DNA from: a virus
Strand: one strand, 5' to 3'
IMG/VR virus record: IMGVR_UViG_3300045988_099717
Location: 82,967 to 146,966 of that record
Length of the DNA: 64,000 bases
Both the position numbers and the translations under genes were made by a program. Below the pieces are notes generated by a model. That model did no database searches, was not told where the DNA came from, and was given only the letters and a program-made list of their open reading frames with translations. Shown one piece after another: positions 1-64,000 of this stretch (positions within the stretch are counted from its first letter, which is position 1; the number at the start of each line of letters is the position of its first letter).

Positions 1-3
1 TCG

Positions 4-2772
4 GTGTTGGATGATACGGTCATTAACGCGATTGCCGGCACAAAAGAAGGCAAGAGGGTCATGAAGGAAATAGAATCTATAAAACAGAATCATCCTGAAC
101 TTTATTCTCCTATTAATGAATGGCATGCTTTGGATCCTTATTACAAATGGAGGTCAGATGGTAAAGCAGGATCAAGGTTAGGGGGTCTTCATTATTCTCC
201 TTATGTAGATTACACTAAGGAGATAAATAAGCTGGTTAGTGACTTTAGGAAAAATAACGAAGGCAAGAAGATTCAGACAACAGAATATGATGTTAAAGGT
301 AATCCTACTGGTGGTATTATAGAAGTTAATGTAGATGAACTTACAGATTCCCAGATAAGGAATTTTGTGTCTGCTAACTTATCTGAAAACATGAGGAATC
401 AGATGAGAATAGAAGCATCGTACATGGCAGCCACCAATCCGGTGTTCAGTAATCCGGATTTGGTTAGTCAATACATTGGGTCTTATGTCGAAAGATACGA
501 TAGACACATAGGAGCATTGGAAGCGAAAAAGAAATCAGTAGGTGATAATAAGAGTATTATTGATCGTATTGACAGTCAGATACAGGAAGCTAAAAATCAG
601 AAAGCAGAAGCCAAGAGGGAGGCAGATATGATAATAGCTTCGTCTGATCCGGTAGCGGCTGCTAATTTTGTTGTTACCAATAATCTTTTCGATAAGATGA
701 CTGATGCATGGAGATACGACAATACAAGTTTTGAAAGGAAGAAAGATGATCTTTATTTTGCGAGGTTAGAAGAGGATAGGGCTCAGCAAAAGTTTTTGAC
801 TGACAATGCTAAGTCTATGGTTGAAATATCATTGGCAAAAGAGAAACTTGCTCAGGCTAAGATTGAAACCGAGTACATGCGCACTTACGGCTCCAAGATG
901 GGAACTGAAAGCTCATCCGCAGGCGCAACAGGCGCAGGCGGCATGAGAGTGCCGATGGCTCCTATGGACGGGCCTACGGCCATTAACTCTGGCACAGGTA
1001 AGACAGGATCTGTTAATTTGGCCAATATTCCTTACGAGTTACTTAAATCTCATTCTATAGATCGTAAAGCCAATTTATTGAAATTATATAACTCGTTATC
1101 TCCTACAGATAGAAGCAATATCGTTGCAGCATCATACGAAGAAGAAAAAACTGATCCAGGATTGTATGCTAATATGACTCCTGAAGAGCGGATATATTCT
1201 TATTTGAAAAACAATGGAGGTCAGAAAAACGGATATTTCGGACAAGGAAATAACAGATTGTCTGAAGCTTATGATGCTTTACTTCTTTCTGATTCTAAGG
1301 CAAATGGAGCCACAAAGGCTATAAATAACATAACTAATTATCAAATCGATAATATAGTTACTGAAAAAAATAAGGATATTATCAGGAAGGTTCGTAATGC
1401 TAAGTTTATGAAAGGAAATTCTTTTATAAATCTTACCGATACAGATGATAAGGCTGGAGCTTTCCTACTCGCCACGGCCATAACAACTGGCGTATCTGAT
1501 GCCGTAGGGTTTAGAGAGTACATGATGGATCCTTCAAGAGGAATAGATATTCTTAGTGCTATATCTCCGTCATTAGGAGCTAAGGCGAGTGCCGGTAAGT
1601 TGGGGAAAAACATATCTGATGCTATTACAGGCGAGGATAATGGTTCTTCTACTGGCACGTTGGCTCTTATTAATGGAATGAAGAAACTCAATGGTGATCC
1701 CGATTTTAATATATCCGATTATATGACTATAGATAAGGATGGTGATATAGATCTAAAAGATTATCAGGAAGGGGAGCCTTTGACTATTACTCAGTTAAGA
1801 TATGCTGAGAAAAACAGTAGGGTGTCTGATATGATAGCAGGTCAGATGCAGGATGAGATAAAAATGTCTGTATCTCCCGATCAGATTTCTGATAAGTTAT
1901 CTCAGTATCATTACCTTGATTCTTACAAAAGATACAATTGGAATGCCGATTCACCGGAAAAGTCTTTGCAGAAGGCTCAGTTTAGAAGATTGTCTGGTTA
2001 CATGGCAGGAAAGGTAAATAATCTGGATCCTACTGCTATTAATTCCATCAATATGGATGCCGAGATAGATAATGGTACTGTCAGAAGGTTCTTGACTGCT
2101 CAAGTAGGGTCCGGTGAAAACTCTTATGTTACAGAAAGGGTAGAGATCACAAATGATGAGCTTCTTAAGGCAGGTATAGATCCTTCGGTTGAGGAGCGCA
2201 ATTATCCGGTGGATGGTTACAAATCAAGTTTTGGAACTTGTGATTTTGTAGATACCGGAAAGAAGGAAGGCTATTCTTATGATAAGTATCTCATACGTAA
2301 TGGTCTTCCCCGTTTGGCTTCTAAGGCTGATGTTAAGAATGATCTTTATGATATAGTAAAGGTGCATGGTTCTTATCTTAAGCCTGAGGAAATGAATGTT
2401 GTTAAAACCCTTGTTGATAATTTCATTGATATGTCTGACAACATATCAGTTCAGTTGGAAGGAATGGATGACAGGGGTTCGAGAGAGGTAGCGGTCAATT
2501 TCTATGATAAAAGGACTAAAAATTCTAAAAATCCTGCATTGTTGTTCTCGGATTTTGTTCCTTTGGATCCGGGTAATGATGAGTATGCGGATTACTGGAA
2601 TAACATTCACCAGAAGTGTCCTCAGTACTTCTTTGTAAAATACGTGAAGGAGGCTGTTCAAGAGCGTCTTGATCAGATGAGAGATCCGTATATGAGAGGA
2701 ATAAATATCATGCCTAACATGAATGACAAGTTTAGTAAGTTGAACGATTTTTTGCAAAAAATTTATGGCTGA
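4..2772 (+). CDS. Giant late-type protein (virion or injected protein candidate), 5' end cut by the window edge
   Basis: 922-codon open frame running from the window edge. Its TGA stop overlaps the next start (ATGGCTGA). It contains a G/A/P-rich low-complexity linker and a DKDGD motif at 1732-1746. No domain recognised. Confidence 0.6.
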   Translation: MLDDTVINAIAGTKEGKRVMKEIESIKQNHPELYSPINEWHALDPYYKWRSDGKAGSRLGGLHYSPYVDYTKEINKLVSDFRKNNEGKKIQTTEYDVKGNPTGGIIEVNVDELTDSQIRNFVSANLSENMRNQMRIEASYMAATNPVFSNPDLVSQYIGSYVERYDRHIGALEAKKKSVGDNKSIIDRIDSQIQEAKNQKAEAKREADMIIASSDPVAAANFVVTNNLFDKMTDAWRYDNTSFERKKDDLYFARLEEDRAQQKFLTDNAKSMVEISLAKEKLAQAKIETEYMRTYGSKMGTESSSAGATGAGGMRVPMAPMDGPTAINSGTGKTGSVNLANIPYELLKSHSIDRKANLLKLYNSLSPTDRSNIVAASYEEEKTDPGLYANMTPEERIYSYLKNNGGQKNGYFGQGNNRLSEAYDALLLSDSKANGATKAINNITNYQIDNIVTEKNKDIIRKVRNAKFMKGNSFINLTDTDDKAGAFLLATAITTGVSDAVGFREYMMDPSRGIDILSAISPSLGAKASAGKLGKNISDAITGEDNGSSTGTLALINGMKKLNGDPDFNISDYMTIDKDGDIDLKDYQEGEPLTITQLRYAEKNSRVSDMIAGQMQDEIKMSVSPDQISDKLSQYHYLDSYKRYNWNADSPEKSLQKAQFRRLSGYMAGKVNNLDPTAINSINMDAEIDNGTVRRFLTAQVGSGENSYVTERVEITNDELLKAGIDPSVEERNYPVDGYKSSFGTCDFVDTGKKEGYSYDKYLIRNGLPRLASKADVKNDLYDIVKVHGSYLKPEEMNVVKTLVDNFIDMSDNISVQLEGMDDRGSREVAVNFYDKRTKNSKNPALLFSDFVPLDPGNDEYADYWNNIHQKCPQYFFVKYVKEAVQERLDQMRDPYMRGINIMPNMNDKFSKLNDFLQKIYG

Positions 2773-5700
2773 TAATAACATAGATAGATATAATCCTGCT
2801 GCTAAAACCACTTACGAAGATGTGGCAAGGCAAAGGAAATTAGCTGAAGAAGAAAATTACACTCCGGCTACATTACCAGAGACGACAACGCCTCTGGTTC
2901 CTAATTATATGCCTGGTGAAGGTGTGTATGCCCAACCTAAATTTCCAGATTATGCATCAAGGATAGCTGCTGCCGAATACGAAGAGCCGTATATAGCCAA
3001 GGAGATAAGCAACAGTTACTCGGAGGCACTGGCCCGTAACAGCTACAGGGGGGCTACACCTGCCCCGCCGCCTCTTAATCCCTATGGACCGAAGGTAAGT
3101 ATCCGTGAAAGTCATCAGATGGGTAATGATGGGGTATGGCGTACAAAATATCCCAACTATATTCCGGGTATAAACAATGAAGATTATTATGCCAGGAGAC
3201 AGAGCGGATGGAGTAAGTTTTGGAATGGTGTAGGCAAATTCGCTTTAAAATCCGCATTGTACGGTGCACAAGGAGTTGTGTCATTGCCTGACAAACTTAT
3301 CAATATGGCATCTGAGGGAAGTTACAAAGCTGCGTTAAACACTAACATGGATAAGTTTGTAGGTGATCTTGACCAGCAAATAGACATGCTTCTTCCCCAT
3401 TATTACAAGAAAGAGGTAGAAGATTATAATTTCGGTCAGAAGCTTTTTAAGGATACCGGTAATTTCTTATGGAATGATGTCCTTGGTAACGGAATGTCTT
3501 TTACCGTAGGAGCCATGATATCAGCGTACATGACCGGAGGACTTGGAGTTGGATCATTGGGCAATATAGGTGCTAAATTAGGTGGAAGAATCGGAGCTAA
3601 GTTAGCAGCAAGGCAAGCTGCAAATAGGGGTATAGGAAGCCTTAAAAGCGTGTTTAATGACTATGTAAGAAAAGGAGTTGCTACCGGAAGAAATGTAGGG
3701 GAGGCGGCTAAAACCATGACGTTGTTGGCTACCAGTGCCGGATTCGAGTCATCGGTTGAAGCAAATTCTTTTATGAAGCAATCTGAGTCTGATTTCAAGG
3801 ATTATTATCGTAAGATTTATGGTCGTGATCCCAATGCAGAGGAAATGGCTGTTTTTCGTAATTTTAATGCTGATGTAGGTAGTGCTATATTTGCCGCCAA
3901 TATGGGTATAGTAGGATTATCTAACTGGCTTCTTTTTGGTAAGTATATAGGGTTAGGAGGCAAGGCTATACCAGGGTTGGAAAAGAAGCTCAACAAGCAT
4001 TTATTTGGATTAGGGACGGAAGTTGCGAAGCCGGGAGAGATGGCTATTAAAATAACCAATCCCAATATAGGACAAAAGATAGCAGGCAATGTTTTCAATA
4101 TCATGAAAAGGCCGGTGTCCGAAGGCTTATGGGAAGAAGGATCTCAAGGTGCTGTTCAGAATACGGCTGAGGAATATGTTAAGTCAAGATATGATAATGT
4201 AGCCATGAACGGAGCCGTTGATGTTCTTGATGCTATTTCTGAAGGATTTAAAAAGCAATATACGTCTAAAGAAGGATGGACTGAAATAGGAATCGGTGCT
4301 ATTATCGGTTCTTTGTTTGGTATGAGGGAAGGCTTCTTTGGGGTTAAAGAGTATAGCAATAGTCAGATCTTGCTGGAAAGGCAAGTGAATGAATACAACA
4401 AAGCATCTTCTAATCTTAACACGGCGGCTTTGAATACGTTGAAAAAATCAATGAGTTTAGGGCCTCAAGTTCGTTCCGATGCCCAGTCTATGACTGGCAA
4501 GGAGCTTGATGATGCTATGTTTGAAAAGATGTCTATTGACAACCAAATGGGAACCTTAGAGGATTCGGCTGAAAATTTTAGGCAGATGATTGATATGATG
4601 CCTATTTCGGAAATAGCCGAAGCTAATGGAATGTCTTTGGAAGAGGCAAAGAAATACAAGGATTCTATTATTGATAATTATAACAATCGTCTTTCGGATT
4701 TCAGATCTGCCCAGAGTTTTGCCGAAGATCTTATAGGTGATGATTCTAAGATTGAGTTTAGGAAATACGTGGCTCGTAATGCCTTCCTTGGTCTTCAATC
4801 AGAATCAAGAATGAAAGACATAGCTTCTGTCATAGAAACGCTTTCGGGGCAGCCTCGCGTGGCGGATGCTCTAAGTACGTTCTCCCGGCTGTCGGACAGG
4901 GCAAGGGAACGGGCGATGGCTATCCGTGGCATACGGTCAAGAATAGAAGAACTTGAATCCGAAATAGAAGATCTTGCTACCCGCCCTCGCAACGTAGAAG
5001 GGAAAGATCCACAAGCTGAATCCATACAACGAAAAACCAAAGAATTGGAAAGCCTTAGAACCAATTACAATAATTCGTTGTCTGAGTTATCAACGTTAAT
5101 AGGAAAAGAGTTTTCGATAGAAGAGCTGGTAAGTAAAACCGAATCTGTTTTATCATCTCCTCTTTCTCCCATAAGTTCACAAGATGTGATAGAAGCCTAT
5201 GATACGCTTGTGGCTTTTGATGATTATTTTAATGTAAAATCAAGACAGGAAAAGAAGTTTACAGCCAAAGACAAAGCCATGAGATCCTTGGTAAATGAAT
5301 ACCGAAGAAGTTTGATGGACTATAGGAATATGAATAACTTCTTGTCTAAGATGCTTGATAAAAGATTCTTAGCTGAGGAAAACAGGGGGTTTTCAAAAGC
5401 GCTGTCTTCTCTATGGTCTACTCCTTATAAAGGGGATGACAAGGTTCCTGATTTTGCAGAGTCTAATAAAGTTGGTGAATATGACACTGATGAGGTAGTA
5501 GATCAAGCTGTGTCAGAAGGTAAGATTTCGGAAGACGAAGCTTGGACTATCAAGGCTTTTATGCATGCTCTTGATAAAGTAAGGGAAGATAGGATGAAGG
5601 AAGCAGAAGATGATATAAAAGAGTCACCGCTTACGGAGTCTGTATCGGATGAAGATTATGAGGCTGCTATGGATAATCCTATTATGGTTCCGGCCGTAAG

Positions 5701-8700
5701 GCAGTCTATAATTGATAAACTATATACAGGTAATGCCGATCTTCTTACTGAGAGAGAAAAAGATGTGTATGATAAATACAAACAAGATTTTGATGATTAT
5801 GTATCGTCTTTGGGTGACAGTCCCGTTAATCTCATAAAATCATTATCTGAAAAGGCTGATAGGCTTACAAGTCCGAGATCTGTGTATGAGGATAATAAAG
5901 CTATTATTGATATGGCTAAATCCAATTTGGAACCAGATCAAAGGAAGGAACTTGATGATGCTATTTCTTCGTATGTTGATATAATGAACAGACGGGACAA
6001 AGGGGAGAAAGTTGACGAAGATAAGCTTGCCGATTCGGTATTTACCATAGAAGATCTTGGCCAGGTTGGAAACATCACGGATCTCCTTCCTTATATCGAA
6101 CAAAACAGGATTATTGATAAAGGTCGTATTTCCGAATCTACGTTAAGTAATTTTGGGGAGGATGATGCTAATATAGATTCTCTTGTAAATGAATTAGACG
6201 AATCTGATAATACGCCGGGAGCCAATATAGATAGCGCCCAGAATCCAGAGACGTTGATGGTAAGAAGAATCTCCAATGACGGCAATGAAAGGTATGAAAT
6301 TGCAGGTCTTAGAGCCGATAAATTTATATCTTCTATAAAATCATTGGTTCCTATTCAAATAAGCTCTGAAACGAACGCTAATGGCACTAAAAGGTATTCT
6401 CTTAATATAGGTGGAGAAACGGCTACTATAATTGAATTGCCTTATCATGCGAGATGGTCTATAGACAAAGAATCGGCTCGTGTTCTTAACCGTTACACAG
6501 ACGTGTCTATTCAGGACGTGGGTAATTCCTATTCTTTGGTTTATAAGCGTCTTGATTCAGATGAGTTGGTTCCGTACAGAACAGGTGTTGGATTCGGAGA
6601 GAATGAGGTAGATAAAATAGATCAGGAAGCATTATCTTCTTTGAAAAAAGGAGATAAGGTTAATCTCGAAATAGATGTAAATGATACCTATAATCAGTCT
6701 CTTTTTGCCGAATACAATGATGCTGTTCAGTCCGGCGATAAAAAAAGAATAGAATCTGCTGAGAATAAACTGGTGTCCAATATGGTTATCAAGGTCATGA
6801 GTGGGAACCGATTCGTTTCTGTTGTAAAAGCTGATACAGGAGGCATAGATGGTATAAGTAAAATAAGAAGAACGGCTTTCAACAAGTGGAAGAAGGATGC
6901 CGGCCGGTCGGCTACCATCGGCGTCGGCACGCATGTTGTTGCCCAGACCCTTCCCGGAAGACCGGTGTTTAACATGAAGGTGAACGGTCAAGGATATGGC
7001 CAGGTAGAAAATCTCCCCATTACCGAAAAAGGTGCTGAAAAAATATCTGATGTAGGATATGTATTAAATGGCAAAGTCGTGCTTAAGAACGGCTCTAAAT
7101 ACACAGGCTTCCCATTTGCTTATTCTATATTAAATGACAAGGGGAATAATTACAAAAATGTAAGAGTTCCGGTAGTTGTTATCAAGGGTAAAAACGGTCT
7201 TAATTATCTTTTCCCGGTTAGTCTACGTTCTGTAGAATCAGAGGAAGGAAAGAAATGGATTTCTTTTATAGATATGCTGCTTGAATCCAGTGGCTCTGAA
7301 TTGTTACAGATGGGTCAAGATGATATACAAGATCTTAATGCGTATCTAACCAAGTTAGGTCTTGATCCGGCTTCGTATCAAGTATCGTACTTGAATCCTA
7401 TTTCAGGGCTTAGAAAAGCTCGTGAGGCTATAGAAAAATTATCTACGGTTCCTGATGTTGTTAAGTGGGTAGAAGATGAAAGCAGGAATGTGAAAGACAT
7501 TGTGACGTCTGAAGTAGAATCTGGAATAGATTTCGAAGGTGAGATGTTTGTCGCTCCTAAGATCAGGATTCAGTTTGGTAAATCATCTTCCAGACCTAAG
7601 TCGCTTATAGAGGAGGATCTTCCTTTCTCTGATGAGGGTAAGATCGTTACTTCTAAAGAAGACGTGGATGTTTATGAAGAGGAAATGTCAGAGGAAGGGG
7701 CTGTCCGGGGGACTCAGCCGGCGCCATTAGCTCAGCCGGCTCCTGCGGCACAAGCTACGCAGTCTTTACCTGGCAAGAAGCGTACCTCCAGGAAAAACTT
7801 CTCTCTTATGTTAAACGAAATAGAATCTCATATAGAAAAAGAAGGATTGCCGCCTTATGCTAATATTTTTGATTTTATAGCAAGGAAGATTGTAGGAGGT
7901 GACTTGAGGTTTCTTCGTGAGAGAGGTAATCCTAAAAGTCTTAAGGAGGAAATGGGATTAGAACCTAAAGGAACAGTAGGTGATAAGATATCCACTCCTT
8001 CCAAGAAAAGTGGTAAGACCTTAGATGAATATGTTTCTTGGCTTCGTTCTCAAACAGATCAGGTAGTAGTGGATTATGTTGGTTCAAGGTCTGATGAACA
8101 AATTATATCAGAGTTGAAAAACTTTTTGAAATATATTAATTTTGTTCCGAGTAAGGCTTTGAATTATTCCCTTAGAGTCAATGGCATGGACACCCTAAAG
8201 GAATATGGCACAAAAGAGGAAGTAGAAAAAATGGAATATGACATCAATAGTTTGGTTTCTAAAGTTTTGCCTACGGTGGATAATCAAACTGTAGAAGATG
8301 TTTCTACTGCAATAAAATCAAACAACTTGCCTGCCATATGGAGTCCTGTGGAAAGTCTTAATATGACAAATGAGGAAAAAATAGAGTTTTTGAATAACAT
8401 AGCGGATTTCCTTAGCGGCATACCAGGGTATGATACCGTTGTGGAGTCTATAGAGTCAGAATCAGATAATATTTTAAATGATGGAAAAGAAGGAAGTGCA
8501 GAAGGCGGTGCAGTACGCACTGAGGAAGATGGCGATAAAAAGGGAGATGGAGAAGGCAAAGGACAATCCAGAACAAATGTCGAAGTTGAAGGAAATGTCG
8601 AATTACCTGGATCTGAAGAAGGAAGAGTAGATAACTATAGGAAGAACGGAGATAAGTTCTCTGACATTGCTGAAGTCACCTTATGGCTACTTAGAAGGGC

Positions 8701-9406
8701 TGCCGGCATAACCTCTATCCCAGAAGGAGAAGAGGTTTATGTAGAGGGAGATGAGGTTAATAGTATTATGACCGATATGGAATCCAGGTACGGTATAGAC
8801 ACCATTAACCATGCGCATACAACTAAGGCTATAAGGGGTCTTAATGATGTGTCAGGTTATAAAGTAGAATACGGCTTAACCTTTTTGACATACGATCCTT
8901 TTATTAGGATATCCAATCCAAGGAAAGAATCTAAGGCTGCAAAAGACGAGCCTCGTATATTCGAAGAACCGTTTACTTACATATCAAGGGTAACAACCCC
9001 TTATTTCTTGTACGGCGGTGATGAAGCATACACGTCTGTTTCGGCTAAGATAGAACCTATACCAGAGAAGATAATGGCTCGTAATGGCATTAAATTTGGC
9101 ATGAGCGTAACCCAGCTAACCAAATTAGGATACAAAAAAGCTGGTGGAAACTGGATATACAAATTCTACATGAACTCAGGTGTGTATGATTTATATAATA
9201 TCAGTACCGGAGAAGCGTTTAGGGCAAAACCAGATCTTGGAGTTAAGATAAGTTCCAGCGCATTCATCCGTTCTTTATCTCAATCTGGTAGGAAAATACA
9301 AAATATGATGAGTAACATGAGCCAGGAAGAGATAGATAGGAATAAGAATCTTGTAGAAGGTTCTGATAATTCGGATTCGATAAATGAGTTAAATAAGGAG
9401 TGTTGA
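2765..9406 (+). CDS. Giant protein of 2213 aa, function unknown (virion or injected protein candidate)
   Basis: Uninterrupted 6.6-kb ORF that overlaps the upstream stop. It has coiled-coil-like stretches, several low-complexity linkers (P/A-rich near 7700, G/E-rich near 8500) and local GC-rich patches. No catalytic motif recognised. Confidence 0.75.
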   Translation: MADNNIDRYNPAAKTTYEDVARQRKLAEEENYTPATLPETTTPLVPNYMPGEGVYAQPKFPDYASRIAAAEYEEPYIAKEISNSYSEALARNSYRGATPAPPPLNPYGPKVSIRESHQMGNDGVWRTKYPNYIPGINNEDYYARRQSGWSKFWNGVGKFALKSALYGAQGVVSLPDKLINMASEGSYKAALNTNMDKFVGDLDQQIDMLLPHYYKKEVEDYNFGQKLFKDTGNFLWNDVLGNGMSFTVGAMISAYMTGGLGVGSLGNIGAKLGGRIGAKLAARQAANRGIGSLKSVFNDYVRKGVATGRNVGEAAKTMTLLATSAGFESSVEANSFMKQSESDFKDYYRKIYGRDPNAEEMAVFRNFNADVGSAIFAANMGIVGLSNWLLFGKYIGLGGKAIPGLEKKLNKHLFGLGTEVAKPGEMAIKITNPNIGQKIAGNVFNIMKRPVSEGLWEEGSQGAVQNTAEEYVKSRYDNVAMNGAVDVLDAISEGFKKQYTSKEGWTEIGIGAIIGSLFGMREGFFGVKEYSNSQILLERQVNEYNKASSNLNTAALNTLKKSMSLGPQVRSDAQSMTGKELDDAMFEKMSIDNQMGTLEDSAENFRQMIDMMPISEIAEANGMSLEEAKKYKDSIIDNYNNRLSDFRSAQSFAEDLIGDDSKIEFRKYVARNAFLGLQSESRMKDIASVIETLSGQPRVADALSTFSRLSDRARERAMAIRGIRSRIEELESEIEDLATRPRNVEGKDPQAESIQRKTKELESLRTNYNNSLSELSTLIGKEFSIEELVSKTESVLSSPLSPISSQDVIEAYDTLVAFDDYFNVKSRQEKKFTAKDKAMRSLVNEYRRSLMDYRNMNNFLSKMLDKRFLAEENRGFSKALSSLWSTPYKGDDKVPDFAESNKVGEYDTDEVVDQAVSEGKISEDEAWTIKAFMHALDKVREDRMKEAEDDIKESPLTESVSDEDYEAAMDNPIMVPAVRQSIIDKLYTGNADLLTEREKDVYDKYKQDFDDYVSSLGDSPVNLIKSLSEKADRLTSPRSVYEDNKAIIDMAKSNLEPDQRKELDDAISSYVDIMNRRDKGEKVDEDKLADSVFTIEDLGQVGNITDLLPYIEQNRIIDKGRISESTLSNFGEDDANIDSLVNELDESDNTPGANIDSAQNPETLMVRRISNDGNERYEIAGLRADKFISSIKSLVPIQISSETNANGTKRYSLNIGGETATIIELPYHARWSIDKESARVLNRYTDVSIQDVGNSYSLVYKRLDSDELVPYRTGVGFGENEVDKIDQEALSSLKKGDKVNLEIDVNDTYNQSLFAEYNDAVQSGDKKRIESAENKLVSNMVIKVMSGNRFVSVVKADTGGIDGISKIRRTAFNKWKKDAGRSATIGVGTHVVAQTLPGRPVFNMKVNGQGYGQVENLPITEKGAEKISDVGYVLNGKVVLKNGSKYTGFPFAYSILNDKGNNYKNVRVPVVVIKGKNGLNYLFPVSLRSVESEEGKKWISFIDMLLESSGSELLQMGQDDIQDLNAYLTKLGLDPASYQVSYLNPISGLRKAREAIEKLSTVPDVVKWVEDESRNVKDIVTSEVESGIDFEGEMFVAPKIRIQFGKSSSRPKSLIEEDLPFSDEGKIVTSKEDVDVYEEEMSEEGAVRGTQPAPLAQPAPAAQATQSLPGKKRTSRKNFSLMLNEIESHIEKEGLPPYANIFDFIARKIVGGDLRFLRERGNPKSLKEEMGLEPKGTVGDKISTPSKKSGKTLDEYVSWLRSQTDQVVVDYVGSRSDEQIISELKNFLKYINFVPSKALNYSLRVNGMDTLKEYGTKEEVEKMEYDINSLVSKVLPTVDNQTVEDVSTAIKSNNLPAIWSPVESLNMTNEEKIEFLNNIADFLSGIPGYDTVVESIESESDNILNDGKEGSAEGGAVRTEEDGDKKGDGEGKGQSRTNVEVEGNVELPGSEEGRVDNYRKNGDKFSDIAEVTLWLLRRAAGITSIPEGEEVYVEGDEVNSIMTDMESRYGIDTINHAHTTKAIRGLNDVSGYKVEYGLTFLTYDPFIRISNPRKESKAAKDEPRIFEEPFTYISRVTTPYFLYGGDEAYTSVSAKIEPIPEKIMARNGIKFGMSVTQLTKLGYKKAGGNWIYKFYMNSGVYDLYNISTGEAFRAKPDLGVKISSSAFIRSLSQSGRKIQNMMSNMSQEEIDRNKNLVEGSDNSDSINELNKEC

Positions 9407-9408
9407 GT

Positions 9409-9939
9409 ATGAGAAGGAGATTTTTTAATGCTGCGGATAATTTTGTGGGAGGATGTTATAATAAGTTATCTAATGAAGATATAAAAAGGCTTGGAGGAAA
9501 AAGGCCTTATGTATGTCAGTTTAATAAAATTCATATACATATAGGACCTGTATTAAAAGATCATGATTCCGATGTTAGTTACATAATGTTTAATAGTAAT
9601 TGGAATTATGGTGGTTATGAATCTATGGTTTATCATCATAGCAATAATGGTATTTTTATATTAGGTGAAAACAAAATTGGTAATATAGAAGACCATATAC
9701 AAGATCTAACATATTGGTACGAATATGATCCGAGTCTTAATGAAAATTATTGTTATTTTTATTATGAGGCTAATAACAGCGGAAATGCTATCAAGTTGAA
9801 TGGTGAGTTTGGTAGTGCCAGTACTGTTTTCAACATTCCCAGCTTGGAAGTCACCACTCTTCGTGATGGCAGTTTGAGTTTTCCGGAGATTCATATAGAG
9901 GGAGTTTGGGATCCGTCATTGTATAAATCAGTTTTATAA
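9409..9939 (+). CDS. Hypothetical protein with N-terminal MRRRF motif
   Basis: ORF directly downstream of the giant ORF. The likely ATG is at 9409, preceded by AAGGAG; the ORF track begins at GTG 9400. The N-terminal MRRRF is shared with the ORFs at 28816 and 29438. Confidence 0.55.
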   Translation: MRRRFFNAADNFVGGCYNKLSNEDIKRLGGKRPYVCQFNKIHIHIGPVLKDHDSDVSYIMFNSNWNYGGYESMVYHHSNNGIFILGENKIGNIEDHIQDLTYWYEYDPSLNENYCYFYYEANNSGNAIKLNGEFGSASTVFNIPSLEVTTLRDGSLSFPEIHIEGVWDPSLYKSVL

Positions 9940-9965
9940 TTAACTTTGCAAAAAAGTTAATTATT

Positions 9966-12221
9966 ATGGGTGTCAAATGTCAGATAGAAAAGAAGGAAAA
10001 TAAAATAGAACGGGTTGAGGCTCCTAACGGTGAGCCTTCCGTTCTTTACGAAAGTGCCTTAAAATTATTAGGAAACAGCGAGCGAGCTCTTCAAGTATGG
10101 GCTAAGGCTTACACCTCTGATTTTTTGTCGTATTATGGTCATTGGAATAACCCGGCTCCAGGGGAGATGTTTAATACCGATCCTAATGGCGAACCTCTTT
10201 TAGAAGATGTGCTGTCGTATATGAAGCGTCAGGCTTATTTTTCCGATCCCTTAACGGCTCAGGATGTTAAGGATGTAAGAGATGTTATGATATCCAATTC
10301 CATATATAGCATACGATCTCTTATTAATAGAGTTAGAAGCTCTTTTTATGTGGATGGCAATCTTATCCTAAATGAAGAAAATCTAAGAAGATCCGGCTTG
10401 TATAATGAGACGGAAATAAGTAGGATATTAGATAATCCTTCTGTATTCAATGAGGTCAGCTCTTTTATGAGGCTATTATTAGACTATTCTAATAACGAAC
10501 ACGATCTTGGGAAAGAGTTTTACTTCACAACCGTAGAAAAACCATACGGTCCTGTTGTGTATAAAAAAGGCGTCTTCAATAAATTAGGAAAGAGAGCATC
10601 ATACAATCCGGCTGAAGTTTATGAGGCTATAAAAAATACAGTAGGAGGTATTAGTGTTGCTTCAGAGTTTGATGCTGCTTTCGGATCTTTATCTGATTCA
10701 TATCCGGAGTTAGTTGAAAGATATCAGTCGGATAAGAGTTTTGCCTTGTCGATGTTCAACGAATTTTCGAATATGAACATCGTTCCGGTTGTGGCTTTAG
10801 AAGATAATAATATCGTAGAAGGGAAGAGACGGTCATTATCAAAGTTGCAAGATTATGCTTATTACAGCCCTATTGGATCTGAGTCATTACGAGCTCGTAT
10901 ATCAGCCTTTCTAAATAGGGTTAATGCTGATACAGAAGAAGACCTTAGAAGTATGATATGGGACGTAGAAGAGGCTTGTGTGGGTCTTGGTATAGATATC
11001 GTAGGCGTGTCTAAGGCATATGACGGAACAGAAGAATCGCTGAATAAAATTGATAGCTTGATGTTGGATCTTGATATTTATGTAGCAAGGCGCAACGATG
11101 ATACTTATGCTCCTACTTTAGCTTCTGCTATTGATGACGTTCTTGGAGATAGCAGGGATCGCCGTGTTATGTTTTTGCCAGAGTATATGGATAATATGAA
11201 TATCGTTTATATGGAATCTGACATAGATCCGGTATCGGCATTTGAAAATCATTCTCTGCTTTATCTTGGTGGAAACCTATATCATAAGGTAGAAAGAGAT
11301 AATTTAGGTGATTTGTACGATATGGCTGCCGAGCTTGCCAAGCAGAGCCTAACTTATTTCCCACCTGGTATCTATCCTGAATATTGTTTTAAAGATGGTG
11401 TTTTAGATAAGCTCCGCGTGAAAAACGTAGATAGTAAGGCCCTTGCTGATTCTATTAAAAAATACGTCCTGTCTTATACCGATTCTCAGAATACGGAAGA
11501 GATGAATGCTACCAGATTGGCGTTTGGTCATCTTGTTATTCCTGAAAGTCCGTATGTTAATGAAGAACGGGAGTTTAGCCGATACATAAACAGAAAGCAG
11601 GACAAAGAGAATCCTTTACTCTTATTCGATTTATACCAATCTTATCTTGAAAATAAGCTTCATAATACGGAAGTGTATGAAGGGGCATACAAGTATCTTG
11701 ACTTTAAACCAGATTATTTGCTGGGTCTTACCGTTTCAGATCCGGATACGTTAAAACAAATTGAACTATCTTTGGCAGGTAATGATCGTGAACAGCTATT
11801 TGAGTATAGCATGAGCAGTACCGATCCTTCTTTTACAGATCTGTTCTATTTGGATTATTATGATATGTTATATGCCGGTTCTGATTTCTATCACGATCTT
11901 TTCACAAAGCATCCTAATCTCTTAAATGAGGTTCGGGATCATAACATAACTAAGCAGGATGGTAATGTTATCGTAGAAGGGTTGTATAATAATTTTATCA
12001 GAATAGGGAACACAGTGTTCACTAAAGTCGGCGAAAGTAGTTCCGGCTCTATCTACCAAAATCTAACAGGAACCGAATCGGAGGTGAAATACGATTCTAC
12101 TCAGAAGGCTAAGACGGTAGAAACCGATTATGCTCCATACCAAAACAGATCTGGCTTGACACAAGACATGACCATAAGCAAGTCTGAATTAGGTGATCTT
12201 AATAAATTAGAATGCAAATAA
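9966..12221 (+). CDS. Large hypothetical protein of 751 aa, possibly structural
   Basis: Long ORF in the same direction as the giant-gene block, followed by a strong intrinsic terminator. No motif recognised. Confidence 0.7.
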   Translation: MGVKCQIEKKENKIERVEAPNGEPSVLYESALKLLGNSERALQVWAKAYTSDFLSYYGHWNNPAPGEMFNTDPNGEPLLEDVLSYMKRQAYFSDPLTAQDVKDVRDVMISNSIYSIRSLINRVRSSFYVDGNLILNEENLRRSGLYNETEISRILDNPSVFNEVSSFMRLLLDYSNNEHDLGKEFYFTTVEKPYGPVVYKKGVFNKLGKRASYNPAEVYEAIKNTVGGISVASEFDAAFGSLSDSYPELVERYQSDKSFALSMFNEFSNMNIVPVVALEDNNIVEGKRRSLSKLQDYAYYSPIGSESLRARISAFLNRVNADTEEDLRSMIWDVEEACVGLGIDIVGVSKAYDGTEESLNKIDSLMLDLDIYVARRNDDTYAPTLASAIDDVLGDSRDRRVMFLPEYMDNMNIVYMESDIDPVSAFENHSLLYLGGNLYHKVERDNLGDLYDMAAELAKQSLTYFPPGIYPEYCFKDGVLDKLRVKNVDSKALADSIKKYVLSYTDSQNTEEMNATRLAFGHLVIPESPYVNEEREFSRYINRKQDKENPLLLFDLYQSYLENKLHNTEVYEGAYKYLDFKPDYLLGLTVSDPDTLKQIELSLAGNDREQLFEYSMSSTDPSFTDLFYLDYYDMLYAGSDFYHDLFTKHPNLLNEVRDHNITKQDGNVIVEGLYNNFIRIGNTVFTKVGESSSGSIYQNLTGTESEVKYDSTQKAKTVETDYAPYQNRSGLTQDMTISKSELGDLNKLECK

Positions 12222-12266
12222 TTTTTGTATATATATGATATAGTTTTTTCATAATCACAATTTGGG

Positions 12267-12298
12267 AAGTGAGGCTTGTGAAAGTCTCACTTTTCTTA
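12267..12298 (+). terminator. Intrinsic terminator after the 751-aa ORF
   Basis: 7-bp stem aagtgag/ctcactt with a 12-nt loop, followed by TTTTCTT. Confidence 0.55.
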
Positions 12299-12931
12299 TA
12301 TATGTGTATATATCAATAACATATAAGAAAAGTTAGATTTTCATTGTTTATGGATTATTTTTATTAAGTTTGCGATATTAGTTTCAGGAAGGGATTATAG
12401 AAAATAGGGAAAAGTAAGAACAGAACGCAACTAATAACGGTAGGAAATGAGAATCAGTACCATCAAACGTAATAACAGCATTCATCTTATGTATAAAAAC
12501 ATTATGAATGATTTAGGTCAATTAAGAACTGTAGTTTCAAAATCCTATATTTATAATCTGATACAAAATCAAACCGGATTAAGTATCAGAACTATATCCC
12601 ATGTCTTGAATCACACAAAAGAACAGGATACAGATTCTTTGTGAAAAGCATACATTTTCATACATTTGTGTGTTCTTTAGTTTTTAGATTTAAGTTTTTC
12701 ATGGTATTAGTTTAGATTAGTGTAGATCAGGGTTCGCAGTGATGCGGGCCCTGGTTTGATTTAAAAAGTATTAAAATATTTGCTATTTAAGATCCTGTTC
12801 CTATCTTTGTTTCAGAAACAATGAACAACGAGATCCCACCTCTGGTTGTTTGATGTTGAAAGATATTTTTGGCTCATTAGGGTTTGTCATAGTGGGATCT
12901 GACATTCTCTTTTGGGCCTATTTTTTTTATC

Positions 12932-13816
12932 ATGGATAAAGTTTCTGTTTTTGAAAGTTCGGATTTTGGAGAGCTTAGAATTATTGTAGATCCAAAAGGA
13001 GATGTTTGGTTTGTGGCGTCAGATGTGGCTAAATCTCTTGGATATATAAATGCTAAAGATGCGGTAAAAAGACATGTAGATGATGATGATTCTATGCTTT
13101 TGCAAGTATCTGATAATCAATGGGGCGTAAAACGATCTATATTGAAAACCAGATATATAGATAGTATAAGAATAATTAATGAATCTGGTTTATATTCTCT
13201 TATATTATCTTCAAAATTAGAGTCTGCTAAGAGATTTAAGAAATGGGTAACATCTGAGGTTCTTCCTTCTATTCGTAAAACAGGAGAATACAAAACAAGT
13301 TCAGGCGGCAAGGGAATTTTGGTTCCTGACTTTTCTAATCCAGCAGATGCGGCAAGGGCATGGGCTGATCAGTATGAAGCTGCTCAGAGAGCTATAGCTG
13401 AAAAGTCGCAGGCAGAGGCAGAGAAGCAACAAGCCTTGAAAACAATAGAAGAGCATAAACCTGATGTGGAATTTGCCGAGTCTTTTAGGAAAGTAGACCA
13501 TAATAATATGTGGTTGATTCGTGATATTGCTAAAAAGTTAGAACAGAATGGTGTTATTATCGCCGAAAAGAATCTTCGATCATTTCTTGAAGAAGCTAAG
13601 TTTATGTTTAGAAACGGTCTTGGAAAATGGGGACTATATAGCAATGTTGTAGCTAAAGGATATGGAGTATATAGGTCTTATTTTGTTGATAAATATTCTG
13701 GTGAAAGAGTTAATCAACAAACTATCTACATGACAGGATCTGGATACGAAGTGACCCTCAATGGCATAAAAGGAAAACTCAAAAATGTATTTTTAAAATA
13801 TGGTAAATTTGCTTGA
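12932..13816 (+). CDS. Bro-N domain antirepressor-like protein with a KilAC/ORF6C-like C-terminal domain
   Basis: The N-terminus FGELRIIVDPKGDVWFVASDVAKSLGYINAKDAVKRHVDDDD matches the Bro-N signature. The C-terminal half resembles phage antirepressor C-terminal domains. Confidence 0.75.
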   Translation: MDKVSVFESSDFGELRIIVDPKGDVWFVASDVAKSLGYINAKDAVKRHVDDDDSMLLQVSDNQWGVKRSILKTRYIDSIRIINESGLYSLILSSKLESAKRFKKWVTSEVLPSIRKTGEYKTSSGGKGILVPDFSNPADAARAWADQYEAAQRAIAEKSQAEAEKQQALKTIEEHKPDVEFAESFRKVDHNNMWLIRDIAKKLEQNGVIIAEKNLRSFLEEAKFMFRNGLGKWGLYSNVVAKGYGVYRSYFVDKYSGERVNQQTIYMTGSGYEVTLNGIKGKLKNVFLKYGKFA

Positions 13817-13826
13817 GTTTGTTTAC

Positions 13827-13870
13827 AGGTAGTGTTTTAAAAGAACAAAAAAACACTACCTATTTTTTTG
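13827..13870 (+). terminator. Strong intrinsic terminator after the Bro-N gene
   Basis: Perfect 12-bp stem aggtagtgtttt/aaaacactacct followed by ATTTTTTTG. Confidence 0.7.
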
Positions 13871-13995
13871 TTTCTGTCTTTTCTGAAAATACTTCTCTTC
13901 TATAGGAAATAAATACACCCATATTCCACCTTACAATCATGATCTTTGTTACGTGCTTCATGCACGTATGTTTAACAATTAAATACTATAAAATT

Positions 13996-15006
13996 ATGGG
14001 TGGTGATAAAATCGTCCTTTTAGATGGAGCCGGGGCTAACGGCGGTGGTGCAGCAGCTACCAACGGTCTTCTTTCAATGATTCCCGGCATGTTTGCTAAT
14101 TTGATAGGTGGTAATAAAATGGATCCTAATCTGGTGGCGGCTTTGATGAACGGTCGTAACAACCAGGACGGTTTCGGCGGGGCTAACGGTTGGTGGCTCT
14201 GGATAATTGTTTTGTTCTGGCTGTGGGGTGGACGCGGCTTCGGTAACGGTTTTGGAAATGGCGGTGATTGTTGTGCCAATGGTTTGCCGGCTCAGTTGAA
14301 TAACGATTACGGTCGTGAACTTTTGATGCAGGCAATTCAAGGTAATCGTAGCGCCATAGATCAGATTGCTTCTGCTTTGAACTGTTCTACTACTCAACTT
14401 CAGAACGCTATCTGCAACGTACAGGGTGCTATTGATAAAGTAGCTGGTCAGGTAGGTATGACTTCTCAGGCTGTTATCAACGCAGTTCAACAACAAGGTT
14501 GTGAAATAGGAAATCAAATCAGCTCTTGCTGCTGCAATCTGAGTTCGTTAATCAATCAAAGCACTTGCCAGACTCAGGGAATGATTACTCAGCAAGGTTT
14601 TGATAACCAGCTTCGAACGTTGGAACAAACCAATATCTTGCAGAACGGTCTCAACCAAGGTCTGGCTAACAATCGAGAGCAAGCTACAAGCCAATTCAAT
14701 ATCTTGTCTGCGAAACTTGACGCCCAAACCGTTATGATCAACGACAAATTCTGTCAGTTGGAAATGAGGGAGATGCAGAACACTATTGCTCAACTTCGTG
14801 AAGAAAAAGCGGCTTTGACAGCTTCGGCATTATCTCAGCAACAAACCCAGAATATCGTTGGTCAATTACGTCCGACGGCCGTTCCGGCCTACCCCTCTTG
14901 TTCTCCTTACCAGGCTTATACTTGGGGACAGGTATTCGGAGGAGGTTGCTGCAATAACGGATGTGGATGTAACAACGGATGTTGCAATAACAACGCTGCT
15001 GTCTGA
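13996..15006 (+). CDS. Gly/Asn/Cys-rich predicted membrane protein
   Basis: ORF with a Gly-rich N-terminus, a Trp-rich hydrophobic segment WWLWIIVLFWLWGG, a Q/N-rich middle and a C-terminus GGGCCNNGCGCNNGCCNN with several CC/CCC motifs. The track start at 13939 is an alternative; ATG 13996 is more plausible. Confidence 0.55.
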   Translation: MGGDKIVLLDGAGANGGGAAATNGLLSMIPGMFANLIGGNKMDPNLVAALMNGRNNQDGFGGANGWWLWIIVLFWLWGGRGFGNGFGNGGDCCANGLPAQLNNDYGRELLMQAIQGNRSAIDQIASALNCSTTQLQNAICNVQGAIDKVAGQVGMTSQAVINAVQQQGCEIGNQISSCCCNLSSLINQSTCQTQGMITQQGFDNQLRTLEQTNILQNGLNQGLANNREQATSQFNILSAKLDAQTVMINDKFCQLEMREMQNTIAQLREEKAALTASALSQQQTQNIVGQLRPTAVPAYPSCSPYQAYTWGQVFGGGCCNNGCGCNNGCCNNNAAV

Positions 15007-15029
15007 TTTTATTAAGAGAGGAGGCTAAT

Positions 15030-15443
15030 ATGGCTTGTGTTTCTAAAATAGGATCGTTGTATGAGATGGTTACGAAGAATGTTATTGTTAGTACGACAAA
15101 TACAGTCTTCGGTATTAACCCACGGGCTTGGATCGCCCTTCCGTGTGAGGGTCTTATCCTTCTTAAGATAAGGCAAGTAGTCCCCACAGCCGGAAGTGCT
15201 CTACCGGTACAGATTGCGGTCCCGGCAAACAGCACAGTTTCAACAGTAGGAGCCGACACCTGTTGCCCGGTTACGGGAGTGAATGTCGTGAACCCTATTA
15301 ACGTAGCTGTCACGGGTGCTGCTATGGTAAATGGCACAGAACGCCTTCTGTACTTCAATAAAGTTCGTGGCGTGTTAAGATTAATGGATTGTTGTGTTCC
15401 GACAACAACAGCCCAGGCATCTGAAGTTAAAGCAGGTAAATGA
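15030..15443 (+). CDS. Hypothetical protein
   Basis: 137-aa ORF followed by a perfect 10-bp-stem terminator. Confidence 0.5.
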   Translation: MACVSKIGSLYEMVTKNVIVSTTNTVFGINPRAWIALPCEGLILLKIRQVVPTAGSALPVQIAVPANSTVSTVGADTCCPVTGVNVVNPINVAVTGAAMVNGTERLLYFNKVRGVLRLMDCCVPTTTAQASEVKAGK

Positions 15444-15450
15444 TTTCAGT

Positions 15451-15480
15451 AGGGTGATGAAGATCATCACCCTATTTTCA
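15451..15480 (+). terminator. Intrinsic terminator
   Basis: Perfect 10-bp stem agggtgatga/tcatcaccct with a 3-nt loop, followed by ATTTTCA. Confidence 0.65.
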
Positions 15481-15493
15481 CCTAACTAATATT

Positions 15494-15988
15494 TTGATCA
15501 TGTTTTCAGATTTGAAGAAAGGGTTTCAGGTACATACCCTTGATACTAATACAGTACCTAAATACGAATTGGGAAAGGTAGTAGCCGTATCCGAACCCAG
15601 GTATCTTCCTCCTCAGCCAGGTCAGTATCAGGCGATGCAGACCCGCGTGGTGGATCTGACGGTAGAGCTCACTGGCGAAACCAAGACCTATACGGTCCCG
15701 GAATCCCAGAATGTGGCTAAGGCTATGGGCATAACATTATCTACCAGCATAGATCCGATTATGAACGAACTGAATGCTATAAAAAACACCAGTCAAGACA
15801 TAATAAACAGCGTAGATGCCCATCGTGCCAAGATAGAGGCTTGTGAATCTATATTAGAAGATATCAATCCGGCATTCAAGCAAACGAGAGAGCAGGATCG
15901 TAAAATAGCTGGTATAGAAAATAAGGTGAATGACCTTACTGATTCATTCGAAGATTTAAAGAAGTTAATTGTAGAACGTTTGAAATAA
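15494..15988 (+). CDS. Hypothetical protein
   Basis: 164-aa ORF. No motif recognised. Confidence 0.5.
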   Translation: MIMFSDLKKGFQVHTLDTNTVPKYELGKVVAVSEPRYLPPQPGQYQAMQTRVVDLTVELTGETKTYTVPESQNVAKAMGITLSTSIDPIMNELNAIKNTSQDIINSVDAHRAKIEACESILEDINPAFKQTREQDRKIAGIENKVNDLTDSFEDLKKLIVERLK

Positions 15989-15995
15989 GTATAAT

Positions 15996-16364
15996 ATGAT
16001 AGTATATGATTTAAATTCAGGACACAGAGAATATCCTGGATATGACGAGATAGAAGACAGACGAGGTGGAGGCAGAGGCAGAAGCCGGCGTTCTGATGGG
16101 ACGTACATGGGGTATGGTGGTGGTATTTACGACCATTACGGTATGCATGAGAAGATGAAAGAAATGGAAGAGCGCGAAAACGAGCTGGAAGAAAGGGAAA
16201 GAAGGCTCGAAGAGCGCGAACGTCGTCATGAAATGGAGGACCGGGAATACCGGAGGATGGGTTACGAATCCTACCCGACCGATTACTATGGAGACGACAG
16301 ATACTACGGTGACGGACCTCAGATGCGTAGAGGTCGCGGACGTGGCAGAGGTCGTTCTTATTGA
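15996..16364 (+). CDS. RG/RGG- and ER-repeat-rich low-complexity protein
   Basis: Contains GGGRGRSRRS, ERERRLEERERRHEMEDREYRR and RGRGRGRGRSY. It ends in TGA and is in frame with the next ORF across an open 31-codon linker. Confidence 0.5.
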   Translation: MIVYDLNSGHREYPGYDEIEDRRGGGRGRSRRSDGTYMGYGGGIYDHYGMHEKMKEMEERENELEERERRLEERERRHEMEDREYRRMGYESYPTDYYGDDRYYGDGPQMRRGRGRGRGRSY

Positions 16365-16457
16365 GGAGCAGACGCAGAGGATCCAGCTTATCAGAAATAT
16401 GTAGATACTTACGGCTACCATTTTTCTAATGCTCTCGCTGATGAGGCGGTAAAGAAG

Positions 16458-16751
16458 ATGGTCAACATCGATGGATCCAAGAGGATCTGGAAGCAGCCGG
16501 AAATAAAAGATATTTTTGAAAAGTGCGGAGCGAAGAAGCCGGATAAAGCGACATGGGGCGATGTCCAATATGTCTTTGCAATGTACTATTCGGATGGTTT
16601 TCCGAAGGTCTTCAAATGTGAGAACGAGTTGGTGAAAGCTACGTTAATGTATTTGGATGATCCGGATGCTCCCGAAGGAGTAGCCTTTATAAGATGGCTT
16701 GCCGTGCAAGATTACCTCGGCGAAAAAATAAACTGGAAGGATCTGACCTGA
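16458..16751 (+). CDS. Hypothetical protein
   Basis: 97-aa ORF ending in TGA, followed by 62 further open in-frame codons. Confidence 0.5.
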   Translation: MVNIDGSKRIWKQPEIKDIFEKCGAKKPDKATWGDVQYVFAMYYSDGFPKVFKCENELVKATLMYLDDPDAPEGVAFIRWLAVQDYLGEKINWKDLT

Positions 16752-16908
16752 GATCCAGATCCAGGTCCTTCCGGTGGTGCGGGAGCCATAGTAAAAAATA
16801 TGATTCCCGCATTCCCGTTTTTCCCGTTTGGAAAAAAAGGAATAAAAATATTATACCGGTCGGCGGGCAATAGAATACCCGTGGCCGGTTTGTTTCACAT
16901 AACTTTTT

Positions 16909-17091
16909 TTGGATATGAATATAGCACACGAATCTAAATCGAATAAAACCCCATTGTATTTAATAGGAGAGTTGATTGGCGTACCGAATACGGTTATGGA
17001 CTCAGCATTGCATGAACTGAAAGATAGAATAGACAAAGACCCTAAATATAAAGATGTTAAAAATTGGCTCGAATCTTTACCCAAGATCTGA
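16909..17091 (+). CDS. Small hypothetical protein
   Basis: 60-aa ORF followed by a terminator. Confidence 0.4.
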   Translation: MDMNIAHESKSNKTPLYLIGELIGVPNTVMDSALHELKDRIDKDPKYKDVKNWLESLPKI

Positions 17092-17113
17092 ACCTATTTT
17101 TTTTAATACCAGG

Positions 17114-17143
17114 CCCGATGCGATTTTAACGTATCGGGTTTTT
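17114..17143 (+). terminator. Intrinsic terminator
   Basis: 6-bp stem cccgat/atcggg with a 13-nt loop, followed by TTTTTATTTT. Confidence 0.6.
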
Positions 17144-17218
17144 ATTTTAATTCATATTGTTTTATTTTAAATCTAATTAATTCATGAATGTCGTACTTTT
17201 GTTGAAAAAGTATTCTAT

Positions 17219-17446
17219 ATGGAAAATAAGGAAGATTACGTTGGTTACGAAGATCAAGAACTGTGTAACCTGTATTACAAAGAGGCTGAAGCCATGAGGC
17301 AAAAGCAGGACTGGTCTCGGCTTAGGGCTGTCCCTGCTCCGGCCAAGGGAACGCCATCGCCAGGCTGGGGTCAGCTTGGACGTGGAAATGATGTCCGTGT
17401 TAAGTACGTTAGCATCAATTCAGGATTAGGAGGGGACAGATTATGA
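17219..17446 (+). CDS. Small hypothetical protein
   Basis: 75-aa ORF whose stop overlaps the next start (ATGA). Confidence 0.4.
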   Translation: MENKEDYVGYEDQELCNLYYKEAEAMRQKQDWSRLRAVPAPAKGTPSPGWGQLGRGNDVRVKYVSINSGLGGDRL

Positions 17447-17658
17447 CTGTAGAAGAATTGGCTAATAAAAGATACAGTGGCGAATTTGTTTTCATGCTTG
17501 GTCATTTGGAAGGTATAACAAGATTCGTTTTTGAATGTTTTGATCCCAGACCTGATCACGAAGGTAAAAATACTTATATGGTTTCCTATTTTGATAAGGG
17601 ACTTCGTAGAAGAGATGTGGTAGATGTGCCATGTTATATGAATGTTTTAGCAAAATAA
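17443..17658 (+). CDS. Small hypothetical protein
   Basis: 71-aa ORF translationally coupled to the upstream ORF. Confidence 0.45.
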   Translation: MTVEELANKRYSGEFVFMLGHLEGITRFVFECFDPRPDHEGKNTYMVSYFDKGLRRRDVVDVPCYMNVLAK

Positions 17659-17678
17659 ATTAAAATATTGTAAATATC

Positions 17679-18314
17679 GTGGTTAGAATCGCATATTTCG
17701 GAACCGATGGCTGCCCTGGTCATTACGCTATTCCGATACGAGGTAAATTCACAGAAGAGGATATTAAGGTAATAGAATCTGTAGATTGTGATGATTTCTA
17801 TAAGGTATTTGACGTCATGCGTTTTAAGATAGCTGAGTTTAAAGGATGGACGATATTGGGGATCCCGGCAAGCTTAGACGATCATAGACCTGGAAGCAAA
17901 ACCGTTATCTTCATAGAGGGTGAAGCTAACGAAGCTGATTTTATAGAAGTCACACAAGAGTATTCTTTTCTTAAAAATAAGGTAAAGAAACTTGCCGAAT
18001 TGTATCATGATGGAGAATGGCTTGCGACTGGTAAATTGAATCAAGATCCGCCTACTAACAAGGAGCGGTTTCAATTTACGTTAGACAAGGATGATATTAT
18101 TAACATGATTAGGGGAGTCGATTTAGATCCTTATTCTGATGTGGCGAATGAAATGGAGAAAATCGGATTGGGATCATCATCTGATTCTTCATATGAGGGT
18201 CCCACATGGTCTTGGTTTGTTAACAAAGTAGAACTTTGGCAGAAGAATAATGTATGGGATAGTTTCTCCGCTGAGTTTTTGTGGGGTTTGTATTGTAGGA
18301 TAAAGAAAGTATAG
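17679..18314 (+). CDS. Hypothetical protein
   Basis: 211-aa ORF. No motif recognised. Confidence 0.5.
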   Translation: MVRIAYFGTDGCPGHYAIPIRGKFTEEDIKVIESVDCDDFYKVFDVMRFKIAEFKGWTILGIPASLDDHRPGSKTVIFIEGEANEADFIEVTQEYSFLKNKVKKLAELYHDGEWLATGKLNQDPPTNKERFQFTLDKDDIINMIRGVDLDPYSDVANEMEKIGLGSSSDSSYEGPTWSWFVNKVELWQKNNVWDSFSAEFLWGLYCRIKKV

Positions 18315-18337
18315 TAACAATTAATTTAAAACAAATC

Positions 18338-19201
18338 ATGGAATTAAAAGATTTTAAAGATGTGGTTAGAGTAATGACAAAAGAAGAGTTCGAATCAACA
18401 ATCGAAGAAGATATTAAATTCGTTGAGGGATTCAAGAATTTCTTAAAACATGATGATGCCACGAGGATAGTAGAGCATATCAAGTCTGTGTTAGAAGCAT
18501 CAGTAGATTACTACTATCCTAATCATCCTGAAGTAGAATTTGAAAAAGATTTTAATATACAATACGATGTCAATAATATCTTGAACAAATACGGCCACAC
18601 CGAAATGGGTATGTATAAAATACAGCTCTATATAGAGAATATTTTGGGTAGTATTCAAAACAAGAAGCCTGTAGACGTGGGAGAAGTCTCTGACGGATAC
18701 CACACTTTCAATGAATTGTATCGGTATCGCATGTTGTATAACGCTGCCTTCTTTAATCTATTAGCCAGAAGCGGACAGGTTGAAGTTTGCAAATCAAGGA
18801 GACACAGCGACGGAGAAAAATGCTTCGGTTCTGATGATTGGTTTATTGTGATGGCGATCCTACCTACCGGTCAGGTATCTAATCACTATGAAAGCAAATA
18901 CTGGGATTTGTTTGATGTTCCTGAAAGAGAAACCGCTTTCGAATACGATGGCCATACACCAAATGAAGCCTCCGACAGACTTGAAAAGTATCTCAAACTG
19001 CCTCGTCATGGCATGACATTCGAACAGGCTTTAGAACGGCTTAAATTAGGTCGTAAGATAAAAAGAATCGATTGGGGTAAAAAGTATATCTGTATGTTTG
19101 ACGTAAATATATTGATGATAGATACAGGTCAAAAAGTAGCATCAAATTGGAATCCAACCGAACATGATATTATGTCTAATGACTGGGAGATTGCGGGATG
19201 A
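18338..19201 (+). CDS. Protein with a C-terminal DUF2829-like (Tad2-like) domain
   Basis: The C-terminal ~60 aa, FEQALERLKLGRKIKRIDWGKKYICM...NWNPTEHDIMSNDWEIAG, match the DUF2829 signature as I remember it: an N-terminal F..AL..LK.G+.+.R..W and a C-terminal W.P...D....DWEI. The N-terminal ~220 aa are unknown. Confidence 0.55.
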   Translation: MELKDFKDVVRVMTKEEFESTIEEDIKFVEGFKNFLKHDDATRIVEHIKSVLEASVDYYYPNHPEVEFEKDFNIQYDVNNILNKYGHTEMGMYKIQLYIENILGSIQNKKPVDVGEVSDGYHTFNELYRYRMLYNAAFFNLLARSGQVEVCKSRRHSDGEKCFGSDDWFIVMAILPTGQVSNHYESKYWDLFDVPERETAFEYDGHTPNEASDRLEKYLKLPRHGMTFEQALERLKLGRKIKRIDWGKKYICMFDVNILMIDTGQKVASNWNPTEHDIMSNDWEIAG

Positions 19202-19473
19202 GTTTGTTTGTATGTTCAAAGTGTGGCTGTATAGATAATACAGCCACATCATGTTACTGGGCTATTATAAGACCTTGTAAGAATCGTATTTACGATAAGT
19301 CGCTAAAGGGATATGAAGGCAAGCCTCTTTGTTCTGAATGCGCCGCTATTGAATATGATAAGGATGATAAACTGGTGGTAGTTCCTGGAACGTGGCATGG
19401 TAAGTTCAAGAAAGAATGGCCTACTGAAGAAGAAAAGAAGCATATTGGTAAAAACGGTATTTTAAATATGTAA
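19198..19473 (+). CDS. Small Cys-rich zinc-ribbon-like protein
   Basis: Contains CSKCGC...C...C...CSEC. Its start overlaps the upstream stop. Confidence 0.45.
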   Translation: MSLFVCSKCGCIDNTATSCYWAIIRPCKNRIYDKSLKGYEGKPLCSECAAIEYDKDDKLVVVPGTWHGKFKKEWPTEEEKKHIGKNGILNM

Positions 19474-19476
19474 ATT

Positions 19477-19782
19477 ATGTGTGATAAGGAAATTGTTGTA
19501 TGTGCAGCTATATGGGTTCAAGATCACAAGAACAAGCCTCACGGTCCAGTAAATATACCATCTGGAACCGTATTTTGTGGATTGAGACACTGTTCCATAA
19601 TATCGCAACTTGCGGCATACGGAATAGCCCATAAAAACCGCAGTGTTCAAGGATTTTTGACAAGCAAGAATCGGTTTTTAACAAGAGAGGAGGCATCTGA
19701 ACTTGTTAAGAGCAATAATCAGGAAATGATAGTAGATAGGAATGCCGTTAGAGAACAATTGTATTCAGAAGATTTATATTAA
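19477..19782 (+). CDS. Hypothetical protein
   Basis: 101-aa ORF. No motif recognised. Confidence 0.45.
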   Translation: MCDKEIVVCAAIWVQDHKNKPHGPVNIPSGTVFCGLRHCSIISQLAAYGIAHKNRSVQGFLTSKNRFLTREEASELVKSNNQEMIVDRNAVREQLYSEDLY

Positions 19783-19799
19783 CTAAAAACAAAATAATA

Positions 19800-21125
19800 T
19801 GGGATTTATGATTATTTAACCAACAAAACCACCATACTTTAGTAGGTGGATGAATTGGTTTGATTAATTTTGAATCAAAATTACAGATAAAAAAATGATT
19901 TCATACAAATACAACATCTATCATTCGAAGAAAACGAAGTATCTTGACAAGATGCTTCGTGAATGTTGTTTTGTATGGAATCATGCGTTAGCTCTACAAC
20001 GTAGGTATCACAAACTGTTTGGGAAATATATATCAATTGGTAAAATGAAGAAACATTTTACCAAAAGAATTAAAAGAAATCTTCTTCATTCCCAAACAAC
20101 ACAAGAAATACTTGAACGTCTTGATGAATCTTATAATCGTTTCTTTAAGAAGTTAGCTAAACGACCTCCTAAGTTTAAATCACCGGAGAAATTCAATTCT
20201 TTTGTATTCAAACAAGGTGGTTTTACCCTGAATGGTAATTGTTTAACAATTAACAAAGGAAAGAAACGATTTAGATTCTCATACAGTAGAGTCTACGAAG
20301 GTAATGTTAAACAAATTAGAATAGTTAGAGAAACGTGTTCCCGTTTTAGTTTGATTATAGTTACAGACTATAATCCTATAAACTCCTATAGAAAGACACA
20401 TGATGGTGCATCTATAGGATTGGATTTTGGCCTGAAAACTTATCTAACTAAAAGCGATGGTAGCAAAATCGATTCTCCATTATTCTTAAAACAATATCAA
20501 AACAAGATTAGAAAACTAAACAAACGGCTTTCTAATGCAAAGAAAGGATCCAACAATAGAAGAAGGAGATTGTTTGAACTCCAACAAACGTATCGTAAAA
20601 TAAACGATCTTCGATCGGATTTTCAATGGGGATTAGCACACCAGTTATGCAAACAGTATGATTATATTTTTATTGAAGATCTAAACATTGAAGGAATGAA
20701 ACGTTTGTGGGGAAAGAAAGTTTCTGATCTCAGTCATTCTTCTTTTATTGATAAGCTAATGTATGTTTCTTCAAAGTATGGAGTAACGATACACAAGATT
20801 GACAAATGGTATCCTTCTTCCAAAACTTGTGAATGTGGCTGCATTAATAAAGGACTGTCGTTACGCGACCGCACGTGGGTGTGCCCAGCGTGCGGAGCGA
20901 TTAACGACCGTGATGTTCTTGCAGCTAAAAATATTCTTCGGAAGGGCATTTCCGAATTGGAGAGCAAGAGTAATTCCAGCGATAGTAATATCGGGGTTTC
21001 TTGCGTTTGTATCCAAGAATCCCATTCGCTTTAGCGATGGGAGTATGTCAAACTGGTAATTGCATAATTTAATTGAACGTAAATCCAAAGGACCCCAGTG
21101 AATCCTTTTTTGACGTATATGATAG
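19800..21125 (+). mobile_element. Candidate IS200/IS605-family element carrying only tnpB (IS1341-like); boundaries approximate
   Basis: An intact TnpB ORF. A hairpin ccacc-N11-ggtgg lies upstream at about 19834-19854. A hairpin aaagga-N10-tccttt followed by TTTT lies downstream at about 21093-21118. The 3' flank could encode a guide (omega) RNA. Confidence 0.5.
19895..21034 (+). CDS. tnpB: TnpB (IS200/IS605 OrfB-type RuvC-like nuclease, RNA-guided family)
   Basis: The N-terminus YKYNIYHSKKTKYLDKMLRECCFVWNHALA is typical of TnpB. A RuvC-I-like D is present (GLDFGLK), an E in FIEDLN, a zinc finger CECGC...CPACG, and a C-terminal DRDVLAAKNI (RuvC-III). Confidence 0.85.
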   Translation: MISYKYNIYHSKKTKYLDKMLRECCFVWNHALALQRRYHKLFGKYISIGKMKKHFTKRIKRNLLHSQTTQEILERLDESYNRFFKKLAKRPPKFKSPEKFNSFVFKQGGFTLNGNCLTINKGKKRFRFSYSRVYEGNVKQIRIVRETCSRFSLIIVTDYNPINSYRKTHDGASIGLDFGLKTYLTKSDGSKIDSPLFLKQYQNKIRKLNKRLSNAKKGSNNRRRRLFELQQTYRKINDLRSDFQWGLAHQLCKQYDYIFIEDLNIEGMKRLWGKKVSDLSHSSFIDKLMYVSSKYGVTIHKIDKWYPSSKTCECGCINKGLSLRDRTWVCPACGAINDRDVLAAKNILRKGISELESKSNSSDSNIGVSCVCIQESHSL

Positions 21126-21185
21126 AGATGAGATGAAATTGATATACGGAATAAAGATCAGTATTCTGAAAGAAATGTTTATCAT

Positions 21186-21503
21186 ATGATTACCAAGCAG
21201 GACATACAAGCAGCAGCATCGTATATTTTCCGAAGCAGTTTTGTCTCGGAGGACCAGGCAAGGAAAGCAATGGTAAGAGTCGGCAATAACGCTACCAAGA
21301 TCCTCGTCAAGACCTTTAGAGGCAAGTTGTTCAAGAAAGCTTTTGAAAGAGCCCGTAGAGGAAAGGATATCAGTTCTTTTGAAAGACAGGAAAAAGAAAG
21401 TGGTTTCAATTTTCTACACAATCCTAATAATGGTCGTATGCAAAGCGGTCATATTATAATAGATGGAATTGGTCTGTTTAAACAAATAATTCATGAAAGG
21501 TAA
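21186..21503 (+). CDS. Hypothetical protein
   Basis: 105-aa ORF. Confidence 0.4.
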   Translation: MITKQDIQAAASYIFRSSFVSEDQARKAMVRVGNNATKILVKTFRGKLFKKAFERARRGKDISSFERQEKESGFNFLHNPNNGRMQSGHIIIDGIGLFKQIIHER

Positions 21504-21643
21504 AAAAGTTGATATTCGTTTAGGCAGAGGTCTGGCGAATCAGATTAAGATAAACAAAACCATCCCAGTGTCTCATAAACCAAAAGAAGAACGTCGAATG
21601 ATGTTTGTTTGTGGTGATGATATTGCTTCTATTATAAAGCGGT

Positions 21644-22036
21644 TTGAAAACGAATCAAAGTAATATAAAGTCGGACATATATCTTGTCCGATTTTTTTTA
21701 TATATTTGTGGCATGGCAAGAGGTTATTATTGGATACCACAAACAGATGAAACGTTAAATGGCAGAAGCTATTACGTGGCTAAGATAGTAGGAGATATCA
21801 CGTTTGATACTAAACGAAAAAGAATCGTATTTCAAGCTGATAGGTATTTCCCTGTAGGATCTGTTTTCCATTTTACGCACAATTGCTTCAATTATATCAT
21901 AACTTGCCTAATTCGTAAGCCGGGGCTTTGGTTTGAAGCCAGGAGAGAGGATTCGGGCTCTATTTGCCCTGAAGATATTGAGCGCTTTGAATCGGGAAGG
22001 TTTATACACCGAGATGGGTACATGCATTACATATAA
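21644..22036 (+). CDS. Hypothetical protein
   Basis: 130-aa ORF followed by the hairpin tgacga-tttt-tcgtca and a T-run. Confidence 0.45.
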   Translation: MKTNQSNIKSDIYLVRFFLYICGMARGYYWIPQTDETLNGRSYYVAKIVGDITFDTKRKRIVFQADRYFPVGSVFHFTHNCFNYIITCLIRKPGLWFEARREDSGSICPEDIERFESGRFIHRDGYMHYI

Positions 22037-22089
22037 GCTGAACTTGACGATTTTTCGTCAGATTATAATTTTTTTTTCATATTATTTTT

Positions 22090-22127
22090 AAGCCATCAGA
22101 CTGAGAAGTTAGATGGCTTTATTTTCT
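22090..22127 (+). terminator. Terminator-like hairpin upstream of the 2140-aa gene
   Basis: 8-bp stem aagccatc/gatggctt with a 14-nt loop, followed by TATTTTCT. Confidence 0.5.
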
Positions 22128-22148
22128 ATGATATGCTTGATTTTTAAC

Positions 22149-22156
22149 TACCTTTG
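22149..22156 (+). promoter_or_regulatory. Candidate Bacteroidota-type -7 promoter box (TAnnTTTG) for the giant ORF
   Basis: TACCTTTG lies 24 nt upstream of the ATG at 22180. The assignment rests on the motif alone. Confidence 0.3.
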
Positions 22157-22179
22157 TCTCATAACAAAAATGTTTTACT

Positions 22180-25100
22180 ATGACATCAACGTGTATTATT
22201 AAAAGAGATAATAAAAAGAAAGTTGTTTCTGTCTCTACCAGATCAGGGGACAGGTCTATGTTGTTTGATAAAATAGCATCTGTTCCCCTTATGGAGAATA
22301 GGGAACGGGCTACTACTGTTTTTAAAACCGTATTTTCTAATAAGTTCTTAAAGGCTTTTGGCGACTGGAGAAAGAGAGTGCCTATCAACAAACAGGCTTA
22401 TAATAAGGTAAAATCCAACATCGATCTTATCCCAGAAGCCTATATAGAAAGGGTGCTGGATAAGGCTTCTAAGATGAGTAACCCTGTTCTTGTGTCAAAA
22501 TCAGATGCACCTTATGGGATTCAAGAATCGGGCTTTGGATTCTACAGCCAAGATCTGGGTGATAATATTATGTTGGTGGATGCTATGGTTCCGTCAAGTA
22601 TTTCCGTACCGGAAGGACCGGGAATAGACGCCGGGCAGTATCTACAAGATGCTATATCTTCGGACTTCACTCCCGTATCTATGGTACAGGATAAGGGTGT
22701 TAATTATATGGTTATAAAAGACGGTCTTAAGATATTTAGCCCAGAAGAGCTACCAGAAACAGATTCTAATCCTGTGGGTGTAACGTATCAGACCGGAGAG
22801 CCTCGTTTGTTTTTCATGAACGATCGTAGTCAATTATTTGAAGATTACGAAGAAGCTCTTCGCTCTGGCGGGAATGATATTAGAATAGGATTCTTATCCG
22901 GCACCGTTCAAGAATCTACCGTGGATGGCGTGGCAGACATTACTTACAAGGCTGGAAAGTATATTCTTAATAATCCCAAGTCTTTTATACCGGTCATGAC
23001 CGCTTCTGCTTCTACTTCTTTATCAACAAAAGGCGGGATAATTAACTACCTTATAAAGAAAGGTCTTTTGTCAGGATCTAAGATATTCGATTCGGAAACA
23101 AGAAGCTATTATCTTACAGGAGAAGGACATACAGGACAAATTAGACTTTTCAATTCAGCATTATCCTACACCGAGCTCCGTAATCATTTTGGTTCCGATG
23201 TTTCCATGAACGACCAAGGTATGATAACCATAAGCTCGTTGGATAATAGTAAGGTAACTATGAGGCTCGCTACCGGAGGAACGGAAAGGGTTAGCAAAGA
23301 GCAGATAAAGAACGATCTTAAGTCAGGAAGATACAATGAATTGGACGCCAAGTACGATCATTTTGATGCGCTTGTAGTTTCATTCATATTAGAAGACAAC
23401 GATCTTTATGCTGATACTAAAGCTAAGATCGTATCAGATTATAGCAGGCAGGAACGTGATCAACGAAATTCTATTGTCGAGATACTGAAAACTCTTGGCG
23501 TTAGTGTCATAGGTATGACCGACTATATAGAGAAGTACCAAACCAAATACGGGCATGAACCTTCTGCTAAGGCATTGGCGGATATTGCCAATAACGTAAT
23601 AGCAGTTGGTGAAGATGCTACTTTATCTGATTTAGTAGAAGAAACAGCCCACTTCCTTGTAGAGGCATACAGAGATCAGAATGCTGTTGAGGCTGTTCTG
23701 CAAGATGTAGAAGGTACGGAAGAGTGGAACCAGTATGCAGGTCAGTATTATAATACATACGGTAAGGTATATGAAGGAGCTGAGCTTGATAATGCTGTTA
23801 GGAGAGAAATTTTTGGAAAGATCCTCGCCAGGGAGATGCAGACCGGCACAGCACAGGCGCCGGTAGAGCCCACCTCCTTCCTGGGGCGCGTCCGGCAGCT
23901 TCTCTCTGGAATCGTAAGCTGGCTTAAATCAGCTTTATCAACCCAAAGACAAGATTTGAATAACGTTATTAAAAGCATTCGTGATCTTGCCATTACTGAC
24001 ATAGATAAAGGATTTGACACCTCTCTGTTAAAGGATAATGACTTTACATTATACTCCCTTTCTTCTATGAACAAGAACAAGTTTCTTGAGTCTAAGATCC
24101 GGGCATTGAGAAAAACCTTAAGAGACTTGCGTCAGATAAGCTCTGATAGGGCTGTAACTACGTCTATGACCCTTGCTCAGCTTAAGACTATAGAAGATAA
24201 GATAAATAAGGTAGAGACCGAAATAGACAAGAATGAGATGGCGGCTGCCATGAATAGCATGATCTCTACAGCCGAAGCTCAGGTCAGATACTTAAGCAAT
24301 GTGGTGAACACCATCCTTCATGGTGATACCAAAGATGGTAAGCTTCACTTCAATACCAATGATCGAAAGAACGTAGATATTATCAACAATCAGGTTCTTC
24401 CGATCATGAACGATCTTCGAGGATATATCCGTAACAGAAGTACCGAATTTGATGAACGTGAAAAGCAGGATTATACAAATAGGATTAATACCGTCATTGC
24501 CGACATTAATGGTATTCAGTCTGATATTAAATCAGTACAAGACCTTGATGAAAGCACGTTGCTTGATAAGTTAATGAACGAACTTCATGTGCCGGCAGAT
24601 AAGGTAAAGAGAGTAAAAGAATTTTTTGACAAAGTTCAACATGATGTCTCTTGGATAAGTAGGTGGTTCGGTATATTAGAGCATTCTTCCAGTCCGTTCA
24701 ATAACGCTCTTGGAGCTATGATTGCCAAAGACAATTACAATGCGATGGTGAATGCTCAGCCCGCCATATCCGACTTCCTGGCATATGCTAAAAAGCATGG
24801 TTTTAACAAATATGAATTTGAAAAACTGCTTCAGAAAGTAGATGGCAAAACTTCTAATTACCTTCGCAGTGCTCTTGATATGGCTAAATACGATCGTAAT
24901 AAGAAACTGGCACAGATGCGTGCGTTTGCGGCTGCCATGAACATAGAAATATCAGAAGAAGAAATCAATGATGTGGTTGACAATAATCGTAATTACGTAT
25001 TTAAAAGAGAAGTAGTTGACAAGGACGGAAATACGGTTACTGAAAACGCTAAATTTAAGCCCTCATCTGACAGGGTTAATACCGATATTTTTACCATCGA

Positions 25101-28100
25101 GCAGGAAAAGATCTATACGGAGCAGATGGAAAAGTGGGATGCTGAAAATTCAGAATTGGAATTTAGTGAAAGTTACGCCACAAGAATGGAATCCATATAC
25201 AAAAAGGCTGAAGAAGAATTAGGACATCCGGTTTCTCAAACAACCAAAGAATACCTTAATGCCTTATCCCGGCAAAAACGGATATTGAGGCAGCCTTTTA
25301 TTGATAGCGGTGGTAATTTTGATGAGGTTGCCTACTATAAGAGTAGTAACTACGAAGAAGAAGGACTGCTTCGTAAACAACGTAAGGAAGCAGCTTCGGA
25401 ATACATATATGTAGGGACCAGACGTGTTGAAAAAACCGGCGACCAACTTAAGATGGCCAAAGAAATACAAGCCATAAATGAAGTTTGGAGAAAAGAATCA
25501 AATAATGCCACTAATTCCGTATCAGAATCGTTTTTGCAAAAATTAAGAACGATTCAGAACGAGTCAGGAGGAGAAGCTGCGTTGAAGGCACTTATGTTGG
25601 GAGGTCACCTGTCATTTAATGATCGGTTTTGGAATGATGTAGAATCGGAACAGTCGGCACGTACCGAATCAAATAACAAGGCTTCGTATCTTAAAATGGC
25701 GCATGATATCATTAGTTCTACGACAAGTGATAGAGATGCGACTGACGTGGACTCGATTGTAAAAGATATAGAAAAAAATAAGGCCATTATCAAGGAAATA
25801 ATCGGAAACAATCGCGATGTGGCTGATATCGGAGAAATTAACGAAGCGACATTTACCTCATCTGAAAGAGATGCTTTTAGGGCCGCATCTGAAGCTATTG
25901 AAGCCGATTACGCTATCTTAATAGATTATGCTAAGATGGTGGGTCTTGAAGATATTGATAAGTACCTTACTAAAAGCAGTAAGGCTGAAAACGAAGTAAA
26001 TCAGTCTTATTTAAATGCTCTTGCTGACTCCAAGGAAGTGGAATGGAAGTTCGTACAACGTCATACTACGGCGAAGAAAGCAAAAAGGATTCAGGCTTTA
26101 AGGGATAAGCTGTTTAAGGCTGCTGATAACCGATATCTGTTTACCGTATCTGAAACCAACTACCTGTCAGAAAAGCTTGGTATAAGCAAAGAATTAGACG
26201 GTAGAGATTTCAGGAATGCTGTTAATGCTAAGATGGCCAGCTTATTTTTAAATAATACAAGAGAAGAGGGTATAGAAGAAGCTAATGCTATTGTTAATGA
26301 ATTTGCCAGGAGCCAGGTTTTTTCGTACTATAAACGCATGGCGCCTACCGGATATGCGGCCATGATCGACAAAATCGGTCGAGGTGAGATAGATGTGGCG
26401 CAGATGGTTAAGGACGTACAAAACGGTACATCCACCCAAGATTATGGCATGGACATATCGTACCTTTCTTTCGACCCTGCAAGGGCATGGGTGGCTGAAT
26501 CTGAAGCCGAAAATAGCGGCCGTAATCCTGATTATGTAAAAGATCATGGGTATGGTCATCGCATGCCTAAGAAAAGCCTGTATCGTGACGAATCGTATTT
26601 CAATGACTTTGGTATCAAGTATGATGCTGACGGTAATGAAGTTGCTACTAAAAACGTAGATCAGTGGAATATGATTCAAAAACTCAAGGAAATAAAAAGA
26701 CAATCACTTGATCTATACAAAGAGCAGAGCCCGAACCTGTATGCTATTCCACAGATATCAAAACAAGATATAGAACGTATAGAAGGATTGGGTATTAACT
26801 TCAAAAATACGGTTCGTAATTTTGTATCAGATCTGTGCCTGGACAGAGTAGACGATTCTTTATACGGTAAAACCAGACAAGGGGAAGTATATGATCCGGA
26901 AGACAGACTTAGGTCTATACCCAAATACTACATATATGAATTGGAGAACCAAGATGATGTATCTCACGATTTTGGCTACTCTTATTCTATGCTTATGATG
27001 CAGTCATCGTTATATAACGAAAAGCAGAAGTCTATAGAGCTTGCCCAAGGACTGGAGCAGATGTTACTGAATAAACAATTTGAAGGCGGTAAGAAGGCTG
27101 AAGCAACCCAAGCGTATCAGATGTTCAGGGACTTCTTCAACGATCATTATTATGGCATTAGGATGAACACCAAAAAACTTACGGTGAACATCGGAGGATA
27201 TACGGTAGACCTTACAAGAATTATGATGGCTGTTGAAAGATTTATGTCGGTCATGAACTTGGCACTGTCTCCGTTTGTGGCAGCTACCGGCGCCCTGACA
27301 GGTCATATCAACCTCATCATGGAATCTGCCGTAGGACAGTATATAAGCAAAGACTCCCTTAAATACGCATCGGCTGAATTTTCACGCCTTGCTCCATCTT
27401 GTATAGCAGAAACCGGAGACATAGATAGGAAAAGCAAATTATATGTCATAGGTGAGAGAATGGGGATATTCAATATCCGAAATCGTATGTATGGTGCCGG
27501 ATACAATAGAGTGGCCAGGACCTTAATGCGTTCACCTATGTATGCTTTTATGGAAATCCTGAACTACCCTCTTGATCCGCAGGTTATGATTGCTACTATG
27601 GACAATGTTCGTTATTACAAAGGCCGGTTCTACACGTTCCAAGATTTCAAGATGGAAAAAGAACGCAATAAAGAACAGAGTACCATAAAAAGAGAATGGA
27701 ATGCATTAAAAGATCGTACTTTATGGAGTATGGTAGATGTCGTGGATGGGAAGGTGGTTGTAAAGCCCGGATCAGGTGTTACTGTTGAGGAAGTTGAAAC
27801 CCAGATGGCTATAACCAGGAATCAAGTCCGTAGCTTGTCGCAGATATGTAACGGATCTTTGAATGAAGAAAATCGAACTGCCGCATCGCGCAACTGGATA
27901 GCCAGGTTCATGACCGCCCACCGAGGATGGTTGGTGCTGGCGGCTCAACGCCTGTGGAAAAGACGTGGCTTCAATTTCCAAACAATGCAAGAAGAGGAAG
28001 GGTTGTCAATTACGTTAAAGAATATGATAGCCAAAACATTTAGCTTAGCTTCCGAGTCTGGTATGAAAAACATCATAGATGCCTGGAACGAAAATAAAGA

Positions 28101-28602
28101 TAATATGAATGAGGTAGAGAAAACCAATATAAAACGCCTCAGTGTCTATGCCGGCACGTTCCTTATCATGCAAGCCGTATCCATGCTTCTTGCCGGATGG
28201 CGTGATGATGATGAAAACGAAGAAAGTTGGCTTACTCAATTTGGATCCTATGTCGGATTCAGAACCATAAACGAAATAGCTTCACAGATGCCGTTTATTA
28301 TGGAGCTTAACGTTGTAGATATCATTAACGACCCGTTTGTCATGGGGCGGAAGTTGAAGGATCTTACTGATCTTAGGAATTACTCACTTGATAAAGTAAC
28401 ATCCGGCACATACAAAGGAGAGTTTAAGTTATTTAGGCAACTCGCCAGACAGACGTTTATCAAACAATGGTATAACATCAAGACGCCGGAAGACATAGCG
28501 CGCGCCTATAATTGGTGGCAGCAGACAAACAACAAGTCAATGATGTTCTTCATCGGCGCCACTCCTGATTCGGAAGGAGACGATGATGTTAGTTACAAAT
28601 AG
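22180..28602 (+). CDS. Giant protein of 2140 aa, function unknown (virion or injected protein, or tape-measure-like candidate)
   Basis: Uninterrupted 6.4-kb ORF with long helical, coiled-coil-like stretches and hydrophobic segments near the C-terminus. No catalytic motif recognised. Confidence 0.75.
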   Translation: MTSTCIIKRDNKKKVVSVSTRSGDRSMLFDKIASVPLMENRERATTVFKTVFSNKFLKAFGDWRKRVPINKQAYNKVKSNIDLIPEAYIERVLDKASKMSNPVLVSKSDAPYGIQESGFGFYSQDLGDNIMLVDAMVPSSISVPEGPGIDAGQYLQDAISSDFTPVSMVQDKGVNYMVIKDGLKIFSPEELPETDSNPVGVTYQTGEPRLFFMNDRSQLFEDYEEALRSGGNDIRIGFLSGTVQESTVDGVADITYKAGKYILNNPKSFIPVMTASASTSLSTKGGIINYLIKKGLLSGSKIFDSETRSYYLTGEGHTGQIRLFNSALSYTELRNHFGSDVSMNDQGMITISSLDNSKVTMRLATGGTERVSKEQIKNDLKSGRYNELDAKYDHFDALVVSFILEDNDLYADTKAKIVSDYSRQERDQRNSIVEILKTLGVSVIGMTDYIEKYQTKYGHEPSAKALADIANNVIAVGEDATLSDLVEETAHFLVEAYRDQNAVEAVLQDVEGTEEWNQYAGQYYNTYGKVYEGAELDNAVRREIFGKILAREMQTGTAQAPVEPTSFLGRVRQLLSGIVSWLKSALSTQRQDLNNVIKSIRDLAITDIDKGFDTSLLKDNDFTLYSLSSMNKNKFLESKIRALRKTLRDLRQISSDRAVTTSMTLAQLKTIEDKINKVETEIDKNEMAAAMNSMISTAEAQVRYLSNVVNTILHGDTKDGKLHFNTNDRKNVDIINNQVLPIMNDLRGYIRNRSTEFDEREKQDYTNRINTVIADINGIQSDIKSVQDLDESTLLDKLMNELHVPADKVKRVKEFFDKVQHDVSWISRWFGILEHSSSPFNNALGAMIAKDNYNAMVNAQPAISDFLAYAKKHGFNKYEFEKLLQKVDGKTSNYLRSALDMAKYDRNKKLAQMRAFAAAMNIEISEEEINDVVDNNRNYVFKREVVDKDGNTVTENAKFKPSSDRVNTDIFTIEQEKIYTEQMEKWDAENSELEFSESYATRMESIYKKAEEELGHPVSQTTKEYLNALSRQKRILRQPFIDSGGNFDEVAYYKSSNYEEEGLLRKQRKEAASEYIYVGTRRVEKTGDQLKMAKEIQAINEVWRKESNNATNSVSESFLQKLRTIQNESGGEAALKALMLGGHLSFNDRFWNDVESEQSARTESNNKASYLKMAHDIISSTTSDRDATDVDSIVKDIEKNKAIIKEIIGNNRDVADIGEINEATFTSSERDAFRAASEAIEADYAILIDYAKMVGLEDIDKYLTKSSKAENEVNQSYLNALADSKEVEWKFVQRHTTAKKAKRIQALRDKLFKAADNRYLFTVSETNYLSEKLGISKELDGRDFRNAVNAKMASLFLNNTREEGIEEANAIVNEFARSQVFSYYKRMAPTGYAAMIDKIGRGEIDVAQMVKDVQNGTSTQDYGMDISYLSFDPARAWVAESEAENSGRNPDYVKDHGYGHRMPKKSLYRDESYFNDFGIKYDADGNEVATKNVDQWNMIQKLKEIKRQSLDLYKEQSPNLYAIPQISKQDIERIEGLGINFKNTVRNFVSDLCLDRVDDSLYGKTRQGEVYDPEDRLRSIPKYYIYELENQDDVSHDFGYSYSMLMMQSSLYNEKQKSIELAQGLEQMLLNKQFEGGKKAEATQAYQMFRDFFNDHYYGIRMNTKKLTVNIGGYTVDLTRIMMAVERFMSVMNLALSPFVAATGALTGHINLIMESAVGQYISKDSLKYASAEFSRLAPSCIAETGDIDRKSKLYVIGERMGIFNIRNRMYGAGYNRVARTLMRSPMYAFMEILNYPLDPQVMIATMDNVRYYKGRFYTFQDFKMEKERNKEQSTIKREWNALKDRTLWSMVDVVDGKVVVKPGSGVTVEEVETQMAITRNQVRSLSQICNGSLNEENRTAASRNWIARFMTAHRGWLVLAAQRLWKRRGFNFQTMQEEEGLSITLKNMIAKTFSLASESGMKNIIDAWNENKDNMNEVEKTNIKRLSVYAGTFLIMQAVSMLLAGWRDDDENEESWLTQFGSYVGFRTINEIASQMPFIMELNVVDIINDPFVMGRKLKDLTDLRNYSLDKVTSGTYKGEFKLFRQLARQTFIKQWYNIKTPEDIARAYNWWQQTNNKSMMFFIGATPDSEGDDDVSYK

Positions 28603-28815
28603 ACGAAGAATATCGGACTTGCATTGTTTTTGTATGATTCCAATATGTTATATTAGCATCGTCAAAGAGTAGATTGTACGTTTTTTGTTCTTACTTGAAA
28701 GATTATGTAGGTTAATTTTTTTCTGAAATTGTTTTCTTACCGGTTCTCAGTCAGAGATGATAGGGAACCGGTTTCTTTTATGTTGTCAATTATTGCTATC
28801 TTGCAAACAAAAATC

Positions 28816-29433
28816 ATGAGACGAAGATTTCAAATAGGGATGGGGGTAAATCCCTCGCTTATAATCAATAAAGGCATATACATCCGACATGTAGATGGAG
28901 GATTATATACAAAAGAAAATTGGTCTAATAAAGGATATTCCAATGATCTATGCAATGGAATAGCTCTTGTAGATAAAGTGTGTTTTGTTATAGCCACTGA
29001 ATATATTGGCACATTTAGTTGGGGTAAGAATGGAAGAGTAGACAATGTATTTGCACAAAATAGTTCTTATATGGAGACCGTTAAAAAGGATTATTGGGGG
29101 CGTGAAAATCAGAATGCGTATCTTGAATATGATACCAGTAATGAAAATTACGCTTTTAATAAAGCTAATAGCTATTTATTTAAAAATGGTCAAAATGGAT
29201 ATGTAGGTGGCGCCGGAGAGTTTTTTTTGATATCATTGTATGCGAATGAAATAAACGAATGCCTTTTAATGGTAGGAGGTACGATAATGAGTAATAAAAT
29301 GTGGACATCCACTCAATCTACACAATTTACCTATTCGTGGTATTATGATATAAACATCCAAGGAGATCATTTGGATACAAGTACAAGGAGTAATCCACGT
29401 TATGTCCGCCCCTTTACCGAATTAATTTTATGA
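28816..29433 (+). CDS. DUF1566-like (Lcl C-terminal domain-like) protein starting MRRRF
   Basis: The internal ATG at 28816 gives MRRRFQIGM. The C-terminus ...MWTSTQ...W...RYVRPFTEL resembles the DUF1566 signature as I remember it. The track ORF begins at 28729. Confidence 0.45.
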   Translation: MRRRFQIGMGVNPSLIINKGIYIRHVDGGLYTKENWSNKGYSNDLCNGIALVDKVCFVIATEYIGTFSWGKNGRVDNVFAQNSSYMETVKKDYWGRENQNAYLEYDTSNENYAFNKANSYLFKNGQNGYVGGAGEFFLISLYANEINECLLMVGGTIMSNKMWTSTQSTQFTYSWYYDINIQGDHLDTSTRSNPRYVRPFTELIL

Positions 29434-29437
29434 AATT

Positions 29438-30175
29438 ATGAGAAGAAGATTTGAAAATAATGCTAAACTATATGAGTATAAGATAGTTAGCGATTGTATA
29501 GGGGGGGGGGTAATCGTAGAAGGAAAGAAAGTAGGCACCATTCCACAGGGCGGGCAATTTATCTTTCTGTCTAAAAAAGAACGGCTGGATTCCATAAGTG
29601 TCCAAGGCGGTGTTCCAATGGAAGATAGGCAAGAGATCGATAGTCAGGTTGATACGACAGAGGAATTGCTTGAACAGGATTCGGTGGTTCTTGCTATTGC
29701 TTTAACAACCTCTCCTTATTATGGATTTAGAGTAAGTGTGATAGCACCTGATGAGTTTACGCTAAGAACAACCAATAGGATTAATAGAACCTTTTTAATA
29801 ACAAGCTTTACTCCACCTGCTGCTATATACGGTGTAAACTTTGGTGATCCTATTGTCCTTAATTATGATAGTTACCAATATGAGATGCCAGATCTTGTAA
29901 TTGATGGACCTCATGATAGAATAGTTAGGGCAGATCCTAATCTTACTTGGGTTGTAAGATGTACAGACGCCGACTTTAAACCTTTGCCATATCCAGAATC
30001 ATGGTCTGGCCAAGGTTTAAATTCTATGTTCTTATCAGATATGAAACGTCTTGCTCCTGGTGATCATCATGTATCATATACAGCTTATATTAATTTGGAC
30101 TTGATAAATGATGGCGGAAGTAAAGTTCATACTGAATATCTGATATTAGAAAAAACACTTAATTTTACGATATGA
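29438..30175 (+). CDS. Hypothetical protein starting MRRRF and containing a G10 tract (tail fibre or receptor-binding candidate)
   Basis: 245-aa ORF with a G10 homopolymer at 29501-29510 inside the coding sequence. It is the last + strand gene before the strand switch. Confidence 0.55.
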   Translation: MRRRFENNAKLYEYKIVSDCIGGGVIVEGKKVGTIPQGGQFIFLSKKERLDSISVQGGVPMEDRQEIDSQVDTTEELLEQDSVVLAIALTTSPYYGFRVSVIAPDEFTLRTTNRINRTFLITSFTPPAAIYGVNFGDPIVLNYDSYQYEMPDLVIDGPHDRIVRADPNLTWVVRCTDADFKPLPYPESWSGQGLNSMFLSDMKRLAPGDHHVSYTAYINLDLINDGGSKVHTEYLILEKTLNFTI

Positions 30176-30220
30176 CAACAATCCCCAACCGTACGCCTAT
30201 TGTATGGTTGGGGATTGTTG
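30176..30220. terminator. Bidirectional terminator hairpin at the convergent strand switch
   Basis: Perfect 15-bp inverted repeat caacaatccccaacc/ggttggggattgttg with a 15-nt loop, lying between the + strand stop at 30175 and the - strand stop at 30265. Confidence 0.6.
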
Positions 30221-30264
30221 TAGTTACCATCTTTTCTTGTATAAGCAGAACATGAAATAAGTTT

Positions 30265-30753
30265 CTAAGCATTAACTTCATGACCTCCCCTATCTGTGAA
30301 AACTAAACCAATACCTTCTATGATATGTCCTACTACAGGAGCTTTGTCAAATTCCTCCTTCGTAGCCCAAGTAGCATTATCAGGCATAAGATCCTTGAAT
30401 GCGTCCGAAACATCACCTTGACACCAGCAGTTATTTGATGTAACAATGCCTTTCCCTTCGATATTGATATACATTTTTCTTCCACCACATCCAAGGCTGT
30501 TCCATCCGCTCGGTACGTTTTCCACCATAGGCTTAAGCACCCAGCTTACACCGTCTATCCTAACCCATCCAGGATCGTCTTTGTGCTTGTCGTACAAGTT
30601 TTGCCAAAAAGAGCATTCGTAGCACCATCCCCTGTCTTCCATGACAGTTCTTATCTCACTCCTTTCAAATCCATCTGCATCCATCGTGTGCGGAGAATGA
30701 GGCTGGTGAGGGGTGCCACATTTTGGACATATGAGTTTTAAATTCTTTTCCAT
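30265..30753 (-). CDS. Zinc-ribbon protein, paralog of 51217-51654 (family A)
   Basis: Shares CP.CG...C..C.FW..LY.K.K..P.W..IDG.SW, GGR.M and FKDL.PDNA.W with the ORF at 51217. Confidence 0.6.
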   Translation of the reverse strand: MEKNLKLICPKCGTPHQPHSPHTMDADGFERSEIRTVMEDRGWCYECSFWQNLYDKHKDDPGWVRIDGVSWVLKPMVENVPSGWNSLGCGGRKMYINIEGKGIVTSNNCWCQGDVSDAFKDLMPDNATWATKEEFDKAPVVGHIIEGIGLVFTDRGGHEVNA

Positions 30754-30754
30754 A

Positions 30755-30991
30755 TTATTTAACTTTTACGATCTTAATAGAATCTCCGATATTGTATTCC
30801 CCTTGGTATCCAACGAATTTTATAAGCCTATTATTATAAAATATTGAAATTCTTTCGTCTTCACCATAATACATTATACATCCATCTTCTAAAGGAAGTA
30901 GATCATATATAACCCATCCGTTATTAACCTGACTATCATCATGCGAACATGATGATAACACAAGTGCCATCAATAAAATAAAATACCTCAT
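30755..30991 (-). CDS. Small lipoprotein
   Basis: The N-terminus MRYFILLMALVLSSC carries a signal peptide and the lipobox LSSC. Confidence 0.5.
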   Translation of the reverse strand: MRYFILLMALVLSSCSHDDSQVNNGWVIYDLLPLEDGCIMYYGEDERISIFYNNRLIKFVGYQGEYNIGDSIKIVKVK

Positions 30992-30998
30992 ATTATTT

Positions 30999-31190
30999 TC
31001 AACATAAAAATTTATAACCTGTTTTTACAGCTTCCGCTTCTTCTCTCGTATCAAACATTAAGGTAGTGACAGCTCCTATTCCTTCACAAACGTAAGACAC
31101 TTTCACCCACCACCTAAAAACCCCAGAGCCATAATCGTCATAGTACGGCTCAGAAAGAACTTCTTCTACATACCCATCCAAATAATTCAC
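30999..31190 (-). CDS. Small hypothetical protein
   Basis: 63-aa ORF. Confidence 0.35.
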   Translation of the reverse strand: MNYLDGYVEEVLSEPYYDDYGSGVFRWWVKVSYVCEGIGAVTTLMFDTREEAEAVKTGYKFLC

Positions 31191-31933
31191 GATTGCTCCT
31201 CCTTATTTTTAGATTCTGCCTCTTCGAGTATGTTGATCACCTTATCGACAATATCCGAATCAGACATTTTCTCAATAAAAACATCCATTGCCTTAGTTAT
31301 GTCATTGGCTTCTTTTTCTTCAAGAGCTATTTCTCCACCGGTAATAGCATCAGATAATGATGTAGATAAGTGTCTTATCTTATCAATGCTCATAAACGTA
31401 AATGGATTACCACCCCATCCACCACCCATTTCTTTCATGATCTGATATCCACCTGAAATAAGTCTGCCTGATGTCGTGGCCAAGGAGGATACGATTAGGG
31501 ACAGTACCGCCACCTCCGTCCGCTCCTCGGATACACCCCTCGACCACACGGCTGCCCTTATAGCGCCGGCCAGGTCGTCTATGTATGGCATGAGGTAATC
31601 TTCCATCGCTTGTGTTATATCAGCTATAACCTCACTACGCTCTTTATTTATGTAGTAGATAGAAGCATTGTACTTCTTTATCTCTTTGTCCATATCATTT
31701 AAAAGACGCTTGATATTGTGCTTATACATAGGACTGGTTTTAATTACTTCCTTTAGCTTAAGAATGTAATTATAAGCCTGGTCATTTACGAACAACGTCA
31801 TGGTTTCAACCGTTGAATGAAGCGTGTTGAGGCTGTTAAGAATCTTATCGAAATTGTTTATCAAATAAGCTCTTCTGGTTTTTGCTGCGTAGTTAATGTT
31901 ATTAAAATTATTCATTTTATTCATTAGATTCAA
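31187..31933 (-). CDS. Hypothetical protein
   Basis: 248-aa ORF. Confidence 0.5.
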   Translation of the reverse strand: MNLMNKMNNFNNINYAAKTRRAYLINNFDKILNSLNTLHSTVETMTLFVNDQAYNYILKLKEVIKTSPMYKHNIKRLLNDMDKEIKKYNASIYYINKERSEVIADITQAMEDYLMPYIDDLAGAIRAAVWSRGVSEERTEVAVLSLIVSSLATTSGRLISGGYQIMKEMGGGWGGNPFTFMSIDKIRHLSTSLSDAITGGEIALEEKEANDITKAMDVFIEKMSDSDIVDKVINILEEAESKNKEEQS

Positions 31934-31940
31934 CCTTATA

Positions 31941-33138
31941 TCACAAAATATTTATTCTAACCGGATTAAACACAAATCCACTATCGATTATCTTTCCAAT
32001 GAAAGAATCACCGACTACTTTTCTTGCTATTCCTATAGCTCCATTAATATCAGCATTAATTAGCTTTCCAACGGAACTTTGGAATAATCCACGTTTCTTT
32101 CTTTTCCCTAAATAGGATTCTTGTTTCTTTAGAGGTTCAAAAGCAAGATGGTCAATCTTTGATGTGTAAGATTCCTCATGAGTAATTACCTCTATCCCTA
32201 AAAGATTTGCTTTGTAAACAATCTTATCAATCAATTTAGAATTTAGAATGAGGAATAGAAACAAAATGTTGGTTATTCCTTTTACCGATATTTATCTCGT
32301 TTTTCCATTCTTTGTTTAATCCAATGATGATTGTTCCTATATTGTTAGATTTACAAAAGTCTACAATGTATCTACTGATTTTATGCAATTTGTCTTCTAT
32401 CCAACAATTTCTAAACAAAGTAATTTTTCTTATTCTATTTGAAGTTCCCTTATTACCAACAAAAGACATCAACTTAGCTTTCTTCTTATTGTACCACTGA
32501 TTTACTGATTTCATAACCCGTCCGTTTATAATGAAAGAATTAGTTTCTACATTACTAATACATGAACATAAATTATTCAATCCTAAATCAATCGAAAGAA
32601 AATTGTCTTTGTTTAAACCAAGATCAGTTTCCTTTCTTTCATAAACTACCTCTACTACATAACATGTAGCTTGAGGGATTATTCTAACTTGTTTTAGTTC
32701 GTCTTTCTTTACATTTGTTTTGATAGGTTTGATTATATCTTTAACAAAATAAATACAATTATCACCCTTTACCCTACAATTGCAGTTGGTGAAAACAACC
32801 ATGTTTTGTTTCTTACCTTGTTTGTATGATGGAAGGTGAGGTCTATGATTTCCGTATTTAGAAGGATTCTTTTCAAAATCCTTCTTGAGTTTTATCCAGG
32901 ATTTTATGTTTTTAAATACCTGTTTAATCACCTGTTGGGATACATGATTAGGTAAATTCCTGAAATCGAATTGGTTTTCTTTGCAAAGTTTGTCTGATAA
33001 ATCAAATTCCTTTAAATAGTTACCTGAAAAGATTCCTTGACGAATGTTGTAAAGAACATAATTATATAACAAGCCGGATTTGAAGCAAATATCCTCAAAC
33101 CGGTTGTCTTTAACTATAGGCCTTTCAACTAATCTCAT
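31941..33138 (-). pseudogene. tnpB: Second TnpB-like gene, frameshifted (300-aa N-terminal ORF plus 107-aa C-terminal ORF in another frame), without a zinc finger
   Basis: The N-terminal ORF has a TnpB-like start and LSIDLGLNN (RuvC-I). The C-terminal ORF has HEESYTSKID (RuvC-II E) and NADINGAIGIARK (RuvC-III). The two frames overlap at 32236-32264. No CxxC pairs are present. Confidence 0.65.
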
Positions 33139-33191
33139 TTGAATGATTTATATCGTAAATGTAATCGTTATTTGTAAAATAATCAAATTAT

Positions 33192-33713
33192 TCAATCATC
33201 GCATTTAAATTTTAGATTTTCAAGTTCGTGTATTTGCAACTTAAGATGCTTAATTAAATCCGTTCTCTGTTCCTCTACATATTTCAAAGCTTCTTCTTTA
33301 TTTTTAAAAGCTTGATACCCTATCGTATAAGGAGTGAACCGGTTAGGGGTGTCGGCTAATAAAGTACCATCATAATCTTCTATTTTAGCTTTTACTTTTC
33401 TTATCTTACCATCTTGCAAACATGTGTCTGTAATCCACACAAATGTATCATACATTTCTTCATATAATTCATACCATTCCGGCTTAGGAAATCTTAATGT
33501 GAATCTAATTTCGGTATCTTTCTCTAAGACATTAATATCATACGCCTCCGGCCACAGTTCTTTTATGCTGTCTTCATCTTCAGCATACGCCACCAATACA
33601 AATGAATTACTGGATTCTGCACTACACCAATATGGATATTTTATAGGCCATTTGACCGGACGGTAATCGTTATCGCAGTCGTCTTTTCTAATATAAAATC
33701 TTGCTCTGATCAT
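33192..33713 (-). CDS. Hypothetical protein
   Basis: 173-aa ORF. Confidence 0.5.
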   Translation of the reverse strand: MIRARFYIRKDDCDNDYRPVKWPIKYPYWCSAESSNSFVLVAYAEDEDSIKELWPEAYDINVLEKDTEIRFTLRFPKPEWYELYEEMYDTFVWITDTCLQDGKIRKVKAKIEDYDGTLLADTPNRFTPYTIGYQAFKNKEEALKYVEEQRTDLIKHLKLQIHELENLKFKCDD

Positions 33714-33714
33714 G

Positions 33715-34023
33715 TTATTCTACTTTTTTGATTTCACTTAAATCGCCTTCATACACCAAATAAGATCCTCTTCCAGGTCTTCCTTCTTTATTAACTTCCT
33801 GGATTGTAAATATAACTGTTCCAGTATTCATGATTTGAACGCTCTTGAAGAAACCAACAAGAGGTGCTTTCGAACGTTTGTAAAGAACGTTCACTTTATC
33901 CCCCTTCTTGAATCCATAAACAGAATCGAAATATTCCTTTTTAATTCTTTCAATATTACTTCTGTGTTTGTTCATTGCATCAAGCTCTGTGTCTAACAGT
34001 TGAATCATTTGTTCTTTTGTCAT
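33715..34023 (-). CDS. Hypothetical protein
   Basis: 102-aa ORF. Confidence 0.45.
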   Translation of the reverse strand: MTKEQMIQLLDTELDAMNKHRSNIERIKKEYFDSVYGFKKGDKVNVLYKRSKAPLVGFFKSVQIMNTGTVIFTIQEVNKEGRPGRGSYLVYEGDLSEIKKVE

Positions 34024-34577
34024 TTCTTTTCCTCCTTATTTAATGGTATTAACCCTTTCCCGTGCTTATCATACCATAGCATAGCTATACAGTTCCACGC
34101 ACATTGTGCAAGATGAAAACACCCTGTATCTGAATCTATTCTTTCTCCTTTCATGTATTCCATTAGGTGTCTGGCAGCCGCAGCACGATACCGTTCAAAG
34201 CCGTTATCAAGATTCTGCCAATTGTTAGGTCCGTACTTCTTTGCGCCAGCATGATAGACTCTTACAATGTCTTCAATCTCTTCCATAGGAAGTAAATCCC
34301 ATCGTAGTTTGTCGTCTATGATGTCATTTTTCACCGATTTGTTTTCTATGGGGTCTTTGGTAAGAATAATACCCATAATATCCGTTTCTATAACGAACGT
34401 CTCCCCATTGCAACAAACCTCAGCATATTTATCATTTACTTCTATGTCTGATACTGCCTCCGCTATAGCTCCTTTGGCGACTTTAAATTCGGCACTGATT
34501 ATATCATCTTTCAATATGCGAAAAATAGATCCTTTTGGATAAAGGATATTTTTAGTATTATCATCCATCTTTTCCAT
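34020..34577 (-). CDS. Possible phage dNTP pyrophosphohydrolase-like protein (DUF5664/dGTP-diphosphohydrolase N-terminal-like)
   Basis: The stretch W..L..EE.E..V.VY..GAKKYGPNNW...G..RY..A..RH......G...D..TG..HL...AWN...L matches that family as I remember it. Confidence 0.35.
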   Translation of the reverse strand: MEKMDDNTKNILYPKGSIFRILKDDIISAEFKVAKGAIAEAVSDIEVNDKYAEVCCNGETFVIETDIMGIILTKDPIENKSVKNDIIDDKLRWDLLPMEEIEDIVRVYHAGAKKYGPNNWQNLDNGFERYRAAAARHLMEYMKGERIDSDTGCFHLAQCAWNCIAMLWYDKHGKGLIPLNKEEKK

Positions 34578-34629
34578 TGTTTTATCGTTGTTTTACCTCA
34601 TTTCGATAGTAATATAATCCATCTTCGTC

Positions 34630-34917
34630 TTATACCCTATCATTTCTGTTTTTCTCAAAATACTGTCTTACGGCTTCAATCGCCTTATCGTCATCAAAAG
34701 CCTCTACAAACCCCTCATAGAATCTATTTCGCTCCATAGAGAACGTATTGCTTCCATCCGGAATGGTTCTGAACACAACTACCTTCTCTCCATCCACGTT
34801 CGTTCCTATGATGTTGTTATGGAGAATAATAGAATACCGCCCAGAGTTTTTGTTCTGGACGACACTATGTTCGAGATTGTAGAGTCTAAGTAGTTCTCTT
34901 ATTTCTTTTACTCCCAT
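34630..34917 (-). CDS. Hypothetical protein
   Basis: 95-aa ORF. Confidence 0.45.
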   Translation of the reverse strand: MGVKEIRELLRLYNLEHSVVQNKNSGRYSIILHNNIIGTNVDGEKVVVFRTIPDGSNTFSMERNRFYEGFVEAFDDDKAIEAVRQYFEKNRNDRV

Positions 34918-34918
34918 A

Positions 34919-35665
34919 TTATTTTACGTTTTTAGAAGTTACAGCCTCTTCTCCCCATTTCTTTACATATATAGACCTCATCATGTTCATTAAATTAGAG
35001 AAAGAAGAGATGGTTCCCATCTCTATGCAGAATGCAAGATTAGACTGTAGGGTTTCAAGTTCTTTCAACTGCTCCTGTGTAGCCCTATTTCTTATCATGC
35101 TTTCATGCTCATTAAATACAATCCAATTTAAACCTTTAGCCATCTTGGAGTAATCGGCATCCGGAAATCTTGATATAGCTCTTGATAAGACATTGTATTT
35201 ATCACCTGCCTCTATTCGGTTTAAGATAAGCTTATCTGTTAACCACGTAACAACCTCAGCATACAACATAGGGTTTAGTTCCATAGCTACAAGCACCCAT
35301 ATATATGGATTACACATAGTTCTCCTATTCTCTCCTCTACCCATTGTCTTATAAGCTCCCATTTTTTTCATCACTTTTATAAGTGACTCTTTTTCAACAG
35401 ATTGTATAAAACCAGGAAATCCTGATTCTATCTTATATCCTTGTTTTTCAAGGATATAGTAAACACGTTCCGCACTCTCCTTATTAGATAGGATATTTTC
35501 TATTCTCTTTTCATTCCACCCCATCTCAACCCTCTTCTTCGTATAGGCTTCCTGAAGGTCTGTTAAGGACATAAACGAAGTTTTAGTGTCCTGCTTAATT
35601 ATTACGCCAAATAATTCTCGGTCTTTTGATACCATTGTAACATTTGTTTTCATAAAATATAACAC
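34919..35665 (-). CDS. KilA-N domain DNA-binding protein
   Basis: GENRRTMCNPYIWVLVAMELNPMLYAEVVTWL matches the KilA-N core G...W..P.LA..LA..L.P.F...V..W. Confidence 0.6.
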   Translation of the reverse strand: MLYFMKTNVTMVSKDRELFGVIIKQDTKTSFMSLTDLQEAYTKKRVEMGWNEKRIENILSNKESAERVYYILEKQGYKIESGFPGFIQSVEKESLIKVMKKMGAYKTMGRGENRRTMCNPYIWVLVAMELNPMLYAEVVTWLTDKLILNRIEAGDKYNVLSRAISRFPDADYSKMAKGLNWIVFNEHESMIRNRATQEQLKELETLQSNLAFCIEMGTISSFSNLMNMMRSIYVKKWGEEAVTSKNVK

Positions 35666-35674
35666 ATAAAAAAA

Positions 35675-35704
35675 TAATACGATACAAAAATATGTATCGT
35701 ATTA
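35675..35704. promoter_or_regulatory. Perfect 12-bp inverted repeat (operator-like) upstream of the KilA-N gene
   Basis: taatacgataca-aaaata-tgtatcgtatta, 10-40 nt upstream of the start at 35665. Confidence 0.4.
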
Positions 35705-35751
35705 TATCTATACAAATATATTGTGTTAAATTTTATGGTTGTATTTTTATA

Positions 35752-36114
35752 TTATGCGCCTATGGCTGCCTCTAAATTTCCTATAATATCAGTTTCTATC
35801 TCATCGATTTTATCATCAATGGTTGAAACCGCATTCTCTAAATCCCCTACAATACTTTCCATATCATCAACAACCGCCTCCATATTAGCTACAGCCTCAT
35901 CTGATTGATAATATCTTTCTGTATCTTGTAACGACTCCGGCATATTGTCTCTTGCTTCTGTCTCCTCGTCTAAAATCATATCAACATCATCCTTGGCTGA
36001 ATCCAGATTATGCCTGACCTCTGACAGCTTTGATTTGATAAACTCAAGATCTGTTTTATGCTTTTCCAAATTGGAAATAATATCCTCTATTTTCTTACGT
36101 CTTTTGCTGTTCAT
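35752..36114 (-). CDS. Acidic coiled-coil protein
   Basis: 120-aa D/E-rich ORF. Confidence 0.45.
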   Translation of the reverse strand: MNSKRRKKIEDIISNLEKHKTDLEFIKSKLSEVRHNLDSAKDDVDMILDEETEARDNMPESLQDTERYYQSDEAVANMEAVVDDMESIVGDLENAVSTIDDKIDEIETDIIGNLEAAIGA

Positions 36115-37532
36115 GCTTTTATCCTATTATAATATTCGATAATCTTTTCTTTCCTATCTCCCTGTTTTACTGCCATATTCTCAGCCAAGAACCTAAAATA
36201 CGACACCGGTATGTCTTTGAATCTAATTCCTTCATATTTTCCAAACCACATTATTATGCTGTCAAGATCGTCCTCTCTCCTACCATCTCCATTTACGGAT
36301 TTAAGAGAAGCTGCCCGGCGAAGTATTTCGTCTTTGGTAATAATATCTCCCATCCTTATATTGGACAGAAGTTGATCGCCGGCAAACATACACCAGCCCT
36401 TAGAAGGGAATTGTTCGATTGTCAAGTCTTCTATCCGGCCGAAACGCCTCATGTTGTCGCAGCAATCAACTATCAGCGCCTCTTTCTTGTCAGGATGGAT
36501 GCGGACGGCGCGGCCTAATATTTGGTAATAAGTTGAATATGAGAAAGTTGGGCGACCAAACATCACACAATCAAGTTCAGGAAAATCAAATCCGGTAGCA
36601 AGCGTTGAATAATTAAACACGACCTTTAACTTACCTTCTTTGAAATCGGATATGATTTGCTCTCTTTTCTTTTTGGTTGTTAGCGATGTTACGACACCGG
36701 TTATGGCTCCCATCCTGGCATTCATGAACTCTGATATTCTATTACATGATTCGATAGAATCCATGCAAACCAAAATGGCTTTACGCTCGTTCATAAGTTG
36801 AAGAAGGCGCTTGTAGATAGAGTTGTTTAAGCCGTTTCGTACAATACTTTCTTTAATAGATTCGTTGGTGTATTCGGCTCCGGTACTGTTTAACATCAGA
36901 GCCGATTCATCAAACGACCATCGTTCGTACTTAAGTGGACACCAAAACCCTTGAGAAGTTAGTTCTTGTATTTGAGTCACATGAACTATTTTCTTGAAGA
37001 AGTTATGCTCGTCTTTCGTCAGCATATTGAGCTTGCTATAGTTCCCTTCCAGCATGGAACTGTAGGTTCGGAGGCGGCAGGGAGTGGCGGTGAAGCCCAG
37101 TACCTTCGCCTCTGGGAACCTGTTCATAAACTCCATAAATTCAGAACCTTCTTCAGGAGAATATCCTGAATGACATTCGTCTATCAATAAGGTATCTATC
37201 CCTATATCCTTCAACCTCGCTACATCTTTCTTTATGCTCTTTAATGTTGCATAAGTCATAGCCGACAGCTCCTTTATACCACATGAAGCAGAATATATAG
37301 TAGGTTTAGAACCGAATGATACGGCCTTTGCATAATTCTGCTCCAGAATCTCTTTTGAGGGCTGTAATACTAATGTCGGTCTATTTATTTCATGTGCTAT
37401 CTTGGATATCAGAAGGCTCTTTCCACATCCGCATGGGGCTACGATTATGCCAGGCTTCTTAGATCTTCCTGTAAGAAACTTAAGCCCGGCATCTACTGCT
37501 TCTTTTTGGTAAGGTCTAAGTTCAAAGCCCAT
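36111..37532 (-). CDS. SF2 DNA helicase (DEAD/DEAH-box-like) with a DUF3820-like C-terminal domain
   Basis: LRPYQKEAV is followed by motif I APCGCGKS, motif II DECH and motif VI QILGRAVR. The C-terminus WFGKYEGIRFKDIPVSYFRFL resembles DUF3820. Confidence 0.8.
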   Translation of the reverse strand: MGFELRPYQKEAVDAGLKFLTGRSKKPGIIVAPCGCGKSLLISKIAHEINRPTLVLQPSKEILEQNYAKAVSFGSKPTIYSASCGIKELSAMTYATLKSIKKDVARLKDIGIDTLLIDECHSGYSPEEGSEFMEFMNRFPEAKVLGFTATPCRLRTYSSMLEGNYSKLNMLTKDEHNFFKKIVHVTQIQELTSQGFWCPLKYERWSFDESALMLNSTGAEYTNESIKESIVRNGLNNSIYKRLLQLMNERKAILVCMDSIESCNRISEFMNARMGAITGVVTSLTTKKKREQIISDFKEGKLKVVFNYSTLATGFDFPELDCVMFGRPTFSYSTYYQILGRAVRIHPDKKEALIVDCCDNMRRFGRIEDLTIEQFPSKGWCMFAGDQLLSNIRMGDIITKDEILRRAASLKSVNGDGRREDDLDSIIMWFGKYEGIRFKDIPVSYFRFLAENMAVKQGDRKEKIIEYYNRIKA

Positions 37533-37908
37533 CGCAATCTATTATATTATTTTTTGAAAGTTCTATTATCGCCTCTTTCAACATCTCCCTTGCTTTATTC
37601 TCATTATCTTCAAACAGGCATACACTGCATGTAGCACCTTTGGAGGGGTAGTCTCTGTAGGCTTCTGCTCTTTCTACAACGTACTCACAACAATAGTCGT
37701 GACTCATGTCTTTTGCTATACTTATAAAATGATCTTCTCCATCCATCAACACGCAATATTCAGCATCGTTTTCGCATGCAATAACACCTTTGTTTTTTAA
37801 AATGGATAGCACTTTATTTCCAAAAAGTCCAATATAGACCCATATATCTTTCCCTGCATTTTTGTAAAAAATATCCATTCCTTCTTTGATTGTGACTTTC
37901 TTTTCCAT
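37522..37908 (-). CDS. Hypothetical protein
   Basis: 128-aa ORF. Confidence 0.45.
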   Translation of the reverse strand: MEKKVTIKEGMDIFYKNAGKDIWVYIGLFGNKVLSILKNKGVIACENDAEYCVLMDGEDHFISIAKDMSHDYCCEYVVERAEAYRDYPSKGATCSVCLFEDNENKAREMLKEAIIELSKNNIIDCDGL

Positions 37909-37914
37909 AATCCC

Positions 37915-38238
37915 TTATTTTATATCAGTAATTAAAATATATTTTTTAACAATATATTCAAGACTCTCAGAAGAACGTATATATAGTTTTTCTTCGTACT
38001 CATATAGAGCGTACCCTTCTTTTATGTCTAATATCTTAATCACATGCTTGCCTCTTTCAAATGGATCCTCAAAGTAGCTCTTATGTTCGTATCTTTGACC
38101 TACTTTGATTTTGTCAGTTTTCTTCTTCATCTTATAACGATTTATTGCTCTACCTGTTTTTATGAAAGCTGTCGTGAGTAAGTATAATAAAACTAAATAC
38201 AAAAGGATCGCTACTCCACATATTAGATCTTCTTTCAT
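37915..38238 (-). CDS. Hypothetical protein with an N-terminal transmembrane segment
   Basis: 107-aa ORF containing the hydrophobic helix AILLYLVLLYLL. Confidence 0.45.
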   Translation of the reverse strand: MKEDLICGVAILLYLVLLYLLTTAFIKTGRAINRYKMKKKTDKIKVGQRYEHKSYFEDPFERGKHVIKILDIKEGYALYEYEEKLYIRSSESLEYIVKKYILITDIK

Positions 38239-38404
38239 TGCACTCCCTTTAAGTAGTTAAACCAAATAGCCTCAAGTTTCTCCTGGAACTCAAACGCCTT
38301 TTTAAAATTTCCGCACCGTACCGCCACGTTCCTCATCTCTTCAAGATATATGACTTCCGGATCTTGCCGGTATTTTGTTCTTAACTTTTGAACGTCCTCG
38401 TATT

Positions 38405-39424
38405 TCATCGATTTATCTTTTTAGACGGATCCCAATCTGAAGAGAAAGGGCATTCGTTTTTGTTATGTAATCCAAAGTCACAATAATAACACAGTGCCGA
38501 CGGGCAGGGTAGCTTGTTTTGCGAAACAGGCTGGCTTAGGGTGGCACGCCGCTTGCTATACCTGGCTCCTTCTGCTCCCTGGATGTATGCCTGAAATGTT
38601 TTTACACTATTATCTTCAAAATCATACATTTTAGACAAAGTGTCATTTAGCATCTCTATAGATTTTGTTTTACGTTCCTCATCCACCTTAACCTTTTGGT
38701 ATTGTCTGGTCCTGGTAAAGAAATAGATGTTCATATCTGGCAGAACTCCACCATATTTTCTATAGATGTAAAACGAATATATAGGATGCTGTAAATTCGT
38801 TTCCAACTTCTTAGAATCAAAAACCTTATTACCTGATTTCCAATCTATGACATAATGGTGAACTACGTTCTTGCTTTTTATAGCCAGATGAAGGTCTACC
38901 GATCCTACTATGTACACATGAGTATGAATTACTCCATTTATGTTAACAGGCTTAGGAAGACGGTACGGCAGCACAAAATCTTCTTCGACTCCAACTATAG
39001 CGCCGTGTCTGATAAGTTTCTCGCAGGGATTAAGATCACTATCAGCTATCATAAACCTATTGCCGTCTTTTTTGAACAGATCCACAATCCAAGCAAGAAG
39101 CTCTCCAGATTGCTTCATGGCTATCATCATATTTTCCGGTGATTGCCAAGGTATGTCTTCTTGGTAAGCATAGTAACTTATAGCTTCCCCCAGGTCTTTG
39201 CCAGAAGGCTGTCTTCCGTTCTTGAAGAAGTATTCCAGTGTCTTATGAATAACCGTACCATAAGACGTAGCTTCTTGTTTTTCCGTAGACCTTTTGCCCT
39301 CCACGTAAGTTTTATACCATTTCATTGGACAAGTAAGAAACGTATCTATCTGGGAATAAGATATGGCAAGACGTTTCACACCATTAAACTCCTTATATAG
39401 CAAATGCGTTTCCGGGACCATCAT
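38405..39424 (-). CDS. Cas4/RecB-family PD-(D/E)XK nuclease with an Fe-S cysteine cluster
   Basis: An N-terminal Cys (LTCPMKWY), a D..IDWKSG motif and three C-terminal Cys (CPSALCYYC...CPF). Confidence 0.6.
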   Translation of the reverse strand: MMVPETHLLYKEFNGVKRLAISYSQIDTFLTCPMKWYKTYVEGKRSTEKQEATSYGTVIHKTLEYFFKNGRQPSGKDLGEAISYYAYQEDIPWQSPENMMIAMKQSGELLAWIVDLFKKDGNRFMIADSDLNPCEKLIRHGAIVGVEEDFVLPYRLPKPVNINGVIHTHVYIVGSVDLHLAIKSKNVVHHYVIDWKSGNKVFDSKKLETNLQHPIYSFYIYRKYGGVLPDMNIYFFTRTRQYQKVKVDEERKTKSIEMLNDTLSKMYDFEDNSVKTFQAYIQGAEGARYSKRRATLSQPVSQNKLPCPSALCYYCDFGLHNKNECPFSSDWDPSKKINR

Positions 39425-39780
39425 AAGTCATTGTCTTTAAATCCTTCCGGGTAATATACGACATACTTCTTACCGTCTTCTGGTGTCATGGCAAACTGCA
39501 TGTAGTTATCACGATTACGATGCTTGCCATCCAATCCTCGTTTCCAATACAGGATACCGTCTATATCCACATAAGATCGGCCGCGGTCGGCTCTAACCAC
39601 GTCCGTGTGTAGCAGATACCCGTCGGAAGACACAATCCACACTTTATCCCCTTTGCTTAAATAAGATATTCTTTTTCTTACAACAACCCTTTTCTTATTA
39701 TCCAATACAAATTCCTCGTCAGTCATACTCTTCATCCTCCTCTTCTTCTGTTTCAAAATCAATTCCATAATACTGATCAT
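39421..39780 (-). CDS. Hypothetical protein
   Basis: 119-aa ORF. Confidence 0.45.
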   Translation of the reverse strand: MISIMELILKQKKRRMKSMTDEEFVLDNKKRVVVRKRISYLSKGDKVWIVSSDGYLLHTDVVRADRGRSYVDIDGILYWKRGLDGKHRNRDNYMQFAMTPEDGKKYVVYYPEGFKDNDL

Positions 39781-39933
39781 AATGCTTGGTCAGTTCTTCT
39801 GGTTCTAAATCTTGTCCAAAATCCATGTTAAAAATATCGTAATTAGTAAAGCACTGTTCCTGCCGGCAGGAAATCTATGAATGCTGCTTTTATTTCTTCA
39901 ATTAGGCCCAAGTGTAACCCTGGGCCATTGTAT

Positions 39934-41634
39934 TTATTTTTTGTCATCTCCTTTTAGCTTCTTTAAAGTATCTGCAATCGGAAGCTGATCAATGACTCCC
40001 AATGCCGGAGCGACGGTCTTAACAACATTGTTAAGGAAATTACCGGTACTGTTCTGACCGCCGTCAAATACCGTGATATTTCCGAGGTTAATGTGCTCAA
40101 ATGCCTTAACCTGTTCTCCAGCAATTTCTTTCCACTGATTAACCATCTTGTACTGGATGGCTATCTGAGGATTGGATTCTGCTGCTTCCACCATAGCCTT
40201 AAATCCCTCTGCTTCTGCCATCAACGACTTTTTCTTACCTTCGGCTTCTGCTTCCAACTTCATCTTAATAGCCTTTGCTTCGGCTTCTGCTTTTGCCAAA
40301 TTGGCTGCTGCTTCAGCGGCAGCCCGGCGTTTAATCTTTTCTGCTTCAGCATCAGCTTGCAAAATAGCTTCTTGCTTCTGGATTTCAGCCGGCACAATCT
40401 TTTCAGCTCGAAGCGCAGCTTGAACTTTCTCAGCCTTAGCCTCTTCCACTTCTTTATCAGCAAGCTCTTTTGCCGTTTTCACAGCCGCTTCCGATTTAAC
40501 CCTCTCTTCTCCAGCCTTCTTTTCTGATTGAGCTTTGATAACCTGTAATTCTGATTCTGATATAGCAACCTCTTTCTGGGCATTGTTATAACCCACAGAT
40601 GCGTTTTTCTCAGCTTCAGCTTTCTTGATCTGAGCTTCGGAATCTTGGATTGCTATAGCTGCTTGTTTATCAGCCTCAGCCTTATTCTTTCCGACTTCTT
40701 CCATTCTTTCAGCCTCAGCTTTGTTTACCTCAAGTTCTGCCTTAGATCTTGCGATCGCTGATTCCTTATCAGCCAAAGTCTTTGCAATAACCGCAGCCCT
40801 ATCTCTATCGGCTTGAGCTACACCGATCTGTTTTTCTTTATCGGTTAAAGCCAAAGCTACTTCTTTTTCTTTCTTTGTTTCAGCTACTACCGTTTCCTTT
40901 TCTTTTTCAGTATAGGCAATTTGAATCTCTTGCTCTTTTTGGGTATTAGCTACAGCCGTTTCTTTTTCCTTTTGCTGTACAGCAATCTTAATAGCACCCA
41001 GCTTTTCCTGTTCTTCGATATTAGCCTGTGCTTCGTTCAGGGCCTTACTTTCAGCTTCTTTGCCAAGATTCATGATATAGCCGGCTTCGTCTCTGATGTC
41101 ACTGATGTTGATATTTAGGAGGTAAAGGCCTAACTTATTAAGTTCGTTATCAATGTTTTTTCTTGCCTTATCCAAAAACTCATCCCTGTCAGAATTAAGT
41201 TTTTCAATCGTCATTTCAGCAATGATCAAACGCATTTGGCCATAAACGATATCCGTAATAAGATTTTCAGTAGATTCAGTATCCATCCCCAAAAGCCTTT
41301 CTGCTGCATTCTGCATAATTTCAGGATTTGTGCTGATTGCTACTGTAATAGTAGTAGGTACATCCACTCTGATATTTTGAGACGACAAAGCACCGGTGAG
41401 CCTACAATCTATTTGCATAGGCTCCATAGACAAAATATCATAGCTTTGAATAATAGGCAAGACGAATGCCGCTCCACCATGATATAATTTCGCCGATTTC
41501 TTTTCCCCACCTGTCTTACCATAAACGACCAAGACTTGATTAGGTTTACATCTACGATACCTTGATAAGACTCCGATGATTGTCAAAATAATCACTACAG
41601 CTAAAATAGCTGACACGTACATGATTGTTGTCAT
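39934..41634 (-). CDS. SPFH/band-7 (flotillin/YqiK-like) membrane protein
   Basis: An N-terminal transmembrane helix, an SPFH core (YRRCKPNQVLVVYGK...IRVDVPTTITVAIS...) and a long A/E/K-rich coiled-coil tail made of EAEK-type repeats. Confidence 0.8.
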   Translation of the reverse strand: MTTIMYVSAILAVVIILTIIGVLSRYRRCKPNQVLVVYGKTGGEKKSAKLYHGGAAFVLPIIQSYDILSMEPMQIDCRLTGALSSQNIRVDVPTTITVAISTNPEIMQNAAERLLGMDTESTENLITDIVYGQMRLIIAEMTIEKLNSDRDEFLDKARKNIDNELNKLGLYLLNINISDIRDEAGYIMNLGKEAESKALNEAQANIEEQEKLGAIKIAVQQKEKETAVANTQKEQEIQIAYTEKEKETVVAETKKEKEVALALTDKEKQIGVAQADRDRAAVIAKTLADKESAIARSKAELEVNKAEAERMEEVGKNKAEADKQAAIAIQDSEAQIKKAEAEKNASVGYNNAQKEVAISESELQVIKAQSEKKAGEERVKSEAAVKTAKELADKEVEEAKAEKVQAALRAEKIVPAEIQKQEAILQADAEAEKIKRRAAAEAAANLAKAEAEAKAIKMKLEAEAEGKKKSLMAEAEGFKAMVEAAESNPQIAIQYKMVNQWKEIAGEQVKAFEHINLGNITVFDGGQNSTGNFLNNVVKTVAPALGVIDQLPIADTLKKLKGDDKK

Positions 41635-41665
41635 AACTTTTAAAATTTAATTGTTGATAAAAAAA

Positions 41666-42160
41666 TTAGATACTTAATTCTCCTTCTTCGTATTTTATAT
41701 TCACCTTGTCACCGTTTTTGTAATTTTTTCCAGACAAGCATCTTACTCTCATTTGCTCCTGTCTTCCATTTTTCGAAATATTTACCATATAATGATTCTT
41801 CCCTAATCTAAACACTATCTCCACCTCTCTGCCATTTAAATCTTCCGGACATTCGTACACCATTTCTTGCTTTAACTTAAGAAGTAACTTATATACGTAA
41901 AACAAAACGATAAAGAAAAACGACCCTATCACAACCCCTACTAAATGGGAACCCGAAAAGTAGGTAGTCCAGCTATATCCAAGAATAAAATGTGTTATGC
42001 CCTTGAATGATATGATGTCCGACAAAGACATACTTAAATCAGAAGCATCATCAATATCAATATCCGTATCCAGATCAGATCCTAATATCGACAACAAAAA
42101 CTGTATAACAAAAGCAAATGACGCTATTAAAGCCATGCATAAAATTATGTCACTTCCCAT
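41666..42160 (-). CDS. NfeD-like membrane protein, partner of the SPFH protein
   Basis: Hydrophobic transmembrane segments followed by a C-terminal beta-rich OB-like region (GREVEIVFRLGKNHYMVNI...GDKVNIKYEEGELSI). It lies immediately upstream of the band-7 gene, as in yqiJK and nfeD-floA pairs. Confidence 0.55.
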   Translation of the reverse strand: MGSDIILCMALIASFAFVIQFLLSILGSDLDTDIDIDDASDLSMSLSDIISFKGITHFILGYSWTTYFSGSHLVGVVIGSFFFIVLFYVYKLLLKLKQEMVYECPEDLNGREVEIVFRLGKNHYMVNISKNGRQEQMRVRCLSGKNYKNGDKVNIKYEEGELSI

Positions 42161-42398
42161 ATCCTTCTGTTATTATTTTGTAAACAAGATCAGTCATATC
42201 TTTGATGGTCTCCATATCATAATCAATAATAATATTGAATTTTTGTTCCACCATCATTTCCAGTTCAATTTGATCAATAGAATCTAATCCAAGTTCTTTA
42301 AACGTCACATCTTCTTCATGAACTATATCTATTTCCGAATTAAGAAACTGAGTAATAATTATATCCTCTATTATCTTTCTGATTCTTACTTTTTCCAT
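42150..42398 (-). CDS. Acyl carrier protein (ACP)
   Basis: 82 aa. FKELGLDSIDQIELEMMVEQKF matches the ACP helix-II phosphopantetheine site [20 protein letters not shown], including the conserved Ser. The overall alignment to E. coli AcpP also holds (KII...EEV...SF..DLG.DS.D.VEL.M..E..F.I). Confidence 0.7.
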   Translation of the reverse strand: MEKVRIRKIIEDIIITQFLNSEIDIVHEEDVTFKELGLDSIDQIELEMMVEQKFNIIIDYDMETIKDMTDLVYKIITEGYGK

Positions 42399-43099
42399 TG
42401 CTTTCTAATTTTGTTAAATAAATACGTTTTTATGTTTTTCAATCGCTCTTTGTCTGTTTCAGAACTTCCGGTAAACAAATAATCCGGATTGCCTTTAGCT
42501 GGCGGCGTAGGCAATTTAGATACGGCAAACAACCAATCCATTTCCTTATTCTTCTTAGACTCCAAATAAGGCTCGGTAGCGATCTTAAATTTTTCAGCTA
42601 TTAAGTCAAAGAGCTTTGAATTTTTAAGGTTCATATGGACTGAAAAAGCCTGAGAAGGTGGTTTCCATATGAAGTTGCATAAGCTCATTGTATAATCTCC
42701 TGACTCTGCTATATAAGATTCCGTTACCTGAAGTATGATCTCTTTCTTGAATGAGGTGTTACCCATAAACCAACACAATCTGGATTCCGCTTCTTTTCTA
42801 CTGACACCTATGTCTTTTGAATATGATTCGTACATTCCTATCATAATCTTCAACGTTTCCAGAACCTCGTCTGTCATCTCTGGTGTCTCTATATAATTCA
42901 CAAAAGACGTTCCTTTGTTGGTTAATCTCATCACACCTGATTTTAATTTCTCAACCAGGCCAAGTTCTATATATCTACCAGCATCTTCTTCCGGCATGGC
43001 TTCGATCATAACCGAATCCTTCTGTCTTATGGCAAGAAGATTGGCAAGATCATTAGGAGTCATGTCTGATGCTGCAAGTTGTCTGAAATTGATGTACAT
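42386..43099 (-). CDS. Hypothetical protein
   Basis: 237-aa ORF. No motif recognised. Confidence 0.5.
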   Translation of the reverse strand: MYINFRQLAASDMTPNDLANLLAIRQKDSVMIEAMPEEDAGRYIELGLVEKLKSGVMRLTNKGTSFVNYIETPEMTDEVLETLKIMIGMYESYSKDIGVSRKEAESRLCWFMGNTSFKKEIILQVTESYIAESGDYTMSLCNFIWKPPSQAFSVHMNLKNSKLFDLIAEKFKIATEPYLESKKNKEMDWLFAVSKLPTPPAKGNPDYLFTGSSETDKERLKNIKTYLFNKIRKQWKK

Positions 43100-43101
43100 T
43101 T

Positions 43102-43299
43102 TTAATCAGCTTTAATAAAAATAACATTCTTGTTATCTTGTCTATCAACATGTCCACATGGACCAACAATTATGTCTATACATGAACAAGAATCGTAATC
43201 TTCGAATATACACCTATCGCATGTATCACCTTCCACACATTTTAATCTTACAATTCCGGCAGTAAATACTTCTCCTACTTTAAATTCCTTCTTTTCCAT
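43102..43299 (-). CDS. Small Cys-rich protein
   Basis: 65-aa ORF containing CDRC, CSC and C..H. Confidence 0.35.
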   Translation of the reverse strand: MEKKEFKVGEVFTAGIVRLKCVEGDTCDRCIFEDYDSCSCIDIIVGPCGHVDRQDNKNVIFIKAD

Positions 43300-43314
43300 A
43301 TTCCCTCCTTGTTT

Positions 43315-43917
43315 TTAACTGTTGTACCCTTCTTTAATAATCGAATTTCTACCGGTAGATACCGACTGTCGAAGATCGTCATGTACAGAATCTACCGTAG
43401 AATACTTGTTTCTGGTTGTAAAAATCACTTCCAGCATCTCCTTGTAATCACCTAAAGCTACTTCGTATCTCGGATCTACTTTGGCTTTTCTTTCGGCCTC
43501 GGCATTACTTTTAGCCAGTTCTCGATCAAGAAGGTCTTCTTTGATTCGGTCAGCAATCATATCAAGCTCTTTTTTGATTACTTCGCCGGCTGCCCGAAGT
43601 TGACCTTCTACGTCACCAAGCTGATCTTGGACGGTACCTATTTCTTTCTTTAGACGATCGTATTCGTTAATCATACCCATATCACCTGCATAGCCGGAAA
43701 AGTCCTTGATTATTCTGGTTCCTTCTTTAAGGAGCTCAATGACTCGTCTTTTACGTTCTCTGCTTATTAAAGACGGAAGACGATAATTCATATCCGCCAC
43801 CGCCTTATCATGTATGGAGTTGATTAAAAACATCTCTCTTTCATCCCCTGCAAATTCAGTAAGAACCAAAAGGAACTTACTTATCAGGTATTCGTTTTCT
43901 TCTACTGTTAGTCTCAT
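43315..43917 (-). CDS. Hypothetical coiled-coil protein
   Basis: 200-aa ORF. Confidence 0.5.
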   Translation of the reverse strand: MRLTVEENEYLISKFLLVLTEFAGDEREMFLINSIHDKAVADMNYRLPSLISRERKRRVIELLKEGTRIIKDFSGYAGDMGMINEYDRLKKEIGTVQDQLGDVEGQLRAAGEVIKKELDMIADRIKEDLLDRELAKSNAEAERKAKVDPRYEVALGDYKEMLEVIFTTRNKYSTVDSVHDDLRQSVSTGRNSIIKEGYNS

Positions 43918-43932
43918 GGTTCTTATTTTTTT

Positions 43933-45066
43933 TTAATATACTGACTGTTCTTCCTTTACCTCTTGTTCTTGATCTTGATTGTTCGTAACGTCTTCCACAG
44001 TATAGAGCTTGGGCGGCGTCGGCGGCTGGTTGGGGTTCACGAACTTCGTCCCTCCCTCCCCGTACATCCATCCATGCCCCGGCAAGATCTCTGGGTGGAT
44101 TGTATTAGTAAGCTCTTCCATACTAACTTGCCTTACCTTCAGTATATGATGAAACACCAGTCCGGCTGTCCTGAATGATGTTTTGTTTTCAGTTTTAAAC
44201 CGGTCAAGAGTCTGATACCAATCTTTCCCAAATATCATATACTTATCCAGCCCGTACCTACGAGGATTGTGCAAGCCTATCATTAACGTACATAGTTGCC
44301 CCAGCGTATCAGATTGGTAAAAATCAGAAAGACGCGGAGGCTGCTCTTGTGGGCTTTTTATCCTTCCTTCTATCTCTCTGTTGAATTGGGATATGATGAG
44401 GAAAAATATGTTTTTATATACTAATTTAGCTTCGTTCATAACCGCCACCAAATCATCTATAGCCGACTTAGGATCTAATCCCATTCTTTTTATCAAAGCA
44501 ATATGATCGACTTTAAATATTATAAGACGTTTGTCTTTGTGTTTGGTAGCTATATGATACACAGCCGCCTCAAACTCTTTTACCGTACACGGAGCATCGA
44601 TGTATATTATATTATTCCTGATTTCACCTTGAAGGATTTCAAACATCCTCATCTCTTCTACTGTATTAGAATCTTGCCTTCTTAATATTTCAGGAGCCCG
44701 CTTTTTCATATCCTGGCTCATTCTGCGAAGAAGAAGATCTTGAGGATTCATTTCGAACTCGCAATTAACAAGAAAATAATCTTCTGCTTGCGGGTTGATC
44801 ATCGGATTCATCACATTTTCCAATATCTTTTGGGCCACATACGATTTACCTACAGATGGCCGGGCTCCTATGGCAATAGCGTGCTGAGGAAAAATACCTC
44901 CAAGCAAAGCCTCATCAATATAATCGTATCCGGTTTTAGCGGGGATAAGCTCTCCCCGCCTGTATTTCAAGATATTCTCATACGCCTCCTCCATAACCTG
45001 TTTAGAGGTCTTGAATATCCTTCTTATATCTATCTTATTTGCTATCTCCTCGTGCATTTTTGTCAC
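43933..45066 (-). CDS. DnaB-family replicative helicase (RecA-like C-terminal domain)
   Basis: Walker A GARPSVGKSY, plus FLVNCEFEM, IDAPCTV and LIISQFNREIEGR (the DnaB H3/H4 motifs). Confidence 0.8.
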   Translation of the reverse strand: MTKMHEEIANKIDIRRIFKTSKQVMEEAYENILKYRRGELIPAKTGYDYIDEALLGGIFPQHAIAIGARPSVGKSYVAQKILENVMNPMINPQAEDYFLVNCEFEMNPQDLLLRRMSQDMKKRAPEILRRQDSNTVEEMRMFEILQGEIRNNIIYIDAPCTVKEFEAAVYHIATKHKDKRLIIFKVDHIALIKRMGLDPKSAIDDLVAVMNEAKLVYKNIFFLIISQFNREIEGRIKSPQEQPPRLSDFYQSDTLGQLCTLMIGLHNPRRYGLDKYMIFGKDWYQTLDRFKTENKTSFRTAGLVFHHILKVRQVSMEELTNTIHPEILPGHGWMYGEGGTKFVNPNQPPTPPKLYTVEDVTNNQDQEQEVKEEQSVY

Positions 45067-45313
45067 CTTTTGTATCCGATTTGGATCCCCTATTAGCTTT
45101 TACTGATTTATACCTAAGACCATTCTTGGTATGAGAACAATCCTTGCCTTTCCTCCAGCCCTTGCCCTTCTTCTTGTCCGTTTCGTAGTTTTTACGACCA
45201 AGCTCCCGGCGTTTGGCTTTCTGTTCCGGTCTGGCATTTATCTCCTTGTCCTTTTTAGCCTTTTTCTTCCTGGCTTCGGGATGAGTCCTGTAGTACTCTG
45301 TCGATCTACCCAT
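45035..45313 (-). CDS. Highly basic K/R-rich small protein (DNA-binding candidate)
   Basis: 92 aa with about 35 percent K+R. Overlaps the dnaB start by 32 nt. Confidence 0.4.
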   Translation of the reverse strand: MGRSTEYYRTHPEARKKKAKKDKEINARPEQKAKRRELGRKNYETDKKKGKGWRKGKDCSHTKNGLRYKSVKANRGSKSDTKGDKNARGDSK

Positions 45314-45362
45314 GTGCTTATGTTTTTGGTTAATAATAGCACAAAGATAGGCAATTCGCGCC

Positions 45363-45929
45363 CTATTTCAATCTGCCGTAACTCATATCAGGATCACACC
45401 AGACATACCCGTCTTTCTCATCATGAAGATACTCAGGGCATCCTCTGCATGCGCTACTGCCTGACACTATTTGGTTGTTCTTATTAGGGCACTTATCTCC
45501 AGGCTTATGCCATTCTATTCTCGAACCTGATCGTTCTTTGTTTACATGACAGAACTGAAAGACTTTTCCCATCGTCTTCTCGCCGAACATACCTATATGT
45601 GTGTATTCTTCCGGTATAGATAGAAATTCGGATAAATCTTTATACATCCTTTCCCGTTCCTCCGGCGTAGACCATAGTCTATCAAGTTCGGCATGGACTC
45701 TTATCTTAAGAGACCTCAGTGATGGCCCCGCAAGCCGGCCTTTAGCTTTTCCCTTATTCGGCCCTGATTCATGAACACCGACATAAGCATTGCATGGTTT
45801 ACACATCATAACCATCCCTAAGCCTTTTCTGCTATATATTTTATCGGCATTGACCAACTCGGTTTCTCTTCCGCAATAAGGGCAAATTTCGCCTCTTAAA
45901 ATCCGTTGTTGCCGCACATTGAGTTCCAT
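45363..45929 (-). CDS. Cys-rich zinc-ribbon protein
   Basis: CPYCG...CKPCN at the N-terminus and CRGCPEY at the C-terminus. Confidence 0.5.
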   Translation of the reverse strand: MELNVRQQRILRGEICPYCGRETELVNADKIYSRKGLGMVMMCKPCNAYVGVHESGPNKGKAKGRLAGPSLRSLKIRVHAELDRLWSTPEERERMYKDLSEFLSIPEEYTHIGMFGEKTMGKVFQFCHVNKERSGSRIEWHKPGDKCPNKNNQIVSGSSACRGCPEYLHDEKDGYVWCDPDMSYGRLK

Positions 45930-46174
45930 ACTCTATCCTTTTGTTTCTCTTTAAACTTTTCATACAAACTGCTTTCAGTTTCCATTTCTGAGATCTCTAC
46001 CTCTACGTCCTCTCTTTTGAAAATTACTTTCTTGGCTGTCGGATACGCGCATTTAGAGATACGAATAGCATTACGAATAGCGTAAACAAAATACGTTTCT
46101 GGTGACGATTCGATCACCACTACCTCGTTTAAAGTGTTTTTATAATTTTCCATGTTGTTATCTACTTGCTTCAA
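45896..46174 (-). CDS. Hypothetical protein
   Basis: 92-aa ORF. Confidence 0.4.
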   Translation of the reverse strand: MKQVDNNMENYKNTLNEVVVIESSPETYFVYAIRNAIRISKCAYPTAKKVIFKREDVEVEISEMETESSLYEKFKEKQKDRVWNSMCGNNGF

Positions 46175-46511
46175 TTACACACCCTGGATTATCTTCACAT
46201 GCCTCTTTGTATTCGATAAGAAACTTAAGAAATGAATCATAAGACCCCCATCCGTTTTCTGGTTCGTATCTCAAAAGACTCTTTCTCTTGGAGATCATAA
46301 TATATATACCTTTTGTGAGTATCTTCACCATCTCCTTAGTATCTATTTCCCTGCCCAATTCTTCCGGTCTCCAAACATAATCGTATAGTGTTTCTTTGTT
46401 TTCTGATACGAATATTTTTTGTGCCATCTTGTTCATGTTGTGGGTGATGTTTGCAACCCATTTACGATCCTCTTCTTTCTTCTTGCTCTTAATATAAACG
46501 TCCAGGCTCAT
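46158..46511 (-). CDS. Hypothetical protein
   Basis: 117-aa ORF. Confidence 0.45.
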   Translation of the reverse strand: MSLDVYIKSKKKEEDRKWVANITHNMNKMAQKIFVSENKETLYDYVWRPEELGREIDTKEMVKILTKGIYIMISKRKSLLRYEPENGWGSYDSFLKFLIEYKEACEDNPGCVIEASR

Positions 46512-47502
46512 AATATTTCTCTTTTACTTTGTTACTAATTATCAAATCTGCCACATCATCTCCATCTCCTACATTTTCAACATTTTGAAGATAGTCCGAT
46601 ACTTTTATCCTTGATCTCATCATCATCCCATCTATCTTTTTACTCCATGTCTCAAATGCTTGTCCTTTGTCCGGAAAAGCTACGGTCTTTCTATCTTTTA
46701 AAACATCTATCACTTCCGGCCTTAGATTCTGCAACCCACCGGTAGCTACAAATAACTCATCTGGTTTATTCACAGCGCATATAATAGCCGTCTTTTCTGA
46801 TTCCACCAAATTAACCACCTTATCCGGATACTGGCTTAGAAGATGTTCTCCGAACAGGCATTGTCTAAACAAGAAGTCTCTTGCATGCAACGAGTGATAA
46901 AACATGACATGAGGCCGCTCATTGTCACCGTCTTTTTCTTTCACTCTTTTTACATCAATCTCATTCCCCTGGCTGTCGGTCTTTATATAAAAGTCCATGA
47001 TCTTGCCGGTTCTACATACAAAATCTTTGTCTATCTGCCAGAATATACAACACCCTTTCCATCCCCATAAGTCCATTGTTCCGACATGATACCTCCTGAA
47101 TACATCAGATACCCTTTCTTTTCCCCATAGAGACGATAAAAATCTAAATACGGTGTTTCTGTCGTCTGGAACCACAGTCCTCTCAAACTCGCTAAAAGGT
47201 ATGTAATTTACAACGTCAGGATTTACAGGAGGACGATAAGCTCTTATACACTTGTTTCCCGAAATCCAAAGATCTTTGTCACCTACATCCTTACCAGTAG
47301 GTCGTTTATCATAACCGCAAGTCCGTTCATGATCGCATCTTCCAAACTCGTTTCCAACAACCTGACCTGTTGCCACATCAATATAAGGGGTGAGGCACCG
47401 GCTTTTCCCGCAAGCGGGGCAGGTTAGCTTCAGTCGGCTCCTGCCAGGTCTGCGGTCAAGTTGAAACCGGGGTACGTTTTCGTATCTTCTGAAATCAAGC
47501 AT
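46489..47502 (-). CDS. DNA primase (zinc finger plus Toprim)
   Basis: Zinc finger CPACGKSRC...CDHERTCG. Toprim motifs VNLVESEKTAIICA, VATGG, AFPDKGQ and GDGDDVADL. Confidence 0.7.
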   Translation of the reverse strand: MLDFRRYENVPRFQLDRRPGRSRLKLTCPACGKSRCLTPYIDVATGQVVGNEFGRCDHERTCGYDKRPTGKDVGDKDLWISGNKCIRAYRPPVNPDVVNYIPFSEFERTVVPDDRNTVFRFLSSLWGKERVSDVFRRYHVGTMDLWGWKGCCIFWQIDKDFVCRTGKIMDFYIKTDSQGNEIDVKRVKEKDGDNERPHVMFYHSLHARDFLFRQCLFGEHLLSQYPDKVVNLVESEKTAIICAVNKPDELFVATGGLQNLRPEVIDVLKDRKTVAFPDKGQAFETWSKKIDGMMMRSRIKVSDYLQNVENVGDGDDVADLIISNKVKEKYYEPGRLY

Positions 47503-47512
47503 TTTTAATTCC

Positions 47513-48841
47513 TCATATTATAAATCTTTTAGACATTTCCTCTGCAATATCATACACGACCGTATGATCCTCTTCATTGTACGGCTTATTGATATTCAGC
47601 ACTCCTTTTCTCACTTTGAACTTCTTATCTTTTCTAAGGTGATTCAACATACCTTGTTGGAACACGCAGTCCGCCTTTTCAAGTGCTATACTGTCTTCTG
47701 TCCATTCTTTCAACGTATATCCTTTGCTGCTCGTGCTTTTTGGAGAAAAGTTCATAATACGTGCATCAATCCCATACCATGCTTTAACCATTCTTCTTTC
47801 AGCTTCTAATTGAAATGCGTATGATTCCCATATTCCCCCTGATTTAAAGTCGAGAATAACCACTTCTTCCTTCTCCACGTCTCTTACCTCCTTCTTCGGA
47901 TCACCTTTTTTGAACTGTCCGGTAGCCCTTTGATATACGGCTCCAAAATAACCTTCTTCTTTGTATTTGAATGTCATTTTAACCATCGCATCAATAGGTG
48001 TTGCTACAAGGTAATCCTCTAAAGAAAGGATTCTTTCTATCATCATCGGTTTCACCTTGTAATCAGAACAGAATTTGGCAAACTTCATGACCCTGACAAT
48101 CATATCGTCAAGATCATCTATGCTATTAAAGAACCGATCAAGATTTTTCTTAGATATCTTCAGCTTGCCTTCTTGCACTGTCTTAACTACAAAGCTTCTA
48201 TTTAAGACCATATCTCTACCTGTTAGGTACAATCCGTATAAGTAGTGCATGATCGTTCCCTTATCGGCTTCATACTGCGCTACCTCTTCTGGATTGCGAC
48301 CAAGCATCTTCATCTCTTGCTTCCATTCCTGAAGTGCCGTCTTATCATCTACATACCCATCTTTGATTAAAGTTGTTACCGAAGCATATATCTTAGCCGT
48401 CCCATCATCCATCTTTCTTACATAAAAACGATTATCGTCTAATGTCAATCTTACGAATTTGGGTGTCTCAATCTTCTTCAACTCATCACAGATATAAAAC
48501 GGCTCTAACGTTTCCTGGTTTTCTGTAAACGGATTCGAGTCTTCTTCTCCAGGGTTAGGAGCGGCTTCCTCCGCCGGAGCTTCCGGTTCCTCCTTCTGGG
48601 CCTGCTCTGGCTCAGAAGCCGGCTCTTCAACTACTGGAACCTGTCCGCCTCTTTCTGCTATGTCTCTGTTCTTTATTAAAGACATAGCTTCCTTTTTTAA
48701 TTGCTCCGGTGTTTGATTAGGATCTGATACTGACATCACAACATCGTTCATTCTAAACAACGTATTTCCTTCTCCTTCCACCATAGGTACAAACCCTAAA
48801 TCTATTAATATTTTAATCTTTTCTTCTATCATATCTATCAA
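47513..48841 (-). CDS. Protein with an acidic disordered N-terminal linker and a C-terminal RecB/Cas4-like PD-(D/E)XK nuclease motif
   Basis: IDAMVKM is followed by VVILDFKSGG (a D-x-K core) and then Y..QLEAERRM. A P/E/A-rich linker lies near residues 60-110. Confidence 0.45.
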   Translation of the reverse strand: MIDMIEEKIKILIDLGFVPMVEGEGNTLFRMNDVVMSVSDPNQTPEQLKKEAMSLIKNRDIAERGGQVPVVEEPASEPEQAQKEEPEAPAEEAAPNPGEEDSNPFTENQETLEPFYICDELKKIETPKFVRLTLDDNRFYVRKMDDGTAKIYASVTTLIKDGYVDDKTALQEWKQEMKMLGRNPEEVAQYEADKGTIMHYLYGLYLTGRDMVLNRSFVVKTVQEGKLKISKKNLDRFFNSIDDLDDMIVRVMKFAKFCSDYKVKPMMIERILSLEDYLVATPIDAMVKMTFKYKEEGYFGAVYQRATGQFKKGDPKKEVRDVEKEEVVILDFKSGGIWESYAFQLEAERRMVKAWYGIDARIMNFSPKSTSSKGYTLKEWTEDSIALEKADCVFQQGMLNHLRKDKKFKVRKGVLNINKPYNEEDHTVVYDIAEEMSKRFII

Positions 48842-49340
48842 TTATTTCAATAATCAACCTACCTCTTTCCTTGATCATTCCTCTGCTTTCCATATCCAGT
48901 ACCTTCTTTACCGCATACTTCCACACAAAAGGAAATTCTGTTTCAAGTTTATCAAATTCCATCCGGTCAAGATACATGTCGAATACCGTATGCTCCGATT
49001 CATGAAGGAAAACTATATTATCCCTGCAAGTAGCAACCGACTTATATATCCTTTTCGGAAGTATGTGACAGACGTTACATACTGTAGGAAAATGAATAGC
49101 TTTACCAGTCATAGACATTCGAATAGTACTCAACTCCTCCAACATAAGACGAAAAAACCCGGATAAATCCGGGTTCTCTAACTTTTTCTTCTTGCTGCTG
49201 TTTTTAATGGATGTAATTCTGTTTTTTTTCTTCGGAGTCAACTCTTTGCTCCTGCAAGCCTGGCATAAGCCATGACTTCTTATCATCACTTTTCGTCCGC
49301 ATCGTTCGCAGACGTATAGCTTCTTTTCCTTGCTTTCCAT
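48813..49340 (-). CDS. Hypothetical protein with an N-terminal zinc ribbon
   Basis: 175 aa containing CERCG...CQAC. Confidence 0.5.
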   Translation of the reverse strand: MESKEKKLYVCERCGRKVMIRSHGLCQACRSKELTPKKKNRITSIKNSSKKKKLENPDLSGFFRLMLEELSTIRMSMTGKAIHFPTVCNVCHILPKRIYKSVATCRDNIVFLHESEHTVFDMYLDRMEFDKLETEFPFVWKYAVKKVLDMESRGMIKERGRLIIEIIDRYDRRKD

Positions 49341-49525
49341 TCGAACAATAATGATATTATTGAAAAGAACAATCCCGCTGAAGCCAGTAGATAAGGTACG
49401 TTCATTAATAATTTAGATACCTCGTCTGTCTTAATCACTATCAGAAGGAAAGCGCCTGCTGAAAGCAATGATATTATCGCCACAACAAGCGCTATGTCGG
49501 AAACTACATCAGCCTTACTCTTCAC
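49286..49525 (-). CDS. Small membrane protein with two transmembrane helices
   Basis: 79 aa with two hydrophobic helices and a charged C-terminus. Confidence 0.4.
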   Translation of the reverse strand: MKSKADVVSDIALVVAIISLLSAGAFLLIVIKTDEVSKLLMNVPYLLASAGLFFSIISLLFEWKARKRSYTSANDADEK

Positions 49526-49985
49526 TCTTCTTCTCGCCTAATTTTTCAGCTCCCTTCTGAAGATCGTATTTGAATACGTCAATAATCTTCGTTTCAGCAA
49601 TAGCTTCGCAATTCCAGTCGCCCAACGTACCCTGCATGCCTTTAGTCAACACAGCTTCGGCATCCTTGGGATTGCCGGCCTGGACATACATATAGCATGG
49701 TGTTTTCTTTTCTTTACCTTTCTTTTCATCCAGTGTAATGTAATTCACCTTACACTTATACCAGTACTCAGCTTCTCCGTTGAAGAAAATTTCCGACACT
49801 TTAATAGGATTTATTTTAACAATATCGAACTCGTTAAATAAATCCTTGAAAATCTCCAAAGATCTTGATTCTGCCTCTGTATAAGACAAGGCATCTACCA
49901 AATACTTTTCAGTTACTTTCTTTTTTTTGCCGTTCTCGATATTATCAATCTCGGCTTTTACCGTAATTTCAAACCAGCGATTCAT
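49515..49985 (-). CDS. Family-B paralog (DUF4494-like), copy 1
   Basis: Shares W.E..V......ENGK.KKVTE.YLVDALS.TEAE, EIFFN and Y.ITLDEK.G.EKKT with the ORF at 58396. Confidence 0.55.
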   Translation of the reverse strand: MNRWFEITVKAEIDNIENGKKKKVTEKYLVDALSYTEAESRSLEIFKDLFNEFDIVKINPIKVSEIFFNGEAEYWYKCKVNYITLDEKKGKEKKTPCYMYVQAGNPKDAEAVLTKGMQGTLGDWNCEAIAETKIIDVFKYDLQKGAEKLGEKKSEE

Positions 49986-49989
49986 TGTA

Positions 49990-50250
49990 TTAATATTTAA
50001 TTAGTTGATTTTTCCCTTTCTCTATACTGTTTTTAAATCTTTCAGAACACCATTGCAAAACGTCCATCATCATCATCTCATTATTAGATAAGATACCTTT
50101 TATAACTAACGCCAATTGATGTTGTGACATTCTTAGGCTCATATCAAATCTTCTTTCCTCTTCGTTTACTATCGTAGCCACGAAATACTTACACCCCTCT
50201 AAGTGCGTCAGGGCTTCAATCATAGCTTCTTTTATCTCTTTTTCTTCCAT
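49990..50250 (-). CDS. Hypothetical protein
   Basis: 86-aa ORF. Confidence 0.4.
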   Translation of the reverse strand: MEEKEIKEAMIEALTHLEGCKYFVATIVNEEERRFDMSLRMSQHQLALVIKGILSNNEMMMMDVLQWCSERFKNSIEKGKNQLIKY

Positions 50251-50322
50251 TTTGTTTGTTTTTTGGACAAAGATATGTCTTTTGATAATAAAAAAGATTC
50301 AAAATGATTTAATTTAGCTTAA

Positions 50323-50991
50323 TTACTGCTCTTTTGATTCGTTCGGCATAGGCATGTCAAACTTTTTCCTGATAAACGATTCTGTTTCTTCATTGAATGG
50401 ATAGGCCTCCTTAATAAAATTCATAGCTACTTCCATGTCACCGTCTGCTATATCTTTATACCTTTCAAAGATACCAACCAGGTCATTGTTGTATGAACGT
50501 TCTTGTTTTATATTGTACACGTATTTCAATACCCTGTCTTTAATTTCATTGGCTTTTTTCACAGTATCATTGAAAGAATTTATACTTTCCAATTCTGGAT
50601 CTTTGTTTTCCTTGTTTACCTTATCAAACTCTTCCTTGCTATATCCCGCTTCTCCTGTAATGGCTGGGCAAACACTTCCATTTATGATCCAAAACTGCTC
50701 ATACGATCCTATCAGAAACTTTGATTCCATTTTAAATGCATTATATTTAATAAGCGAATTAGCCACCTCAGTTGCACCTTCTATGGTTCTAAAACCTATG
50801 CCGATATCTTTTAACATAAATACTGGAACTCCCGTTCTTGGATACACGACTTCTTTTTCGTTCTTTATATTCCAATTTTTAGCTTCAATTGGAATACCCT
50901 TACCAACAAGCTCTTTGTCTATATACAGACTTATCTCTTCGTCTGTTAATGCCACAATCTCATCTCTGCTTAAATCAAAAACTGTTTTCAT
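50323..50991 (-). CDS. Hypothetical protein
   Basis: 222-aa ORF. Confidence 0.5.
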   Translation of the reverse strand: MKTVFDLSRDEIVALTDEEISLYIDKELVGKGIPIEAKNWNIKNEKEVVYPRTGVPVFMLKDIGIGFRTIEGATEVANSLIKYNAFKMESKFLIGSYEQFWIINGSVCPAITGEAGYSKEEFDKVNKENKDPELESINSFNDTVKKANEIKDRVLKYVYNIKQERSYNNDLVGIFERYKDIADGDMEVAMNFIKEAYPFNEETESFIRKKFDMPMPNESKEQ

Positions 50992-51191
50992 TTCTTTTTA
51001 TTTATTAAATTAAACAATCTACCTCTTTGTTCGGGCTCCGTATATTCAACCCATATATCGGCTGCCACATTTCTAAGAAATTCCATAAAGTCTTGATGAT
51101 CCCTGTATTCAGCAGAATCAACTTTTCTCACAAAACTTAGAATTTCCTTTAACATCTTATTGTTTTCTTCGAGAAGTTCTCTGTCGGTCAT
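50988..51191 (-). CDS. Small hypothetical protein
   Basis: 67-aa ORF. Confidence 0.4.
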   Translation of the reverse strand: MTDRELLEENNKMLKEILSFVRKVDSAEYRDHQDFMEFLRNVAADIWVEYTEPEQRGRLFNLINKKK

Positions 51192-51216
51192 AACCTTTCA
51201 TATTTTCTTCTTAAAC

Positions 51217-51654
51217 TCATTTTACCCATTTGGCATTATCAGGTATTAAATCCTTAAATTCTTCTGGGATTTTCCCTTGATGCCACCAATCATTGGAAAT
51301 GATTTTTCTCCCATCATTTGAAATAGCCTCCATCATTCTTCCTCCCATACCCATGAATCTTCGTGTTTTGTTGTTTGTATTGGGAACAAACGGATTAGCT
51401 ATCCATGATTCTCCATCTATAATCAACCAATTGGGATTATTCTTATTCTTTTCATATAGTCTGATCCAAAACGCACAAGAATAGCAAACTCCATCTCGTT
51501 CCATAATAGACCGTATAGGACATTTACAAGAATGTTCTGGATTCATGCTATGTATATTATTTTGCCCCGACCCATCTTCGCATCCGCATTCGGGACATAT
51601 TTTCTTCTTTTCGCTTTCCATGTTGTTTATCTTGTTTTTAAGGTAATAGATCAT
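51217..51654 (-). CDS. Zinc-ribbon protein, paralog of 30265-30753 (family A)
   Basis: See the entry at 30265. Confidence 0.6.
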   Translation of the reverse strand: MIYYLKNKINNMESEKKKICPECGCEDGSGQNNIHSMNPEHSCKCPIRSIMERDGVCYSCAFWIRLYEKNKNNPNWLIIDGESWIANPFVPNTNNKTRRFMGMGGRMMEAISNDGRKIISNDWWHQGKIPEEFKDLIPDNAKWVK

Positions 51655-51898
51655 CTAAATAAGCCCATGATTCCATTTCATCTAATCTGTATAAGATACA
51701 TCCTGGATGGCTGGATATAAAAGTTTTGTTCTCTTCCAATATACCCATAATTGGATTCTTTGATCCTATTGTTGATTTCTTAGGGAGAAACACAATAAAA
51801 CGGTGGCAATCTGGAATTACTGTTATAGAATGCCACACGCTGTTAATGCGCCACTCTGCACCAGCTTTAAAAAGAGGAATAGCATATTCTTGTTCCAT
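51638..51898 (-). CDS. Hypothetical protein
   Basis: 86-aa ORF. Confidence 0.4.
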   Translation of the reverse strand: MEQEYAIPLFKAGAEWRINSVWHSITVIPDCHRFIVFLPKKSTIGSKNPIMGILEENKTFISSHPGCILYRLDEMESWAYLDDLLP

Positions 51899-51904
51899 GT
51901 CTAT

Positions 51905-52360
51905 TTAGTTTTGAATTAATGTGAAAAGAGCAATTATAGCCGCAACTGATATAATAGATAAAATAACGTTTGCCAATGCATGCTTTAAGAGGCGCCTTTC
52001 GAGATTTGCGATATGCTTTCTTAGTCCTTCGCAATGTTTTTTTGTAGATCTGGATTCTTTGAGTTCTTTGTTGTATTTTACCATATTTTTGTCGCACCAT
52101 TTCATTATATCAGCACTTGCTTTGTTAAGCATATCTCTGATTTTTTCATCATCATAGAATGGTATTTCAACATCAACACAAGTATTTGGCCTGTATAATA
52201 ATCCGTATGTATCAAAGCACACTTTCAATGTGACAACTTCAGGCTTAGCCATTTCTTCGGCTTGTTTCTTTATCTGCTCATCTGTTGCTTCGGCTTTAGC
52301 TTTAAGCTCATTGTAGTCTTCTATATTCAGCAAAGCCATGTTTTCAAATTCTGTATTCAT
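51905..52360 (-). CDS. Coiled-coil protein with a C-terminal transmembrane anchor
   Basis: 151 aa ending in the hydrophobic helix VILSIISVAAIIALFTLI. Confidence 0.45.
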   Translation of the reverse strand: MNTEFENMALLNIEDYNELKAKAEATDEQIKKQAEEMAKPEVVTLKVCFDTYGLLYRPNTCVDVEIPFYDDEKIRDMLNKASADIMKWCDKNMVKYNKELKESRSTKKHCEGLRKHIANLERRLLKHALANVILSIISVAAIIALFTLIQN

Positions 52361-52380
52361 ATCTACTATTTCTTATTTAG

Positions 52381-52527
52381 AGTGAATGTTTGCCAAATGC
52401 TTTATCCCAACGCCTGCTTGCTATCTGTACACATACTACCAACGCATCACGATATTTACGGGATTAGATGGTTCTTATGTGGCGGATGTTGATAATCCTA
52501 ACAACGCATTCGTACTGATTTTTGCAA
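52381..52527. promoter_or_regulatory. Intergenic element flanked by a 13-bp inverted repeat and containing CAACGCAT-like direct repeats
   Basis: agtgaatgtttgc at 52381-52393 against gcaaactgttcact at 52514-52527. Internal repeats caacgcctg, ccaacgcatcac and aacaacgcattc. Confidence 0.35.
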
Positions 52528-52546
52528 ACTGTTCACTCAATTATTT

Positions 52547-52798
52547 TTAATTTTTAATTAATTCAACTCCTATAATATCTTCGTAATCAATATAGTGCAT
52601 CATTGAAACACCGTTGTCATCATTAGCCATTATTTCAACACAAGCAGAACATCTATTGAATGCACCTTCGATTGTTATACCCGTTAATTGCCTAAAGAAT
52701 CCTAAAAATTTCTTTGGCCTGATAATCCTAATACGGACAAGATCATTCCAAGTTATTCCTTTATATTCACAAATAGATTTAAACTTCTCGGCTGTCAT
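52547..52798 (-). CDS. Hypothetical protein
   Basis: 83-aa ORF. Confidence 0.4.
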   Translation of the reverse strand: MTAEKFKSICEYKGITWNDLVRIRIIRPKKFLGFFRQLTGITIEGAFNRCSACVEIMANDDNGVSMMHYIDYEDIIGVELIKN

Positions 52799-52817
52799 AA
52801 TTCGATTATTTTAGCTG

Positions 52818-53102
52818 TTAGTCATTTTTTGGAATCCAGTTATCCGTATCACAGTGAAAGCAATATCCGGTTTTAGGATGCTCCGCACCGTCTTTAGCTC
52901 CGCAGGTTCCGCAATAATATTCCTTATCATATTCTGGGGAAAGACCTTTATTTCGTTCTTTGATAACAGCTTTTCTTTCTTCGAGCATCATCATTTTATC
53001 AGGATTACGACTCAAATAAAACTTTCTGACTTTATGTATTTGCTTATCAAACAGATCATCGGACTCGGCAATTTGTTTTGCTGTATATTTACTCATGCTC
53101 AA
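52818..53102 (-). CDS. Small zinc-ribbon protein
   Basis: 94 aa containing CGTCG...CFHC. Confidence 0.45.
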   Translation of the reverse strand: MSMSKYTAKQIAESDDLFDKQIHKVRKFYLSRNPDKMMMLEERKAVIKERNKGLSPEYDKEYYCGTCGAKDGAEHPKTGYCFHCDTDNWIPKND

Positions 53103-53255
53103 TTATTTTTAAAGTTTATCTATTATTTTGTCACCCATTTCCTGCCATTCATCACTCACGCTTATAACCAATCCTATGACAGTGAATGATAATAACAACG
53201 TAAAAATAAGTCATAACAGAAAGCAGATAAAAACACATACATACCTCATGATTTT

Positions 53256-54002
53256 TTAGTTGTTAGATAAAAGCAAAATCGGTTCATTTGACTCCGCAAT
53301 TGCTTTTATTTGTTCTGGATTGATAAAACTCTTAACTTGTTCGCTTATATTACAAATAGACTTGATCATATCAACGAATAATTTCGAGGTACATTCGTTA
53401 CACTCCACTTCCATTACCTGTTTATATCTATTGTATGATATGCTCGTTACACAATTCAGCCAGTGCGCATAGGTTCCTTTTTCTGTATTTAACCTGCTGT
53501 ATTCTACTTTTGTCTCTCCATTTCCATATTCAATTACTCTTTTTAGAAATGGTTTTGCATAAACACTAAAACCGAAAGGTTGGGCGTTTAAGGCATCTAA
53601 ACGGGAAGTTCCATCCCTCCATTCTCCATTTTCATCGCCTCCTGTCCATTCCTTAGAGGGGTTAGGGACAATATTTCCGTTTTTGTCATATGAAAACAGG
53701 CAATTCGTTTCCAGTTGATACTTAATAACAGGCACTTCTTCTACTATTTTATAACTCAAACATCTCTTCAGAACTTCCCTGATTTGACTTTCCAAATCAG
53801 AAAGTGCTATACTATTGAAATATCCTTCGTTGCCTAATCTGTTTGTAGGTAATTTGATCCCATAAGAATGAATCTTGTCCACATCTTCTTTTGACAAGGT
53901 AGTGGTAAACACTCCTTCTTTGGTGACATTCACTTTAACAGTTACAGACAAACTGTTATTAACGTTCTTTTCCGTTATATTTAGTGTTGTTAATGCTGCC
54001 AT
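53256..54002 (-). CDS. Hypothetical protein
   Basis: 248-aa ORF. Confidence 0.5.
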   Translation of the reverse strand: MAALTTLNITEKNVNNSLSVTVKVNVTKEGVFTTTLSKEDVDKIHSYGIKLPTNRLGNEGYFNSIALSDLESQIREVLKRCLSYKIVEEVPVIKYQLETNCLFSYDKNGNIVPNPSKEWTGGDENGEWRDGTSRLDALNAQPFGFSVYAKPFLKRVIEYGNGETKVEYSRLNTEKGTYAHWLNCVTSISYNRYKQVMEVECNECTSKLFVDMIKSICNISEQVKSFINPEQIKAIAESNEPILLLSNN

Positions 54003-54020
54003 AATCAGATCTTTTTAAAA

Positions 54021-54272
54021 TCAATTCGAATAAATATAATACATTCCTGCTTCATATACCTTATGTACATCAGGGTCATTCTTGTCTTCCGGTTCCAATT
54101 CACTCTCTTCACAAGTATAATCCCATTCAGAGTTGTAGTACATATCCTCGTCTGTTTTCTCCAAGGAACAATCTTTCATTAGATTCATATTTTCTCCCCA
54201 TACTGCAACTTCTTGTCGTTGCTCTTCTTCTGTCATAAGGGATATTTTGTCTTTTAATTCTTTCCAGGTCAT
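54021..54272 (-). CDS. Small acidic protein
   Basis: 83-aa ORF, in frame with the upstream ORF across a TGA plus 8 codons. Confidence 0.4.
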   Translation of the reverse strand: MTWKELKDKISLMTEEEQRQEVAVWGENMNLMKDCSLEKTDEDMYYNSEWDYTCEESELEPEDKNDPDVHKVYEAGMYYIYSN

Positions 54273-54296
54273 GATTTCTAAAATATGATCAATAAT

Positions 54297-54680
54297 TCAT
54301 TCTACATCAAAAAGTTGATCTAACACCAATAATTCTGCATCCATATCTTCATCTTTCGGGAAACGAACTTTTATGTTTCCGAACTTAGATGTCTTAAACA
54401 AGATGTAGGGGTTCATGTCTTCGGCGGTCACCGGCTTATATTCCTTAACTTCCGACATCTTGAGATACCAGTCGCCTATTTTTACAAATCCGGAGAAGAT
54501 AGAACACAGATGCGCTTTTACGGACTGTATCTCCTTTTTATCTTTGAAAGGTATAATTTCGTCCTTTCCCCTTATCCTGATTGACAGAAAAGGACGAATG
54601 TTATCTGTTTCATTTTGAAATTTGAAGCCTGTTATAGCTTGTTTGGGGATTCTTCTTCCCATTAATATGAAATAAGCCAT
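54297..54680 (-). CDS. Hypothetical protein
   Basis: 127-aa ORF ending in TGA. Confidence 0.45.
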   Translation of the reverse strand: MAYFILMGRRIPKQAITGFKFQNETDNIRPFLSIRIRGKDEIIPFKDKKEIQSVKAHLCSIFSGFVKIGDWYLKMSEVKEYKPVTAEDMNPYILFKTSKFGNIKVRFPKDEDMDAELLVLDQLFDVE

Positions 54681-54989
54681 TGCAATAAGTTGTTTTACTT
54701 TGTATTCTATAATCCTACCAACAAGTTCCCCGATGATAGAAAATATTCTAATTCATAGAGGAAAGAAAAGAAGTAGCTCTTTCAAATTTTCTTCTTAGTT
54801 CATTAGACCATTGATGATCATAATCTGCCAATAATGATCCCATTTCCATTATTAAGGAATAAACTTCTTCTTTTCTTGCTAAAAAAGATTGTTTGTCTTT
54901 TTCTTTTAATGTTTTCATGACTGTAACTTAAAAATGAATAATTAATTGATTTATAAAAAATGTATTAAAATGACATATAAATGCCTTGA

Positions 54990-55790
54990 TCAATTGGACA
55001 CAAATGTACAAGTTTTATTAAGATACCCTTCTGTCATCTCTATGAAATTCACACAATCTAATTTGCTTAACTTGTAAATCAATGCCGGATTGTGTACTAT
55101 GGCTATAATTTGTGTTTGTGGTTTATGGAATGACAATACATTATAAATTTGCATTATGTTGTCAATGTCAAGATTCCTATCTGGCTCATCCATGAGAACC
55201 GTGTATTCAAAACTGCTTTCTGTTAATGTTATGCGGTTTCTTTCATAATACTTCAACAGGTTATCAATTCTTTTAATCCAAAACGCATTTGATTTTTTCT
55301 TGTATTCTACAAGATCTTGTATTGGAAATGTATAATCCTTTTGACCGAACATTAAATTGAAAAGTGATTCCAATGATAACACCACTTTCTCTCCATAAGA
55401 TCTTCGAATATTATTCACATACAAATCTAAGTTGCTGATGTTTTTTAATACACTATCTCGATTCATCTCCGCCGATGGCAATAAACGGAATACTTTCCCT
55501 GCATAATCGGATGATATGTCAATCCCATCAAGAACCTTGTCATCATCATCATCAAATATAGGTGGAAAATCCAGTGCCTCGATCGGTATTTCAGAGCACA
55601 TGGATTTCTCACATAACGCATACATTGATATGATGTTAAGCAAGGTTGATTTTCCACTACCGTTTTTACCTATAATTACGTTCACTCCTGGCTTGAAAAT
55701 AAATTCTCTGCCATTTTCAAATGCTTCTATGTCAGAAGCATATTCAAAAGGAGTTTTTGTGTTGTCTTTTATTTTTACCGATGTTATCAT
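54990..55790 (-). CDS. ABC-type ATPase (AAA_21/OLD-N-terminal-like)
   Basis: Walker A GKNGSGKST, an ABC signature-like SYGEK, Walker B TVLMDEPDRNLD and H-loop AIVHNP. Compact at 266 aa. Confidence 0.65.
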   Translation of the reverse strand: MITSVKIKDNTKTPFEYASDIEAFENGREFIFKPGVNVIIGKNGSGKSTLLNIISMYALCEKSMCSEIPIEALDFPPIFDDDDDKVLDGIDISSDYAGKVFRLLPSAEMNRDSVLKNISNLDLYVNNIRRSYGEKVVLSLESLFNLMFGQKDYTFPIQDLVEYKKKSNAFWIKRIDNLLKYYERNRITLTESSFEYTVLMDEPDRNLDIDNIMQIYNVLSFHKPQTQIIAIVHNPALIYKLSKLDCVNFIEMTEGYLNKTCTFVSN

Positions 55791-55801
55791 TGTAATCCTT
55801 T

Positions 55802-56431
55802 TTAAAAATCAATTACCGTCCGAACCATGTCTCCGATGTGCTTGTTGCCGGTGCCCGTGAGGCCACTGGAGAAGACCACGTACCACGCGACGGCCTGGCT
55901 GCTCTCAGTACTGGACCAATACCACGTCGAGGAGAGGGGAGATGCCGAAACATAAGTGAATGCTTTGTTTAGTTCGTCCATATAATGGGCCATTAAATTT
56001 AATTGACCAAGAGATGGTATATACTCGCCATCTTCCAGCAGATTTCTCAATTTTGGATTTCTGGCTACAAGGCGTTCCGTATTGCCGCGTCCGTCAATGT
56101 CAAACAGCGCATCACATTCACGTTCGTAATATGTCCCACTTCCGGATTCTTCACGGCTATCATCGTCAAGCAATTGTACGATATCATGCTCCGTCAGTGA
56201 GATTGCAAATGACATGTATCTGTGCTTCAACCCGATGTATCGTACACAATCTTTGGAGTTATCGCCGGTAAACGGCTCTACGTGTCCGTCTTCGTAGATT
56301 AGATACAGTCCGCTGGCGTGCTCTACTTTGTCATCTTTAGATGGTTCGCGGTCGTTACATACGGGTTGGCCACTCTTGGTGATCGCCGGCATGATTACCG
56401 ACAGGTTTAAATTTTTGATGTTAACATTCAT
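55802..56431 (-). CDS. DUF1566-like (Lcl C-terminal domain-like) protein
   Basis: The C-terminus YWSSTESSQAVAWYVVFSSG...KHIGDMVRTV resembles the DUF1566 signature as I remember it. Confidence 0.4.
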   Translation of the reverse strand: MNVNIKNLNLSVIMPAITKSGQPVCNDREPSKDDKVEHASGLYLIYEDGHVEPFTGDNSKDCVRYIGLKHRYMSFAISLTEHDIVQLLDDDSREESGSGTYYERECDALFDIDGRGNTERLVARNPKLRNLLEDGEYIPSLGQLNLMAHYMDELNKAFTYVSASPLSSTWYWSSTESSQAVAWYVVFSSGLTGTGNKHIGDMVRTVIDF

Positions 56432-56786
56432 TGTTTTTAAATTTTAGGTAGTTATAGATGTATTAATGTTTCGTGTTTTGATTGATTTCCTTTTCCAGTC
56501 TGTCGATCAGTCTTTGATGTTTGGCAGCCACATAGTTACAGTGTATTGCCAAGTTCCTGTCGCGTTCCTTTTCGAGACGCTTTATTTCTTCTAATTTCCA
56601 GTCTTTTTGCATGATCATATATTTTTTATTCCGATGTTAATAACTCAACCTCTGTACAACGAACCCACAGACGGCGGTCTAAACAAACCTCATTGGTACT
56701 TCGGTTTATGTCGACAACTTTTCTTGTTTTCTGTTTGTATTTGACAGATGAACCTATTTTACATTGAGTTTTGAAAACATTGATTT

Positions 56787-57590
56787 TCATTTCTTGATTG
56801 CTTTTTTGAGTTCTGAAATAATATATTTGCCGGGAGAGTGCAGCCGAGCTCCTCCTCGTTCAGCAGCTTGGATTATGGTCCAAATGGGATGCCCTATTTC
56901 TCCATTGTTCGACAATTGGCAAATGGTGTTGAACTCGTCTGGAGGGATAAATAATCTGTTCAGCCTGTTGGTCAGTCCTTCGAAGTTTCTTTCTATCCCA
57001 TCTGTATTGGAATCTTTAGAAAAAAGATTATTTCCGCATCCTCCATTTCCCCCTGTGGGGGATAGAGGGGGAGGATACTTTTCTTTACTTTCTTTTTCTT
57101 TCCTTTCCTTTTCTTTTCTTTTATTGCTATCATTTCCCGTAGCATTTGCTATAGCTTTGCTATCATTTTCGATAGCATTTGCTATATTTTTGCTATTTCC
57201 CCACCTTTTTTCAAGACCTTTCTTTCCAGCTTCAGCTTTTTTTCTACTTTGTTCGTCTTTAATCTCCATTCTTTGTTTGAAACTTTCGGAGTAGAAGTAC
57301 TTACCGTCATCGGTAAAGACAAATAACCCAAAATCTTCAACGACTGATTTTATCAGGGAAGCGTCTTCACGAAGGTCAAAGGCTATCATGTTATAATCTT
57401 TGACACTCGTGTATTCCGGTTCTTCCCTTAATCTTTCAAGGATCATAAAGTAAACACTGTAACCGGCAGCTTTATGCCGCATTCTAAGCCGTATAAGTTT
57501 GTCAGAGTTTCTTGCATTGCTGTCATGGGGAAAGTAGCTTGTCAACTCTTTCCTTGTTGCCATATCATAAATTCTTCTCCACTTTATCAA
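56787..57590 (-). CDS. Replication initiator or replisome organiser (DUF4373-like N-terminal domain) with internal iterons
   Basis: The N-terminus YFPHDSNARNSDKLIRLRMRHKAAGYSVYFMILERL matches DUF4373, which is found in phage replisome organiser proteins. A central KEKERKEKESKEK low-complexity stretch and AIAN repeats are encoded by the iteron-like DNA repeats. Confidence 0.55.
   Translation of the reverse strand: MIKWRRIYDMATRKELTSYFPHDSNARNSDKLIRLRMRHKAAGYSVYFMILERLREEPEYTSVKDYNMIAFDLREDASLIKSVVEDFGLFVFTDDGKYFYSESFKQRMEIKDEQSRKKAEAGKKGLEKRWGNSKNIANAIENDSKAIANATGNDSNKRKEKERKEKESKEKYPPPLSPTGGNGGCGNNLFSKDSNTDGIERNFEGLTNRLNRLFIPPDEFNTICQLSNNGEIGHPIWTIIQAAERGGARLHSPGKYIISELKKAIKK
57124..57200. 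promoter_or_regulatory. Iteron-like direct repeats (candidate origin of replication) inside the initiator gene
   Basis: Five TTGCTAT cores at about 57125, 57146, 57158, 57181 and 57192. Spacings alternate between about 11-12 and 21-23 bp. An adjacent 40-nt T/C-rich AT tract at 57083-57123 could act as a DNA-unwinding element. Confidence 0.5.
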
Positions 57591-57967
57591 TATCCTGTCT
57601 TATTGAGTCTAAGCGATTCCTTCTCGTAACTAAGCAGGCTTCGAAGCGAATCCAGTTGATGCGTGCAAGAAGCATTGAGTCGGTCCAATCGGTCGACCAG
57701 ATAGCATTCGTCTTCCGCGATGCTATCCAGTAAGGCATTCTGCACTTTGGCCGACAGGCAATTTTCTTTCGCTATCCGAATGATCATGTTCTGTATCTCG
57801 TCAGACTTTTTCTTCCGGAGTATTTTTTTTGCCTCTGCGAGCATTTCGCCGGTACGCATCATGTAGACCATGATGACGGATATGCGCTCTTGTATTTCCG
57901 CCGGATTGTTCGAGCAGGTGGTGTTTAGATAATCGCTTATTTCTTTTATCTCTTTCTCCATCGTCAT
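57587..57967 (-). CDS. Hypothetical protein
   Basis: 126-aa ORF. Confidence 0.45.
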   Translation of the reverse strand: MTMEKEIKEISDYLNTTCSNNPAEIQERISVIMVYMMRTGEMLAEAKKILRKKKSDEIQNMIIRIAKENCLSAKVQNALLDSIAEDECYLVDRLDRLNASCTHQLDSLRSLLSYEKESLRLNKTGY

Positions 57968-58317
57968 ACGTTGTTTAAGTACTCATTCACAACTTTCATG
58001 AATTCGCCGATCGAACGGACAACGACATATTTGGCGCCGATCCGACCAAACTCAGCTTCGTATTCCTTCTGGTGTACGGATTGTCTGTTTTTGCCGGCCT
58101 TCAACTCGATCCCCATAAACGGGTGTTCTTTATTTGGATATAGCAAAATGAGGTCCGGGACCCCGGCTCTGACACCCATTTGTTTAAACTTCGCCGCCTC
58201 GACTGCATTGCGATAGCCTCCGTTAGGAACGTGTATCAGCAAGTGTCTGAGGTTCGCATATTGCAAATCGAACCATCTGACTATTGACTTTTGTAATTGA
58301 TCTTCTATATGTCTCAT
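57964..58317 (-). CDS. VRR-NUC domain nuclease
   Basis: HVPNGGYRNAVEAAKFKQMGVRAGVPDLILLYP...MGIELKAGKNRQSVHQKEY contains the PD-(D/E)XK core motifs typical of VRR-NUC. Confidence 0.65.
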   Translation of the reverse strand: MRHIEDQLQKSIVRWFDLQYANLRHLLIHVPNGGYRNAVEAAKFKQMGVRAGVPDLILLYPNKEHPFMGIELKAGKNRQSVHQKEYEAEFGRIGAKYVVVRSIGEFMKVVNEYLNNV

Positions 58318-58395
58318 TCGTAATCGTAATTATCGTATTCATCCGGTTCATAGTCCGGTATGTCGTATCCAAAATCCATCGAGCTGTTTCCTTTC

Positions 58396-58995
58396 TCATC
58401 CTTCACCAGAAGGTGTTACAACCGTGTCACGTCCGGTCTTGTCTACGATGATCTTCTTTCCCGATACGGTGATTTCCGTCTTACACCCTTCAGGTAGGGA
58501 CTGGAAGAATTTGCGAACGGATGGATTGTTGGCGTCGGCTGTTTTATCCGTATCTTTGTCATCTTCGGCATCATACGGGAATATATCCATGAGTGCGGTT
58601 TCGGTGACAGAAGCAATTTCGTAATCGGCCAAAGTGCCCTTCATTCCTTTTTCCAGCACTTCGATAGCTTCTTTCAAATTGGAGGCTTGTGTCAGCATCT
58701 GTGCAGCTGTTTTCTTTTCAGCTCCGCTTTTCTCATCAAGCGTAATGAAGTAGACTTTGATCTTATAGAAGCGGTCGCCATTCTCATTGAAGAATATCTC
58801 GGACAACTTTGCCCGTTTGATGTCTTTTATCACAAACTCACCGCTGATAAAAGGGGTTAATTCTTCGATGATACGAGCCTCTGCTTCTGTAAACGACAAG
58901 GCATCGACCAAATAGGGCTCCGTCACTTTCTTTTGCTTTCCGTCCTCCATTATCTTTTCATAGGAGACTTTACATTCAAACCAATTGTGCATCAT
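58396..58995 (-). CDS. Family-B paralog (DUF4494-like), copy 2
   Basis: See the entry at 49515. It has a C-terminal extension relative to copy 1. Confidence 0.55.
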   Translation of the reverse strand: MMHNWFECKVSYEKIMEDGKQKKVTEPYLVDALSFTEAEARIIEELTPFISGEFVIKDIKRAKLSEIFFNENGDRFYKIKVYFITLDEKSGAEKKTAAQMLTQASNLKEAIEVLEKGMKGTLADYEIASVTETALMDIFPYDAEDDKDTDKTADANNPSVRKFFQSLPEGCKTEITVSGKKIIVDKTGRDTVVTPSGEG

Positions 58996-59027
58996 ACTCT
59001 ATTTCTTTTAATTCGTTCAACCTATTT

Positions 59028-59091
59028 GTGGGACGGAGCGGAATCGAACCGCTCTGACGCATGGCTTATGTGACCACTCCCTTTCGTCCCA
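59028..59091 (-). tRNA. tRNA-like element, apparently truncated: no D-arm and no encoded CCA
   Basis: In RNA sense: GGGACGA-AAGGGA-GTGGT CACATAA GCCAT-GCGTCAG-AGCGG TTCGATT CCGCT-CCGTCCC-A. The T-arm is canonical (GGTTCGATTCC). The acceptor halves match at 6 of 7 positions. The anticodon-like loop CACATAA has A rather than U at position 33. The element is only about 62 nt, so a full cloverleaf cannot form. Confidence 0.35.
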
Positions 59092-59375
59092 AAACTCCCC
59101 TCTGCATATCCTCACGGACGGCAAGGGGAAACTAACCTAAACTAATACCATGCAAAACATACTATTCGACTATTCCCAGACTTTCCAATCCGGGATGTAT
59201 TCGTAATCATTCATTTCAAGCTCCTTTCTAATTTACGGGCCATCTTCCTGCATCTGCGGGCTACATCCAGATCGACCGGCTTAGAGCAGTTGGTGTCTAT
59301 TAGTACTTGCGATCGATTGAGCAGACCTATGATTGTTTTAATATCTGTTTTACTTATCCTGTCTTCATCCTCAAG

Positions 59376-60344
59376 TCATGGAACCTCTATCTTGTCGAAG
59401 TCAATGCCGTGTTCGTTCATGAAGTTGCCGAGAGCGATAATATTTTCACGGGTTGTTGTGACCTTGAAGGCACGAGTTAGAAGTTCCGGCTGTGCCGGCA
59501 CAGGCTGTTCTTTAGGCTGATCCATAAAAGAAGGTTGCCTATTCATCCTTTGATTAGCCGTATTAAAAGGATTGGGTTGGCTAACTTTGGGTTGTTCTGC
59601 TTCTACTTTCTTACGTGCTTCTTCCTGTTCTTTTCGTTCCTGTTCAGCTTTGATACGTGCTTCTTCTGCTGCTTGGGCACGTTCGCGTTGTTCCTTCAGA
59701 CGATTAGCATACTGGATGGTATTGCCAATGTTCATCGTGTCCATATAGTATGTGCGAAGTACGTCAAAATCATCACCGCCAAAGCCTTTAAGCGTTTCAA
59801 GATCTTCGTCAACCTTAGCGAAAACCGTTTCAATGTCTGCTTGTACCGCTTTCATGCTTGTGGACTTGTTAAGCCATTCCTGCTTGAAGATTTTCCGAAA
59901 GTCGATCAGAGTCGTATTTCCATCGTCGAAGTAGGAACGGATAACGGCAAGTTTCTTGTCTTTATACTGCTGTTCGTTCTGCTTGACTACCGTGTCAATC
60001 TTGGCAGAGCATTCGCCAATCAATTTTACGGTTTCAGCCACAACTTCCTTGAACTCCCCGAAAGGTTTCATAAATTCCTTTTCGATTTCAAGACGTTTTG
60101 AGTTGAGAAGTTTGGCCGCCTTGTTGAGAGCAGCTTTATCTCTCTTCGCTTGGTCGATATTGTCATCGTTATAGTTAGATATATCGTACATGGGAAGAGT
60201 TGATTTTACCATGTCTCTGATTTGGATCGCATTAGTAGTAAGGCTACCTAATGTTTTTTCACTAACGACCAGTTCAAGATCGCTTTCTTTGATTGCTAAT
60301 TGTGTGTTCATTTCTCTATATTTTTTATTAGTCCCATCCACCAT
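59376..60344 (-). CDS. Hypothetical coiled-coil protein
   Basis: 322-aa ORF. The K/E-rich central region is encoded by a local GC-rich patch. Confidence 0.5.
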   Translation of the reverse strand: MVDGTNKKYREMNTQLAIKESDLELVVSEKTLGSLTTNAIQIRDMVKSTLPMYDISNYNDDNIDQAKRDKAALNKAAKLLNSKRLEIEKEFMKPFGEFKEVVAETVKLIGECSAKIDTVVKQNEQQYKDKKLAVIRSYFDDGNTTLIDFRKIFKQEWLNKSTSMKAVQADIETVFAKVDEDLETLKGFGGDDFDVLRTYYMDTMNIGNTIQYANRLKEQRERAQAAEEARIKAEQERKEQEEARKKVEAEQPKVSQPNPFNTANQRMNRQPSFMDQPKEQPVPAQPELLTRAFKVTTTRENIIALGNFMNEHGIDFDKIEVP

Positions 60345-60993
60345 TATTATACATGGATAAATCGGCAGAATCTAAATCCGTTTTCTGAATAGCTTCTAAA
60401 AGTTTTTTCTTGGTTTCCCGACACATGTCATAACCATAGCCTTTGTACCGGTATGTACGCTCCCATGTGCTGATTGGGAAAGGAATATTTTCGTCAATGA
60501 CCAGCCTCTTCATATGAAGATGTTCGAAGAATTTCTCATGATAGAGTAGTTTGTACTCGTATGCTACTATACTTGCAGATGAGAATGGAAAATAATCATC
60601 TTCCTTTTCTTCGTATTTAGGCTCCTTATAGTAAGCCATTTTTGCCACAGTAAAGTCGAAGCTCCTGAGAATCTCTTCTGGCTTTCCGAACTCTGACTCT
60701 ATGAACTCTACCCATACCTTTTCTCCCTCTTTCTGGAATGCGCATACCTTCTCATTCCTATACTTAAATTTCCATCCTTCTTTCTGATGTCTTCCTTCAT
60801 TGAACAAATTAACAGCTTCCTGAAAATCGCTTTCACTTTCAAAGAAAATATCAATGTCTTTTACTCTTTCTCCGGAAAGGATATTCTTAAAACATCCTCC
60901 GGCAATGAATCCTTTATGACCTTCCATGTATTTGTCAAGCCATCTTATTTGCCCAAAATTGTCAGGTGTATTTTTCTGATAGTTAGTTTCCAT
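60328..60993 (-). CDS. Polymerase-beta-superfamily nucleotidyltransferase (CCA/poly(A)-polymerase head-like motif)
   Basis: FIAGGCFKNILSGERVKDIDIFF follows the hGG..R..L.G...KDIDI pattern of tRNA nucleotidyltransferase and poly(A) polymerase head domains. A later acidic residue lies in SFDFTV. Confidence 0.4.
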   Translation of the reverse strand: METNYQKNTPDNFGQIRWLDKYMEGHKGFIAGGCFKNILSGERVKDIDIFFESESDFQEAVNLFNEGRHQKEGWKFKYRNEKVCAFQKEGEKVWVEFIESEFGKPEEILRSFDFTVAKMAYYKEPKYEEKEDDYFPFSSASIVAYEYKLLYHEKFFEHLHMKRLVIDENIPFPISTWERTYRYKGYGYDMCRETKKKLLEAIQKTDLDSADLSMYNNGGWD

Positions 60994-60994
60994 T

Positions 60995-61669
60995 TCAATT
61001 AATTATTTTATCTATCATATCGTTAGCAAGGCGTATACGCCTCTCCATCTCCGCGAATATTTTTTCATCCGGCAGGATACGGACGATGTGTATCGGATCG
61101 GATTGATATGGATTATAGGCAATGAAATATACCTCTTTCGCCCCTGTACACATCATGTGTGCCATGCACTGGTAGAAGTATTCATATTTTACGCTTAATA
61201 GGGATGCGTTGTCATAAATCTCGTTCTTGTAGCGCATGAATGTTGCCTGGTTGGGACATTTTATTTCCAGACAGGACTTTATGCCGGTGTTCTCGTCGTA
61301 GTAAAAACCGTCTGGACTGCTGGCAAAATGTGGAATGGTAGGATGTTTGCACGAACCGACCTCCACAATATGCAGACCGGATATTTCGGCATACAGGTTG
61401 CGAGCATCCGCCTCTTGTTCGTTGCCCCATCGTATCGCCTTGCTGGTCACTTCCGTTTGCTTGAGATATTCGGCAAACTGGCTATCGTCATTAACGATAG
61501 CCGGATTCATTGCCCTTTCTGATGCTATTTGATATATGTAGCTTTTCCCTGTTTCAGAAAAGATGTCCGTGCGCCCGCTTTTCATTAGTAAGCCGACATT
61601 GCTGCCTGTGATATTCCCATGACGGGCGCGGAACCAAGCTATCGTATGCTGTGCTGCATTATCAATCAT
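60995..61669 (-). CDS. YqaJ-like viral recombinase-associated exonuclease (lambda-Exo family)
   Basis: The N-terminus AWFRARHGNITGSNVGLLM matches the YqaJ signature W..R.G.ITAS. It is adjacent to RecT. Confidence 0.6.
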   Translation of the reverse strand: MIDNAAQHTIAWFRARHGNITGSNVGLLMKSGRTDIFSETGKSYIYQIASERAMNPAIVNDDSQFAEYLKQTEVTSKAIRWGNEQEADARNLYAEISGLHIVEVGSCKHPTIPHFASSPDGFYYDENTGIKSCLEIKCPNQATFMRYKNEIYDNASLLSVKYEYFYQCMAHMMCTGAKEVYFIAYNPYQSDPIHIVRILPDEKIFAEMERRIRLANDMIDKIIN

Positions 61670-62538
61670 AACAGGGTTTTTTGTGAGGGTTGTTTACTAT
61701 CCGTCTCTGCTTTTTCAACCGGGTATGGTTGCTGTTCTTCCATTTTTTTTTGGACGGCTGCTTTGCTTGCCAGATCGGCCAGCTTGTTTTTTGGCTTGAT
61801 TTCTTCATATTCGACATCCTGTATGTCGTCAGCTTCTTCTTTAGTCAAGAATCCCATGCTGATTTCAGGACAGTACATACGTTGCCAGAATGCAGCAGCA
61901 CGATAAGTAAGCATAAGGCTTGGCATTGTAACCCACTTGCTACCGGTTTTTGTATACCATCCTTCCTTAATTGCCGTTTCAATCGTTATAGGATCGGATT
62001 CAAGTGTCTCCCCTGTAGAAAGTTCAGTTGCGTAGGCAATACATTCAATGTTGTCAACATCTGTACCGTCAAACTCTTTTACCACTATGGTATTACGCTT
62101 AGCAACATTATCCCAAACCGTTTCGTTATATTTGATCTTTCCGACCTTACCGAGACTTCGTTTTCGGTATCGTAGGGATGAATATTTACCACTCATGTTG
62201 ATGGTAGCAATAAGGAATTTGCTCGACCATGAGGGGTTGCCCTTGACAATGTAAAGGTTTTGCATGACCATCAGCGAATTCACGCCCATACGTGTTGCCA
62301 TATCAATCGCAATCACACAGTTGCCAACATTGCCTTTATAGGCTTCTGGTACGATTGTGCTTTCCGTGTACATCTTTGCCATGCGTTGCATGACCTCGAA
62401 CTGTTTCACCATCTGTCCGACCGGAGTAAGTGCAAATTCGGCAGCTTGTTTTGCCTGGGTAATCTGCAGTTCTGTTGTTTGAATCTGTTGTTCCATTATT
62501 ATACTGTTTTTAATGTTGTTCGTTTTTGTAAGCCTCAT
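61666..62538 (-). CDS. recT: RecT-family single-strand annealing protein
   Basis: A RecT-like core (...TESTIVPEAYKGNVGNCVIAIDMATRMGVNSLMVMQNLYIVKGNPSWS...) translationally coupled to the YqaJ exonuclease gene. Confidence 0.6.
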   Translation of the reverse strand: MRLTKTNNIKNSIIMEQQIQTTELQITQAKQAAEFALTPVGQMVKQFEVMQRMAKMYTESTIVPEAYKGNVGNCVIAIDMATRMGVNSLMVMQNLYIVKGNPSWSSKFLIATINMSGKYSSLRYRKRSLGKVGKIKYNETVWDNVAKRNTIVVKEFDGTDVDNIECIAYATELSTGETLESDPITIETAIKEGWYTKTGSKWVTMPSLMLTYRAAAFWQRMYCPEISMGFLTKEEADDIQDVEYEEIKPKNKLADLASKAAVQKKMEEQQPYPVEKAETDSKQPSQKTLL

Positions 62539-62818
62539 ATACGATGCCGATGGCGGAAAGGATCTCCTCCAGCCTTATGCATTTTCTTTGATAGTCACAT
62601 GCAATAATTATGTTATTCTGTGCTTCCAATGCGTATTCAACGAGCTCTCCGTGGCTCATCGCCTGCAAGTCTTCTTTTGTTTTCATTTGCTATGTTTTAA
62701 TAGTTGTACGTGTTCATTTCAAACCTCCAATCTTCCAACATTTCGTCGAATTCTGGATCATTGGTTTCTTCTCCGTCGTAGCAAAGATCGCCGTCCGGGT
62801 TCTTGATGTAGATCTCCT

Positions 62819-62968
62819 TCATTTCCGTTCCTCCTTATGTATTGCATATAATAAGGAAAGGCCACATGCAAAGAAGAGAACAAGGGAATAGTTGTAGAAC
62901 ATCCCGACACCACTGCCTATTGCCATAAGCAAGGCCATCACAAAGATGATTTTGTTTTCTGTTTCCAT
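62819..62968 (-). CDS. Small membrane protein with two transmembrane helices
   Basis: The ATG at 62968 gives METENKIIFVMALLMAIGSGVGMFYNYSLVLFFACGLSLLYAIHKEERK. The track ORF begins at GTG 63019. Confidence 0.4.
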   Translation of the reverse strand: METENKIIFVMALLMAIGSGVGMFYNYSLVLFFACGLSLLYAIHKEERK

Positions 62969-63002
62969 ATCGTTGATTTTTAAATTTGTTTCAAAAAGGA
63001 AA

Positions 63003-63031
63003 CCGTATCTACCTGTCACAGGCCGATACGG
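63003..63031. repeat. Conserved hairpin element, copy 1 (stem ccgtatc/gatacgg)
   Basis: tcaaaaaggaaaccgtatc-loop-gatacgg. The 21-nt left flank is nearly identical to that of copy 2 at 63319-63347. Confidence 0.5.
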
Positions 63032-63318
63032 CGATATTACTACTTATTCTAAACCAATAAAAAATAACTGAGGCCAATCGCGGACTCGATCCGCGTGTAA
63101 ACCCAGGTGAGCTTTTTAGGCGAGACACGTTGATATAATTAAAATTTTCACCTTGTTTATTTGGCCGCCCAACCATCTCTAAGGCGGAATAAATATTTCT
63201 TTCATATCAATGTTTGTTATGTGGCAATACGGTCTTCTTAACCAACCACCGCAAGGATACCCGGATAGGGATTGCCACGAGTTATATAGTATGGAAATAA
63301 AAAGAGTCAAAAAAGAAA

Positions 63319-63347
63319 CCGTATCGGCTTGTCGCAAGAGGATACGG
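63319..63347. repeat. Conserved hairpin element, copy 2 (stem ccgtatc/gatacgg)
   Basis: tcaaaaaagaaaccgtatc-loop-gatacgg. Confidence 0.5.
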
Positions 63348-63418
63348 ATAAGTTGGTTTTGCCAACTTCGTTAGCTGTAAACAATAAAAATTAAAGAATT
63401 AGTTGAGTAAAAATTTGT

Positions 63419-63463
63419 CCCCGGCAGCCGATCCGATCGACAGCTTCGCGCCTTTGTACCGGG
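63419..63463. repeat. 45-nt structured repeat, copy A (cccgg...gccgatcc...gcgcctt...ccggg)
   Basis: About 73 percent identical to copy B at 63859-63903 and in the same orientation. The ends can pair (cccgg/ccggg). Confidence 0.5.
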
Positions 63464-63504
63464 TTTTCTTAACTTTGTAGTGTCAAATCAAAAAAATTAA
63501 GAAA

Positions 63505-63693
63505 ATGAGCAAGTTTATTGAACTAAATTCTGGGAAAGACAAATTTATCGTGAATGTTAATTCTATTTCTTATGTCGAAAGAAGCGACTTGTCTGGTTCT
63601 GTTGTGCATTTTGCCTATTCAAGATCGGATGCTACTGCTGTTTTGTATGTAGATCAAAGTCTTGATCAGATCAGGGAATTAATCGCTGAATAA
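63505..63693 (+). CDS. Small hypothetical protein
   Basis: 62-aa ORF lying between the two copies of the 45-nt repeat. Confidence 0.4.
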   Translation: MSKFIELNSGKDKFIVNVNSISYVERSDLSGSVVHFAYSRSDATAVLYVDQSLDQIRELIAE

Positions 63694-63858
63694 TTCTTTC
63701 TTCCGGAAAACGGGGATTCCTATGATATAAAGGGTTGTTACCTGTTCTGCAATGTGCATTTCTTTTTTAAAGGTTTCCCCGATTCTTACTTCACGTAAGC
63801 GTTTTGTCTTTACTTCTTTTTGAATAAGTACTTTCATAATCACGTTTTTTAATTCGTT

Positions 63859-63903
63859 CCCGGAGGCCGATCCAATCAGCAGCGTAGCGCCTTCATGTCC
63901 GGG
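63859..63903. repeat. 45-nt structured repeat, copy B
   Basis: cccggaggccgatccaatcagcagcgtagcgccttcatgtccggg. It lies inside the doubtful minus-strand ORF 63679-63966. Confidence 0.5.
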
Positions 63904-64000
63904 ATATATCTTATTCGTAACGACGGTTGACCAACTCCATGACCGAGTAACACCGAAAGGGATCATCTGAAAGATGAACGTTACGCGTCACAACCTCACA

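Follow-up and report, generated by a model that had tools for sequence, protein, structure and literature searches.

The region at positions 62940-63910 of the analysed window (a 64,000-nt stretch of viral DNA) probably forms the control region before the leftward (minus-strand) early genes of a temperate Bacteroidales phage; we put the probability of this reading, taken jointly with the mechanism proposed below, at roughly 55%. The two repeat families and both additional hairpins of the original prediction were recovered at their predicted positions, in excess of chance, and all of them appear to read best as minus-strand RNA. The region had been placed at the end of a replication block; instead, it lies upstream of a minus-strand block, at the start of a leftward operon. 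It belongs to a very common gut Bacteroides prophage: the exact sequence of a 62-aa protein encoded in the region was found in >11,000 assembly blocks, by which count human gut assemblies carry the module extremely often. The features are as follows.

62819..62968, minus strand: 49-aa hydrophobic ORF (METENKIIFVMALL...) from the ORF list, first gene of the leftward early operon
62991..63031, minus strand: predicted terminator t2 (Family 1 copy 1), hairpin 63031->63003 followed by UUUCCUUUUUGA
63032..63306, minus strand: conserved structured leader (RNAalifold, covariation, identity to the relative L152)
63072-63166, minus strand: long-range leader domain, closed by GGCCAA/UUGGCC
63079-63095, minus strand: leader hairpin CGCGGA/UCCGCG, by direct reading
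63164-63187, minus strand: leader hairpin CCGCC..GGCGG
63205->63179, minus strand: mini-ORF MKEIFIPP* in the leader
63221-63278, minus strand: leader helix GUGGCAAU/AUUGCCAC, enclosing a 34-nt block at 63229-63262
63307..63347, minus strand: predicted terminator t1 (Family 1 copy 2), hairpin 63347->63319 followed by UUUCUUUUUUGA
63367..63401, no strand assigned: decayed second copy of the candidate divergent promoter region (CCAACTTCGTTAGCTGTAAACAATAAAAATTAAAG), by alignment to L152
63412..63468, minus strand: Family 2 copy 1 (CM match of 75.1 bits, Y-shaped minimum-free-energy fold, pair counts)
63464..63505, both strands: candidate overlapping opposed promoters (motif scan, inverted repeat)
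63470-63477, plus strand: candidate rightward -7 box TAACTTTG
63491->63484, minus strand: candidate leftward -7-like box TTGATTTG, deviating from TAnnTTTG
63505..63693, plus strand: 62-aa ORF encoding a small, beta-rich protein (AlphaFold2 pLDDT 91)
63679..63837, minus strand: 52-aa basic ORF (MKVLIQKEVKTKRLREV...), convergent with the 62-aa ORF and overlapping it by 15 nt at the 3' end
63851..63908, minus strand: Family 2 copy 2 (CM match of 73.2 bits), P1 formed by 63903->63897 with 63865->63859

The 49-aa gene was called in 10/10 near-identical loci. It is followed by 41-aa and 58-aa ORFs and then, as assigned by Pfam matches, by RecT-like, YqaJ, Gad2-like, DUF1351, DUF4494, VRR-NUC and further genes. 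An AT-rich intergenic region with repeats, adjoining recombination and replication genes, is also where a second replication origin might lie, the repeats serving as iterons or DNA hairpins. An iteron origin has at least three close direct repeats by an AT-rich element, whereas each family here has only a pair of copies (spacings of 316 and 439 nt) and forms no tandem array. The wobble pairing is strand-asymmetric, the U-tracts are conserved, and the GC skew shows no local switch at the region beyond the gene-strand change at ~30 kb; the proposed second origin is therefore highly improbable. Searches with an nhmmer profile for each family and with a CM returned two copies of each, and none further in the 64-kb window or within 10 kb past its end in near-identical relatives. 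Related genomes preserve the elements and show compensatory changes in them, contrary to what had been named as refuting the original prediction. A tRNA-Met gene lies on the same strand, ~240 nt upstream of Family 2 copy 2.

The Family 1 box TCAAAAARGAAACCGTATC occurs at 62991-63009 and 63307-63325 (2 matches versus 0.01 expected); both predicted copies are present, but the box is 19 nt long rather than 21. The hairpins CCGTATC..GATACGG were found as claimed at 63003-63031 and 63319-63347, and the whole 41-nt units are 80% identical. The two parts are not a binding box and a hairpin; the box complements a U-tract and the 3' stem half of a predicted intrinsic terminator on the minus strand. We infer that the two Family 1 units are Rho-independent terminators, each with a 7+4-bp hairpin and a U-tract. 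Both t1 and t2 combine a stable, G+C-containing hairpin with a 3' U-rich tract, as intrinsic terminators do. The t2 hairpin consists of a 7-bp outer stem, a 2x2 internal loop, a 4-bp inner stem and a UGA loop, with a fold energy of -18.7 kcal/mol (z = -3.7); the value for t1, upstream hairpin included, is -19.2 kcal/mol (z = -3.5). Among eight sequences, 98.9% of cells pair in the minus sense and 4 pairs change on both sides, and six cells are G-U in the minus but C.A in the plus sense. All eight sequences keep the U-tract, L152, L154 and L033 among them, and no T-run follows either hairpin on the plus strand. In L033, a related hairpin and U-tract closes the leftward lysis operon and so appears to be in use as an ordinary terminator. 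In the window, t1 and t2 lie upstream of the leftward early operon and bracket a leader of ~275 nt, t2 ending 34 nt ahead of the AUG of the 49-aa ORF.

This leader is conserved to the same degree as the neighbouring genes (72% nucleotide identity to L152, compared to 69-76% for the genes and 53% for the flank), and the 34-nt block within it is unchanged in a relative with ~70% identity in its genes. RNAalifold gave -73.65 kcal/mol for the minus and -64.15 kcal/mol for the plus sense, the minus sense being better by 9.5. With three sequences, two of which are close to each other, 96% of cells pair and 14 compensatory pairs are seen, versus 0-3 in slid controls. Direct reading bore out both additional hairpins, cgcgga-ctcga-tccgcg where it had been reported and gccgcc-N13-ggcgg at 63164-63187. 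Two ORFs across the leader, one of 54 aa on the plus strand and one of 52 aa starting with TTG on the minus strand, were rejected, as both are broken in L152 and L154 (the former by TGG->TGA). A scan of viral contigs with the conserved blocks of the leader returned only window-type, L154 and L158 sequences; other matches to AACCAACCACCGCAAGG in viral contigs are chance or Shine-Dalgarno-like sequences in unrelated phages.

A strongly structured, conserved segment flanked by two terminators could also be a small-RNA gene in its own right, transcribed from a separate promoter as far as t2 and acting as an immunity or regulatory RNA like P4 CI or P1 c4, in which case t1 would merely terminate an upstream transcription unit. 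Just past t1 there is a sigma70-like TTGACT-18-TATAAC (63310->63281, minus strand), with TTGAAT-18-TATAAT in L152, and if it served as the leader promoter the leader would be an independent small RNA. There is also a weak Rfam resemblance to the Bacteroides small RNA GibS (RF04182), at 26 bits far under the gathering score of 115 and covering only t2 and its flank. However, to our knowledge the housekeeping sigma factor of Bacteroides is not known to use TTGACA/TATAAT-type promoters, the motif scan of the window and L152 found no TAnnTTTG-type box on the minus strand within the leader, and the early operon would be left promoterless. The original suggestion of small-RNA genes thus keeps a place for the inter-terminator segment, although with no Bacteroides-type promoter inside it we consider this rather unlikely.

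The promoter consensus in these bacteria is reportedly TAnnTTTG. The only boxes of this type found by the motif scan are the opposed pair at 63470-63491, and none occurs after t2. Both -7 boxes lie inside a 13-nt inverted repeat, TTTTCTTAACTTT / AAAATTAAGAAAA (I10), which falls outside the two predicted families and is a reasonable operator candidate. In L152 the box is perfect on either strand (TAACTTTG at 3965-3972, TATGTTTG at 3987->3980), in support of a candidate promoter region at 63464..63505. The L152 promoter region aligns with 63367..63401, not with 63468-63501, and L152 is without a Family 2 copy there (copy 1 of the window). The stretch at 63367..63401 thus appears to mark the junction where Family 2 copy 1 and the promoter module were inserted or duplicated relative to L152.

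As predicted, Family 2 is present in two copies of the same orientation, at 63420-63463 (44 nt) and 63859-63903 (45 nt), with 2 matches versus 0.00 expected; they are 79% identical across 43 aligned nt (63412-63454 / 63851-63893) and flank the 62-aa ORF together with the convergent 52-aa ORF. Each forms a three-helix junction in which P1 (7 bp) abuts P3 (6 bp) and P2 is short. In copy 1, which lies between the candidate leftward promoter and t1, P1 pairs 63463->63457 with 63426->63420, P2 is a short hairpin and P3 is GUCGAU-CGG-AUCGGC. The fold of copy 2 has z = -2.07 in the minus and -0.42 in the plus sense. Over all sequences, 163/169 cells pair in the minus sense versus 146/169 in the plus sense; 17 of the cells owe their pairing in minus-sense RNA to G-U alone and would be mismatched in the plus sense. 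Because these wobbles favour pairing in the minus sense, Family 2 would work as minus-strand RNA. Covariation is seen at P1 positions 4-7 and P3 positions 2-4, with a score reached by 0/500 shuffles.

CM matches of 46-77 bits were obtained in window-type, BS-TP3-type, L152, L170/L171, L178 and Prevotella lineages. Family 2 is conserved with covariation in at least seven Bacteroides and Prevotella phage lineages, the sample being about 7 lineages. A scan of genome contigs gave 35 matches, one of them real (Prevotella L119) and the rest chance matches in high-GC genomes; of two metagenome scans for further variants, with known variants excluded, one was empty and the other gave chance matches only. 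Rfam release 15 has nothing at gathering score in the whole window, and at E <= 10 only chance-level matches in 62800-64000, none overlapping either Family 2 copy. The distance from Family 2 to the next leftward AUG is 21, 22, 21, 22 and 21 nt in window copy 2 (where the AUG is that of the 52-aa ORF), BS-TP3, L152, L119 and L170-B, and the intervening sequence is not conserved among them. For L170-A the distance is 43 nt. In window copy 1 and in L178 the element is followed by a terminator, with no AUG at 21-22 nt.

The minus-strand translations of the two copies are similar (KGAKLSIGSAAGDKF and EGATLLIGSASGNEL), and a 95-aa ORF spanning copy 2 (63679-63966) is called in most loci, as might be expected if the copies were relics of a duplicated coding sequence. 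This is scarcely credible, however, since copy 1 sits in a stop-bounded 27-codon frame from which a start codon is absent, a 1-nt indel separates the copies, and the peptide is not preserved in other lineages although the helices are. The 95-aa ORF is an over-extension through copy 2; the real gene downstream has 52 aa, a form called in L002 and L010, and its 53-aa homologues in BS-TP3 and L152 start at the equivalent AUG. Annotation should be corrected accordingly, for both the 95-aa ORF and a 103-aa "LytTR" ORF of BS-TP3 run through the Family 2 motif.

The 62-aa protein has very few relatives by word-index and exhaustive HMMER searches, of which only P0013 (61% identity), P0018 and P0022 were useful; its BS-TP3 homologue is annotated as LytTR-type. 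Pfam and PHROGs gave no assignments for the small neighbouring ORFs. Geometrically, the model comes closest in the PDB to the LytTR domain of AgrA (TMq 0.64, rmsd 2.7 A), a match that is not significant (E = 0.4), and the predicted structure may represent a truncated LytTR-like fold. Such a protein, or a CI-like repressor, could use Family 2 and/or the promoter inverted repeat as DNA operators, and the original prediction had proposed the small ORF as a possible regulator binding to the repeats. In the window, BS-TP3, L170 and L178 the rightward -7 box does have a B-type copy 6-10 bp upstream of it, P3 is near-palindromic as DNA, and AAGTTAAG / AATTAAG half-sites occur on both sides of the promoters (I10). 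However, a LytTR operator consists of imperfect 9-bp direct repeats ~12-13 bp apart upstream of the regulated promoter, and Family 2 has no such pair. Moreover, P1 pairing is kept while its sequence changes, which a DNA operator would not need, the G-U cells would be mismatched in the plus sense, and A-type copies have no adjoining promoter. A LytTR-like gene is missing from L170 and L178, yet Family 2 is kept in each, with L170 retaining both copies around an unrelated gene pair; Family 2 is therefore not an operator specific to the 62-aa protein, and the operator reading as a whole is improbable. The gene pair between the copies, 62-aa plus convergent 52-aa in the window, appears to be exchangeable.

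The arrangement suggests the following order of events. Leftward transcription would start at the promoter at about 63484-63491, which overlaps the rightward promoter of the 62-aa gene head-on. The transcript would pass through Family 2 copy 1, and the polymerase would then reach t1, transcribe the conserved structured leader, and meet t2, 34 nt before the first early gene. Since no promoter fits after t2, the early operon, with its recombination and replication genes, would be expressed only by read-through of the two attenuators, and this dependence would keep it shut in the lysogen. Family 2 would be a separate, portable module found in leftward leaders at both edges of the exchangeable two-gene cassette. 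It may be recognised by a factor of host or phage origin, such as an RNase or an RNA-binding protein, which would set or shield the 5' end of the message that follows, or control its translation.

Such a post-transcriptional leader module is the favoured function of Family 2, the main rival being a nut/put-like antitermination signal through which the polymerase, alone or with a factor, would resist t1, t2 and later terminators, and early-gene expression would then depend on Family 2 RNA. The order promoter, Family 2, t1, leader, t2 in the window fits such a signal, and an independent case is L178, where the promoter is followed by Family 2, an unrelated hairpin with UCUUUUUU, and the early AUG. 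These two copies, standing between an early promoter and the first terminator, fit antitermination better than a translation or processing signal. In L152 the sole copy is upstream of both terminators on the same strand, and two copies per phage on leftward transcripts recall the nut sites and the put sites of HK022, likewise RNA elements present twice per genome. On the other hand, window copy 2, BS-TP3, L170-B, L119 and L152 have the AUG at 21-22 nt with no terminator between (21-43 nt when L170 is taken as a whole), whereas a signal modifying the polymerase needs no fixed AUG spacing. Both copies are on the same strand, in which they also differ from lambdoid sites, and L152 transcripts from the nearby leftward promoter would be without Family 2 altogether. 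boxB is a 5-bp stem with a GNRA-like pentaloop, and nut requires an N-type protein. Family 2, with its 3-nt loops, resembles boxA/boxB, qut or the two-stem put in neither sequence nor structure, and Pfam and PHROGs revealed no N- or Q-like gene among the small neighbouring ORFs. We therefore give antitermination a minority chance, tentative but real.

Promoter-close intrinsic terminators before strong operons of temperate phages have counterparts in the lambdoid pR'-tR' (6S RNA) and in tL1/tR1 past nutL/nutR. The RNase III sites of the T7 early transcript and the lambda N leader are likewise irregular stem-loops on one polycistronic transcript, just upstream of genes. RNase P-cut, tRNA-like punctuation in the P1 c4 and P4 CI precursors likewise lies in or near an immunity region. 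The sole feature that Family 2 shares with a tRNA acceptor/T-arm minihelix is the direct stacking of P1 on P3 without a linker; in contrast to tRNA, the P3 loop has 3 nt and is not a T-loop, and the 3' tail is N-AC-R rather than NCCA. ARAGORN reported no tRNA in the window and nothing at Family 2.

It is conceivable, though quite unlikely, that Family 2 and the 275-nt leader constitute a previously unrecognised RNA-based lysis-lysogeny switch in abundant gut Bacteroidales prophages. In one form, RNA polymerase could become processively resistant to termination through the RNA itself, with no N- or Q-type protein involved. In another, a "punctuation" minihelix could be cut by RNase P/Z, leaving early messages with a fixed 21-nt leader, which might suit Shine-Dalgarno-less translation in Bacteroidetes.

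Our literature search found no description of early-gene control in Bacteroides prophages, and nothing relevant on this region, on LytTR in Bacteroides prophages or on csAssE; the induction of phage BV01 has been called enigmatic in the BV01 paper. The present map offers testable elements, namely two promoters that face and overlap each other, a pair of attenuators, a structured and conserved leader, and a portable RNA motif that is common to Bacteroides and Prevotella phages and absent from Rfam, and it could provide a handle for engineering or inducing such prophages.

The PeSL cassettes of T4-type phages, in which a hairpin and promoter module edges small exchangeable gene cassettes, offer a further parallel. 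Copy 1 and the promoter module are present in the window and absent from L152, and the gene pair differs between the window and L170. Family 2 differs from PeSL in its covarying three-helix interior, which a recombination linker would not need, and in its orientation to the promoter. A simple hairpin with a TTAACTTTG module was seen at another cassette junction, at 11066-11108 of L008.

Direct reading of positions 62400-64000, together with a repeat finder, recovered all four elements of the original prediction: two families of repeats and two single hairpins. The conserved Family 1 box is present, but is 19 nt rather than 21 nt long.

Repeated and structured elements of the region
62991-63031 and 63307-63347, minus strand: Family 1 units (80% identity between units, repeat finder), with internal hairpins at 63003-63031 (t2) and 63319-63347 (t1)
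63032-63306, minus strand: the ~275-nt leader between t1 and t2
63079-63095: GC hairpin
63164-63187: gccgcc..ggcgg stem-loop
63412-63464 and 63851-63903, minus sense: Family 2 units, copies 1 and 2 (79% identity over 43 nt), with closing stems at 63420-63463 and 63859-63903

Degenerate patterns for Family 1 and Family 2 gave 2 matches each, compared to 0.01 and 0.00 expected, and the repeats are not due to chance. A profile search of the window, and of the 10 kb past its end in near-identical relatives, found no third copy of either family. Coding is on the plus strand up to ~30.2 kb; from 30.3 kb to 62968 the genes are on the minus strand. The region had been placed at the end of this minus-strand block, and is instead upstream of it. 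The last minus-strand genes, the early operon, encode a 49-aa hydrophobic ORF (62819-62968), two tiny ORFs, RecT-like, YqaJ, DUF1351 and DUF4494 proteins, and others. The elements are structured and conserved as proposed, but in place of regulator boxes or an origin they are better read as predicted terminators and leader RNAs on the opposite strand.

Read on the minus strand, each Family 1 unit is a hairpin with a YGA loop, in which a 2x2 internal loop separates an outer 7-bp stem from an inner 4-bp stem, and UUUCYUUUUUGA comes directly after it (fold energies ~-19 kcal/mol, z ~-3.6). The conserved box therefore corresponds, in complement, to the U-tract and the 3' half of the stem. Eight distinct sequences were compared: the two window copies, population variants, both copies of L152 (a relative with 61% identity in the 62-aa protein), the related locus L154, and a hairpin from a further locus, L033. 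Pairing is found in 98.9% of cells, four pairs change on both sides, six G-U cells would become C.A mismatches if the plus sense were read, and none of the eight has lost the U-tract. In L033 the hairpin stands at the end of a leftward lysis operon, indicating its use as an ordinary terminator. Family 1 is predicted to be a pair of leftward terminators, ordinary in kind.

The segment between t1 and t2 is predicted to form a structured RNA and is conserved: window, L152 and L154 sequences can be aligned across the whole of 62991-63347, with a 34-nt block (63229-63262) identical in 3/3. Nucleotide identity between the window and L152 is 72% in the leader, 69% in the 62-aa gene, 76% in the 52-aa gene, and 53% in the sequence flanking Family 2 copy 2 on the right. 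RNAalifold gave -73.65 kcal/mol for the minus sense and -64.15 for the plus sense; in the minus-sense structure 96% of cells pair, and 14 pairs change on both sides, compared to 0-3 with slid partners. Both single hairpins fall within this structure and covary: CGCGG/CCGCG in the window becomes UACAG/CUGUA in L152, and CCGCC/GGCGG also changes in step. A further helix, GUGGCAAU/AUUGCCAC (63221-63278), shows a G-C to A-U change in L152 and L154. Longer ORFs spanning the leader are broken in relatives. An 8-codon mini-ORF (63179-63205, minus) encodes MKEIFIPP-stop in the window and MKERNIPP-stop in L152, with the codons for Pro-Pro and the stop making up the 5' arm of the CCGCC..GGCGG hairpin. 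The product may serve as an attenuation leader peptide; with just two distinct versions, this is a lead rather than a finding.

The main sigma factor of Bacteroides uses the -7 motif TAnnTTTG. The plus strand carries such a box at 63470-63477, 28 nt ahead of the 62-aa AUG, and the minus strand an equivalent one, TTGATTTG, at 63491->63484; both are perfect in L152. The predicted promoters face each other inside a 13-nt inverted repeat with predicted starts a few nucleotides apart, and simultaneous occupancy of both by RNA polymerase is improbable. No minus-strand TAnnTTTG box was found within the leader or in the 34-nt gap between t2 and the AUG at 62968, from which we infer that transcription can enter the early operon only by passing both terminators. 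What the analysis shows is the structures, with their strand, conservation and layout; in the model drawn from them, leftward transcription would start from a promoter at about 63484-63491, with t1 and t2 acting as two attenuators and the early operon depending on read-through. A sigma70-like sequence, TTGACT-18 nt-TATAAC (63281-63310, minus; conserved as TTGAAT-18-TATAAT in L152), occurs directly after t1, which is odd for a Bacteroides host because the main sigma factor there uses TAnnTTTG.

Family 2 is a predicted minus-sense RNA of three helices (P1-P3). In the minus sense, the window copies and the element of phage BS-TP3 share a Y-shaped minimum-free-energy fold, and the covariance model that they yielded detected further members (46-77 bits) in an uncultured Prevotella genome and relatives (L119, L169), L152, L170 and L171 (two copies each) and MT835900 (L178). 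Nothing resembling it was found in Rfam. With the register checked by hand, 163/169 cells in 13 distinct sequences pair in the minus sense versus 146/169 in the plus sense. P1 occurs as CCCGGUA, CCCCCAA, CCCCUGC, CCCUCUG and CCCGGCA, with a matching partner in each, and P3 positions 2-4 covary; the covariation score of the model alignment was equalled by 0/500 shuffles. Population variants preserve the helices, C->U giving U-G and U->C making G-U into G-C. The wobble asymmetry between strands and the P1 covariation both count against a DNA operator, which is disfavoured. The 62-aa protein has a confident predicted small beta-rich fold (pLDDT 91), for which the best superposition, the AgrA LytTR domain, is not significant; should it bind DNA here, the promoter inverted repeat would be a better candidate site than Family 2.

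Hairpins with the same outer flanks (GTTCCC...GGGAT; GGGAAC in RNA sense) and different interiors occur in L119 (about 2480-2545), L168 (2-47 and 557-616) and L008 (11066-11108), the last, at a cassette junction, being a simple hairpin of 12 bp with the same TTAACTTTG promoter after it. They suggest that Family 2 is one form within a broader class of leader hairpins.

The end of Family 2 lies 21 nt before a leftward AUG in window copy 2 (52-aa ORF), L152 and L170-B, and 22 nt in BS-TP3 and L119, with A/U-rich, otherwise unrelated spacers; the distance in L170-A is 43 nt. A predicted terminator, not an AUG, follows window copy 1 (t1) and the L178 copy (an unrelated hairpin and UCUUUUUU). These two would fit a nut/put-like antitermination signal, the main rival explanation, which does not fit the fixed AUG spacing. 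B-type copies, adjoining the promoter pair, lie 6-10 bp from the rightward -7 box. A-type copies, on the far side of the cassette, are without a recognisable promoter upstream, and are downstream of a same-strand tRNA gene in the window type and of a same-strand tRNA-like sequence in L152. The gene pair between the two copies varies: the window has genes of 62 and 52 aa there, L170 genes of 106 and 65 aa. We favour a post-transcriptional role, because the AUG spacing is fixed, the A-type copies would sit within longer transcripts, and Family 2 persists whichever phage proteins are encoded nearby. An RNase or RNA-binding factor would recognise the Family 2 module and fix or protect the 5' end of the next message, or gate its translation. 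P1 (7 bp) abuts P3 (6 bp) in a manner reminiscent of the acceptor/T-arm minihelix of a tRNA, which with the true tRNA upstream makes RNase P/Z punctuation an attractive variant of this post-transcriptional model, but the loop and 3' tail are not tRNA-like.

The phage-borne tRNA-Met (CAT; L008 10644-10720, window-equivalent 64148-64224, minus) is ~240 nt upstream of Family 2 copy 2 and on the same strand. By eye only, a tRNA-like sequence is present at the equivalent place in L152 (about 4588-4665).

Copy 1 is absent in L152 and the window keeps a decayed duplicate of the promoter region (63367-63401), indicating that Family 2 also marks mosaic junctions. Over-extended coding sequences were called through Family 2 in the window (95 aa, 63679-63966, minus; copy 2) and BS-TP3 (103-aa 'HTH LytTR-type', L011 3951-4262); the conserved genes beneath are 52 aa and 56 aa.

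The exact 62-aa protein (63505-63693) is encoded in >11,000 assembly blocks, including Mb-size contigs with SusC/SusD flanks, and so belongs to a very common Bacteroides-type prophage module. In this very abundant group of gut prophages, the leader and Family 2 would be uncatalogued RNA elements, and the way to their function by experiment is clear. Ten loci with the exact protein, >99% identical to the window end, reveal past 64000 the tRNA-Met (minus), a 98-aa gene and a variable immunity region with an S24 CI-like repressor and toxin-antitoxin pairs. Positions 36000-56300 match the replication block of a 151-kb phage, csAssE-Sib (OR575929.1), at 94.6% identity, and that phage is without the Family 1/Family 2 region. 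The genome is therefore mosaic, pointing to mosaicism on a large scale between common prophages and a big phage that looks virulent.

The 221-aa early gene (60328-60993, minus) gave no match at E <= 0.01 in our own Pfam scan; in L002 and L008, which are identical loci, it has a precomputed match to PF26128 (Gad2), suggesting that the early operon includes an anti-defence gene. L002 and L008 are otherwise identical but for an exactly inverted 4.03-kb immunity segment (L008 11373-15403, window-equivalent about 64877-68907) carrying the S24 CI-like repressor and a HigB/HTH toxin-antitoxin pair. The inverted repeat at its boundaries, CTAACATAATGTATATTAT, is 19 bp long and overlaps the start codon of an 80-aa gene, and the segment looks like an active DNA-inversion switch.
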